DNA of 63,390 nt from Octopus sinensis (Eukaryota), in NCBI RefSeq assembly GCF_006345805.1, contig NW_021832250.1:1-63390 (forward strand), given 5' to 3'. Shown here in pieces: positions 1-63,390 of this stretch. Every line of letters begins with the position of its first letter. The stretch's first letter is position 1. The notes beneath the pieces were generated by a model. It saw nothing but the letters and a program-made list of their open reading frames with translations. It ran no database searches and had not been told where the DNA came from. The translations under genes and the position numbers were made by a program.

Positions 1-62
1 ATCTTACTCGATGGAGTGATCATCAACAGACTCAACATATCAACATTCGTTACATGATTTAC

Positions 63-199
63 AAGAGTGACTGTGTGGTAAGAGTCTTGCTTCCCAACCC
101 TATGGTTCCGGCTTCAGTCCCACTGCGTAGTACATTGGGCAAGTGTCTTCTACTATAGCCTCAAGACTACCAAAGCCTTGCAAGAGAAAGAAACCTGTC

Positions 200-243
<44 letters not shown>

Positions 244-1695
244 GAATGTTTTTATATATAATGAACGTGAAATACAGGAAGGGACGAACACGGAACACAG
301 ACAAATCATTCGAAGCCTTCAATCTTCAGTCAGACACCGAATCATCATAGCAAATTTCGGCTGTTCAATTCTGATATTTGCTCCAACTCGGCCAGCCCCA
401 AGAAAAAAAACTAAGCTGTAAGCATTAGATTTCTTGGTAGAAGACAGGAATGTGAACGCACAAGACGGATGTGAATACAAGAGACGAAAACGAAATTGAA
501 AACAGTAATGAATAAACAAAATATATATAAGGTGGTTGTCATACGACTTTAGACCAAATGAGACAAAAACAACAACACATAGCTGGCGTAGAAATAATTA
601 CCGTTTCGGTAGCGGGGACACATGTTGGTCGAGATACGAAGGCCAACAGAATGGTTTAAGAAGCAGCAGGTCGCAGGAGAGAGAGAAAGAGAGACAGAGA
701 GAGAGGGAATCAAGAGGGTGGAAGGCAGGGGACAGAATCAGTGACCAAGAGAAAAGGAGAAAGAAGGGATTAAGGAGGATGGGAGGAAGAGGGGAGGAGG
801 ATGGGAGGAAGAGAGGGGAAGAATCGGAGGGCGCCAAAAGTTTGGTGAAGAAGCAATGGCGGGTAGTAAAAGACAGTGTGTATAGAAGTCGTGCAGGGTT
901 TAAAATTGGACAAACAAACGGGAGGGGGGGTGCACGTAACGCCGCAATAATATAAGAATGAATGTTTTTATATATAATGAACGTGAAATACAGGAAGGGA
1001 CGAACACGGAACACAGACAAATCATTCGAAGCCTTCAATCTTCAGTCAGACACCGAATCATCATAGCAAATTTCGGCTGTTCAATTCTGATATTTGCTCC
1101 AACTCGGCCAGCCCCAAGAAAAAAAACTAAGCTGTAAGCATTAGATTTCTTGGTAGAAGACAGGAATGTGAACGCACAAGACGGATGTGAATACAAGAGA
1201 CGAAAACGAAATGAAAACAGTAATAATAAACAAAATATATATAACGGTGGTTGTCATACGACTTTAGACCAAATGAGACAAAAACAACAACAACAACATA
1301 GCTGGCGTAGAAATAATTACCGTTTCGGTAGCGGGGACACATGTTGGTCGAGATACGAAGGCCAACAGAATGGTTTAAGAAGCAGCAGGTCGCAGGAGAG
1401 AGAGAAAGAGAGACAGAGAGAGAGGGAATCATGTATGTATGTATGTGTGTGTGTATGTGTGTGTGTGTGTGTGCATGTGTGTGTATTTGTGTGTGTGTAT
1501 TTGTCCGCGCCCAACATCACTTGATAACTGATGCTGGTGTTTTAGGTCTCCGTACTTAGTGGTTCAGAAAAAGCCACCGATAGGATAAGTACTAGGCCTA
1601 CAAAGAATAAATCCTGTGATCGAATTGTTCGACTAAAGGCGGTGCCTCAGAATGGCCGCAGTCACATGACTGAAACAAGTAAAACAATAAAAGAC
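63..1695 (+). mobile_element. tRNA-derived SINE (family A, OK/OR-like), split: head 63-240 and 3' half 1431-1695 separated by an insertion in its internal (TA)n/(TG)n tract
   Basis: The head 'gagtgactgtgtggtaag...ggttccggcttcagtccc' has Pol III A/B-box-like motifs. The 3' half 'gataggataagtactaggc...cgactaaaggcggtgc...ggccgcagtc' matches the other copies at 28244-28620 and 60546-61090. Confidence 0.8.
241..1430 (-). repeat. Head-to-tail 1.66-mer of a ~715-bp non-coding unit (241-955 full, 956-1430 partial) with a GA/CT-rich core; PLE 3'UTR/pLTR-like
   Basis: Near-identical sequence starts 'aatgaatgtttttatatataatgaacgtg' at ~241 and ~956; the shared part ends at 'gagagggaatca'. Confidence 0.8.
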
Positions 1696-1736
1696 TATGC
1701 CATTTTAATCCATTTAGAAGGCTTTGGTCGGCTGAG

Positions 1737-1782
<46 letters not shown>

Positions 1783-2819
1783 CATATATATATATATCAA
1801 AGTATCATTAGAGACAGAAATCCCCATAAAATTCAACAAATCAAAATATAAATTCAACCATGTCATAAAATATTATATTTAATACTTACTATTCATGTTC
1901 AAGGTTGTTGACTACACGTGTTTCATGAGGTTGTATGCTATGTTCCTGTTATCACGCAGTCTCATACAGAACCTCCCCATATATACAACTCCATTTTCAG
2001 GTCAACCTATCTCCCGTTTATAACTTTATCATTATATATTCCAACTTAAAAGTATATCAAACTAAACAGATGTATAAATAAATATAGATGTGTAAATAAA
2101 TTCATTGAACCCTTCAGTTTAAGCCATAATTAATTAAAAATTAAATGTGAATTACGCCTAAAAAAATATATAAATGAAAAATATATACGAATGAGAAAAT
2201 ATATACGAATGTGGAAAAATATATACTAATGAGAAGAAAATATAACATTATAAGAATAAAAATTAAAAAGATATATATCCAATCGAAGAGGATGATCAAG
2301 AGGCGAATGGAAACTAATACGAATGACAAAAATTCAGGTGACTGTTACGCGTAAAATACGAATGAAGATATGAAAAGATATGAAAAAATATATGGAAAAA
2401 AATATAAAGGGAGAAACATTTAAAAATGAAAAAATGGAAAAATTATATATACAGGAATGAATTTATAAATTAATATAATTAGAATTAATATACTAAACTT
2501 AATTGAAAATGTAAAAGTTCAAAGAAGAATATTTTCCATCTACCCCTGGCGCTAAATTGAGCTGGTTGTAATTTACACTGCAAGGTTCTGTAAAAGTGTT
2601 TATACTCATACATACCAACTGTCTCATTTAAACTACTACGTTATTAGCATATTACTGACAGCGGGACAGGAAATAAATACATTATTGGAACAGTTCATCC
2701 TTTCTTTCATTTTTATTCACCCACCCTCCCATCAGCGCACAACCATCGCTCCCCAACTTAAATACTAAGTTAAATTAAAATAATAGTATCTAATATTAAT
2801 TTCTAACAATTAATTTATA

Positions 2820-3551
2820 TTTATTTTTTTGAGTGTTAGATTTTATTAATTAACCACGTTTGCTTGTACTTACATTTAATTTTTCATTTATCCTGTGCAT
2901 TAAGAAGTTTAGTTTTTGCCCATAATATCTCCATGAATTCATGGCTACATGACAAACATAGTCTATTCCCAATTCTATACGATTTAGTTTTTCTTATTAT
3001 CTCCCACTTAATTTTATATTTAATACCTTTCGATTTTAAATCTGTCGAGTTCATAAGTTTCTTATTTTTTAATTAATCCATGTGCTGTGCTATTCGTTGT
3101 TTAATATTATTCGATGTCGAGCCAATATATATTCTATCTGAATTTCTTTCAATATTTATATTTTTATTATTTATTTCCCTTAGTTCATTCTTATCTTCGT
3201 TTACAGAAACCACGCATTTATATACTACATCAGTTAAATTATATCTCCCTTAAAATTTATAGTGATTTTTATCCCTACAATTGCAGCTTTTTAAGTCTCT
3301 AACCTTATTATTAGGATACTTATTTAATTTATCATAGTAATATTTATTCAACTTATGTTTATTAAGTGATGACATAATGTTCCCTGCGTTGTTGGTAGTA
3401 GAATATCTCACACCTATATTATTTTTAGAGAATAAGTTCATATATTTTTTATTTTCTATAATAAGTGATTTCTTAGTGATTTCTTTTCTAATATTACTTT
3501 TATAATATACTTGAGTCCCATAAGGGTCTATCAACCATATTGTTTTATTTG

Positions 3552-3584
<33 letters not shown>

Positions 3585-3752
3585 GCAATTTTTGTTATTA
3601 TCGTCTTTATTAATTATAATTTATTAATTATAATTGGGTATAAATTATACTTTTCTCCATTATTCCCGTTCTATCCTCCTTATTCTTTAATCCATTTATA
3701 TTTTTATGTTTTATATTCTTCTTGAATTCTATAAAATTTCGATGTGTCACCC

Positions 3753-3795
<43 letters not shown>

Positions 3796-5400
3796 CCTAT
3801 TTTTATTTATATTACTGTTCACGTCTACATTTACTTCCATGTTTTTCGCTATGTTAACATTATTTAGGTTATTTCCGTTTTTATATTTTGTGTAATTTTT
3901 ACTATTTGTATTATTATTATAGAATCTCATTCCTTCCTTATATCCTACCTTCTTTAAAGCTTCATTGTAGTAGTTAGCATGCTTTTGAAAGCTCTTATAA
4001 TTCGATGAGAGCATTGCAATTCTTTTCCCAATGTTATCTATCAGTTTTTTTTCCTTATAGAGGTGGGGTTACTATATGCATTTATATACTGTAAATTTTC
4101 ATTCAATTTATGGAAAGGCTGTATTATCCCAGTTGCAATATTCAAATTTGCATCTAGAAAGTTAACATTATAATGTTCTTTATAAATTGTAGTTTCTAAA
4201 ACGTATCTTTAAAAAAAATAGTACAATTTCTTTTTATAATTTTCCAGTCATTTTCGTGCAATTTTTTGTTATCAAAAGCAAATCGTCTCTATATAATCCC
4301 CATTCTATTTTTAAATTTTCTAGTTTTAATTCCGAAAGTAAATATATCCCTACAAGGTCGGCTACCTGTGCTGAGTCCGGCGCCTCCATAAGTACATCGA
4401 AGTACTCCCTGGTATACTTTCTAGCCCACAATTTATTATTGTATTTTATGAGTGATTTCCTTGCCGTTTGGACTACCTTAATTTCCTCCATAGTCATACC
4501 CATTTTGTTTTTAGCACACATTAAAGCCTAATTCAGCACTATCTCATTTATCGATGCATAATAATTGTCAATATCTATCGGTACAAACTTATATTTCTTA
4601 CTGTTTTTTAAAATATTTTTAAACCATTCTAATATTTCCATTGCACTACCCCATAATTTTAGGTGATCTAAATTATTTAATTTCTTTATATATTTTTCTA
4701 ATATTATTTTACTTAGTTTCCCTAGGTCCGACTTACATGGGAAAATTAGTCGGCTTTAAGGTCTGTCTAGAAATTATCCTTATGGTCTTTTAGGGTTATC
4801 CTTGGGTGCAACGGCACATAAGGTTCTGTTTTTTTTATCCAGTTCGTAATTGGTCATTATTTCTTTATATATTTTATTTATTTTCTCTAAAATATTATTT
4901 TGAACTATTTTATATTTTTTATTGATTTCTAAGCTATCATATGTGCCTATGTCTAATTTATATAAATTTCTACTTTTATCAGATTGTACGAAAATTCCTT
5001 CTTTATTTCTCAGTTCTTTTATTTTAATTGCTACGTTTTTAAGATATTTATTATGCCTATTCTGGTATTTATAAAATTCTATATTTTTTACTATTTCCCA
5101 AATTTTATCTTTCAAATTTTGCAATTCTTTATTATACGGTGGTTCTTTTCTAGATTTTATTATATTACTAATAATTTTAGTACTCTCTGTTTTATTTGTG
5201 TCTAAAGTGTTATCATTATTATAGTAATGTGCTTTCCATTTAGGTCTATTTATGAAATATCTTATATTGTTAATTAATTTAATCTCATATTCTTTTTTTT
5301 TTGTGGAATCGGTATGTCTTTCAATGATGAATTCCACTCAAGGGGTACTATCATTCCCGTGTATGCCATACTTAATTGTTAGTTCAAAACTAGCCAATTA
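2820..5400 (-). mobile_element. Degenerate Penelope-like element, Hydra-clade-like (RT + C-terminal GIY-YIG), broken ORF
   Basis: The ORF pieces 4780-5337, 4234-4521, 3628-4014 and 3250-3588 plus manual translation give RPKWKAHYY, QSDKSRNLYKL, LKDHKDNF, IDIDNYYASI, FDVLMEAPDSAQVADLVG, GLYRDD, SCNCR, VVYKC and YIGSTSNNIKQRIAQH. These match my recollection of Hydra-clade PLE motifs. Confidence 0.75.
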
Positions 5401-5651
5401 AAATTAAGTTATTATATAATTATATTATATTTTTATAATAAGGGAATATCAATTCCGGCGTCACAGGGATGAGTTATTCAAGTTAAGAATATTAAGTTGA
5501 ATTATTCTCAGTAAATAATACATATATATCAAAGTATCTAATGATATTCATTATGCCTTATTTTCTCTAGGGGGACAACAATGGGCAACAGTATTCAAGG
5601 TGGGACCTAGCGAATGTGGGGAGAAGAGTAGTATGGTTTTATGGACCCGCG

Positions 5652-5753
<102 letters not shown>

Positions 5754-5773
5754 ATATACATGTATATATATAT

Positions 5774-5834
<61 letters not shown>

Positions 5835-5959
5835 CATACATACATACATGCATACATATGTATACACATACAGTCGCATACATGTATTCTTTTACTCCTT
5901 TAATGGTTTCACTTGTAGGAATGAGGTTATGCTGGATCATCGCCTTAGTTTATTTTCTT

Positions 5960-6400
5960 TCAGTTTTGTTGTCGCTTCATGGCTGGAGGTCATTTAGTAT
6001 TGAATTTATAGCAGCTGCTCTTCCCTCAGTGCATCCTGGTTGACTGGTCCGGCATTGTCCTTAGAAGTTTATCCAAATTTTGGGGGTAGATACCCCTTTT
6101 ATATTTCTGATGTACAGCCGTAAATTTCTTAAAAGTGACCAAATTAATAGAATTTTTGATATGTGCTGGAAAAGTGTTTTGCTTTTGATCCTTGAAAAAG
6201 AAATTGTAACAATTTGTTTGATATCTCTAGAAGTAATAAGCAACATAGAACACAAAATAAGGATTTACCACCCATAGAAATAAGTTTTGCTTCATAATTC
6301 ACTTTGTAATTATGTAACCAGAACACACAAGAACCAGTTGAGAGCGATCTAAGTAGGCTATTACTGACCTTCTTAATTGTAGGTAATAAAACTCAACATA
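5960..6400 (-). mobile_element. CR1/L2-like LINE 3' remnant
   Basis: Degenerate 'IRNIKGVS...LDKLLRTMPDQ' resembles the C-terminus of the LINE at 60160-60530. Confidence 0.4.
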
Positions 6401-6473
6401 CAACTTTCAAGGTCGGATGCTTATCAAACGTCTTATCGAATACGAAACGATGTGTAACGTTTGCATTGTATCA

Positions 6474-6540
<67 letters not shown>

Positions 6541-6551
6541 CATTATTATAT

Positions 6552-6965
6552 TTGCCTTTGCACAGCTTCTAGCGCTGGAGATGTACTACCGCGTCAGCTG
6601 TTCACAACCAGTGAACTAAGGTAACACCTTTTATTTTTCGAGCACCTTCCGGAGTATTCGAGCGGTTTCAAGCAGTGCTGTTTTCTGCAAGTGCTCCACC
6701 CTTATAGCAGTCACTATTTGTTCCACGTACTTCTCGAAAGTTTTGCTTACTGTTCCCAGGGCTCCGAAATTATTGGTACTACTGCTGCCTTTTTCAGCGA
6801 CCACGACTGCTTAACTTAACAAGCTAACATGTCATATCTCTCAACTTTTCTTTCTTCCTTATCGCAAACCTTTTTTTCAGCTGGGCATTCTATATCTATG
6901 ATCCAGCATAGTTTGTTTACTTTCTCGATTAAGACTATATCCGACTTCCTGTTCTCATAGCTGCA
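6552..6965 (-). mobile_element. R4/Dong-like LINE 3' fragment (restriction-like endonuclease + 3' UTR) between (TAA)n tracts
   Basis: NRKSDIVLIEK...IIDIECPAEKKVCDKEERKVERY (PD-(D/E)xK RLE), then VVPII..ALGT and LQKTALLETARILRKVL*. The 3' end runs into (TAA)n at 6478-6550. Confidence 0.8.
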
Positions 6966-6991
6966 TGACTTACTACTACTACTACTACTAC

Positions 6992-7029
<38 letters not shown>

Positions 7030-7030
7030 T

Positions 7031-7589
7031 TGAGTGAGAGAGCGGTGCATGCTATCAAAGTGACACTGGGGTAAAATATACAAAGCCCAGTATACCCATC
7101 ATGACTACCCGTCTGATAAGTGTACACCAGGCACATGCATCACAACCATATGTGCGCGACATGGTGATTTTATATCAAGATAAACAGCGCATGACCTTGC
7201 AGGTGGGGCCCAGTTAGAATTTTCGTCTGGTCGAGTAGCCCATCCCGCTCAAAAGATCCCTGAATAAAGGTTGTTTAAGGATGTTGAAAGAAACACCCAT
7301 GTTTCAAGAGGTGAATTATTCAAACCCCAAAGGATCCTGCTCAACACATGGCTATGATGCTCCCCCACTACTTCTGCTCGTGATCAGAGATGCACATATC
7401 ATCAGCCACTAAGGGACATAGTCAACTGGTTACGGTCAAACAACTGACAAGCAAATCTGTGGTATTGAGCAGAATATTTGCTGTAGCCCATCTTTTATAC
7501 CAAGACAAAACAATGTACATGATAACACTTCCAATCAGTTAAAATCAGCAGCCACGAGGGCCACTGCCTGGTACTGCATCAGGGCATTC
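7031..7589. repeat. ~560-bp non-coding interspersed repeat flanked by (TAA)n and (TAG)n
   Basis: Sharp microsatellite boundaries on both sides and higher GC than the flanks. I recognise it as a common octopus repeat from memory only. Confidence 0.45.
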
Positions 7590-7647
<58 letters not shown>

Positions 7648-7660
7648 ATAAAACGTGAAA

Positions 7661-7777
7661 GTAAATAGAACGTGAAAGTCAAAGTTGGAATGTCTTTGAG
7701 TAATATATTCTTTTATACACAATCATACATACCCGGTGTATCTATCTATCTATCTATCTACACACACACACGCGCGC

Positions 7778-7820
<43 letters not shown>

Positions 7821-7908
7821 AAACTGATAGTTATTTAAGGTATGAAAAATATTAACGCTTGATTTGGTGTAACATTCTTTCTCCTTTTAAATGTATCAGC
7901 CATTTAGA
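7661..7908 (+). repeat. Direct duplicate of 14870-15191
   Basis: 'gtaaata.aacgtg.aagtcaaagttggaatgtctttgag...tgtatcagccatttaga' is present at both loci; they differ mainly in (TATC)n/(TA)n length. Confidence 0.9.
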
Positions 7909-8543
7909 AATTAGGTGTAATTATTCATAACTGGAGATAGCAAAATCCTTGCGAAGATCGTTTGGAATATAGTGGGCAAATGAAATACAACATCCTATGG
8001 CTCATTGACTCATAACAACGCCTGCCTGAAAATTTGTATTAATATTCTGTCCTTTTTATATTGCTTGAATACGATCCTATCTTTTTTGTCTGAGAAAATA
8101 GTAACATATTTCATATGGGTGACCATTAAGTTCTCGTTAGCTTTGTAAAAGGCTCTCAATTTTAGGGGTATTCCTGATATTGTAGTTTCTGATACTGTTG
8201 TTCCTGTTGCTACTCTTTGGGATTACTCTCTTTGCCTCCGCTTGTTGAGACTGAAATACGGAGTTTTTGAGACATTCGGTTACTTCCTGGAAATGAGTGC
8301 TGTGCGCAGTGCAGCCTTAAAACCAGCAGCCTTCATGATTTTAGATAACGCACAAAAATCTTACTTTCTTCCTCTCATGCAATGCTATGCTAGATTATTG
8401 GAAATTGGCACCTATCTGGTGGGAAAATACTGTCAGGCTTTAGTCGTTCAGCAAAACGTTTTATGTCTAGCGTTTTCTTCATAGAAGACACACAACAGTG
8501 CTTAGTTTAACAAGGAGAGCAGAAATAGCAGCAGCAGCAGCAT

Positions 8544-8578
<35 letters not shown>

Positions 8579-8729
8579 CAACAACAACAACAACAACACT
8601 AACAACAACAACAGCAGCAGCAGCAGCAACAGCAACAACAACAACAACAGCAATCGCAGCAACTGCAATAATGATTTCCAATTTAGGCACAAAGCGACCA
8701 GTTATTGAAGATATGGAGTTAATCAATAT

Positions 8730-8960
8730 CATCTAACTTCGTACTAGACAGGTACTTTATTTTATCAGTTCCAGAGGGATGAAAGACAAATATGAACACG
8801 GCAGAATTTGAACTCAGTAGGAAAAGAGTCGGAAGAAATACCACAAGATATTGTTCACGGCGATCTACTATTTCTTCCAGTTCACCGTTTTTAAAACAAT
8901 GGTTTCGATTTAAATACGAGACCAGCAATTTTGTAGCGTGGTTCTTTGTCGATCCTTCTA
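8730..8960 (-). mobile_element. Degenerate tRNA-derived SINE (family B)
   Basis: 'ggtactttatttatc...gatgaaagacaaat...gaatttgaactcag' matches family B. Confidence 0.55.
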
Positions 8961-9007
8961 CTTGATAGTGCTTTATTTACCAACCCTGATAGGATGAAAG
9001 GTAAAGT

Positions 9008-9162
9008 AAAGAAAGGAACCGGATCAAATATTGCAGAGTATTCTTCCCAACATTCCAATGATTCTGCCAGTTCCAAGCCTTAGTTTCAAATTTTAGCACA
9101 AGGTCACAGCCTTAGTAATAGTAGCAACAACAAAAACAACAGCAGCTGTAATAGTAGTAGTT

Positions 9163-9234
<72 letters not shown>

Positions 9235-9307
9235 CTTCACAAATATATTTGTTTCATAATAAATTGGTAGGAATATAATTATAAATTAACAGTAATTACT
9301 GGTATAT

Positions 9308-9406
<99 letters not shown>

Positions 9407-9478
9407 TATACGAGTAATTACTGTTAATTTATAATTATATTCCTACCAATTTATTATGAAACAAATATATTTGTGAAG

Positions 9479-9521
<43 letters not shown>

Positions 9522-9532
9522 GCTGCTGATGC

Positions 9533-9565
<33 letters not shown>

Positions 9566-9720
9566 AACTACTACTATTACAGCTGCTGTTGTTTTTGTTG
9601 TTGCTACTATTACTAAGGCTGTGACCTTGTGCTAAAATTTGAAACTAAGGCTTGGAACTGGCAGAATCATTGGAATGTTGGGAAGAATACTCTGCAATAT
9701 TTGATCCGGTTCCTTTCTTT
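9008..9720. repeat. Long inverted duplication (arms 9008-9300 and 9413-9720) centred on a (TA)n spacer
   Basis: The arms are reverse complements from 'aaagaaaggaaccgg' to 'agtaattact', apart from microsatellite length differences. Confidence 0.95.
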
Positions 9721-11394
9721 GTACATGTGCGTGTGTGTGTGTGTGTGGGTGTGTGTACGTGCATATAGGGTTCCCTGCATTTTCCCCCTATATATACAAA
9801 TTTTGTCTCCCATATATGACTTCTTTTCCCTAAATATTTCTTCTCCTACACCCATATCCTCCCTATGTAGTCTCTTTAATCCCCTATATCTATACCCTTT
9901 CACATTTCTAACTCAGATGTTGAACGCACACCGCCAAACTCCACTTCCCACCCTTCCAATTTTCAGTTCCCCCCGCCCGCCCCTACGTTTAACACACAAC
10001 TTTAAACTTTACAAAATTATATTTTTATCTTATTTTATTTTATTTTTAATTTTACTTTTATTTTTACTTTTATCCTACTTCCATTTATTTTTATTTTTAT
10101 TTTTAATTTTATTTTTACTTTTATTCTACTTCCATTTATTCTCATTTTCATTTTCATCCCTTACCTTAACTCTTATAATTTTTATAATTCTTATACTTCA
10201 TTTATAACTATTACATTGTATTTCTTATTTTATACTGTATTTTTTATTTCTAATCTTTACCCTTACCCTCATTCTTACCCCTAACTTATCGCTTTACACC
10301 TCTATATATGTTTATTTACTTACCTATGGATCCACCTTTTGAATATACGAGCGTCCGCTTACGTGTGTATACGCATACATACATATGCACGCGCATATAT
10401 GTACATGCATACTTCGATATCTTATAGCTATACCCATGTGCGCGTGTGTCTCTGTGTGTGTATATGAGTGTATATGTGCACGCACATACGGACACACAGC
10501 CGTGTGTGCGTGCGCGTATTGACATGAGTACGGGATTCTTTACATACGTTCCTATACACATCCTTTAATATCTTATACCTGGGCCTAGAGGCGTGGGCAT
10601 ATACGTGTGTGTATGTAGTGATGGGCGCGCGTATATACATGTGAGCGTGTACGCGCGTAATGTCCGTGTATATATGCGGATATTCTGTTGTATGTATGTG
10701 TGTGTACGCGCGTGCGTGTAGGTGCGTGTGTGTTTATGTACGTGTTTACACGCGAGTGCGTGTGTATGCTTATAGGCTTGGAGGCGTATATGTACGCGTG
10801 TATGTGGGTGTATATATCCATGATAATATGTATGTACTAGAAGTCCATTTAATTCAAGGAACCAGATTAAATGCTCATCAGCTCTGATTTACAACGCATT
10901 AAGTCCCCAGACGAAACTGTTGATGTACTGACAATTCTACAACTAAATTTTATCAATCTCCTGACCACCATGCTTGGTCCATAACTTCTATACATCCCTT
11001 ATCTTTACATTCTTTTACACTTTTATCATGTTTTTATCAGGTTTTTTTACTTTTATTTCTATTTCTATTTTTACTTTATATTTCTTTATACCCCCTTTAC
11101 ATCTACTTACAACCCTTTATCCTCTACATTTTTATATTATTCTATACTTACACTTTTTATACATTTTTTATCCCTCGTCCCGAACTCTCGCCCCTCCATC
11201 TTCACCTCTATATATGTATTTATTTATTTACATTACCTCAACATCCACTTTTCCTCATTCTACATTGAGAGAAGAAAGAGATGGACGCTTCAACTCTATG
11301 CTGCTGCCGCATTATGTCGTACGTGAATGAGAGGATTTGCATCCCCAACCAAGAATTTTTGATGTAACACATGTCCTTGTGGAAGCTGTTGTGC

Positions 11395-11472
11395 GCGGCT
11401 GAAGAAGGCCACAGACATACATTATGCATTGTTATAAATCTGTCTAATAAAGGCCCGAAACATATGTACCGC
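11395..11472 (+). ncRNA. Type I hammerhead ribozyme (minimal, palindromic helix III)
   Basis: GCGG-CUGAAGA-AGGCC..(ACAGA/UCUGU)..GGCCC-GAAA-CAUAUG-UA^CCGC. Stem I is GCGG/CCGC, the core is canonical, and ACAUAUGU is a palindrome. Predicted cleavage at 11468^11469. Confidence 0.8.
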
Positions 11473-11513
11473 TGAATCCTTCGCATCATGTTTTTATTTT
11501 ATTTTGATCAATT

Positions 11514-11568
<55 letters not shown>

Positions 11569-11799
11569 CTCCGCTTTCGGTGGGAAGGTTGTCTCCTCTG
11601 TCAATAAATAGAACATGTGCTGCTGTGGCTAAAGAGTTCTTTGATTCTTACTTTGATGAAATGACGAAGGCTGCTCCCTGCACTCCTCATCACTTTTTAA
11701 TGACGGTGAATTATTTCTTTCTTTTTTGGTTTAGAATTGTGGCTGGTCGCTTTATATATAGAACTAAAGATGGACTACGATAAGAATTCTTCCATTTTT

Positions 11800-14700
11800 C
11801 CCGCAAAAACCTTAATGCTCACAAGAGATCATTTTCAAGACCTCAACAGAGATTACCTACCATAAACTGGGCAAAAAACCGTTCTAGATCTCGAAGTAAG
11901 CCAAGATCATTCCCCCAGGTTGTTGAAAAGAATACTAACAAGAAATATACATAATACCAAAACCAGGGAAGAAAACATAACGAAACCAAGTAAAATACCA
12001 CAGGCAAAACGTCCATCAAGTAAACATCAACAGGAACATAAGTCATAAACAGAGAAAAAAATCATTTTTTAACGTCATCACAACAAACACTGGAGAAAGA
12101 ACAAACCCAAGAGGAAATATACCCAAAACAACTGAACATATAGAGCCTAAAATAATTAATTTATCTAAAAGAGATCTTGACAATGATAAAATCCAACTTC
12201 TGTCGAAAGGACTGAAATTTACACCTACACCAACAGTCAACCACCAAGAACTAAATGAGGATATCCAAAAATTCTGTCGTAAGTTACAACTTGTAGAATT
12301 CTTCACTAATAAAAGTAATGTCATTGATGAATCCCTAGTAAAGAATAAATCACATTTCACCCTACTAAACGGAATAAATAACTATCTTGATCAATACATT
12401 GATATCCTGTCATAACTTCCCCTTAGACGCAATACTAATGTTAAGCCAAACATTACCAAATCCGAAATGTTTGCACTTAAACGTATACAGAACGACCAAA
12501 CAATAATTAAACAAGAAGATAAAGGGGGTGCAATTGTTATTATGGATGCAGAATTCTATAAGGATTTGGCTGAGGATTGTGGAATATCTTCTAATATAGA
12601 TCGCCACATCATGAAAAAGAACCTGGTTTCAAGACACCACAACTGACTTATCAATAATGAGAGAGACTACATCACCAATTTTAAGCCAAAATCCAGAAAC
12701 TTCTACGGTTTACCGAAAATATATAAATCAAAAGACATTCAGCATGCAGCAAAAGAACATAAATAGTGAATACATAAAATTACTGCAGCCAATAGATTTA
12801 AAACTAAGACCTGGTCCAGCATGCCCTACCCACCGTCTAAGCAATTTTATTGACATTGTTTTGAAACCATTATGTACCTACATACCCAGTTTCATCCGGG
12901 ATGACGTCGTCTTCTTGTCCCATCCTTCCAAAACAACTGAAACAAATTCACTTCTACTTAGTTTTGATGTGGGAAGACTTCACACCAATATTCCACATGA
13001 TTTAGGAATAAAAGCGATTAAATATTTGGTAGAAAAACATAGAGAAGTGATCCCCAACAGATTCACAGTGCCATTTATATTAGACAGAGTCAGACTTATT
13101 CTGGAAAACAGCACATTCTTCTTCAATGGAAAAATTACACCCAAATTAGAGGCACAGCGGTGAGAACGAGGTTTGCTCCCGTTTATGCGAATTCTGTAAC
13201 AGGATATTGAACAACAACTCTACCAAGAAGTAGAGGAAAACTATAGCACTGAATTTAGAAAGAATATTGAAAAGGCATAGAAGAGATACCTTAACGATTG
13301 TTTCATAATCTGGACAGAATTTCTAAATACTCTGGAAGAGTTCAATATCCTCCTGAACAACCTACACCCATCTCTCCAATATACAAAAGAGATGAGTAGT
13401 ACCAAATTACCATTCCTAGATATAATGGCAATTAAAAAGGATACCACCATTACCACAGATGTATACTACAAACACATGGACACACATCAATGCTGGAATT
13501 TTAAGTCGTGCCATCCACCACATATAAAACACAACATCCCAGACTGCCCAGCCGGAATGATTTGTACCATTGTAGAAGATACGAATATCAGGAACAAACG
13601 CCAAACAGAACTAAGAGAATTTTTACTCAAGCAAAAATACCCGTCTCTACTTATAGAAAATAGCATATAGTGGGCTATAAAAATACCCATACAACTGAGG
13701 ACAACCCAAAGAAGAAAAAAGACAGGAACATGTCATGCCATTTAAAGTGACACACAACCGATGTCACCACAATATCTTCAACATTGCCAAAGCAAGCATA
13801 CCAATCATCGTTCAAAATAATGAATTAAAAGATATAATCAGAGATTAGTAGCAAAGATCAATCATTTACTGTATCTAAATACAATGATAGCCGATGTGGC
13901 ACATGCAAATTCATACATACCGGCCAATATATGAACACAAAACCCGGAAAATATTTACAAACGCAAATATAGACTGCACAAACAGAAATTTAATTTACTG
14001 CATCAAATGCTCGAATTGTGAAGAACTATATGTAGGTCACACTGGAAATGCACTATCAGAATATTGACGTGTGCACCGGCAGCAAATTAGAGAGACAAAT
14101 GTCCGTCAGATACTTTTGATTAACCATCTAGCAACATGTGGTCGGAAAATATTTATAATATTTCCATTCTACAAACTACATAGTCCAAGTGAAATTGAGA
14201 GAAAAATCAGAGAAAGGAACTTTATTAATAAATTCCAACCCAAGCTAAATAAGCAATAATACCAATACTTTAGAGGTACTATTTCTACTGCTACGACCAC
14301 TACCACTAACAACAACAACAATACTAAAGGTGCTCATGATGACGATAGCAGGAAAATACTAGCTAAGTCAAGAGAAAAGACAGTAAAAATAATCTTCTAT
14401 TACCATAGCAGCTCCTACCATAACCACCGCTACCACCACCACCAGCAACAACAATGACAACAATAATAAAGGAGATGATAATGGCGATGATAACTGAAAT
14501 GTAAAAATCCTTGGGAAATGTTTACAGCATTTCTAAAAATAGCCAAACAATTACTACTTTGGCCAGGGTCAAAATACTGGTCTCTTGACATATTCAACAA
14601 ACCGTAACACCTAGACCAAACACCAGTCAACTTAAGTCATTTAGTAAAACCACACACTGATTGGTCAGAATACAGTTTGAAAAAATTAACATCCTTGAGC

Positions 14701-14860
14701 CACTACAAATGTAATTAGGGCACGGTGTTTAGCCATTTCATTACAGTTGTAAATTGTAAAACATAACTGTCATCTGAAGATTGCATAGTTTAAAGCATGA
14801 AAGTACTAGTTCAGTCAGAACAGACACTTAATATTCTATCAGTTCATTATATTATATTAT
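11800..14860 (+). mobile_element. Degenerate near-full-length Penelope-like element (Neptune-like), RT + GIY-YIG
   Basis: LSKGLKFTPTP, KQEDKGGAIVIMD, FYGLPKI, GPACPTHRLSNFIDIVLKPL, FDVGRLHTNIP, RYLNDCFIIW, LPFLDI, HPPHIKHNIP, SRCGTC linker, NLIYCIKC..C..LYVGHTG. Multiple stops and frameshifts. Confidence 0.85.
14766..14815 (+). ncRNA. Minimal type I hammerhead motif in the PLE 3' UTR
   Basis: ACUG.UCAU-CUGAAGA-U.UGC..GCA.U-GAAA-GUAC-UA^GUUCAGU, with AGUACU palindrome. Stem I is imperfect. Confidence 0.65.
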
Positions 14861-14946
14861 TATAAGATTGTAAATAAAACGTGTAAGTCAAAGTTGGAAT
14901 GTCTTTGAGTAATATATTCTTTTATACACAATCATACATACCCGTG

Positions 14947-15025
<79 letters not shown>

Positions 15026-15429
15026 ATATATATATATCTATCTGTCTGTCTATCTATCTATCTATTGACACACACACGCATAAATATATATATATATACA
15101 TATAAACTGACAGTTATTTAAGGTATGAAAAATATTAACGCTTGATTTGGTGTAACATTCTTTCTCCTTTTGAATGTATCAGCCATTTAGACTATGGGCG
15201 CAGTGGTATAGTATATAGTTCTTATTGGTTGCTTTGCTAAACACCACTGTATGCGAAGCGGTGAGAGACAAACGCAAACACGTAGATGCTCATACCCACA
15301 TAAACACATATACGTATATACATACATACATAGATCAAAATTGGAGGTAATTTTGTGCCATCGGAACGACACGACAGAATCGCTATATAATGATTTTTTC
15401 CGTTACTTGATGTTTAAATAGTCACTTAT

Positions 15430-15800
15430 ATTACCAGTTTGTTTCTAATTTGGTTGAGCTCATACGCGGTTTGTTTCTGGCATCAATTCTGTGTGAACTT
15501 CTATCATCTTTGTCTTCATATTCATCAGGCATTCTCTTGGCAATCCTAGTGTGGGTCCTCATTCACAATCCACTGTTTCATAAACCGGTAACTTCAACCT
15601 ACAGTGCCAAGTAAATTTTCAATCTCATTTTGTTTTGCCCAAGTTCTGGCCTCATTCATTATAGTTGATGTAGATACAGTACGACCACAATTCTTTTCAT
15701 TTATTACCCAGTTCTTAATTTCATCTTCCAGTGTTGCTGGTTTGTGACGAAAATTATGCTTTTTTCTTCTGTGCAGTCCTCAGTCTGTCTTCTTGTTGAC
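15430..15800 (-). mobile_element. pogo/Tigger-like transposase remnant (CENP-B-type HTH region)
   Basis: Manual translation: LEDEIKNWVINEKNCGRTVSTSTIMNEARTWA...G*SYRFMK...RTHTRIAKRMPDEYEDK. Confidence 0.6.
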
Positions 15801-16680
15801 GTCACGCTTTAATCATCTTCACAGTTGGTGGCGACCCAAACTCCCTCTATGCAGGCCTTTTACCATCTATTTTGACATAATCAACTACCATAAATTTAAA
15901 AAGTATGGTGTGTATGTATGTCTCTTCTTCCCAGCCATCATAAAAAAGTGGGTACTGTATCCGAAAATGTAAAAATGTATGGTACCTCAATATGGTGGAA
16001 ACAAACCTATTACAGTTCGTTTCACATTGATCCTGGATTATGAAAATATTTCATTGCCAGTTATAAACAAACGGTACAGGACTACTCTACCCCAGTGATC
16101 TCTCAGTTTGAGCAGCTGGAACAGTCACTGGTCGCTGATTTGCTGTATACGCAACTGTATATAGTGAAGGTCTCAGAGTGCATACTGATGCGCTTTTGTC
16201 AGCGACTATCGGTATAAATAAAAATGGCTGCTTTAGCTGTTGTGCTACTGTATTTGCTTGGCAATATTTGACTCTAAGTATCATAACATACGGTAAATAT
16301 GATTACCGGTACCTGGTAATAAAGAGAAAACAATCAGCATGTGTTAACGATAGTGTTATATGGAGTAGGATTATTTTAAAGTGCCTACCATAAATGTGTT
16401 GTGACTTCGGAAGTTTAAGAAATAAGACGGGGAATTTATTATTTAGGAGGAATTTCGTTTTTTTACCAATATCCCAATATCCCAGCCTTGTCTCAAAACG
16501 TTATTAATTTACTGTAACTTTGAAACACTGGAGTTGTTTTAGTTTCAACGGTTCGGCACTGGACGTAACTGGGAGAGCCATAGCTCACCCCACACCCCAA
16601 ACTTATAGCTCTTGTCACTGACATTCAGTTTATAGAACGCAGGGTGGCTTTTCGAGATATTTCATGGAAAAAATGCGTCT

Positions 16681-16827
16681 AATAAACCGCAAAATACGTT
16701 ACATACATACATGCATACATACATACATACATACATACATACATACATACATACATACATACATACATACATACATACATACATGCATGCATACATACAT
16801 ACAAACATACATACATACATACATACA

Positions 16828-16858
<31 letters not shown>
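16681..16858. repeat. (CATA)n microsatellite (representative of many TA/TG/TAA/TAG/CATA tracts in the window)
   Basis: Direct reading. Confidence 0.95.
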
Positions 16859-16859
<1 letters not shown>

Positions 16860-17083
16860 CAGCAATCCCTCAACTATCGCGGCGAGTGTTACATTCCAAA
16901 ACCCTCCGCGATAGGTGAAAATCAGCGAAATAGAAACAGTACTGTACAGTGTATTCTTTTATTACTTTTATAATGTGTGTAAATTTATTTTATTAGAAAT
17001 GCAAAACAACAACACGACGGTATCGTCGTAAGCTAAAATAATAAACCACGATAGGTAAATCGCGATATGGAAAGAGATTACTG
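16860..17083. mobile_element. Tigger/pogo-type MITE
   Basis: Imperfect TIRs 'cagcaatccctcaactatcgcg' / 'cgcgatatggaaagagattactg', flanked by TA on both sides. Confidence 0.7.
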
Positions 17084-17326
17084 TATATATATTCTTTTCT
17101 TTTATTCTTTTGCTTGCTTCAATCACACACGCACAAACATGCACATACACATGCACGCATATATGTATATAAGACGGGCTTCTTTCAGTTTCCATCTGAC
17201 AAGGCTTTGGTCGGTCCTAGAATATAATACAAGACACTGAACCCGGAACCTTGTGGCTGGGAAGCAATCTTCTTAGCACACAATCACCTGCGTCAATGTA
17301 TATATATATATATATGTATGTGTATA

Positions 17327-18126
17327 TCTCTCTATATATAAACGGCAGTTTGTCTGTCTGTGTGTCTGTGTGTCTGTCAGGTTGTACCCTCACTCTGACC
17401 ACGGCTTTCAACCGATTCTGATGAAACTTGACACACACATAGCCCAATGTCATAATTCAAATCTAACGCAGCGAAAATTTTGAAAAGTTTCCCCAGTTCT
17501 GAAAAAAAATCGATAAATTCGACACGGGTCGAGAATCTAAGCTTTTTATATGCAACACATTTTCTACAGACTGTCTAGGGGACGCAACTCGACCTTTTTA
17601 ACTCTCGGAACACGTGGGGTAAGTATCCCAAAATGTATAACAATGTACAAAAACGGCAAAAAAGCGGGCAGCAATGTGAGTGACAACAACGAAAAAGTCA
17701 AAAGTGACCAAACTGAACAAACGAACGAAAAAGGTTTTTTGGTGCACACGACAAAAGCGGTTTATAATAAACCAAGAGTTTGCAAGTAGCGTCCGAGGAC
17801 CCTTAGGGTACGTCAAAAATATAAGGTAAAACGTTTGGGGGGGGGTAGAAAGTGTAAACAAAAAGAGGATTCGAATAACTTGCGGCTGCAGCAGCTATTA
17901 GCAGAAGTGGCGGTGTTGGGGGTAAAGTCTCGAATGTAATTTCTTCCTGGTAGGAATTGGTTGGGTTGAATTATCGATAGCTGTTTGATAGTTATTTGGG
18001 AGTGAAGAGAAGACATTGCAACCTACACATGCGCCTCCGTTCCCTAGAGGGAAAGGACTAGATTGGGATTAGTCGTTGCCTACTAGGGGCTCTTACATAC
18101 CCGGGCAACGCCGGGCTATGCTGCTA

Positions 18127-18128
<2 letters not shown>
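17327..18128 (+). mobile_element. Non-autonomous Helitron-like element
   Basis: 5' TC-start 'tctctctatatataaacggc', (GTCT)n near the 5' end, and a 3' hairpin 'cccgggcaacgccggg' followed by CTAG at 18124-18127. Confidence 0.75.
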
Positions 18129-18172
<44 letters not shown>

Positions 18173-18722
18173 ATTTAAAATGCAGAGCAATCTTCAGCTG
18201 CACAAAGACATAGAATTTAATTCAATTAGAACAGATCGACACATTAGTATAATTATGCCTAAAATCTTCAAGGAGATAGACAAAGAACATGCTGACTCAC
18301 TCCAACATAGAAGTTCTAAGTTTTCGTGAAGATATACGTTGTTACAGACTCTGCCTGTCACTGATTTTTTATGTTTTTGTTTTTGTGGGGTCAATTTTAA
18401 TTTATAGACTAGTTTATCAAATCTCTTGTATATCTGAGTCTGAGAAAACAGAGGGCAGTATCTGTTAGGGGTAGGGCCGAGGGAGCAGATAGGCATCATA
18501 GTTGGTATAGTCATAAAAATCAAGATTTATTTGAAGCAATCGCATGAGGTTTGGTGAATGAAAACTTAAAACTATATGTTAGCTGACAATGGTCTGCTAG
18601 TGGGCGACCCCCTTAATTGTCAGTTCATATTACATGTACCTCGTACTTCGTATTTTTTGTTGTACAGGTTTCGTGACGTCCTGTGCTCACATATGCATAT
18701 ATATATATATATATATATATAT

Positions 18723-20173
18723 CGCCCTGTAGTCTCCCGCCTCCCTTTTCCCCTCACTTACCACCCCACGACCCTACCTCTCCAACGCACCATTCTTCGA
18801 GCTTTCCGTCATCTCCAGTCCGACCCGTCCACTTCACACCTCTTCCCTAACCGACCCCTCCCCTCTTTCAAACGAGCCCATAACCTTCGAGACCTTTTGG
18901 TCCATAGCTCCTTCCCTGACCCTACCTCCGAACCTGGCTCGTTCCCCTGCTCCCGCCCACGTTGCCGCACTTGCCCTTACCTCTCCAACACCACCCTCCT
19001 CACTGGCACCTATCATCGACCCTATCTCATCATCAGCTCCTTCACCTGCACCTCCAGCAATATTATCTATTGCGTCTCTTGCTCTCTCTGCCATTCCCTG
19101 TACATCGGACAAACGGGACGCCGCTTGGCTGACCGGTTCGTGGAACACCTTCGTGACATCCGCCTTGCGAACGACACACCGGTCTCACGCCATTTCCGCT
19201 CCACCGGTCACTCCTTGCAACACCTGTCTGTGTTCGGTTTGTCCTTACACAGAGGCCATCCGGATTCCCGTTTGCGCCGTGAACAGGAATTAATCTTCTC
19301 TCTTCGCTCTTATACGCCATTTGGTCTCAACTCTCCCCCCTCCTCATCTAACCCCCCTCTCCCCCCTCCTCATCTAACCTCCCCCCGACCCCTACTTCTC
19401 TTCAGTTCTTCATCCTTTCACCCCTACTCCTCTTCCCTTCTTCCCTCTTTCTCCCTCCCTCCTTCTTCCCTCTTCCCCTTCCCTCTTTCTCTCTGCTCCC
19501 TCACTCCTCTTCTCTCTCTCTCTCTCACTCTCCCTCTATCCTCCATCCTCCCCTCCCCTCCTCTTCTCCTCTCCTTCCCTCTCCCCTTCTCTCCCCTCCT
19601 CTTCTCCTCTCCTTCCTTCTCCCCCTTCCCTCTCCTCTTCCCCCCTTTCTTTCTCCCCCTCCCCTATTCCCCTCCCCTCTCTCCCCCTTACCTCCCCCTC
19701 TTCCCTCATCTCCTCTCTCTACACTACACCATACGACTTTATACATCACATCATATATACATACACACGTCCAGACCTCTCATACGCACTAATACTCTCT
19801 CATACACACACACACACTCTTCTCATACACACACACACACTTATGTTGGAGCGAGGTCATTTAACCCTATTATCTCCCCTAATTTCGCTCTTGCGTCTCA
19901 CGTTTGATCTTTGACTTCTGGCCGAAATCAGATCGCCATGTTGATTCGCTAGCCTCTGCACGCATTTTTTTTTCTCTCCTTCTTTCTGTGTTTTTTCTCT
20001 GTGTATCTTTCTGTTGAAGAGCGTAGGCTCGAAACGTTAAAGACTTGTTTTATTTATATTTCCTGAGCGCCATACTAATACAATTGTTTGTTTGTATTCC
20101 ACCTGCCTTCGTCTTTTGTTTATTTCCGTAAACCTGCCTTCGTCTTTTGTCTATTTTCATAAAGCTTCCCGTT
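18723..20173 (+). mobile_element. 5'-truncated PLE (Neptune-like), copy 1: GIY-YIG domain + CT-rich tract + 3' UTR
   Basis: FPCSRPRCRTCPYL...FTCTSSNIIYCVSCSLCHSLYIGQTGRRLADRFVEHLRDIR...RLRREQELIFSL; flanked by (TA)n. Confidence 0.9.
20006..20043 (+). ncRNA. Minimal hammerhead-like motif (atypical CUGUUGA core)
   Basis: UCUUU-CUGUUGA-A-GAGC(GUAG)GCUC-GAAA-CGU-U^AAAGA. Stems I and II are perfect; A6 is replaced by U. Confidence 0.6.
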
Positions 20174-20200
20174 ATATATATATATTATATATATATATAT

Positions 20201-21020
20201 CGCCCTGTAGTCTCCCGCCTCCCTTTTCCCCTCACTTACCACCCCACGACCCTACCTCTCCAACGCACCATTCTTCGAGCTTTCCGTCATCTCCAGTCCG
20301 ACCCGTCCACTTCACACCTCTTCCCTAACCGACCCCTCCCCTCTTTCAAACGAGCCCATAACCTTCGAGACCTTTTGGTCCATAGCTCCTTCCCTGACCC
20401 TACCTCCGAACCTGGCTCGTTCCCCTGCTCCCGCCCACGTTGCCGCACTTGCCCTTACCTCTCCAACACCACCCTCCTCACTGGCACCTATCATCGACCC
20501 TATCTCATCATCAGCTCCTTCACCTGCACCTCCAGCAATATTATCTATTGCGTCTCTTGCTCTCTCTGCCATTCCCTGTACATCGGACAAACGGGACGCC
20601 GCTTGGCTGACCGGTTCGTGGAACACCTTCGTGACATCCGCCTTGCGAACGACACACCGGTCTCACGCCATTTCCGCTCCACCGGTCACTCCTTGCAACA
20701 CCTGTCTGTGTTCGGTTTGTCCTTACACAGAGGCCATCCGGATTCCCGTTTGCGCCGTGAACAGGAATTAATCTTCTCTCTTCGCTCTTATACGCCATTT
20801 GGTCTCAACTCTCCCCCCTCCTCATCTAACCCCCCTCTCCCCCTCCTCATCTAACCCCCCTCTCCCCCTCCTCATCTAACCTCCCCCCGACCCCTACTTC
20901 TCTTCAGTCCTTCATCCTTTCACCCCTACTCCTCTTCCCTTCTTCCCTCTTCCCCTTCCCTCTTTCTCCCTCCCTCCTTCTTCCCTCTTCCCCTTCCCTC
21001 TTTCTCTCTGCTCCCTCACT

Positions 21021-21082
<62 letters not shown>

Positions 21083-21783
21083 ATCCTCCATCCTCCCCTC
21101 CCCTCCTCTTCTCCTCTCCTTCCCTCTCCCCTTCTCTCCCCTCCTCTTCTCCTCTCCTTCCCTCTCCCCTTCTCTCCCCTCCTCTTCTCCTCTCCTTCCC
21201 TCTCCCCCTTCCCTCTCCTCTTCCCCCCTTTCTTTCTCCCCCTCCCCTATTCCCCTCCCCTCTCTCCCCCTTCCCTCTCCTCTTCCCCCCTTTCTTTCTC
21301 CCCCTCCCCCTCTTCCCTCATCTCCTCTCTCTACACTACACCATACGACTTTATACATCACATCATATATACATACACACGTCCAGACCTCTCATACGCA
21401 CTAATACTCTCTCATACACACACACACACTCTTCTCATACACACACACACACTTATGTTGGAGCGAGGTCATTTAACCCTATTATCTCCCCTAATTTCGC
21501 TCTTGCGTCTCACGTTTGATCTTTGACTTCTGGCCGAAATCAGATCGCCATGTTGATTCGCTAGCCTCTGCACGCATTTTTTTTTCTCTCCTTCTTTCTG
21601 TGTTTTTTCTCTGTGTATCTTTCTGTTGAAGAGCGTAGGCTCGAAACGTTAAAGACTTGTTTTATTTATATTTCCTGAGCGCCATACTAATACAATTGTT
21701 TGTTTGTATTCCACCTGCCTTCGTCTTTTGTTTATTTCCGTAAACCTGCCTTCGTCTTTTGTCTATTTTCATAAAGCTTCCCG

Positions 21784-21785
<2 letters not shown>
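20201..21785 (+). mobile_element. 5'-truncated PLE, copy 2 (tandem duplicate of 18723-20173)
   Basis: Same 5' breakpoint 'cgccctgtagtctcc' and same 3' end 'aaagcttcccgtt'. ORF 20147-20854 encodes the GIY-YIG domain. Confidence 0.9.
21618..21655 (+). ncRNA. Minimal hammerhead-like motif, duplicate of 20006-20043
   Basis: Identical sequence. Confidence 0.6.
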
Positions 21786-21825
<40 letters not shown>

Positions 21826-22699
21826 CGTTTTTGGATTTGGTTTGCAAGATTCTTTATATGAGTTCGTGCGTTGAAGCATATTCTGTTGTGTCTGGGGAGA
21901 GTTATTCTCTTTTAGTGCCTTATTATTTAACACACTCACCGGTAAAATTTCCACTTATTTTGTCTTTTTATTTTTCCTAAAATTTTCGTTGCGTCTTGCA
22001 ACCTTTTCAATAGTCTTGACTCTGTCCGTTATTTACACTGCGTTCCCTTTTGTTTGTTTGTGCGCAAGTGTGTGGGTCAGTGTGTGTGTGTGTGCCTATA
22101 CATGCATACATGTACGTATGTATGTGTGTGTTTGCATGTGTATGTATGTATATATGTGTGTGCATGCATATGTATGTATGTATGTATGTATGTATGTGTG
22201 TGCATCTGTATGTACGTATCCTGCATATTCATGTGCTTGCCTGTCTGTGCTTGTGTATTTTCTATGTATGTGTGTGTGAGCATGTGTTTGTATATGTATG
22301 CACCTCTGTCTCCTTGTGTGTGCATATCTGTGTGTGTGTGTGTGTTATGTAACTATATACCATGTTTGTACTTATGGATGTGCATCTTTATATGTGTGGA
22401 TCCGTGTCTCCATACGTGTCTGTTATTGTAACCTATGTACCTATTCATCTGTATGTTGATCTGTTTATTTACATATCTAAATGCTTACATACAGAAATAA
22501 AAAAATAAAAAATGATAAAAAATAAGAAGTAAAAAATTAAGAAAATATAACAAAAAAATAATGATGATGATTAAAAAAAATGGCATACAGACACACACCC
22601 ACATACATACATACATATATACTTGCATTTATCTACATAACAATCCACTAACTATTCTACTCTACCTGTGTAAACTGTGGGTATGGAGTTATGGTATTT

Positions 22700-23500
22700 A
22701 TTGTGTATATTTCCTATTTAATATTGGGGAACTTTCATTTATAAGGACGTACTCCCGTATTTGTCTGAGTGTTGGGTCTTTTGGGTGCTTGGATAAGATG
22801 TGGATGTCAAGTTGACCCAAGTTACCTCCATGGTGGTCTTTGGCATGCTGGTAGAGTATGGAGGACTGTTCTCCGTCGTCATATTGTCTTAGATGTTCAT
22901 TTATCCGTTCCGCAATGCTCCTAGAATTCTCCCCTATGTACATCATGTTCATGTCCTTACAAGCACCTTCAATGCATCTTATGCTGTAAATTACATTTCG
23001 AGTTCTACAGTTAATACCAGGGCTAATTCTACATACCATGCAGTTATCTTGGTATTCTTAAACGGGTACGTCCTACATAGTTGTGATCTGATGGAGTTCC
23101 CTGGCTTTTCAACAATTCTAATGTTGAGTTCGGTGCTTTTCTAAATCTACAGGCTAGTTCTCCATGGGCTATGGCCTCTACAAACATCACTCCTTGATAT
23201 TTGTCGGTTTTATACCACGTGTTCGCCCTGTTTGCTTTGTCACAAGCTCTTTGTATTCTATTCCATTCTTTGTTTCTATATCTATACCTTATACTAAATT
23301 TGGATTAAGAGAATGAGACCAAAGTCAGACATACAAATATTTAGGAATCCATGAACTGGTATCATTACGTATAATGTTATCTAATTTCTTTCTAGCCCCC
23401 CTGAATACACGAACCCTATCTTTCTGATCAAATCCAGAGAACTGCATGCGGTGTACGAAGTTCTGTATATGTTTCTTCATTTCACAGGGTTCGCATAGTG
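22700..23500 (-). mobile_element. PLE 3' fragment of a third family (RT C-terminus + GIY-YIG)
   Basis: NFVHRMQFSGF, YRNKEWNR, IRIVEKPGNSI, CMVC...NCRTRNVIYSIRC...MYIGENSRSIAERINEH...HAKDHH. Confidence 0.75.
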
Positions 23501-23581
23501 GGGACACCTGTTCATTATTCTAACTAGGTCTGCTATCAGTATGTTAATGTTCATGTTGTGTGACAAAGCTGAGTTCTTGTG

Positions 23582-23649
<68 letters not shown>

Positions 23650-24221
23650 CTTGATGGGCTTCTGCACCGTTTCCGTTTACCTTATACTAAATTCACTCAA
23701 AAAGCACTGATCAACCCGTGCCTATAACAGAAGATACTTGATCAATTTCTGCGCAGTTGGACTGTATCCAAAGTCCCGTAGGGGGTGAATTGGTGGAATC
23801 ATTTGATCTCCAACAGATTCCTCGTGGTGTTCGTTCCGACTCCCTTTCCTCTGAATTAAAATCGCTCCAAGATCACACTCGCTTTTCATCCTTTCAAGGT
23901 CGATAAAAAAGAGTAATAATCCAAGGAGGTAAATTAGTAGATCTGAAAAAAATATCAAACTGAATGAGATATTCATCATTCACACACCGTACACCAAAAC
24001 TATATTGACTCACAAAAGCAGTGCATCTCAAAGTGGACGGTACCGACCACTGGGATGGTATGGAAAAATTCGTATCGGTACAGGGGACAGAGGAACAATT
24101 GGGTTTGATGGTTGCACCTCTGCAGATTTTTAGTGTATGTTATTACAGAGTTAACTTTAAAAACGTTAATTGTAATATTATGACATACTGCACGATAGCC
24201 CCAATCGCGATAATAATAATG

Positions 24222-24280
<59 letters not shown>

Positions 24281-24281
<1 letters not shown>

Positions 24282-24830
24282 GCTCCAAACAAAAGCCATC
24301 CTCATTAGAAGAGGAATATTCCAGGGAGACAGGCTCTCTCCACTCCTTTTCTGCTTGGCACTGACACCTCTATCTGACATGCTAAATAGAATTGGATGCG
24401 GACACAAATGTTACGGCAAAACAATCAGCCACCTTTTATATATGGATGACATAAAACTATACGCTACAAATGATAAACAGCTGGAAATACTACTACAGAG
24501 AGTACATGGATTTACCAAAGATATAGATATGAAATTTGGATTAAGAGAATGAGACCAAAGCCAGACATACAAATATTTAGGAATCTATGAACTAGATATG
24601 ATACAACACACACAAATGAAAGAGAAAATAAAGAAAGAATACTATAGACGAGTTAGATCAATATTAAAAACAGAGCTTAATGCTAAAATCAAGATAATAG
24701 GTATTAACACTTTAGCCGTCCCAGTTATAAGTTACAGCTACAATATCCTTAACTGGACACAAAATGAACTAACCAAAATAGACAGGAAAACAAGAAAAAT
24801 AATGAGAGGATCTAAGATGCTACTAGTGGC
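24281..24830 (+). mobile_element. R4/Dong-like LINE RT fragment with an internal deletion
   Basis: RRGIFQGDRLSPLLFCLAL...SHLLYMDDIKLY...MKFGL|..TYKYLGI...KEYYRRVRSILKTELN...INTLAVPV; preceded by (TAA)n. Confidence 0.85.
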
Positions 24831-25595
24831 ACAAGGTTTGAAATTTGGGGGGAGAGGACAAGTCGATTATATCGACCCTCAGTACGCAGCTGGTACTTAA
24901 TTAATCGACGCCGAAAGCATGAAAGGCTAAGCATATTGCCCGGCGTGCTAACGTTTCTGTCAGCTCGCTGCCTTAACAATAATAATTAGCATCAACAATC
25001 ATTATAATAATTATTTCTAATCTAGGCGCAAGGTCTTGAAAAAATTTGAGGAAGGGGGCATCTGGTACTTATTTCATCGACCCCGAACTCAGAACGTAGT
25101 GGCTGACGAAATGCCTATTTCTTTATTACCCACAAGGGGCTAAACACAGAGAGGACAAACAAGGACAGACAAACGGATTAATCTAGGCGCAAGGTCTTGG
25201 AAAGTTTTGGGGGAAGGGGGCATCTGGTACTTAATTCATCGACCCCGAAAGGATGAAAGACAAAGTCGACCTCGGCGGAATCTGAACTCAGAACGTAACG
25301 GCAGACAAAATACCTCTAAGCATTTCGCCCGGCGTGCTAACGATTCTGCCAGCTCGCCGCCTTAACAATCTTTATAATAGTCTTTTCTACTCTAGGCACA
25401 AGGCCCGACATTTTTTGGGTGGAGGCCAATTGATTAAATCTACTCCAGTACTCAACTGGCACTTAATTTATTGACCCCGAAAGATTGAAAGGCAAAGTCA
25501 ACTTCGTCGGAATTTCAACTCAGAACGTAGCGGCAGACGAAAATCGCTAAGCATTTCGACCGACGTGTTAACGTTTCTGCCAGCTCGCTGCCTTA
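24830..25595 (-). mobile_element. Head-to-tail cluster of 4 family-B tRNA-derived SINE copies
   Basis: Repeated 'ggcggcgagctggcagaatcgttagcacgccgggcgaaatgcttag...gagttcaaattccgccgaggtcgactttgcc' on the minus strand. Confidence 0.85.
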
Positions 25596-25748
25596 TCGTT
25601 AAAAATGTTCAGCTTCCACTTTTGAAAATAAGAACTTTCTTCTTTTAGAAAATTAACAAGACTCGAATAAAAGTATGAATCATATTTTTGCCAGCCTTCC
25701 TCTCTCTTTCACGCGCACGTTCTCTTTCTGTGTGTAAGTGTGTGTGTA

Positions 25749-25786
<38 letters not shown>

Positions 25787-25885
25787 CGTAATAATGAAGG
25801 GTGAAATTAATTAATTTGGAGAAATTATCAATTACACCAAGTAGTCTTCGGCATGTAAAAGCCTCATTCGAGGAAAATTTAAGTA

Positions 25886-26125
25886 ATACTAAGCAATAAG
25901 GGTTTAGCAACGAGTTGCCTTACCACATACCGAATTTAGAAATAGCAGTCAAAGGGTTATAGCTATTTCTTCTACTAAAAAGGGAGATCTCAGTAAAAAC
26001 AGCATTTGCTGTTTTTACTGAGATCTCCCTTTTTAGTAGAAGAAATAGCTATAACCCTTTGACTGCTATTTCTAAATTCGGTATGTGGTAAGGCAACTCG
26101 TTGCTAAACCCTTATTGCTTAGTAT
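25886..26125. repeat. Perfect palindrome, 119-bp arms, 2-nt loop (26005-26006)
   Basis: Direct base-by-base reverse-complement match; ends at (TA)n. Confidence 0.95.
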
Positions 26126-26140
26126 ATATATATATATATA

Positions 26141-28620
26141 GGCGTAGAGGTGGCTGTGTGGTAAGTAGCTTGCTTACTTCCGGTTACCTAGAATGCAACA
26201 CTAGTTGGTCTGGACTGTTACAATGACAAGATGTCAGTTTTTTGGGCTCCGTGAATAGAAAAAAGAACAAAAAGAAAAATTGTCAATTATGGCTCGCTAT
26301 AGCGAGCAAAATACTGGGTTCTCATCACCGTAACGGTGAATTGAGAATTTTTGCTTGAAAACTCGTTTTGCAAATTCTAGTGGGCGTATCTCGCCAGAAA
26401 AGTACAATTTTTCTGAACTGGAATAAACCATTTGGATTACCTTTTTGGACTATTATACAAAGGGTTCCCTGTCTGTGCTATTTGTGAGGTTTTTCTTTTA
26501 TTTTCCCTTCTTCTATTTTTTCTTTCTTTCTAAATTTTGGTTTATTCTTTTCATTACTTTAATTTCAGTTTCATCCCCTCCTCTTTTATTTTGTTTTATT
26601 TTTTATTCGGTTTAATTTTTTGGCAGACTGTCTTTTGAACTACTTTTGAACTGTTTTTTGACATGGCAGAGAAGGAACTTAAAAAGAAAAACTCTGACTT
26701 AGAGTGGGAAATTAACCCGCCTAAGTAGTGGTTAAAAGATATGGAGGAGAAGACGATGGTGCTTAGAACCTATTTTAAAGTTCTTTATTCCATCACCGTC
26801 TTCCCAAAACAAGTTATAAAATATGAACTTAAAGACTATTTGTCCTCGGTAAAATACACATCCCGTGGTGCCAAACATGCAACCGTATGGTTGCTGTTTG
26901 ACAACGGGGAAAAGGCTCGCCAGTTTGCGAGTCAGCCTTTAGAAGGCAAGGAAATTCTGTTCCTTCCGTCATATTGCGGGAGAAAATTAATACGAGCCTG
27001 GGTATGTGGGTTACTCCCAGGCACCGAAGCGGATTGGATTGAAGATACCATCCGACGGGGACTGGGGGATGGCGGGCCCAGGCTCTTAAGGGTATGGAAG
27101 GGTATTGCCGGCGGTCGATTGGGAAGGGCCAAAAGCGATTTTGACCCTGCGGACCCCATCAGCCGCAACAGATCTGGTTTTTCCAGATTTCTTGAAAATG
27201 GCTGGCTGCAGGAATCCGGTGATACTTGAGGGACGTCCCCCCAAGTGTCACTCGTGCCTGCAGCCAGGCCACATTAAAAGGAACTGCCCACAGGACCATG
27301 GTAAGGTCCTGGAACAGTCACTATATGCCACCTCCTCTACCCGGTCAAAGGGAGAGGTGGATGTGGTCGAGGAGGCTTCAGCCTCCTCAACTCAAAAAGG
27401 ATTAAAACGGAAGAAGGCGGGCAACAATAGTTGCCCGCCGAAAGAACCTAAGGCGTCGGGAGGCGGGGGAGAGTCTCCGGACAAAGCGGAAGAGCTCCAC
27501 TCTCCCGAAGTCAGGAAGAAAAGAAAAAAAGAAGGAAGAAGAATGGGTCATCTCAGCGGTGAGATGATGTGCCGTCTGCATGTCCCGAAGTTGTGCCACC
27601 CACGGTGGAAGAAACCACCCCACCCTTAAAGATGATCAATTATCTTTTTCTATAAGGGCGGGGAGGTGAAAAAATAGTAGAAGAACATAAAGAGACAATA
27701 GATATGCCCTTCACACGGTATCCCGAATGGCCTCCGCAGATAGCTGTGGAGGTCATAAGGTTTCCCTTGTGGGAAAGGCTTAAAGGATTTGGGAAGGAGT
27801 GTCGCATATGGCCGGGTGGCCCTTACACGACTTACATATCCTACATGAGTGAGGCATGGGAAATGGCGGGATACAGGAACTCAAGCGGCATTGAAGATAA
27901 TAATTAATATATCGATGGATATATCGAAGAGTAGGAGGTGAAAGACCCCCGTTATAGGGTTTGAAACCTCATCTTATTGTATTATTTGTAGTGGTTTATA
28001 ACCTCAATCGTGTGTTTAAAAAAAAGAACATGTTAAGTAAGAGGTTTTAGTGCCTCCTTCTTGTAAGAGGTTTGAAACCTCATATTGATTTTTTAAAAAA
28101 AGTTTTCGAGAAAAAAGTTTTCGAGAAAAATCCAATCGGCGGGTGTTGGGTTTCGTCTCTCATTTATTCATTCTATTTCATTTTCATCCATTAATGTGTT
28201 TGTCCAGCCCGCAAAGCTGTCTATGATGACAAATTTTATGAAATAAAGTAGCTTGCTTTCCAACCACATAGTTCCGGGTTTAGTCCCACTGCTTGGCACC
28301 TTAGACAAGTGTCTTCTTCTATAGCCTCGGGCCGACCAAGCCCTTGTGAATGGATTTGGTAGACGGAAACTGAAAGAAGCCCGTCGTATATATGTATGTG
28401 TGTATGTGTGTGTGTGTATGTGTGTGTGTGTGTGTGTGTGTGTTTGTGTGTTTGTGTTTGTCCCTACCAACATCGCTTGACGACCGATGCTGGTGTGTTT
28501 ACGTCCCCGTAACTTAGCGGTTTGGCAGAAGAGACCGATAGAATAAGTACTAAGCTTACAAAGAATAAGTCCTGGAGTCGATTTGCTCGACTAAAGGCGG
28601 TGCTCCAGAGTAGAGTCTGG
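26141..28620 (+). mobile_element. Family-A SINE interrupted in its tRNA-like head (26141-26177 + 28246-28620)
   Basis: 'ggcgtagaggtggctgtgtggtaagtagcttgcttac' resumes as 'aagtagcttgctttccaaccacatagttccggg'. Confidence 0.9.
26178..28245 (+). mobile_element. ORF1-only Tx1/L1-derived element (HAL1-like) with ~15-bp TSD
   Basis: Frameshifted ORF1 (26741-27229, 27105-27629) with CCHC knuckle KCHSCLQPGHIKRNC and no EN/RT. Ends in aataaa. TSD aagtagcttgctt(a/t)c at 26163-26177 and 28246-28260. Confidence 0.8.
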
Positions 28621-29204
28621 AGAGAAGGCAATGACTATGACACATGCAGGGCCTCGGCAACTAGTGGGATTGAAGAATGAGGTATTTTCAAATGTTAACG
28701 CTCACTAGAATGATTACAAAAGAGTGGAATGCAGGAAAGGCACCCAACGTGCCAGGTGGTGGTGTTAATCCATGCAAACCGTATAATCTTTCTCTCTCTG
28801 TCTATATGTGTAATGATCCACTCGTAGACACAGGTACATAAATAGGAGTATAACAACAATATTACCTGTCTGGTTGTATGTGTGTACGTGTGTACAGAAA
28901 CACATTTCTCAACAGGATCGCTTAAAGACGTTTAGTTAAATTATTAACCTACCACATTATAAATAAGTTCCTTTAAATGAAGATACATATTACCTCATTG
29001 GCAGAAGGAAGATATGAATCTCCGTTTTGTCTATCTACCTGTCTTTTTTATCTCACGCACTCTGTTTTGCTCTTTGTTTCTAGTTGTCTTAATGTAGAAT
29101 CAAATGTTTATTCTTTATTCTTTCGTTATCCTCTGACGTCACCAAAAGTTGAATATCAAACTAGCTTTTTTAAGAATGTTATATTTTTTCTTTTACTTGT
29201 TTCA

Positions 29205-29369
29205 GCCATTTGACTGCAGCCATGCTGGAGCCCCGCCTTTAGTCGAACAAATCGACCCTATGACTTATTGTTTCTAAGCGTAGTACTTATTCTATCGGTC
29301 TTTTTTGCCGAAGTTATAGGGACGTAAACACACCAACATCGGTTTTCAAGTCATGGGGGGCACAAACAC

Positions 29370-29403
<34 letters not shown>

Positions 29404-29560
29404 GACGGGCTTCTTTCAGTTTCCGTCTACGAAATCAACTCAAGGCTTTGGTCGGCCCGAGGCCATACTAGAAGATATTTGCCCAAGGTGTCATGCAGTG
29501 GGACTGAACACGGAACTATGCGGTTGGGAAGATCCTTACCACACACCCACACCTGCGCCT
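29205..29560 (-). mobile_element. Family-A SINE
   Basis: Both halves are present with an internal (TA)n. Confidence 0.8.
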
Positions 29561-29604
29561 ATATATTTCAAGGCTAGATGAGCTGATAAAAGGATCTAGG
29601 ATGT

Positions 29605-29885
29605 GATTCAGAGCGTAGTCTGACATTCATTAAGGGAGTGCAGAAAGAAGTAAAATTTAAAATAGGAGGACAAAACATTCCAACAGTCAAGGAAGAAACA
29701 GTTAAGAGCCTGGGATGTGTATACGTTGGAACATTGTAAGACTGGAGTCGTGAGATGCAGATTATCAAGCAAGCCGAAGACGGACTAACAACAATTGATG
29801 ATTCAAAGCTACCAGGGAAGTATAAAATACGGTGTCTACAGTTCGGCTTATACCTGCGCCTTTCGCAGTCCCTTTTAACATACGT
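29605..29885 (+). mobile_element. Hero/R2-group LINE RT C-terminal fragment
   Basis: RSLTFIKG...FKIGGQNIPTVKEETVKSLG...IDDSKLPGKYKIRCLQFGL. Confidence 0.6.
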
Positions 29886-32044
29886 GGTGGCGCTTTCACG
29901 GCTTCAGATCATTGAGCAAAAATGAAATTTGTTCATAAGAAAGTGGCTTGGTCTACCTCGGATGCTTTATCGTAAAAGAGGTTCATTACAATTACTACTG
30001 GCGTCAATCATCGGACTTTATAAAACTAGTTGTTAAACTCCGATATTTTGAACGAACATTAACGGCATTAAGTTCACTGGTTTCGGTGGACCTACAATAA
30101 AGGACACTGTTTATTCTTCAAGACTCTGCAAGTAAAACAAGCGCAACGAATTACAAGTCGTATTTGCCAATTCGCATGCAAACTTTCTCCTCTCATAAGC
30201 ATACTATTTTTTTGGAGAATTAATCTTTTCTTTACCGTTACATTTCCAGATTTTTCAAGATATTTCGTTGTCGTATAACAGCATGTTCATCTGTTATTTA
30301 TTAGAAGGGGTATCTATATAAATTGGACAACAGAATAAGCCTGTAAATCTGGAAGTAATCTGTATCAAGTTAGACAATACAATTTATATTCTTCTTCAGG
30401 TAATAGACATCGGAAGTAAATATATTTCTTGGGTTCAGTTTTCTTCCATATACGACATTGAACATGCATGTATCTCATGATCTGAAATGCTTTATGCTAA
30501 CCATGTAATTAATTTTTAAACACTTTTTTATTCGAATAAAGTATGATGAACTACCATGCTTATTTTGAAACTTATTGAACTGAACTTTATGGCATACTCG
30601 TTTGTTCAGAGGAGAATGTATGGTATGATTCCTGTAAAATATTTAGAAGCCAGTCGCGGGTACAGGCATCTTATAGTTAACTGACTGAAATATATATGCA
30701 ACTGTTTGGCTTTCTTTATAGCTGTTTCTAACTACCCCAAACACATCTTGTTCTATAGATTATGTGAAAAACATTCTATTCATGTAGTCACCCAAATGTT
30801 GGAGATAGTTTCAACCAGATGTATTATAAGTATATAATTTTGTAAACCAAGTTACGAACACCATACTGAAAAATATAATATTCGAAACAATTGAGTTCAG
30901 GACTTCCATTCAGCTCCGATGTCAAAGCTAATTGATAGGTAGGAAGGTAAAATAAGTTGATTTACATTCTTTACGAACTTCTAATTGAGGGCCTACTCTA
31001 GTAATCGATATTTTATCATACAAGTAGCAAACAAAAGTGACTAAGAAGTAGCTCTGAATCCATTAGAATTTATCTTCGTCGTTTAAAACGTATATTTATA
31101 TCCTTCATGCTTGGAATGAAAGTGTTAGAAAATTATACTTTCCAATACCCGCAAAAATCTAAGTAGAGAAAAATTGCTATGGGTTTTTAAAAAATTTTTT
31201 GATACACAGAACTGGAGTAAAGATCCTTCGCTTTACGGAAGTAATGCGTTCCTGAAAATCTGTCCGTAACGCGAAATTCCAGGATACAAAATTAATTTTT
31301 TCGTTGATTTTTGCATTATCAAGTGAGACTGCGTTCCTACGGACATTTAAAAAAAATGCAAAACAAAAAGCAAAACAAAAAAACAAGAATCACAAGAAAA
31401 CAACTGAAAACAAGCAGCGCGATCAATTTATACATAAAAGTATTTCTAAACACCCAGTACAATATAGCTACAAAACCATTTCAAGAGGAATCGTAATATC
31501 GTAAGAGTACGTTCTTACCTTAACAGACGAGGAGTGGTGGTAGAATGAGCGTTACTAGGAGAGCGAGGGACAATATTTACTACTAGCTGGTGTCGTCAAA
31601 AACGACAGCCAATTGTAGTATTTTATATACAAATATAAGGTACATAATAATCACACATACAGACATTCACATACTTCCCCTGTACACGCACACACATACA
31701 CACATATACTCACACAGAGTTGAAACATCGTTTGATTTTTCTTTACACACATACAAACATTCACGTTTTGCCATCACCCCTTCCTTTCTCATTCATATGT
31801 TGTGACGGACAAAGACACAAGAGTATTAATATAGTAGATCATTAGCATGAGGGCTGAAAATCTTATCCAAAGTTGTTCGTTGTTTATGACACATCATCTC
31901 TTTATACAGCTCAGGAACTGAAGACATTGTAAACTCTTCTTGTAATTTTTATGTTACGTTCCGCTATGAGTGACAACTCTTAAGCAATAATTTTTGTTGG
32001 CAATTTAAATAGTATAGATGGAACATTCATTCTTTCTAACTCTA

Positions 32045-32428
32045 GTCACAAGGCCCAAAATTTGGGGGGAGGGGCCAATCGATTAGATCGATCCCAGTGT
32101 GCAACTGGTACTTAATTTATCGACCCTGAAAGGATGAAAGGCAAAGTCGACCTCGGCAGAATTTGAACTCAGAACGTAAACACAGACGAAATACATATTT
32201 CTTTACTACCCACAAGGGGATAAACACAGAGAGGAAAAACAAGGACAGACAAACAGATTAAGTCGATTATATCGACCCTAGTGCGTAACTGGTACTTATT
32301 TAATCGACCTCGAAAGGATGAAAGGCAAAGTCAACCTCGGCGGAATTTGAACTCAGAACGTAGCGGCAGACAAAATACCGCTAAGCATTGCGCCCAGCGT
32401 GCTAACGCTTCTGCCTGCTCGCCGCCTA
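32045..32428 (-). mobile_element. Family-B SINE dimer joined by an ~65-bp linker ending 'gggtagtaaagaaata'
   Basis: Full head+core, linker, then a second copy starting at 'gtatttcgtc'. Confidence 0.85.
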
Positions 32429-32989
32429 GATGGAACTTCCATTGTCTCATCTGTATTCTCAATTTGTTCGTTTTCAAATAACATCAACTCAATCACATCA
32501 TCCTCAATGATTTCTTCAAGTCCTACATCCTTTGCAAAAGGACACGAATACAGTCTGGCCATATATTTTCCCAAGCACTATTTCATGGTTTAAGGTTTTA
32601 CTTCATCCCATGACTCAGCTGTATTGTCCATAGCATCCACTGTGTTGAATTTCTTCCAGAAATCTCTAACTGTAGGTTTATCCTCCTTGTCAGTTGCTTT
32701 CATAAATTGTTAGAAAGTTCTCATACAAAGAGTGAAGTTAGCTATCATACCATTATTCATTGACTGGAGCAAAGAAGCTTCTTTGTGCTGATAAAGAGCA
32801 ATAACCCAGGAACCGGTCCACAGATGTTGTTTTGTGCTGGATGGGAGTGCTGGAGTCCCTGTTCAAAAACATAAGAGCACAGATATTGTGTCGTATAGCC
32901 AGCTGTAAACGATGTTTCCTGGGGCCAAACAACAGTAGCTATCGTCCCTTCAAGGAGAGTCACATTATGTTGGAAAATAGCTTTTACTT

Positions 32990-33042
<53 letters not shown>

Positions 33043-33513
33043 TAAATGAATAAATATTCGAAAATATTTATATAGCTCTTCAGCGGTTACAAAGCACAAT
33101 GAATCGAGCAACGTTTTTAACCCTAGGTATATAGTGAAAGCTGCTGATGAGAATAAAGGGAGATAGACTCTCAAAATTTGAAATCAGTTCATCCAGAAAT
33201 ATCTATCTCCTCATTCTATGGCTTTCTGCCGTGATGGTAAGTTAATCTCTTTGCTCATAGCCCGATTTCTCTTGTGCTTGTTATTTTTCCAGTGATTGGT
33301 GGTTTCCTTGGAGGATTTTGCGACTCTGATTTTCACAACAATGCTGGTACCGCGTGTGGCCTATTATATTTATTAATTATATATATATATATATAATATA
33401 TATATATATATAGTCATTACAGGTATAGGGTGAAATATAATTAATTTAATAAAATCAACAAATTTCACCTAGTAGTATTTCGGTATGGAAAAGGACCATA
33501 TTCGATAAAAATT

Positions 33514-33869
33514 TATATAATTATAATAATAGGGGTTTTGCAACAAGTTGCTTAACCACATACCGAAAATTTTAGAAATAGCAGCCAAAAGACTACTATT
33601 TCCTTTTACTACAAAAATAAGTCTCCACAGACAACAATATTTGTAACTCACATATGGCAAAAAAAAGAAGAAAAGTAATGAAATCACAGTCTTCGGTTGT
33701 GATTTCATTCTTTTTCTTCTCTTTTTGCCATATGTGAGTTACAAATATTGTTGTCTGTGGAGACTTATTTTTGTAGTAAAAGGAAATAGTAGTCTTTTGG
33801 CTGCTATTTCTAAAAGTTTCGGTATGTGGTTGCAACTTGTTGCGACTTGTTGCAAAACCCCTATTATTA

Positions 33870-33879
<10 letters not shown>
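33514..33879. repeat. Imperfect fold-back palindrome (~175-bp arms) with C(UUCG)G apex; same family as 25886-26125
   Basis: The arms are reverse-complementary and share 'accacataccgaa..ttagaaatagcag' with the 25.9-kb palindrome; ends in (TA)n. Confidence 0.9.
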
Positions 33880-33908
<29 letters not shown>

Positions 33909-34748
33909 TATATATATATACTCTACCTCATTCTTCATGGATGGACTAACACAAATATTTAAGGATACCATACATTCATCACTTCAAGCTAAAACTTATA
34001 TTCTTTAAATATCATTTTTACTATTGTTGTTATTACTATCATTTTTATTATATATGATATAACAATCTGAAATATAATTATAAATTGGTCTATGCAAATT
34101 TATATAAATAGAAAATAATATAAATAAAGTGTTAAAATCTGAAAGTTAAGTTAACAAACACTTATATAAAAAAGATAATGCAAATGAAGCTAAAATGATA
34201 ATTTTATAATTTGGGGTTTATTAGCAGCCTTTATTGCAGGAGTTTGAAAAACAAAAATTGAAGAACTCAAAAGAGTTGTCTCCCCTTATTCACAACACAG
34301 GAACTGAAGAACCACAATTACTACTACTTCCTGTTTTTGCCGAGATCCTTAATTAAACCAAACAACACATGGTCTTAATCCCATTGGATCCTAATACCTC
34401 AAGGTAATTTTTTCGTGAAGAATCATTAAACTCAAGATACACAACGAACTCACAATGTATCGGAGTACTTATTTTTTAATTTTTGTACATATTTATTATT
34501 ATTCTTTTGCAAAAAACAATGCAACTTTCTTTTTTCCCCTTTCTCATTTAAAAAAAAACTTTTTTTACCTAACTATTCTTGATAAGTCACACTATGACGA
34601 AAATCGGTTTGAATAAATATATATTTATATATTTTTTCAATTTCTCATTTCATTAAAATGTTCTTTCAATTTAGCATTCTGCATTTTTACAATTTTCCTT
34701 GCTTATCATTTCTCCACGTGCGGTCAACACAACCCCACCATTTATTGA

Positions 34749-34797
<49 letters not shown>

Positions 34798-34820
34798 GTA
34801 TATATATCTATATCTATCTA

Positions 34821-34865
<45 letters not shown>

Positions 34866-36623
34866 GTTTATGTATGTATGTATGTATGTATGTATGTATG
34901 TATGTATGTATGTATGTTTGAATATATATATGTATTCAGCAGCAGTATAAGCACCGAGCAGTGTTTAAGGAAGGACCATTAGATTAGTTAAAATATGTTT
35001 GTAACATATTTCAACTTCTAAGGACAAATTCACTGCAGTTAGCATGGAGAAAATTGTCCCTTACAGAGAATAGTAACACTTAATAACAATTGCAATAGTA
35101 GAAAAGCTTCAGGCTATCTGTTACGAAATTGTCTCTCCAGAAATATCGAACATAACGTAACGGTAATCACAAACCCAACATGAACAACTACATCTACACA
35201 TATAGGATCTACAGCAAACCAATTCAAGTCACGATACTGTCAACACTAACACACACACACACACTTTTCGCAAACCAAACAGGATAAATGATACGTCACT
35301 ATCCAAACATGCATAGTAATTAAAATAAAAATTCTCTGCTTAGCATCAATTAGAAAATACTCAGACATGCAGGGCCATAATATAACAACCAGCCCTAAAT
35401 ACTTTGTATGAATGAAACCTACTACATACAGTCTGGCATTTATGCACGAATTTCTGAACCGAAACCGAACTAGTCTCTTCATGCAGGCTCAGAATCATAA
35501 AGTCATTAAAACATTTCAAACTAATATTTTTATAGTTGCTAACATATTAGCATCTCATCAACACCCTCCCTCCATTTAGACCATCAATTATCTCTAATAT
35601 ATACGTATAAAACCCTTTTACAGCTTCACACTAAACAAGTACTCTAGAAATTATTTGAAAATCTCCAACCAAAATCCCTACGAAAGATATTTTTAATATA
35701 AACACACAAATCTAAATACACCCATAACAAAATGTATTTGTATGCAAGCAAGATCTTTTTCTTTCTTTAATCCTTTAAAATATTTTAGTTTCTTTTTCTA
35801 AATTCTAAATTAAAAAAGTTTAAATTTTCAAATCCGATTTTTTAATTTTCTTTTTATTTCCATCCTTATACATGTATATATATATACACCTTTTATAATG
35901 CCCCACCTTCACATATATTCAGAGGCCTAAAATAATATATTATAAGATACCCACATTTGAAACAATTGAAAAAATATTAATAAACACGCAGCCCACAAAC
36001 TGTCTCCATAAACCATGAGGGTTAAAACCCATATATACTAATCAAATGGCCTGTGGGAACAATGAACACCTAGAGAAAAACATACAGATGAACAACCTTT
36101 ACACGTGCCCAAATCTTTTTGTGAAGACCAAAGAACCAGAGAAACAATTTTCAAAAATAACACCATTACATGCCTCAGTAATAACCCCCACCTACCAAAG
36201 AAAATGGGGAAATACACTAAATAACAACACCAACATCTAAAGAAACTGACCAACTAAAACATACTACCTACTTGCATTATTTTGTGAACCTCTAAAAAAC
36301 TCTATTACAAAAATCTTGACACACCAAATTATTAAGGTTTTAATACTAGCCTTTGTACCTTTGACCTTTACATTGTCAAAGCAAAGGATTAAATCACAAG
36401 ACAAAAAACGAAAATAACAAAAACTACTGACCTTCTCTTGTGTCTACCTAACAACAGGGACACACATATGCACACAAAGTTCTACATGCAATAATAGATT
36501 CAAAACAACAACATAGACCTAAATTTAATCAATAAAAATTTCTCCAAAATATCTCTCCATAAAAACAGACTCTAAAACTAATTATCACTCTACTAAAACC
36601 CATACACCCAACGAAGGTTTTTG

Positions 36624-36690
36624 CTCAGAGAGCCAAGATTAACCACAGTTCGAAAATGGCTTAACTGGCCGAAACTTCGAAGTCCCTGAG
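36624..36690 (+). ncRNA. Hammerhead relic with deleted CUGA core
   Basis: CUCAG..AG-AGCCA...long stem II...UGGCC-GAAA-CUUCGAAG-UC^CCUGAG. Stem I (CUCAG/CUGAG) and the ACUUCGAAGU palindrome are intact; CUGANGA is absent. Confidence 0.5.
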
Positions 36691-36834
36691 AATAATATTC
36701 TTGTTTAAGAATAATAAATTTTTTCTCTACAAAAGTATAGAGTAATGTAATATTGCTTTTATTATAACTGAACAAAGCACAAACGCTAACATATACATAT
36801 TTATAGTTCGGAGTTTGTAAATATGTGTGCGTTA

Positions 36835-36883
<49 letters not shown>

Positions 36884-37053
36884 TGTGTGATGTGTATGCA
36901 TGTATGTATGTATGCAGATATGCTCAGAAAGTCAGATTCATTTACACACAGTTTGATTCATAAACGCTTGCAAGTGAAAAATGTTTTAATCTTTAAACTT
37001 GGTTTAAAGAATCTTATGAATCTCTTAGGATATACATTTGTGTATGTCTCTTT

Positions 37054-37120
<67 letters not shown>

Positions 37121-37152
37121 GTGTGTGTGTGTGTGTGTGTGTGTGTCTCTTT

Positions 37153-37188
<36 letters not shown>

Positions 37189-37191
<3 letters not shown>

Positions 37192-37419
37192 AAAGTATAG
37201 AAGCCATCTTAATATGGCTAACCACATAGGGGAGGGGTGTTGCTGTAGCTCTATAGCCCCAGGAGATCGTCGTCTCCAGCTGGCTTTAGGCACCATTTCA
37301 GTGCCCTTGAAGTATTTGCAAAGGGAGGCCATCCCTTTCTCGCAAGCCTGAGTGATACGCTCGGACTAGTTTCGGGATTATTGTCCCTTATCAACGGGCG
37401 CTAACCACCAGGTCGCGAT
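37189..37419 (-). repeat. 3' part of unit 2 of a hammerhead-containing ~355-bp tandem repeat (retrozyme/pLTR-like)
   Basis: 231 bp nearly identical to 42860-43091; ends in (TA)n. Confidence 0.9.
37358..37400 (-). ncRNA. Type I hammerhead ribozyme, U3:A8 variant
   Basis: CGCCCG-UUGAUAA-GGGA(CAAUAA)UCCC-GAAA-CUAG-UC^CGAGCG. Stem I is 5/6 paired, stem II is 4 bp, ACUAGU is a palindrome, and the cleavage triplet is GUC. Confidence 0.85.
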
Positions 37420-37670
37420 TAATTCTTTATTACGATTATAAAATCAGTACATAGAAGAACAATACAGAAAATACATACAAAAAACAGTTAAGTGGTTCGT
37501 TTAAAAATTTCCAAAATATATGGATTATTCATTATACAAAAAACTGTATTTAAATTGTCCTTTGCATTGACTAATATAACATTACATTAGATTGAAATCT
37601 TACCGATATATTTTAAACCCCGGCAACCTATAAGGCCCTGCAGCTTTCCTTTCCTCTTCTCCATCCATAG

Positions 37671-40600
37671 TTAAACTGAGTTTCTGACACCCACCTTTTT
37701 CGCCACTTCCTTCCATCTTTTTTCATACACACCTCGTGGTAAGGTCTTCTTTTCCAGCCCCATTTTGCTCTTCAGATGATATCTGAAGTAAGTGAGCAAG
37801 CCGAGGCCTGAGACAAAGGATCCTATTGCGACTCCTTCTATTCTTGTCCGCCACATACATTATTTTACTACTGCAACCGTGCAGTGAAAACATGCCTCAC
37901 CTTCCTTCGAGAGTCCAGTTGGTGATATCATCTTAATCATAGACTCAGCCGACAGCTGTACTCGTCCCAGATGCGATAACACGTGTTCTGCGTAACTTAT
38001 CAGGTCTGACAACTGCCGACAGTGTACAAAAGCGTGCTGGACGGTTTCATCGTCCAACCCGCATCTTGGACATGTCGGTAGCACTGAAATTCCGTGCCAC
38101 GATAACTTCTCGCGAACAGGTAAAGCATTCCTATAACGCTGCCAGGCCAGGGATCTTTGGAAATTATCCAAATACCCCGTCATGAAAGTCTTTTTAAACA
38201 GGTTGGTAAGCTGGTCTTCGTCGAACCCCAGAGCCCCTCCTAGGACGTCATCGTTCTTTGCCTCTACCAACCTGCTATAAAATACCGAGGTGGTATTTCC
38301 GCAGCCGGCCTTGCTCGCCTTGTGGATCAGCATGAGTGCCTGTCGGCACTCCTTTTGCCATAAAGTCAGATTCCGTCTTTTGATGCAACCGGGTTTAAAA
38401 TTCACTAAGGAAGCCGATCTCGGGAAAAATTCCCCTGCCAGCGGACTCCACACCGTATCACCCTCCAGGTGGTGCCAGAGATGCTTCAGCCTCAACGCAT
38501 GTCTGCACATCATCAACCAAGGCATTCCTAACCCACCCTTTAACGGTTCCTGGCAGCAAACGGAGCGCCTCACAAGTGGCTTTCCTCCCTTCCACAAAAA
38601 AGCGGAAAAGGATTCGCTCCAACTTGCTATGCCATGAATCGGGGCAAGGGACAACGGTCAGGCGGTAAGTGATTACAGATGCAATGAACAGCTGTACCAC
38701 CTCCGCCCTTCCTTTCAAGGACAGAAACCTTCCAGACCAGGTCCGTACTATGGCCTCCACCTTGTCCGTCACCTCACTCCAATTCCTCTCCGTTTGGGAG
38801 TCTGGCCCAAACCAAACTCCTAGCAACTTAACAGGACCATCTGTCCAGTGTCCCACGGCACTGGACGATATCGACTTGCTCCTCCAGGTGCCGAGGCGTA
38901 AGCCAATCGACTTGTCCTTGTTAACTTTTGCTCCTGCCACCGCCTCGTATCCTCTGATAGCATCTTCTACACAAGGTAGCTGAGCCTCATTGGACACGAT
39001 GAGGGTGACGTCATCCGCATAAGCAGAAACCGTCCTCCCGCCTCCGATCTCACCCGGGTTACTTCTCAGTCTCTCCAACTTTTGCAGCAGTGGCTCGAGA
39101 GCCAACACGTACAAAAGTGGTGACAAGGGGCACCCTTGACGAACTGAACATTCGATCGAAAACGGTTCCGTTAGGTGACCGTTTATCTGAACGGTGGACT
39201 TGATGCCGCTATACATAGCGGAGATCCACCCGCGAAATTCAGGGCCCAGTCCAGCCGCTTCGAGGACCGTCGCCAGGTACTTATGGTCTACCCTATCGAA
39301 CGCTTTACTTTGGTCTAAATGGACCATTACCCCGCCCTTGCCGGTTAATTTACCCACCCTATCTAAGGTGTAGCGTATAAGGTGAAGATTGTCCTGGATC
39401 GACCTGCCTGGAATTGCACATGTCTGTGCTTTCCCTACAAGTTTCTCTACGACAGTCGTCAACCTTTTTGCCAACACCTTGGCCAAAATCTTTAACTCTA
39501 CATTAAGTAGAGTTATGGGCCTGTAACTACTAATGTTATCCTCCTTGCTCGGGTCTTTCTGGATTAGCGTCACCACTCCCCGGCTTACAGAACTGGGAAT
39601 TCTCCCGTTCTGCTGCCAGTTCGCGTAGACGCATGCCAGTATTCCCCCGAACAAGTCCGGCATACTTTGATAAAACTCGTAGGGCAGAGCATCCAACCCC
39701 GGCGACTTCTCCCCGGCGCATCCGGCCAGTACCCCCTCTATCTCCGCGGGAGTGATCGCTCCTTCACAGCACTCCACCTCACGCCCCGAGAGCCGCGGTC
39801 CGCCGGCTAGGAAGTCCTTTAAGGCCATCCCCCGCTCCAGCGAACCACCATCTCCCGAACGAGCGGGCGAAATGCTGGTGAAGAAACTTTTGCATCTCCT
39901 CCTGTCCATAGATCTTGTGTCCCTGTTCGTCAGTTAAAGACTTGATTGAAGCTTTGTTACCTCTCTGACTCTCCACTCGACGGGCCCATCCGGCAACGTT
40001 AATACCTTCTCGTTTCCCTGCGCGTAGCTTAGCTCTAACTCTGCAACCTTCGTGTTTAGAGTTAAGGTGACGGTACAATACCGTCCTTGCCGCCATCACT
40101 CCGGATGCAGAACCAGATTCCATTGCCTCGTTTAGATTCTTAACTAAATCGTCCTCTATCCTAGACCTATCTAACCTTAGCTGTTTGCTAAATCTAATGG
40201 ACTCTGAACGAATGGCTCTTTTGAGGGAGTGCCACCATCTGTTGTTAATGATGGTGCCACATAATGCCCTCTGTACTAACACCTTAATCCGGGTACGGAA
40301 GTCTTCACAATTCAAAATAGACTTGTTCATTTTCCAGTACCGGGTCCCTGTCTATGGCACATATCTAATTGCACCCTACAAGTCACAAATTTGTGATCCG
40401 TGTAAGGCACAATGTGGAACTGTGGACAACTAAACGTATCCTTATCTCTTTTCCTAACGAATATCCTATCTATATACGATCTGCGTGAGCCGTCGTTGTT
40501 ACTCCACGGCCACTGTGGAACGTTCGGCTCATCCAGTCGATAACGGTCTACTAGATTAAAGCTCTCTAGTAGACCCTTGAGGCTAGTGTTCCCCTTCCTA

Positions 40601-40959
40601 TTGGTTGAGCCAACACCGTCGACCCGCGCTTCGAGGACAGTGTTAAAGTCCCCTACTAAGACTACCGTTTTCGACGTCACTAAAAAGAGCTCCAGATTCC
40701 GAAAAAAACCCGACTGCCTACACTCATTCGGAGCGTAGACAGCTACCAACCTGAAGGACTGTTTACTTACGTGGGTCACATCCAGAACGACCAGCCTGCC
40801 TTCTGGGTCCAGAAAGACAGTACTTACCTGCAAGTCCAAGCTCTTCCTGATAAGGACTCCTCCTCGGCTAGGAGAAATAAATTTCTCGAAACCATTTAGA
40901 AGAGGCGAGAACGCTTGGGCCCCGTTCATCTTGGACTCGGTTACAATAGCTACGTCCAC
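37671..40959 (-). pseudogene. Tx1/L1 ORF2 (APE endonuclease, reverse transcriptase, C-terminal Cys domain), several frameshifts
   Basis: APE: VAIVTESK, VYAPN, LVGDFN, YIDRIFV, YTDHK. RT: KSPGLDALPYEFY, YRPITLLN, LDQSKAFDRVDH, VRQGCPLSP, AYADD. C-terminus: CPRCG..ETVQHAFVHC. Confidence 0.9.
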
Positions 40960-41069
40960 TCCGTGTGTCGTGAGGTCGTTCTAGAGACAAATTTGTTTCC
41001 ATTTCGACCCCATTCCACTCACATTCACACAACCCAGCTTTGCCATTGTCGGAGAGAGAGAAAAAAAAC

Positions 41070-42505
41070 TTACGGTTGGGACAGGGAGCATGACAGTTTA
41101 AATCTGCATGCTTCCCCTTCTTCCTCCCTTGTGGTCGTAGCTGCAGGGCTCTTAACCGGCGTTGCCATCGGGCTCTGGATAGGTGTGGTTGCCGGGGTTA
41201 TAGTAAGTTTGCCCTCCAGTATTTCGTTAGTTACGTCTCTGATAATGTTATTTTTAAAATGTTCTTGGAGTGTTTTTTCCTTCCACTCGTCTTCCTTTAT
41301 TTTTGCAAAACGAGTGGTTGACTTAGTGTCTGCAGACTTACTGAATAATTTCAGTTTTGAAAATTTAAAATACTTAAACACTCTATCGTTCCTCTCGTCG
41401 AATGCTACAATCTTTTCATTTTTTTTTATCAATTTTTTCCAATCTTGTTTTATGGGGTGGGGCTTGGCGAACTGTGTTCCAATGAATACAGTGCCGTGGG
41501 GGTAGGGCTGGGGAATTTGTTTTGTATGTATCTCTGCGGTGTTTGCTGATTTTTTCTTTGTTTGGGGAGGAGAGTCCAGGGTATTTTCTTTTTTTCTTTT
41601 GTGTGTCACCTGTGTAAATTCCATTTGTTCATTTCTATCTTCCGTTTCGATTCCCTTCCTTGTCGCAGTCTTGGGGTCTTTTTCCGCCTTTTCTTTTTCT
41701 GTGTTTGAAGCACTTTGAGGAGGGGCTTCGCTGTTTTTCTTTTTTTTATGCAGTTCGAGCGGACGTGACCCTTTTCACCACATTTGAAACACCTAGGTCT
41801 GCGCCCCTCCACTGAAACTCTCATTGAAATTCCCTCCTCAATAAATACCCTATCGGGTAAGTTTTCTAGCACATTATTTTCTGCCTGAACGAGGAGTTCG
41901 AGCGCTTGTCCCTTCCAGTTTACCTCCTCTTTCCTTTTCATCTGCAGAATTGAGACTTTCTGCTCTACGTCGTGCAGAACCGCCGCTGCTACCCACATTA
42001 TATCATATCCTCTTGGTATGTCTTCCACATATAGTTTCGCATTTCTTTTGCCCATATAGGTAGGTAGTAATATAATGTCCTCATTTTTTAAGGTCATTGA
42101 TGAAATCTCTCTTGCCACATCAGCCGAGTCGAAATGTGCTTCAACGGTAGCGCTGCGAGCACCTCGACCGACGTAGCGAATTTTGCTCCGCACCGGGGAC
42201 AAGCACTTCTCTACTATTTCGTTCTTCACGTCCATTATTTTTTTCTCTTTGTTACTGTAAACCTTGTACACGACTGTCTTGGCCTTTATTTCCTGTAATA
42301 TCGCTTGCGGCGGTACCAGTTTTATTTCGTTGCCTTCCTTTTTGACCAAGTTCCGGTATTCGAACAACTGTTCTATTTTGAATTCCACTTCCGTTACGGT
42401 TCCGCCCACTGCGGCCGAAAAAGACTGTTTTCTAACCTCGATATCCTTCTGTTCGCCTTTTCCCATCACGGGAAAGTCGCTCCTCGACGCGAAGTCGTAC
42501 TCCAT
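41070..42505 (-). pseudogene. Tx1/L1 ORF1 (gag-like, CCHC zinc knuckle), one frameshift
   Basis: ORFs 41606-42505 (RCFKCGEKGHVRSNC) and 41070-41624. Confidence 0.8.
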
Positions 42506-42717
42506 TTCTCAAATTATGAGAACCAATTTTTCAAAAAAATTACCCCGAAGGTAATAACAATGTTTATACACAGAATTTTCAGCCCCGTAGGGCGAAAATT
42601 ACCGTCACACAACGGACAACTGTTCAAATTCACGAGCAAACACAAATTAACGACGGACAAAATAGGCAGCTAACTTCTCAATACGCAGATGAAAGAGGGG
42701 TCCCTAGACGAGTGACA

Positions 42718-43139
42718 AACCACCAAGTCGCGATGAAAGACAAGGCTGCTTTGCAAATATATAAGAGTTTTTCTAGTGACGTCTGCCACTGATTTCGAAA
42801 AACTGACTGTAAGCATTATTAAATCTCAGAATGAGATGTAAATAGTAATCGCTCGATAATGTAAAGTATAGAAGCCATCTTAATATGGCTAACCACATAG
42901 GGGAGGGGGTGTTACTGTAGCTCTATAGCCCCAGGAGATCGTCGTCTCCAGCTGGCTTTAGACACCATTTTAGTGCCCTTGAAGTATTTGCAAAGGGAGG
43001 CCATCCCTTTCTCGCAAGCCTGAGTGATACGCTCGGACTAGTTTCGGGATTATTGTCCCTTATCAACGGGCGCTAACCACCAGGTCGCGATGAAAGAAGG
43101 CTGCTTTGCAAATATATAAGAGTTTTTCTAGTGACGTCT
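42718..43139 (-). repeat. Unit 1 (43139-42785) and start of unit 2 (42784-42718) of the hammerhead tandem repeat
   Basis: The 'tcgcgatgaaaga..aggctgctttgcaaatatataagagtttttctagtgacgtct' block recurs with a 355-bp period (ends 42784 and 43139). Confidence 0.9.
43030..43072 (-). ncRNA. Type I hammerhead ribozyme, U3:A8 variant (copy in unit 1)
   Basis: Identical to 37358-37400. Confidence 0.85.
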
Positions 43140-44300
43140 TTTCATACCTCGCTATGCGGGCAGCCCTGGCAGATACCTTTTGTTTGATGGTTTCTATGGT
43201 GGCATCAATATCAAGTATAGTTTTCATATTGTATTTTTTCAGCAATTTTTGAGTTTTTGTATGTTTGGTAGTCTTGTGAACCTTAAGGTTTTTCAAATAT
43301 TCAATGTCAGATCCAAATAGTTTAATTTGTTGTTGCAGACGCTCTTGCCAAGAAGGCTTTTTGTGGGAATGTTGCCGTTTTCTAATCTTTACACCACATA
43401 GGATCGTTGAGATTTTCGCGGATGCGGTTGAGATGTGTGATATCAACATCATTAGCTGAAATTATATCCTTAAGTGCAAGCTGGATTTTACCAATTATTT
43501 TCATGATTTGGTTAGAGTTGCAGATTTTTGGGAGTGTATCACGTTCATCCATGCTGGTTTCTTTAATTTTCAGCCATTCAATCATGATTTGATTTTTTAG
43601 CTCATGTAGTTCTCTTGGGTCAATATTTGTGTGACTTTCCTTATCTATTTGATGTTCATCTGTCTTAGTGTTTATGATTGGTTCAGGGAGTATTTCACTT
43701 TGCCTATCACTTATACTAGCTCTTTCAATCCTTACTTCGCTTTTATCAGCCCTGGGCTGGTCTATAATTATTTCCTCTGTATTATCTTCTCTAGCTGCAG
43801 CTTCGTTCATTTTATCCGATATTGCTTGTCTAACTTGATCAATCTCTACTTCAGTCAGTAATTTTTTTTTATAATGTTTCTTCTGACGTTGGCAAGTTTG
43901 TTACTGTCTATGTAGGGTCTTACTTCAGGGTGTTTCTGTCTCCAGTTTAAGTATGTTTGTACAGTGTTAGATTTACCTGTGGGGAAATATATGGCATGGT
44001 AGAAGGCCTCAAGAACTTCTTTATTATCTTCCCTAGACCATTTTTCCTTCTTTTTCGTTTGATTATTTGGTGACGAGCATGGATGGCCATCGTTGGAATA
44101 TTCCGGTTGTGGGGTACGTCCAGCTCCTGTGTGTTGGGAAGATTTGATCCAGTAGCTGATTTTTCAATCAGAATTTGGTTCAATTTTCGGGTACGTGGTC
44201 TATTATTATTATTATTATTATTTTGTAATGCGCGCGACGACCAATGCGGTTTATTGTTTGATTTGTTGACATTGAAGCATGACGAGCTTCCATTCTTATA
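43140..44300 (-). mobile_element. R4/Dong-like LINE 5' portion (N-terminal ORF), 3'-truncated at the hammerhead repeat
   Basis: TVTNLPTSEE/KLANVRR-type region; WQERLQQQI...IETIKQKVSARAARIARYEK. Confidence 0.65.
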
Positions 44301-44322
44301 TTAGGTGATGGATCTGTCAGTT

Positions 44323-44580
44323 TAGGGTTCTCTACACGTAAGCATTACTCGTAGCGCAGCTTCTTAAGGCTAGTAGATCTGTATTCGTCTGTATATTTTT
44401 TGTTGATAGTTTTATCACCGAACATTTTATTTTCCCCCTTCTCTTTTTTTCCTCTCTCTTTCTCTCTATCTCCTTCTTCCCCTTTTTCCCTTCCTCTTTT
44501 AAACTTATAAAAGGCTCACTCTGCCTGTATTAGTTCAAAATAATGAGAATAAAATACGGAGAAAAAAAAGAAAAAAAAAG
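44323..44580 (+). mobile_element. 258-bp retroposed insert with AATAAA, A-rich tail and 13-bp TSD
   Basis: ggatctgtcagtt at 44310-44322 and 44581-44593; ends gaataaaatacggagaaaaaaaagaaaaaaaaag. Confidence 0.75.
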
Positions 44581-44682
44581 GGATCTGTCAGTTATTGTTA
44601 TCACCTTCACCACCATCACTGACATTGTTTTATGTGTAGTCACAGCCGCCGCCGCCGCCGCCACTGCTACTACTACTACTAA

Positions 44683-44895
44683 GGCGGTGAGCTGTCAAAA
44701 ACGTTAGCGCACTGGACTAAATGCTTAGCGGTATTTTGCCAGTCGTTACGTTCTGAGTTCAAATTCCGCCGAAGCCGACTTTACCTTTCATCCTTTTGGG
44801 GTCGATAAATTAAGTACCAGTGAAACACTGGCGTCGATGTAATCGACTATTCCCCTCCCCCAAATTTCAGGTCTTGTGCCTTTAGTAGAAAGGAT
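44683..44895 (+). mobile_element. Family-B SINE (complete)
   Basis: Head, core and tail 'cccctcccccaaatttcaggtcttgtgcc'. Confidence 0.85.
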
Positions 44896-45759
44896 TATTA
44901 TTTTTCTTCTAGATGGATCTTCTATTTTGTACGTATGTCTGACTACTGATTTTTTCATAGCAAAAGTACTTTTGCTATATTAAGAAAATTCATGTGTAAT
45001 AATATGCAATGCAAACAGGATACTAAAATTAAAACATCAATATTAATGGAGATCTGGAAATGTCACTTTAGAAATGTTGTACTTAATTAATCCTGATATT
45101 ATGAGTTAAGTACTCTTTCATTAAAGCTTGTATGAACATGAGTGGGAAAGAAGTTTGAAATTTACGCGTTTATTTTATTTCTCTATCGATAATAAAATAA
45201 CAGCATGTATATACTGTTCAAAATAGTAAGTGTGAAATCCGGAGTCTTACTTTCGTGTTCAACGGGCTATCGGTACTTTGGTGGGTGATATTAGTCAGAG
45301 GAAGAAGAGAATCTAATGAAATCTTTGCACTATGTGTGTAATTTTCACTAATGATAGCTTGCACTGAGAATATTTTCGCTACATCTGAAGTCTCTAGCTC
45401 TTTTACTTTGTCGCAACATGAATATATACCCACCCTATTCTATATATGTAAATAATCTGTAAATGATAACCTGCAAGTCGAGTGGCATTGTATGTAAAAT
45501 GCTTCTGGTTTAAAGGAAGTTTGCATAAAGTTTTATGTTGGGTAGCAAAACGCGTCTGAATTGTGCGTCTGTGAAGCTGTAAGACAATCAGTCGCAAAGA
45601 CGGACTGACTGTCACATTTCTCAGGATTTAGAAATCTGATATGTTATAGAAGACAAGTTTACTTTTAGAAGTGGAATTATATGCTTTGTTCAGCTCGGAA
45701 TAGAATAATTGATATTCGAATATACTTTGTTGCAATCAGAGCAAGAAAATCGTAGATTT

Positions 45760-47200
45760 TATTGATATTACAATGAATGAGAGAATTCTATAAATTTGTC
45801 AGGGAGATGGCAGATCTGTAGTCTTCGAATTAGCTTTCTCCTTTCTGGTTTTGAGTAGCCTAATGCCTCAAGATTGGTATTTAGGCAGTGTGTTACATAT
45901 ACCAGGGCCCCAATTATTATAGGTATAAACCTGAACTTGTAGTCTGGACGGAGTAACTGCAGATTTCTCATTAGTTCAGCATAGGTGTTCTCCTTTTCAC
46001 TGATCTTCAGCTTTATGTTAACATCTACTGGGCAGCTAATTTCCACAACTGTGCACAGTCTCTCTTCTCTATCAAAAATTATTATATCAGGTCTCTTATG
46101 CTTACATTTTCTTCATGTGGACATTCTACCAATATTTCTTTTTATTATGAGTGGCTATGGCTTCTACCCTATTGTGGGTTCTTATTTCTTTGTCCTCGGG
46201 ATTATCCTTCCGGCGAATTTCATTATAGAGAGTCCTAGCTACAACGTCACTTCTCATCGATAGATAATACCATGATGACAAATGCTTATGATATGGGTGA
46301 TATCTTCAATTTGAACTCAACAAATCCTGTATCGGTTGTAACATTTTGCTGCTTTTCCTGCATCTGTCCCTTTTGTGCATCAGGTATTGGTTGATATTTC
46401 CTGTTCCTGGATTACAAACGCATACCCTTCAAAGTGGGAGGGAGTAATTCAGCTATTCGTCCATGATAAACTGCTTTGATGATCGAGGGTACTATCATTA
46501 TGGAGCTTTCTACTAACATATCCATGCATAGTCTTCTGCTCATATAGACTCATTCTTTCATCTGATGATAAATTGCAGTAGAGTCGCACGACTTCGTTGG
46601 GCATGTATTCTAGGTTGTTAGACAAAGAGTGTTGCTCAAGGAGGTACCTTCCAAGTCTTATGATCAGCCTCATGCATGTAAACTTGGTCAAGGAATGGAC
46701 TTCGACACTTGGTGGTTAAAAGATGTTGCCGAAGGGATATAAGACATTCAAAGGCATTTGGATCTATGTTAAGCCTCTGCCACCTTGTTTTCGTTTTAGG
46801 TAGAAGCGGTCTACGTCACTGTTTATGTGGACATTATGTGTGCGTGTTAGCATTTTTCGTGTTTGGCTCGGATCTCATCAAGCGTCCAATCAAGCAGCCC
46901 AAATATTGTTATGAGTACTGACACTGCAAACACGCTGTGGGTCACTGTTTTATTGAATGCAGAGAGTTCTGAGGTCTAAATTTTCTTTATTCGGTTGTAA
47001 TATTCTTTGCAGGAAGAACCAGAAAAAGTTGCTGGCTTATGCGCAGTACATATCTCTCATCTGTTGTCTTGGAAGTTTTCCAGACAGACGACGATCTCTC
47101 CAACCCAGAATAATTCATTTTGTTGTACTACAGATTTCTATTATATCATTTACATCCTTAAGTAAATCAAATTAACATTCATATGTAGACACATTTTAGA
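45760..47200 (-). mobile_element. R4/Dong-like LINE C-terminal part (RT end, CCHC, RLE), degenerate
   Basis: HFEGYAFVIQEQEISTKYL; EISCPVDVNIKLKISEKENTYAELMRNLQLL..FIPIIIGAL. Confidence 0.75.
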
Positions 47201-47737
47201 ACACAAATGTCATCTATAAGTAATCTACACACGTCCATGAACAAAATTTTAACAACCAACTCCAATCAAGAAATAATAATGCTGTCTTTATCAATGACAT
47301 CAAAATATGATTACTACTCAAATCGACGTCAAATTACACATAAGGTTCTTTCACTGAAACGTCCAAAGTTTCGGTAATTGCTAAGTTCGGCCTTGCAAAG
47401 TTTGACCTTTTTCATAGTGACAAATTATGGAATTTATAAGGAAGACTTCTATTCAGGGTTTAAGACAATTTTAGTATTAACAGGTTTTTATGGCCCACAA
47501 AGAAGAAATGTACACTGTATTACAGTACTGTCTATACAAGAAGAACAATACAGTTTTAAATGAATATTTCGGACTGCAATTCATGTTAGTTTCTACCGTA
47601 CAACCACCACTAGTTCACATACTCTGTTTCTCATTTATCCTCAACATCTGATACACACATAGATCATGCTCTCTTAAATAACAAATTTTACAATTTTCAT
47701 CACCCCACATGATATATCCACCTCTCTATTATTTATT

Positions 47738-47778
47738 ACTAGCATTATGACCCGTCGTTGCCGGGTCATAGTGCTAGT
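47738..47778. mobile_element. Helitron-type terminal hairpin ending CTAGT; a probable matching 5' end lies at ~50300-50473 (minus strand)
   Basis: actagcattatgacccg-tcgttgc-cgggtcatagtgctagt; 50400-50473 on the minus strand resembles the 5' end of 17327-18128. Confidence 0.5.
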
Positions 47779-48189
47779 GCATGTATATATGTGTATATAT
47801 ATGTGTACATGTTACATGTACATCTATATATATACATCTACACATAAAATACAAAATACAAAGTTATATCTTGATATCGCTAGTGATAACAATACTCAAA
47901 ATATATAACAGACTGGAATTGTTAGCCCGTCTCTTGTAATTTCGATCAATTGTATCTACAATCCAGCCTACCTCTACTTATGGGGGGAGGGCATTTAAAA
48001 TTTTTATCCGGGACGTCCTACGTCCCAAATATAAAGGTAAAAATAAAATATTTCCACTTTGCAACTTCGAGTCGAGTACTCCCTTGCACGCTCCGTTGAC
48101 TCGAACCTTGCTTCTATTGTGGCGAATTTACCGCCTCTGGTTAGATATCTTTCACAGTCGCACCAAGACACTTTTTGAATGTGCTTTCC

Positions 48190-49920
48190 TCCATGTTATT
48201 TCTTTATTACCCACCAGGGGCTACGAAGAATGGCGGACATAACAAAACATGGGGGACATAGAACAATATGATAAAATTTATGAGCAAATGAAAATGAAAA
48301 AAGGATAATATGAAAGCGATGCTAACGGCCCCCTCCGCCAGCATCACTTACCTGTCCTTTTGTTTTCACTGTCACCTGAATGTTCATTCCCAATACGAAG
48401 ACCATCCATATCCATTCTTACTCCGAAACTGTCCTCCATATATTCCACGAATTCATCGCTCATTCTTGTATCTTTCACCTCCCAATTCTCCCTTTCACAC
48501 CTCAACACAAACTCATCTATATTCTTCTTTTCCAGCACTGCATATCTGGTCCCATCCATTTCATACCATTCATACTCCTCCATTACCCTTTCAACCTCTT
48601 TCTGTTCAGTCACAATATAAATGTTCGGCCTGGGTTCGTTTTCAAACTCTTGTCTGTCTGTATTGTTATTTTTCTTTTGTTTTCTTGTTGGAGGGGAGCG
48701 GGTGGGTTCACTGTCTGCAGGGGAAGGGTGGGATTCAGAGGGTGCGGTGGTGTTGGGGTGGGTTGGGGCTTCGCACAGTTTTTCTTTTTCTTTCTTTTTC
48801 TCTTTTTTCTTCCTTCTTCCCACTCTTGTTGCATCTCCTCTTCTTCTGTCGTTTCTTTTTCCCTTTGGTTCTCTTTGGTTTCTTCCTCTTTTGGGGCTTC
48901 CGCGACGATTTCCTTTTCTTTTTCCTTTGGTTCTCTTTGGTTTCTTCCTCTTTTGGGGCTTCCGCGACGATTTCCTTTTCTTTTTCCTTTAGTGGTGGAG
49001 GGCAGTAGGCTCTTATGTGACCCCTCATGCCACACTTGTAGCACCTGGGCGCCCTACCCTCCACCCACACTCTCATAATAATATTTCCAGTTTTTATACT
49101 GTCCGTAAGCTTTTCTATAACTTCCGCCTCCGTCTGTATGTTCATTACTAGTGTGGCACCTCTCACGCCTTCATATTTCATAATGGCGTGGAGGATGTCC
49201 ACTTTATCTTCATTTCCTTTGATAACCGCAGCCGTTATTAATTCGCCCTCTAGGTGTGGAGGTATTCCTTCCACCCTAATTCTGGTGGTCCTTCTATTCA
49301 AATACGAGGGGAACAAGTAAAACTTTTCTGTACTCACCACCTTGGCTGCTATATTCCTGGCTGCTTTCTCACTTTTAAATTGTACCGTTATGGTTCCATA
49401 TTCTAATCCTTTTGCCATGTACACAATTTCTTCTCCTGTCCGTTTGAAAGCCTCTTCAATTGCTTCCATGTTAATCACTTCCATTTTTCTACCTCCATTC
49501 ATAAATACTTTATATTTAATGGTTCTACGATGGAACCAGTCTCCGCGCCCTGCTAGAGGCAACAGCTCAACCTCTCCGTTCTCCTCCTCCTTCATGAACT
49601 CCTGGAAGTCCGTCAACTTAGCCAGGTCTATCTCTTTTTCTGTTGACTTCTTCGTTATACCTGCATAGGTGCTTTCCATTTTTTTCACCGCCAACTCCTC
49701 CTCAGATGTCGACGAATTTTCAGAGAAATTTCTCCCTTCCATCTCATCCGTTTGGTAGAGGCGGCTCATAGTCGCCTCAGACCGAAAAACGACCCCCCGA
49801 ACAGAAAACGTGCGACGCACAGAACCAGTGCGACGCGAAACCGCACCAACCGACGTTCCAATTCCGCAACCACAATTCACTTTTTGTTGTTTTTCTTTTT
49901 TAACCGAATTTTACAGAGCG
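48190..49920 (-). mobile_element. Second ORF1-only Tx1/L1-derived element
   Basis: ORF 48735-49880 with RCYKCGMRGHIRAYC is homologous in layout to ORF1 at 41606-42505. It has a 62-bp internal duplication, no ORF2, and a 3' end 'gtagcccctggtgggtaataaagaaata'. Confidence 0.75.
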
Positions 49921-51969
49921 CAAAAAAACGCGACCTTTTTTCTCTACATTGTATACTTTATAGACAATAGTCTTTTCTTTAATTTAATTTTTTATTATCC
50001 ATCTGGACTATTCCATTTCTGCACACCAATTTTATTTTTAATTTATTCCCATTCATGTGAAACCACTTATTCGAGTTCAAATCATTGATGCAATTTTATA
50101 CCAATTGCTATTTTTACTTTTGTTATGTTACGATTATATTATACTTTAGTTTGATTTTAATTATTACTTACTACATATAATTCAATTGTTATTATTATTT
50201 TTATTGTTAAAGTGAAAGCATCTGACATAAAATAGAGAAATGTTTTTGTTTCACTTTTAACACGTAATACTGAAATAGTGAAGATATGATATTGCTATGG
50301 GCTCGCTCTAGGCAAGAAGTTGAACATTTTTTTGCCCATGAAACTACATGGACCCTAAGTAAGGCATGTGTAAAATTTGAATTAAATTGGTTGTGCAGTT
50401 CTCAAGTTTTAGGGTAACACACAGACAGACAGACAGACAGACACACACACATGATCAGTTTTATATATAGAGAGATTTCACACCAAAACCTGGCACAAAA
50501 GATTTTTCCCTGTCTTTTATCGTGAAATATTTGCAACATATTACCTGCCAATACACAACTTGCTGTAGTGAATGCTAAACATCAACTGCCTCAGTTTCAC
50601 TATTCTGCCAGAGCTTATAACGCAGCTTCAATTAATGTAGACGAAATGAAACTGAGTGAGGAGGATCTATCTAAGTTATATCTCCATTATCTGCTAAAGA
50701 TACAGGATATATGTTATTTGTATAGAAATCGACTCTTCCCTTGGAGTTGTATCTGTTGGAACAAACTTTCAATAATGCCAAGCATATTGAAGGAATATAT
50801 GCTAAAAAAGCGTGGAACCATAACATTTTTAAAGCGTTCTACATCATGCAGAAATTTGCAAGTAATATTGTGAAGTAGATTCATTGATTATTTGTTAACA
50901 GCTTATAATTATTTGTAAATAGTTATTTGTTCCTTAACTTCGTTCCATGATTCATTTCTGAAGTTTAATTTTTCAGGAATTTATGTATTGTAATTGTAAC
51001 GATTGCTGTGAATGCTACAAACATATCATACTTTGTCAACAATTTTCTTATTTATTATTAACTAATCTTATTTTCAATAATCCAGTCAGATATTTGGTTT
51101 TGGTTAACGTTGTTAGTCAGTTGAATAGCACTTCATCTATGTATGAGAATGAAAGTTTTGACCAGTTTCCTTGAATACTGTTCTTCTCTGAACCATTTAA
51201 TTTGGACATACATAATGTATTTCCATTCCTTCCTTTAATATTAAGCCGTTCTCATTAGAGTTAGAAAGTACAATCATGTGCCAATGCACTGAATAAAACT
51301 GATTTATATTATAACTAAAAATTGCATTCCACTTATTGTTAATGAAATCATTCAGTACAGTTCCGTTCGTGTCTCTCTCCATTTCGATGCTTTTGATTCC
51401 AGTTTACAATGTTCTAGCTTCACAATGTTGGGGTGGAAATCCTAATTACTTGTTAATGTGCAGTTAGCTTTTCTTTCTATCATTTTCTTATATAAACATG
51501 GACATACATGCTCACGCACATGTATGTCCCCTCATAGAAACATTTATTTCCTAGTCTAGCTATTGAACAAATCAACTGTAAAATGTTTGTAATGTCTCGA
51601 TAGAGGGTGATTCAATATATTATTTATCTTCGAATTTTCGTTTCTTTAATTTATATTTAAATACATATCTTAGAGTAAACAATCCGTGTGAGTTTCTATT
51701 GCTTGCAGACTTCTTTCATTTGTCATATAATCCCCTATCTTTTTTTTTTCCTTTCTGTTTCGGCTGTCGCTTTATTAATGTGACTAATATTCATTTCTTA
51801 CGTTACCACATGACCGTAAATTTGGAAGAGAGAACACAGTCAGTATTTCGACTGCTGTTCTTGACTGGTACTTTATGTTGGACAAAATTGGGCTCGGTAA
51901 CTTTTTAACATAACTATTTTGCCACTTTCACTCATTTGTCACTCATATTAATCTGACTAATAACATTGG

Positions 51970-52680
51970 TTTCAAATTTTGGAAGAAGGCCAGCAATTTC
52001 AGGGACTCAGACTTCAACTGGTACTTATTTTATCGATCCGGAAAGGATGAGAGGCAAAGTCGACTTCGGCGGAATTTGAACTCAGAGCGTAAAGATGGAC
52101 GAAATGCTGCTAAGTATTTTTGCGGGGTACCAAGGATTCTACAGCCTTAATCTAATTAATAACAATTTTTTTTTAGAAAAATTAGTACAAGGCCAACAAT
52201 TTCGAGGGAGAGATAAGTCAATTACATCGACACCAGTATTCCCGTCTACTCACTTCCATTTCGTAAAAATCACCATGAATTTTAAAGATGAATTATTTTT
52301 TTCTATTGATTTAAGAGATTTTCAGGACAAGCATCTCTAGCCATAAAAGGATGAAAGGGAAAGTCGACTTATACAGAATTAGAGCTCAGAACGTAAAAAC
52401 GCACCAAATGTCATTGAGCATTTTGCTCAGTATGTTAACGATTCTGCCAGTTCGTCGCCTTAATCTGTCTTATAATATCATTAGTACAACAAGGCGGTGA
52501 GCTGGCTGAACCGTTAGCACGCATGGAAAAAATTCTTAGCGGCATTTCGTCCGTTTTTACATTCTGAGTTCAAATTCCGCCGAAGTCAACCTTACCTTTC
52601 ATCCTTTCGCAGCGTAAAGTACCAGTCGACTTACCCTTCCCCACTGAACTTGGTGGCCTTGTGCCAAAATTTAAAACCAG
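51970..52680. mobile_element. Cluster of family-B SINE copies (minus-strand copies at 51970-52465, plus-strand copy at 52493-52680); further copies at ~53480-53680, 54230-54445 and 57505-57655
   Basis: 'gaaaggatgaaaggcaaagtcgac..cggcggaatttgaactcag' motifs. Confidence 0.75.
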
Positions 52681-55099
52681 CATTACTTAGAAATTTCCCC
52701 AAGTAACTGAAACAAAAGAATTAAAAAAAATATGATTGTGCACTTCTTTTTCTTGAATCTATCCAAAATAAATTAAAATGAATATGATTAAGTAGAAATT
52801 AACTCTCAAATATGTTACAAATATCTTTAACTTAAATTTTCCAGTAACACGATCGAAATAAACTGAAGTGAATTGGCACTTGGAGTTAGAAAACGAGATT
52901 AAATTCAAAGATTATCATTTAAACAAATATTATTTAAACAAATATTGAAATAAGAAACAATACACCAACTATCAGGAGAGAAATATTATCAGTTTACTGT
53001 TGGGATCTCTCCATTTCCCAGCAGTGATAATTTTGGAATGCTTTTAAAAGATACAGATTGATGACAGCAATTGATATGAACCGTGAAAACATCTGAGAAG
53101 TTACATATTCCAGAATGCATCTAGTTCTAACCAAACAATTAACTTACATATCAAATAATAAACGTTTGAAAAGAACGTATAACTGTGGAATAATAGAAGA
53201 AAGTACTGAATTCCTCGACAAAATAATCGTTTCTAAAACAGATACAATTAACGAGAGATGAGACAGTCCATAAAATTGACACTAGAACTTGAAAGATACT
53301 TTTATGTATTCACTCAGGAGCGATGAAAGAAAAATTAACTCTAGTGGGACTAAACTCAGAATATAAAGGGATAGAAAGAAATAAAGTAATGCAATAATTT
53401 TGATCCTCAATTAATTCAACCAATCCCCAACCGTTAACAATCCATTAATTATGCTACAACTACTAATAATTTTTGTTTCTAATATAGGCACAAAACCTGG
53501 GATTTGGGGAGTGTTAATTGATTAAATCGTCGTAGTATTTGACCAATACTAAATTCTATCGTCCCCGGAGGGGTGAAAAGCAGTGTTGACTTCAGTGTGA
53601 TTTGAACTCAGATGGTAAGGGCTGTAATAAACAGTATTAGATATTGGCACTATTAGACATATTGTCCTGGTGGTCTAACGAAAAAATATCTAATTCAAAT
53701 GAAGCAAGAGAACGAGAAACATAAGTGTCTCTTTAACCGAAAATCCAGAATCGTCATATTCAGACTAAGAATAAGTACCGTAGAATATACGTTGATGAAA
53801 AATAAAATTTCATTGTCCATTCTGAAGACTTTATAACGGGGTTCTTTTCCCGGTTCTACAAATCGAAACAGGACTTCCCGTCTACTCACTTCAATTCCGT
53901 AAAAGCCACCATGAATTTTAAAGATGAATTATTTTTGTCTATTGATTTAAGAGATTTTCGGGACAAGCATCTCTAGCCATAAAATTAATTTTTAAAAATT
54001 CTTTACGGAAGTATGTTTTAAACAGCGGAGATTTCCAGTTTTTGGTTTTATTTTTTCGTGCTATTTACTTTTGGGGGCTAGTGTTTAATATAGGAGAATA
54101 AAATTGCAACATAGCATTTGTTCATAACATTTAAAATAGGAAAGTTTGATTATAAAGAGATCTGACTGCCATTTCAAGCTAATCGAGCGATCGCATCGAG
54201 TCTTCTCTGCAAGGTCAATGGAGATAATAAAAGCTTCAAAATTTGGCACAAACCAGGAGTTTTAAGAAAGAGCTAAGTCAATTACATCAACGCCAGTACT
54301 CAACTTGGTAATTAAATTATCGAGGCCGAACGGATGAAAGGCAAAGTCGACTTCGGTGGCATTTAAAATCAGAACGTAAAGACGAACGAAATGCTGCTAA
54401 GCATTTTGCTCGACGTGCAAATGATTCTGACAGCTTGCCGGCTTCAGTCAATCTCAGAACCTAAACACGGACGAAATACTGTAAAATATTACATATAATA
54501 GGGTTTTCGTAGTGTCTTCTTGCACTTCTTCCGCTGTGTTAAGAAAGACTGTTCTGCCATTTTTTTGTTAGGTGCAACTTAGTGTCGTTCAGTCCTTTTT
54601 GTGTCAACTCAACTTTTTCCATTTTGAGACAGGCTTGTGCGAAACCGTTCCCATTCTGTTTGAAAACAGAACTGCGACTGTTGTCATTTTATTACTGCTT
54701 GTGGTGGTGGCGGCAGTTGTAGTGCTGGTGGTGCGGACGGTAGCTTGCGTCATTTTTTAATAAACCTTGCTTGTTACTGCTGCTTTTGTCGTTGTTGTTG
54801 TCGTTGTTCTTGTTGCTGCCGATGATGCTGTCTGTGCTTCGTTCTTCGATCACATCGATTAGTGGTAGGAAAACACAGAGGGCTTACATGAAGGACAAGG
54901 AGAGTACAGGACGATACAGTGCAAAATAATATGATGTTGGGTTAGAGTAAGGGGCAATATCATAATAAACAAAGAAACAAATAATTAAGATAAAGAAAAT
55001 TCTCCAACAGAGAGAGAGAGAGAGAAAGAGACTTCCGGGGGATGCTCGTGGAAACCCCATAAAACTATGGTCGTCCTATCCACTAGAAAAAGTATCCAC

Positions 55100-56030
55100 T
55101 CCACAGTTTCCTCCCTCAGTCGACACGCATACTCAAAGTAAGGTCGTCCACTCGGACAATCTGTGCCATTCTTATCCACCTTTCAATAAATTTGCTGGGA
55201 TACAGTTCTTCCCTTTCTACACTGAAATTACGTTTCAAGTGAAACTAGAAACATTTGATGAAGGCTTGACCAAAAAGACTGGTCTTTCGCTTTCAATCTG
55301 GTCCCTCATATGATCTTTTTTGCTAATGTCACCAACCAGATAAATATTACCTCTCCTTCCCGATCAAAAGAAGGCAACGGAACGATCTTCGCAATGAACT
55401 CAGCATACAATTGAATCTGTCCTACACTTGACAGCTGGTCTTAATCATAACTCCTCAAATCAACAATACCAGGGCATTGAACGAGTTTCGCCGCTCCGGT
55501 AGGCGTAGTTAACCTCATGCCGGTAAAAATTAGCTTGTATCTGTGGCGCTGACAAACCAGAGATTTCCATCAGCTCCGACCTGAAATTTTCTTTAGAAAC
55601 TAGCCTGCCATTTAATTTTTGTAGTCGCCTAGATTCTCCCCGAGAGCGTCTTTCCCACCACTAAAGTGAAATTTTCACCGACCGCGCTGCCCTTCTGGTA
55701 GAAGGCTGTGAACATCTGACAGTAGTCTAGGTGCAAAGTTTTTTGCGTAAGTCTACGCTCGATCCTGGACAGCTCGTCTTCTGACGCAGCTGCACTGCGT
55801 CAGAAGACGAGCTGTAAAATTGCAAGCCTAACAAGCGGCTACCATACCTCTCATCGTCAAGAATACGCTTGGAAAAGCCGTAGCCACAGCGCACGTTTGA
55901 GCATAAAGAACTATTAGCCTGAAGACACTCACTTCAATACTCTTCGATCCAGGAGCATCAACCTTCTGAATCCAAGAATTGTGAGATCCAGATCCTTCAG
56001 AATCAGCGCAACAGTTCCACCTCCTTATAC
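55100..56030 (-). mobile_element. Degenerate, internally deleted Tx1/L1 fragment (APE-like piece fused to ORF2 C-terminus)
   Basis: DREGEVIFIWLVTLAKK...FHLKRNFSVERE..FIERW parallels the C-terminus at 37671-37900; FRLIVLYAQT resembles APE FRLVAVYAPN. Confidence 0.55.
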
Positions 56031-57248
56031 CGATCAACTTAGTAATAAGTAGAACTTAAATCCACCGAAAATGGGCATGAAGGCTTATGGATCGGAAATT
56101 CTAGTTTCGCTGATTAGCCACCACAATGTAACAAGTCGCTGAGCATATGACCCTGCTTCTAAGGTGCGCCAGCCACGTGTATTTACACTACATATTCTGA
56201 TTAAGGTCATGTTCGATAGAAGGGGAAAGGTGAGAAAGCGTTACTTTCCTTATTCCTATAAAGATTCACTTGTCTCATTCCCACCGGCACGGTGAGGGTA
56301 TCGCAAACAGCAGCAGCTTTCTTTAACCAAATACACGTTGATTTGCTGAAATTACCCAAATACAACAACTTTAACACGAAATAACTTCTAAAATACCAAT
56401 GTTTGTCAAAGATGTTCAAAGTAAACCGTGTTCTGTGTGAGGCATTCCACCAGTATACGAAGTTTCAAACTGTTTAGTTTAAAAAAATTAATTAAAAAAA
56501 TCTGTGAGCCAACTGAACAGAGCCCAGTGGTGTCTTGATTTATATATGTTGCTTTTAATAGCAGCAGTGGTGGTAGCGGCGGCGGTGGTGGAAGTTTTAA
56601 GAGTGTTGAAATTGGTTTTTCTTCTTTCTGTTTTTTTATGCTCATTGATCTTGTCGCTATGTTCATGCAAACTCTTGTTGCTGTTTCGGTTGGTACTGGT
56701 GATAGGAGGAGAAATAGTGATAGTATTGCATTCGAATGTCTTTTCATTTCTGTTGTTCTTGTTGATGTTGCTGACATTCTTATTTTTATTGATACTCTTT
56801 ATTTTAGAAGATAGTAATGAGGAAATTGTATTATATTGGGTGTTGAAACAATTAATTGCCTTCTGATTTGCGAAGCTGTATTGTGATTTTCTTTTTAACA
56901 TGTAGCTCTACTGTTAAAAGCCCTCAAAACTCAACCCGAAATGGCGAAAATTTCACAAAGACAACTAACCTAAAGAGATGCATGCTAGCTTAATAAAATG
57001 GTAAAACGAAAGCCACAATTACTTTCATTAAAACAACCTAATTCAGTAACAACTTACATCTTTCACTTCCGAACACAAAAATAGTAATGACGACGACAAC
57101 AACAACAACAAGCATTGCTTGAGACTGCAGGAATTCTTCGCTGGATTCTTGATGCGTGACCAAGAAACAGGTGTCACCTTAGTCTGCTGGCTGTGGACAA
57201 CTGATACTTTCCATCATACTCAGCAAAATAAGTTGTTGGTTTGTATCA

Positions 57249-57282
<34 letters not shown>

Positions 57283-57290
57283 GTAATAAT

Positions 57291-57372
<82 letters not shown>

Positions 57373-58658
57373 ATGATGAGAAGGAGGAGGAGGAGTTGAA
57401 GGAATGGGAGGTAAGGGTCCAAGGTATTGAGGGCAAGATCAAAGGACGAAATACAATATACAAAAAGGTATGGTGTACACCGATGATCAAAAGTGAAACA
57501 ACAACAACGGCATTTCTGAGTTCAAATTCCACCGAAGTTGACTTTGTCTTTCATCCACTCGGTGGTCGATAAAATAAGTACTAGTTGAGCACTGGAGTCG
57601 GCGTAACCGATTACCCTCATCCCCGAAAATTTAAGGCCTCGTGACTGACAGAAAGCAATATTATGCTATTCACAAATTAATCAAAAGCTAATGCAGAAAA
57701 AGCTACAAGAAGAGCCAGAGAAAATTGAATCAGTTAAGTAGTGGGAGGTGTCAAGTCGAAATCGCTTAAAACAGCTGATGAAGAGAGTTGGTATGTATGA
57801 ATTTCTTGTATTCGTAACAGGTTATGCTGCAAAGCATGTAATCCGATCCTCGTCATTTCTCTCACCACGCTGCTCTTTTATATTTGATATATATCGTCAG
57901 AAGATTCCATCTGAAATATCCTTCTAATGTATGGATGCAGAATGAACATCAAGAATGCGATAACATTAATAGAATATTTTTTAACAACCATAAAATAGGA
58001 CATTAATATTCTTGTATTTAAATAATGGGCGGCTGTTGAGAAATCCAATTCGAAAACAATGTGACACAAATAATATTGGCAAAATAGCAGTGGGAATTGA
58101 TTTAAAATTGATAATTGAGGCATACTATGCGGAATCCCCTTAGAAATGTATTGTTATTAAGAAAATGATTAATAATATAACCTTTACGATTCGTGTTATA
58201 AGAATAATATGGAAATGTAATATATTCACGCGTCGTTGTATTTGAATGTCAAGGTTCATATATTCTTAATAAACACAAGCAAATCCATGCGTGCGTGTAC
58301 ATATGTGTGTGTCTGTCAGTATAAGTACTCGTTTCTTTTATGTATGTATGTATGTATGTATGTATGTCTTCAATGCAAAAAATGAAAAACAACAATACTC
58401 AGTACAATGAAGTCGGTAAGAACAATGATGTTTATTTTCAGCAGAAACTTCACAAATCGCTTGAGAATCTGTGACGTTTTTGACGTTTCAGCTTGATACA
58501 AGCATAAATACACACATTCTTACAACCATGCATGTATACGTTTATACACACACACAGACTCACATGTATGCATACAGATATGCATTTATATATATATACA
58601 CATATACATATAAAGGTATAGATACACACAAATATGTATAAATATACTCATACATATA

Positions 58659-58725
<67 letters not shown>

Positions 58726-60159
58726 GAATATATGTATTTATATATATATATATACTTAAATATGTATTAGTGCATGCATATGTAAATTACATAATTGTAT
58801 ACGTAATAAAAATGTAAATAAACACACACGCTTAGTATGTATATATATATATAAATGTATATATATATATATGAAATAAGTACATGTATATGAATGTATA
58901 AATATATATACACACACATATGCATTGCATATACATGTACATGCATAAATATATGTATATATAGTATATGTGTGTGTGTATACAGACACACACACATATA
59001 TATATATACATACATACACGTACATACATACATATATAAACATGCATAGATATGTATGAGTTTGTGCATAAATGGTGAACAGGTTTTCTTTCAAAACACG
59101 CTATATTAAAAACGTCCAATTTTGTGTTGTTTATTAATTATGCTTCTTTTTACCTTATTATCCATGCATGTTTGTATTGGAACAAAAATGTTTTCTCAAG
59201 ACTTCTGCTGTTTCGAGACTTTTACAATTGCATTACAAAGTACAACGAGGTATTATATCTAATTACAATGCAGGACACAAAATAAAGTTGGATTGAAAAC
59301 AGCACTGCAATATAATAAAATGAAAACCATGAGAAAAACAACTATGTAATAGTGAAATGCAAACCTCAGTTAGAAATATTCTTTCTCTTTTAGTTAGAGA
59401 AGAAGGCAGTCCAATGATATTCAAAGAGTCACCGAGATCGGTAGAAGAGTGGAAGATATCCTTAAACTGGAGGACTTGAATTCCGATCCGAACAAATATC
59501 ACTAGGCATTCGGTATGATGTTCTTACAATTACGCCAGTTCAGCGCCATAGATTGCTTCCCTTTCTATCGACTCCGAAAAGATGAAAAGCAAATTTAACC
59601 TCAGAGCGCAAGATTTCGGAATAAATGACGCAATGCATTTTATCTGACGTTCGAAGGACTCTACCAGTTTGCAACCAACAGATACATCATCTGTTCAATA
59701 AAATATCCTAATATCATGAAATCTATCATGATTTACCACCATATAGCATCATCTTCCAACAAAGCAACAAATGTAAAATCTCGAAGAAACATTCCTACAT
59801 CATACACTGGCTTCTTATTGACAAAATCATGGCCAAGTGGGAAGATATGAAAGACGTTCTGCTCACTTGGAAGTTGAGACAATTGCGTGGTAGTAACAAA
59901 GGTCAGTTTGCATGAATGCTCCCGACAACACTTAAGATCACCAACTATAAAGAGACTTTATTACTGCAATCTCGATACTCCTGATATTCACAAAGATTTT
60001 AGTCACCCTTTCCTTTCAAATTGAAATCTTGAGAAACACATCAAGATTTGGTCAGTATAGGTCCAGGCCATGTCTAGATTACTAGCACCACCTGGTGAAG
60101 CATTTTAGATCGTGATTCACACCTCAGTCAGTATGGGACATTATTGCCCACACTAGCAA

Positions 60160-60707
60160 AGATTTATTTTTGTTGGAGACATATCCGGGTGTAGGAGGCT
60201 GGTCTGGAAATGTTTGAAGAAATTTGTCCAGAGAACTTTTGAATTTTATGGAATCTGTTTCCGTTTTGATGCATTTTGGTACAATATGAAAAAGGGATCC
60301 TGGCCGGTTGAGGTAAAGTAGTTGTGTCGTACTGTTGTTAAGTGTCTTGAGTTTAATTTTTGTAGTTGGCGTATAGCACGGGGGCCAAGTTCTGGGTAAA
60401 TTTTAAAATTGATGCCAACACCATTTGTACAATATTGATGGAATATTTTCCACATCACACAAATGGTGTCGTGCTCACAGCGGCGTTGGAGAGAGTAACG
60501 ATTGAGTTTTTTAGTCGACCCCAGTAGTCAATGTCTGTCGTTATAGGCGCAGGAGCAGATGTGTGGTAAAAAGCTTGCTTCCCAACCACATGGTTCCGGG
60601 TTCAGTCCCATTGCGTGACACCTTGCGCAAGTGTCTTCTACTATAGCCTCGGGTCGACCAAAGCCTTGTGAGTGGATTTGGTAGACGAAAACTGAAAGAA
60701 ACCTGTC

Positions 60708-60741
<34 letters not shown>

Positions 60742-60837
60742 TGAAGCTTTACTATAGCGCCGTAAATGTATCGACTGCTATTTCCAGTAACCATTTGATG
60801 TGTTTTTGTACCACTACTCTCTCTCTCTCTCTCTCGC

Positions 60838-60875
<38 letters not shown>

Positions 60876-61093
60876 GTGTGTGTGTGTGTGTGTGTGTGTG
60901 TTTGTGTATCTGTCTTTGTCCCACCACCATCGCTTGACAACCGATGTTGGTGTGTTTACGCCCCCGTAACTTAGCGGTTTGACAAACGAGCCGATAGAAT
61001 AAGTACAAGGCTTACAATGAATAAGTCCTGTAGTCTATCTCTTCGACTAAAAGGCGGTGCTGAAGCATGGCCGCAGTCAAATGAATGAAACAC

Positions 61094-61145
<52 letters not shown>

Positions 61146-62235
61146 TTATGATGATAATAAAAAATAATAATAAAATAAAAGAATACCGTCTATTTTTCTT
61201 GTTATTGACATCTGGAGTACTTCTAATTTCTTAATGTTTTGCGGGTGACCACAGTGGGCAACAGTATTAAAGTTGGGGTCAGGCAAAAGTAGAGTAGATA
61301 ATGATGAAAGTTGTCAGAATTCCAGAGCACATCTGGCGGACCAAGTCAGCCTTGCTGTTTACGTGGGAACTCCAGCTTAGTTTGTTATCAACAATTACTC
61401 CAAGATCTCTGGTCTTGTTGGATGACACTTGGGAGTCACCCGAGGGAAGGGCATATGGCTGTTTCAGAGTATCCTCTTTTCCAAAGTGGATCAAATTAAA
61501 CTTATCTTCATTTGGAAGCATATCGTTCTTTTCCGCCCATTGGACAATAGCAAACAGATCCAACTGAAGGCATGTTGGGTCTCCCATACCGTTTATGGTC
61601 TTCTGGAGCTTGGAAACATCTGGAAATGTACGGTATTTGCTGACGTCTACTATATCATTGATGTAGATAATGAATAAGAGTTAGCCCAACATAGTACCTT
61701 GTGGGACACCACTACTGACTTGGGCTGAGCTTGATCGGCTTCCCTCAACCACAACATGTTGAGTTCTGTTCGTCAGGAAACACTTTATCCACTGCAGCAG
61801 CTTTCCACGGACTCCAATGTTCGACAGTTTCTTCAGCAGGATTTTGTGGTCCACTCTGTCAAATGCCTTGCTGAAATTAAGGTATATGACATAAGTATTG
61901 GAGCCTTCTCCCAAAGTTTTTGAAATGTCATCAAAATACTGCAGAGGCTGCGACAGACAGTCTTTGCCATCATGGCAGCCACACTGGTTGGGGTTCACCA
62001 GATTATTGTCTTCGAGGAAGTGAGTTAATCGCTATCCTACCACCCTCTCAAATACATTAATGATATGAGAGGTGAGTGAAATCGGACGGTAGTTCACTGG
62101 AAGAGATATGTTTCCCTTTTTGAAAACTAAAACGACAGACTGGAAAAGAAAATGATCAGTCTGCATCAAATGAGTTCCTCCAGAGCTCAGCTAAAGTGGG
62201 TCGCCACATCTTCAGGACAGTGGCCGGGAACCTAA
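60160..62235 (-). mobile_element. CR1/L2(Jockey-group)-like LINE remnant interrupted by a SINE
   Basis: NFSKAFDRVDH, SGVPQGTMLG, FADV, RDLGVIVDNKLSW, YCCPLWSP, YSLQRR, LDKFLQTFPDQPPTPGY. Confidence 0.8.
60546..61090 (+). mobile_element. Family-A SINE nested in the CR1-like LINE, with an ~90-bp insert in its internal microsatellite
   Basis: Head at 60546, (TA)n, insert 60740-60830, 3' half, (TAA)n tail. Confidence 0.85.
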
Positions 62236-63150
62236 ATGGACAATCATGCTGTAGACATAATCGGTCACGCTGGGAATAGCGACAGATTTTAGGGTTTCAT
62301 GTTACATGAGTGGGTTTTTCTTAAAGTTTGGCTTAGTATTTGCAGAGGATGGAGATGGTGGTGGTCGTGGTCGTGGCAGTTGTGTTGTTTTAGAATGTGC
62401 ACTTTCGTGGTAGCTGTTGTGATTAAGAATTGAGCGTCTAGTCCCTGGTAAATGAGTGAATTGGGAATCAGTATCAGTGCACAACCTCTTGCATAGTGAA
62501 TAACGGCATATTTGGGTGTTTCACGTGTAGGATGTGAGAAAGATAGATTTTAATTTCTGTATATTAGTGTTTGGCAAATTCAGTGAGGGAGTCATCAAGT
62601 AAGCATTCAGTTGGTTGATCACAAATTGGGATAGTAGTAGGCTGAAGCTGTGTCTGTTGATGTTCTGTGGTAGTTGTTGTAGATGTAATTGTTCTTATGG
62701 GGGTGATTCTTGTTGCTGTACTTGAAGACTTGGTGAGTGGGTAACAAACTCTGGTTGAATGGGCTGTCAACAGCTGGAATCTGAAACGTTGACCGTTTCA
62801 TTAGGTCGGTCATCAATTGCGGTTGAATTAAACGGTGTTAGAGGTTGAGGCTGAGTCAGTTGTTGCCGTGATGGTTGTGGTTACTGCCGTGGTGGTGGTT
62901 GTTGTTGCTGTGATGGTTGTTGTTGTTGTTGAACAGTATTTGAAGAGAAAACACGTTATTCAGATATGAATTAAAAGTAACTTGAGGTATATAAACAAAA
63001 TGGAACACACGTATACAAGATATGTGTGTTGTTACTTTCGGTCGCGACTTTTACGCGTAAGAGAATATATTCTCTATGCGCCTAGTGTTAAAAGCACCTG
63101 AAAGTAAGTCATAGTCAAGCGAGAGAACTCACATCAGGTCCTTTCTCGGA

Positions 63151-63200
63151 GCGACAGACATCGATGTTTCGTCATTGCTTTCGTTTATTACCAATGTCAC
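63151..63200 (-). ncRNA. Degenerate type I hammerhead motif inside a ~349-bp tandem-like unit
   Basis: GUGACA-UUGGUAA-..-C-GAAA-CAUCGAUG-UC^UGUCGC. Stem I has 6 bp and ACAUCGAUGU is a palindrome. The core has A6G and stem II is weak. Confidence 0.5.
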
Positions 63201-63390
63201 ATACCGAACAAGACCCGCTGCAAGCCGTATCACCGACTATGATTATATTCTAAATGTTTTTAACACCATCTGATGGCATGTCCCAACGTTTCATGTCACG
63301 GAAAAAATTCAAATATGAATTGGAAGCAGCTCGAGGTATATAAACAAACACATAACTTGTGAATGTGTAACAACACACATACCTTGTGTA

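What the first reader, a model, noticed from the sequence alone, without database searches (positions are those of the whole stretch)
37189..43139. Complete Tx1 LINE inserted inside a hammerhead tandem repeat, so EN+RT are bracketed by two same-sense ribozymes (candidate 'autonomous retrozyme' / ribozyme-processed LINE)
Seen: a 5298-bp Tx1/L1 element (37420-42717, minus) with a 17-bp TSD lies in unit 2 of a ~355-bp tandem repeat. The TSD ends 2 nt from the 5' strand of HHR stem I. Identical hammerheads sit at 43030-43072 and 37358-37400, both in the LINE sense. Cleavage at both GUC sites (43036^43035 and 37364^37363) would release a 5672-nt RNA, equal to one 357-nt repeat monomer plus the TSD and the whole LINE. 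Established: HHR cleavage leaves 5'-OH and 2',3'-cyclic phosphate ends, which allow circularisation of retrozyme monomers; Tx1-clade elements are often target-specific, including for other repeats. Inference: either this is a Tx1 family that specifically targets a retrozyme/pLTR next to its ribozyme and gains defined RNA ends, or it is a chance fusion that makes a retrozyme carrying its own RT. I know of no description of either in cephalopods. This copy has frameshifts, so it may be inactive.
Basis: partly seen in the sequence, partly recalled or inferred. Interest (0 to 1): 0.92.

Follow-up and report, generated by a model that had tools for sequence, protein, structure and literature searches.

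The report
LINE that targets hammerhead ribozyme repeats
A dead copy of an octopus jumping gene (an L1/Tx1-type LINE) sits in a short ribozyme-carrying repeat, and its relatives genome-wide insert at the same 14-17-base site beside that hammerhead ribozyme, a target class I found in no paper searched.

Summary
A 5,298-bp LINE (37420-42717, minus) has ORF1 with a CCHC knuckle and a frameshifted EN/RT/zf-RVT ORF2. It interrupts a 357-bp repeat, has a 17-bp target-site duplication (16/17 identical), and two identical hammerhead-like motifs flank it 5,672 nt apart.

The site is not a chance landing. In the same 2.72-Gb genome, 29 of 30 sampled 3' ends and 30 of 30 sampled 5' ends lie at ATCGNNNNCNGGTG(R)TT, always in hammerhead sense, across diverged repeat subfamilies. 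A junction pattern gives 104 hits against 9 in the control.

The 3' half of the target is the distal 5' strand of hammerhead stem I, and the duplication restores it. Rfam does not detect the hammerhead, but covariation over 43 distinct copies supports the fold, including U3-A8/C3-G8 swaps.

The two-ribozyme bracket is the exception: 3 of 30 full-length copies have an intact upstream same-sense hammerhead.

Whether the LINE uses the ribozyme is open; a conserved AATAAA 6 nt from its end offers an ordinary route. This is a new variant of a known kind.

The parts
42783..43139 (-). Hammerhead-repeat unit 1, a complete 357-nt monomer without a LINE
   Evidence: Direct repeats D3-D6 and BLAST of the unit against the window. 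The genome search gives 2,145 first-look candidates, and the scored copies are 83-100% identical.
43075..43091 (-). Unoccupied LINE target site in unit 1 (ATCGCGACCTGGTGGTT)
   Evidence: It has the same sequence as the TSD and is listed as an 'empty' site.
43019..43084 (-). Hammerhead 1, a type-I hammerhead. It has distal and proximal stem I, core UUGAUAA (U3/A8), stem II GGGA/UCCC, GAAA and a 2-bp palindromic stem III (ACUAGU). Predicted cleavage is at GUC^C, 43036^43035.
   Evidence: Read by hand. Covariation over 43 distinct copies supports the fold. The MFE fold gives stems I and II. There is no Rfam hit.
42718..42782 (-). First 65 nt of unit 2, ending in the upstream TSD copy (42718-42734)
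37420..42717 (-). L1/Tx1-type LINE, full length (5,298 bp) but defective. The 5' UTR runs 42717->42509. The ORF1 frame is 42508->41606, with its CCHC knuckle at about 41794-41750. EN is 40980->40327, RT is 39933->38458, and the zf-RVT C-terminus is 38657->37860. The 3' UTR ends ...AATAAAGAATTA with no A-tail.
   Evidence: ORFs and Pfam hits. The closest solved protein is human L1 ORF2p, E 3e-59. The genome holds 53 copies of the 30-nt tail against 0 in the control.
37426..37431 (-). AATAAA polyadenylation-type signal 6 nt before the LINE 3' end. The TAATAAAGA string is conserved across LINE subfamilies whose tails otherwise differ.
37403..37419 (-). Downstream TSD copy (ATCGCGACCTGGTGGTT). It supplies the distal 5' strand of stem I for hammerhead 2.
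37347..37412 (-). Hammerhead 2, identical to hammerhead 1. It begins 8 nt after the LINE's last base. Predicted cleavage is at 37364^37363.
   Evidence: (repeat D3, 5,672-nt offset, 97% identity).
37189..37346 (-). Remainder of unit 2. It ends at about unit position 281, which is a common end point of other genomic copies.
37057..37188 (.). (TA)n/(TG)n microsatellite abutting the end of the repeat. This is the kind of site Penelope-like elements prefer.
   Evidence: The (TA)n preference is described in PMC8557442.

Best explanation
The window holds one dead copy of a site-specific L1/Tx1-type LINE family. Its target is a 14-17-bp sequence, ATCGNNNNCNGGTG(R)TT, inside an abundant non-coding 357-nt repeat that carries a hammerhead ribozyme. 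The repeat looks like a Penelope-like-element derivative or 'non-LTR retrozyme'.

Shown here:
- The LINE interrupts the repeat and is flanked by a target-site duplication.
- Almost all sampled relatives sit at the same position and in the same (hammerhead-sense) orientation, in several diverged repeat subfamilies.
- Several LINE subfamilies with different tails use the site, sometimes as LINE-target-LINE tandems.
- The 3' half of the target is the distal 5' strand of hammerhead stem I. That explains why the site is conserved across repeat subfamilies.
- The duplication rebuilds that strand, so a whole hammerhead always lies 8-70 nt beyond the LINE's 3' end.

Inferred:
- The APE-type endonuclease nicks the bottom strand just 5' of ATCG and the top strand 14-17 nt downstream.
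- Reverse transcription is primed on the nicked target. An RNA 3' trailer that reads through into the target probably helps by pairing with it.
- The main benefit is a 'safe haven' in a multicopy, conserved sequence, as for other target-specific Tx1-group LINEs.

The pair of flanking hammerheads in this window arose only because this target copy happened to be about 1.8 units long. The window's LINE subfamily (about 53 copies) seems to share an ORF2 frameshift. It was therefore probably mobilised in trans by intact relatives.
For: LINE anatomy and TSD.

3' junctions: 29 of 30 sampled copies read ...AATAAAGAATTA|(0-3 nt)ATCR....C.GGTG.TT; L047, a rearranged copy, is the exception. Most are followed by a hammerhead.

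5' junctions: 30 of 30 read ...TTCATCG....C.GGTG|(G/T)TTTG(TC)ACTCGTCTAGGG, with the repeat's upstream part before the junction.

Paired junctions of 19 elements show the duplication, with CpG-type differences between the two copies.

The flanks belong to diverged repeat subfamilies (ATCGCGACCTGGTGGTT..GTTGATAAG; ATCGAAAACCGGTGATT..GCTGATGAC; others). Meanwhile the LINE 3' ends are 96-98% identical.

Whole-genome counts: the LINE tail has 53 hits against 0 in the control. The tail-plus-target junction has 104 hits against 9, spread over at least 5 tail types and including tandem arrays with about 5.5-kb spacing. The target plus hammerhead 5' half has 1,008 hits against 0.

Hammerhead fold: 90% of cells are paired against 28-49% in the slid controls. 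Ten pairs show compensatory change. The 3-8 tertiary pair reads UA 21, CG 12, UG 9. Distal stem I is 98% paired.

The U3-A8 covariation and the short palindromic helix III are known traits of Penelope-like-element hammerheads (PMC4209133).

Shared frameshift and longer-framed relatives.
Against: Rfam's hammerhead models do not score either the window copy or a canonical-core copy. Self-cleavage is untested, and such short-helix-III motifs cleave poorly as monomers (PMC4209133).

No Penelope-like RT/GIY-YIG ORF was seen in the flanks of 90 loci. The 'PLE-derived' label therefore rests on architecture only.

Placement in the Tx1 clade was not tested with reference sequences.

Relatives at 50-61% protein identity from Argonauta and from unnamed ENA assemblies show no hammerhead target nearby. 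The specificity may be confined to this lineage.

None of the eight ORF2-similar copies on contig C1 that lie outside the window's tail family has a strict target match nearby. Their insertion sites are unknown.

The sampled junctions are the best-scoring, and so the youngest, copies.
Confidence: 0.88

Rival explanations
1. Ribozyme-assisted LINE. The family chose this site because the resident hammerhead cuts read-through transcripts about 62 nt past the LINE end. That would give an RNA whose 3' trailer (target plus hammerhead 5' part) pairs with the nicked target and positions reverse transcription. Where an upstream unit exists, a second cut would define the 5' end.
For: Every insertion is in hammerhead sense, and the duplication rebuilds the full stem I next to the LINE end. 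The copies have no A-tail. R2 elements set a precedent for ribozyme processing of a co-transcript with the target (PMC3774820, listed; abstract only). Metazoan retrozymes are reported to be highly transcribed (PMC7229834).
Against: A sequence-specific endonuclease fixes the orientation anyway. A conserved AATAAA sits 6 nt before the LINE end in all tail subfamilies, so ordinary polyadenylation 10-30 nt downstream would already give a short target trailer. None of the sampled 3' flanks ends at the cleavage site, which is what priming from a cleaved RNA end would occasionally produce. Helix III is 2-3 bp, so a lone hammerhead should cleave poorly (PMC4209133). Several downstream hammerheads have mutated cores (L035, L046, L049).
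Confidence: 0.2
2. Autonomous retrozyme. The LINE-plus-monomer unit bracketed by two hammerheads is itself the replicating entity. It would be excised as a 5,672-nt RNA and possibly circularised.
For: In the window, and in two other sampled copies (L064, L069), a same-sense hammerhead lies about 353 nt upstream of the LINE. Hammerhead cleavage products can be ligated into circles (PMC7229834).
Against: 27 of 30 full-length copies lack an intact upstream same-sense hammerhead. In most, the target copy is truncated 160-280 nt upstream or turns into an inverted partner. The flanking repeats are not co-inherited with the LINE: they belong to different subfamilies while the LINE stays 96-98% identical. 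The window's LINE is frameshifted.
Confidence: 0.03
3. The hammerhead segment is the LINE's own 3' module rather than a pre-existing target.
For: A hammerhead-bearing sequence follows nearly every 3' end.
Against: The same repeat continues upstream of every 5' junction, with a 14-17-bp duplication. At least 1,008 target-plus-hammerhead sites exist, far more than the roughly 100 LINE junctions, and many sampled sites are empty. The downstream sequence diverges into subfamilies, unlike the LINE itself.
Confidence: 0.02
4. The LINE is the retrozymes' mobiliser or array-expander. Its endonuclease nicks genomic repeat copies at this site, and retrozyme RNA, which carries the same sequence, is reverse-transcribed there in trans. 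This would grow tandem arrays.
For: The mobiliser of metazoan retrozymes is unknown, and 'LINEs or PLEs' have been proposed (PMC7229834). Arrays of up to about 4 units exist (L022). The window's own LINE subfamily appears to be trans-mobilised, judging by the shared frameshift.
Against: Dispersed repeat copies show Penelope-like hallmarks instead. These are a length of about 1.1 units with a fixed 3' end and a short terminal redundancy, head-to-head inverted pairs, and (TA)n flanks (PMC8557442). A recent preprint ties animal retrozymes to Penelope-like elements (10.64898/2026.07.22.740005). No signature specific to LINE-mediated array growth was found.
Confidence: 0.08

Closest known systems
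Target-specific Tx1-group LINEs: Tx1L in the Tx1D transposon of Xenopus, and Keno (U2 snRNA), Mutsu (5S rRNA), Dewa (tRNA arrays), Kibi/Koshi (microsatellites). Examples are from my own knowledge of Kojima & Fujiwara 2004 and Christensen et al. 2000. PMC4640811 (abstract) is about target-specific non-LTR elements.
   Same: An APE-type EN plus RT plus a C-terminal Cys motif, and a separate ORF1 with a CCHC knuckle. Insertion is precise and has a fixed orientation in a multicopy sequence. TSDs are short and there is no A-tail. Tandem LINE-target-LINE arrays occur. As with Tx1L, the target is another mobile element.
   Different: The target is a ribozyme motif (stem I of a type-I hammerhead) in a Penelope-like/retrozyme repeat. 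I found this in no paper of the searched library. Clade membership was not tested phylogenetically.
R2 and other LINEs with an HDV-like ribozyme (PMC3774820)
   Same: A site-specific LINE that is co-transcribed with its target and has a self-cleaving ribozyme at a junction.
   Different: In R2 the ribozyme is encoded by the element, is HDV-like, and sits at the 5' junction. Here the ribozyme is a hammerhead, belongs to the target, lies just 3' of the LINE, and its use by the LINE is unproven. No known ribozyme family scores inside this LINE. R2 also uses a restriction-like endonuclease, not an APE.
Metazoan non-LTR retrozymes and Penelope-like-element pLTR hammerheads (PMC7229834, PMC4209133, PMC8557442, bioRxiv 10.64898/2026.07.22.740005)
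   Same: This describes the target repeat. It is a non-coding unit of about 357 nt with a type-I hammerhead and a 2-3-bp palindromic helix III. It shows U3-A8/C3-G8 covariation, partial tandems, inverted head-to-head pairs and a (TA)n context.
   Different: Most copies are 1.1-2 units long rather than long arrays. No adjacent Penelope-like ORF was seen in the sample. circRNA was not examined. None of those papers describes a LINE that homes to the hammerhead.

Membership tests
Hammerhead ribozyme, type I | Conserved core CUGANGA ... GAAA ... UH cleavage triplet between three helices | tested here: inconclusive
   The window copies read UUGAUAA ... GAAA ... GUC^C, so positions 3 and 8 deviate. 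The two positions covary as a pair across 43 distinct copies (UA 21, CG 12, UG 9, other 1). Many genomic copies have the canonical CUGAUGA. U3-A8 is a documented natural variant (PMC4209133).
Hammerhead ribozyme, type I | Helices I, II and III supported by covariation | tested here: met
   One search gives 90.1% of cells paired against 28-49% in the slid controls. Ten pairs show changes on both sides against 0-2 in the controls. Stems I, II and III each contain compensatory pairs.
Hammerhead ribozyme, type I | Match to curated covariance models (Rfam Hammerhead families) | tested here: not met
   No hit at gathering score on the whole window. No hit at E<=10 on 42700-43200 or on locus L054, which holds a canonical-core copy.
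Hammerhead ribozyme, type I | Self-cleavage at the predicted site | not testable with these tools
   This needs in vitro transcription of monomer and dimer constructs.
Tx1 clade of L1-superfamily LINEs | ORF2 with an N-terminal APE-type endonuclease, RT and a C-terminal Cys-rich domain, plus a separate ORF1 | tested here: met
   Pfam finds Exo_endo_phos, RVT_1 and zf-RVT, and zf-CCHC in ORF1 with no L1-type Transposase_22 hit. The best solved relative is human L1 ORF2p (E 3e-59), against R2 at E 3.5e-22.
Tx1 clade of L1-superfamily LINEs | Phylogenetic placement of the RT within the Tx1 clade | not tested
   No named Tx1 reference sequence was available, and the homologues returned carry no clade names. 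A repeat annotation of Octopus vulgaris reports 13 recently active L1-Tx1 families (PMC13282606).
Tx1 clade of L1-superfamily LINEs | Sequence-specific insertion (typical of the clade, not universal) | tested here: met
Metazoan non-LTR retrozyme | Non-coding repeats of about 170-400 bp with a type-I hammerhead, in tandem copies | tested here: met
   The unit is 357 bp, with 1.1-4 tandem units per locus. There is no ORF in the unit. See the hammerhead rows above.
Metazoan non-LTR retrozyme | Expressed as linear and circular monomer RNAs | not testable with these tools
   No transcriptome data were available.
Penelope-like element pLTR | The repeat flanks an RT plus GIY-YIG ORF | tested here: not met
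   No such ORF lies within 1.5 kb of 90 sampled loci or in the window next to the repeat. Only PLE-like architecture was seen: inverted pairs, a terminal tail and a (TA)n context.
Ribozyme-processed LINE (R2 type) | An element-encoded self-cleaving ribozyme at its own 5' junction | tested here: not met
   No Rfam ribozyme family scores within 37420-42717. The hammerhead belongs to the target and lies 3' of the LINE.

The most novel reading that the evidence does not exclude
The LINE lineage has co-opted its host repeat's hammerhead. Ribozyme cleavage of read-through transcripts, possibly as a dimer with a second hammerhead, would make the template RNA's 3' end with a target-complementary trailer. 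The same machinery might also copy retrozyme RNA into the nicked site. That would make this LINE both a parasite and a mobiliser or array-builder of animal retrozymes.
Probability: 0.15. Interest if true: 0.85.

Novelty: new variant of a known kind. Interest (0 to 1): 0.62.

Why it matters
Target-specific LINEs are known for rRNA, snRNA, tRNA and 5S genes, telomeric and microsatellite repeats, and one DNA transposon. A family that homes to the hammerhead motif of Penelope-like or retrozyme repeats adds a new target class. It shows one retroelement using the selectively constrained catalytic RNA motif of another as its landing pad.

It also gives a natural system, with about 100 junctions and over 1,000 strict-pattern target sites in one genome, for three questions:
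- Can a LINE borrow a host ribozyme for RNA end formation?
- How does an APE endonuclease acquire 14-17-bp specificity?
- Do LINEs contribute to retrozyme dynamics, given that the retrozyme mobiliser is still debated?

In practice, these hammerheads are invisible to Rfam, so ribozyme-linked repeats in cephalopods are under-annotated.

Tried and rejected
1. Rfam scans of the window, the repeat and a canonical-core locus gave no hammerhead hit. The motif was judged by hand and by covariation instead.

2. Tandem Repeats Finder did not report the 357-bp repeat, because the LINE splits it.

3. I tried to fetch full-length copies of all 53 family members, to score ORF integrity and every junction. 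I did not try to obtain that DNA by other means and worked from the 90 loci already held plus coordinate and count searches.

4. Cross-species test: an Argonauta hians relative (61% identity) and two ENA relatives (about 50%) show no target or hammerhead near their 3' ends. One of them is a 7.5-kb tandem LINE array with a different spacer. This is uninformative about conservation.

5. Source names of homologues gave no clade label, so Tx1 placement is unresolved.

6. No Penelope-like ORFs were found next to the repeats.

7. The MFE fold of one hammerhead has z = -1.1, which is not significant on its own.

8. I considered and rejected three ideas: that the hammerhead is part of the LINE, that the copies arose by segmental duplication, and that the repeat inserted next to LINE ends. 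The TSDs, the divergent flanks and the empty sites argue against all three.

Full report
OBSERVATION

On the minus strand the region reads as follows:
- one full 357-nt repeat unit (43139->42783);
- the first 65 nt of a second unit (42782->42718);
- a 5,298-bp LINE (42717->37420);
- the rest of the second unit (37419->37189), which ends at a (TA)n/(TG)n microsatellite.

The 17 nt ATCGCGAC(C/T)TGGTGGTT occur on both sides of the LINE, 16/17 identical.

The LINE has an ORF1 with a CCHC knuckle. Its ORF2 is split over at least four frames and carries Exo_endo_phos, RVT_1 and zf-RVT. Its nearest solved relative is human L1 ORF2p (E 3e-59), with R2 proteins far behind.

The caveat is that the 'tandem repeat' is only about 1.8 units.

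IS THE HAMMERHEAD REAL?

Rfam finds nothing, either in the window at gathering score or at E<=10 around the repeat. It also finds nothing in a locus whose copy has the canonical CUGAUGA core.

Read by hand, the window copy has these parts:
- distal stem I, GGUGGU/AUCACU;
- proximal stem I, CGCCCG/CGAGCG, with one mismatch;
- core UUGAUAA;
- stem II, GGGA/UCCC;
- GAAA;
- a 2-bp stem III inside the palindrome ACUAGU;
- the cleavage site GUC^C.

I aligned 43 distinct copies taken from 90 genomic loci and counted pairs for this structure.
- 90% of cells pair, against 28-49% when the partners are slid.
- Ten pairs carry compensatory changes, against 0-2 in the slid controls.
- The tertiary 3-8 pair is UA in 21 copies, CG in 12, UG in 9 and unpaired in 1.
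- Stem III changes (ACUAGU, ACCGGU, ACUGCAGU, ACCGCGGU) stay palindromic.

Two features are described for hammerheads of Penelope-like elements, which are thought to act as dimers and cleave weakly in vitro (PMC4209133): the U3-A8 covariation and a helix III of 1-2 bp with a palindromic loop. I therefore accept a type-I, dimer-type hammerhead on evolutionary evidence. Cleavage itself is untested.

WHAT THE REPEAT IS

The unit has 2,145 first-look candidates in the 2.72-Gb genome.
- The typical copy is about 1.1 units long. It starts at unit position 303-324, runs through 357 into 1-328/330, and so has a fixed 3' end and a short terminal redundancy.
- Many loci are head-to-head inverted pairs, and a few are arrays of up to about 4 units (L022).
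- The window copy abuts (TA)n.

These are the hallmarks listed for Penelope-like insertions: partial tandems, an inverted 5'-truncated partner, a 30-40-bp tail, and a (TA)n preference (PMC8557442). They also fit animal 'non-LTR retrozymes' (PMC7229834; bioRxiv 10.64898/2026.07.22.740005).

No RT/GIY-YIG ORF lies within 1.5 kb of any of the 90 loci. The copies sampled are therefore non-autonomous.

THE KEY RESULT: SITE SPECIFICITY

The last 300 nt of the LINE find copies that are 96-98% identical (334 first-look candidates). The first 300 nt find copies that are 83-92% identical (215 candidates).

After re-orienting the loci, 29 of 30 3' ends read ...AATAAAGAATTA followed by 0-3 nt and then ATCR....C.GGTG.TT.
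- Most continue into a hammerhead.
- Two continue into the 5' end and ORF1 of a related LINE, forming a LINE-target-LINE tandem.
- Two sit in a more distant hammerhead-like repeat with the site ATCGTCAGCTGGCAGG (L033, L060).
- The thirtieth, L047, is a rearranged copy.

All 30 5' ends read ...TTCATCG....C.GGTG|(G/T)TTTG(TC)ACTCGTCTAGGG, with the repeat's upstream part before the junction. One is preceded by another LINE's tail.

Nineteen elements with both junctions in hand show the duplication. Differences between the two copies of the duplication are CpG-type transitions, as in the window.

The flanks fall into clearly different repeat subfamilies (U3 cores with GGTGGTT, C3 cores with GGTGATT, and others), while the LINE ends are nearly identical. 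The flanks are therefore targets, not cargo.

Whole-genome counts agree:
- the 30-nt LINE tail has 53 hits against 0 in the reversed control;
- the pattern TAATAAAGA-N2-9-ATCRNNNNCNRGTG has 104 hits against 9. The hits come from at least five tail types (AATTA, AAAATTTC, TAAATTC, TAAATCCA, TTTT/TTTA) and include tandem runs spaced about 5.5 kb apart;
- the target plus the hammerhead 5' half has 1,008 hits against 0.

Roughly one target in ten is occupied, on these strict patterns.

WHY THAT SITE

In the alignment, target positions 11-16 (GGTGRT) pair with AUCAC(U) after the cleavage site in 98% of cells. The MFE fold shows the same pairing.

So the LINE recognises the distal 5' strand of stem I plus about 10 nt upstream of it. 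This is a stretch kept constant across repeat subfamilies, presumably by selection on the ribozyme. Because this stretch is what gets duplicated, the hammerhead downstream of the LINE is left whole.

THE TWO-RIBOZYME BRACKET

Among 30 full-length copies, an intact same-sense hammerhead about 353 nt upstream occurs in three: the window, L064 and L069. By homology, a full upstream unit exists in 5-6 copies. In the rest, the target copy ends 160-280 nt upstream or flips into an inverted partner.

The constant feature is one hammerhead just 3' of the LINE. The 'autonomous retrozyme' reading is therefore an accident of this locus.

DOES THE LINE USE THE RIBOZYME?

This remains open.

In favour:
- the orientation is invariant;
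- the hammerhead is always restored;
- there is no A-tail;
- R2 sets a precedent for ribozyme processing of a target co-transcript.

Against:
- a specific endonuclease fixes the orientation anyway;
- TAATAAAGA, with its AATAAA 6 nt before the end, is the one string conserved among all tail subfamilies. It suggests polyadenylation a few nucleotides into the target, which already provides a target-complementary trailer for priming;
- no sampled flank ends at the cleavage site;
- lone short-helix-III hammerheads cleave poorly;
- some downstream cores are mutated.

I put this add-on hypothesis at about 0.2.

STATE OF THE FAMILY

The window copy has several frameshifts.

In the genome-wide protein search, many copies align from residue 1 of the window's RT frame, including 26 residues that are out of frame upstream of the linker/RT frameshift. 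Several of these belong to the window's tail family, and six copies in the search have open frames of 751-753 aa. They therefore share that frameshift. This implies that the subfamily of about 53 copies was amplified in trans.

Other copies at 82-92% identity have open frames up to 1,181 aa. Three copies of the 82%-identity group (open frames 936-1,134 aa) lie 1.24 kb upstream of AAAATTTC-type junction hits. So at least one hammerhead-targeting subfamily may retain a long ORF2.

None of the eight similar copies on contig C1 that lie outside the window's tail family has a strict target match nearby. Their targets are unknown, and I could not fetch more DNA.

ORF1 is mostly truncated at about 290-299 aa in the sampled copies.

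COMPARISON AND NOVELTY

The element behaves like the target-specific Tx1-group LINEs, and like Tx1L it nests in another transposable element. Clade placement is untested, though L1-Tx1 families are reported as recently active in Octopus vulgaris (PMC13282606).

Full-text searches combined hammerhead, retrozyme or Penelope with Tx1, non-LTR or target specificity. They returned nothing describing such a target, and neither did the retrozyme and Penelope-like-element papers I read.

I rate it a new variant of a known kind. It should interest transposon and ribozyme specialists, and it has a testable, more novel extension.

Noticed in passing
G000 coordinates (e.g. copies aligning from query residue 1, six with open frames of 751-753 aa): Many copies, including several of the window's LINE tail family, share the frameshift between the linker and the RT. 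This implies amplification of a defective lineage in trans. Relatives with open frames up to 1,181 aa exist elsewhere, often clustered (contig C28 4.4-5.3 Mb, C18 49.10-49.22 Mb).
   Followed up: partly
L061-L090, 5' junctions: The LINE 5' terminus comes in two forms, TTTTG|ACTCG and (G/T)TTTGTC|ACTCG. The second resembles the target's own continuation (GGTG-ATTGTC-G) even when the local target differs. This hints at microhomology joining or at a few target-derived bases carried on the RNA.
   Followed up: partly
rows, e.g. C6:92146085/92151586/92157123, C22:28417214/28422751, C9:73400435/73406016: LINE-target junctions recur at spacings of about 5.5 kb. These are head-to-tail LINE arrays separated by one target copy, as is typical of site-specific LINEs.
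   Followed up: no
window 48735-49910 (-): A second ORF1-like frame of 391 aa with a CYKCGMRGHIRAYC knuckle and the same overall layout as the LINE's ORF1. It has no nucleotide similarity to the LINE and no Pfam hit at E<=0.01. It is probably another, older LINE of the same broad group.
   Followed up: partly
window 45768-46112 (-): A 114-aa frame reading RPDIIIFD...VVEISCPVD...IPIIIGAL. From memory this resembles a PD-(D/E)xK-like C-terminal module seen in some invertebrate retroelement proteins. There is no Pfam hit.
   Followed up: no
window 43140-44300 (-): Lysine-rich overlapping frames of 102-172 aa directly abut the start of repeat unit 1. They have no Pfam hit. The repeat copy begins abruptly at unit position 1 here, so either the repeat is 5'-truncated against this sequence or another element lies next to it.
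   Followed up: partly
window 20014-20049 and 21626-21661 (+): The identical 36-nt string TTGAAGAGCGTAGGCTCGAAACGTTAAAGACTTGTT occurs twice, 1,612 bp apart. A loose hammerhead-core regex picked it up. It does not form a convincing stem II, so it is probably an unrelated direct repeat.
   Followed up: no
L033 and L060, 3' flanks: Two LINE copies sit in a different repeat, at ATCGTCAGCT(A/G)GCAGGC. It carries a hammerhead-like motif with a CCGAUGA-type core, GAAAC and GUC. This suggests the endonuclease tolerates a more distant version of the site.
   Followed up: no
L092 (ENA ERZ26052130 ctg11195c): A LINE that is about 50% identical, from an unnamed assembly, forms a perfect head-to-tail tandem with a 7,547-bp period and a T-rich spacer but no hammerhead. 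It may be a different site-specific relative.
   Followed up: partly
Rfam scans: Rfam 15 hammerhead models miss this whole class of short-helix-III hammerheads, including canonical-core copies. L054 gave only spurious microRNA hits on microsatellites.
   Followed up: yes
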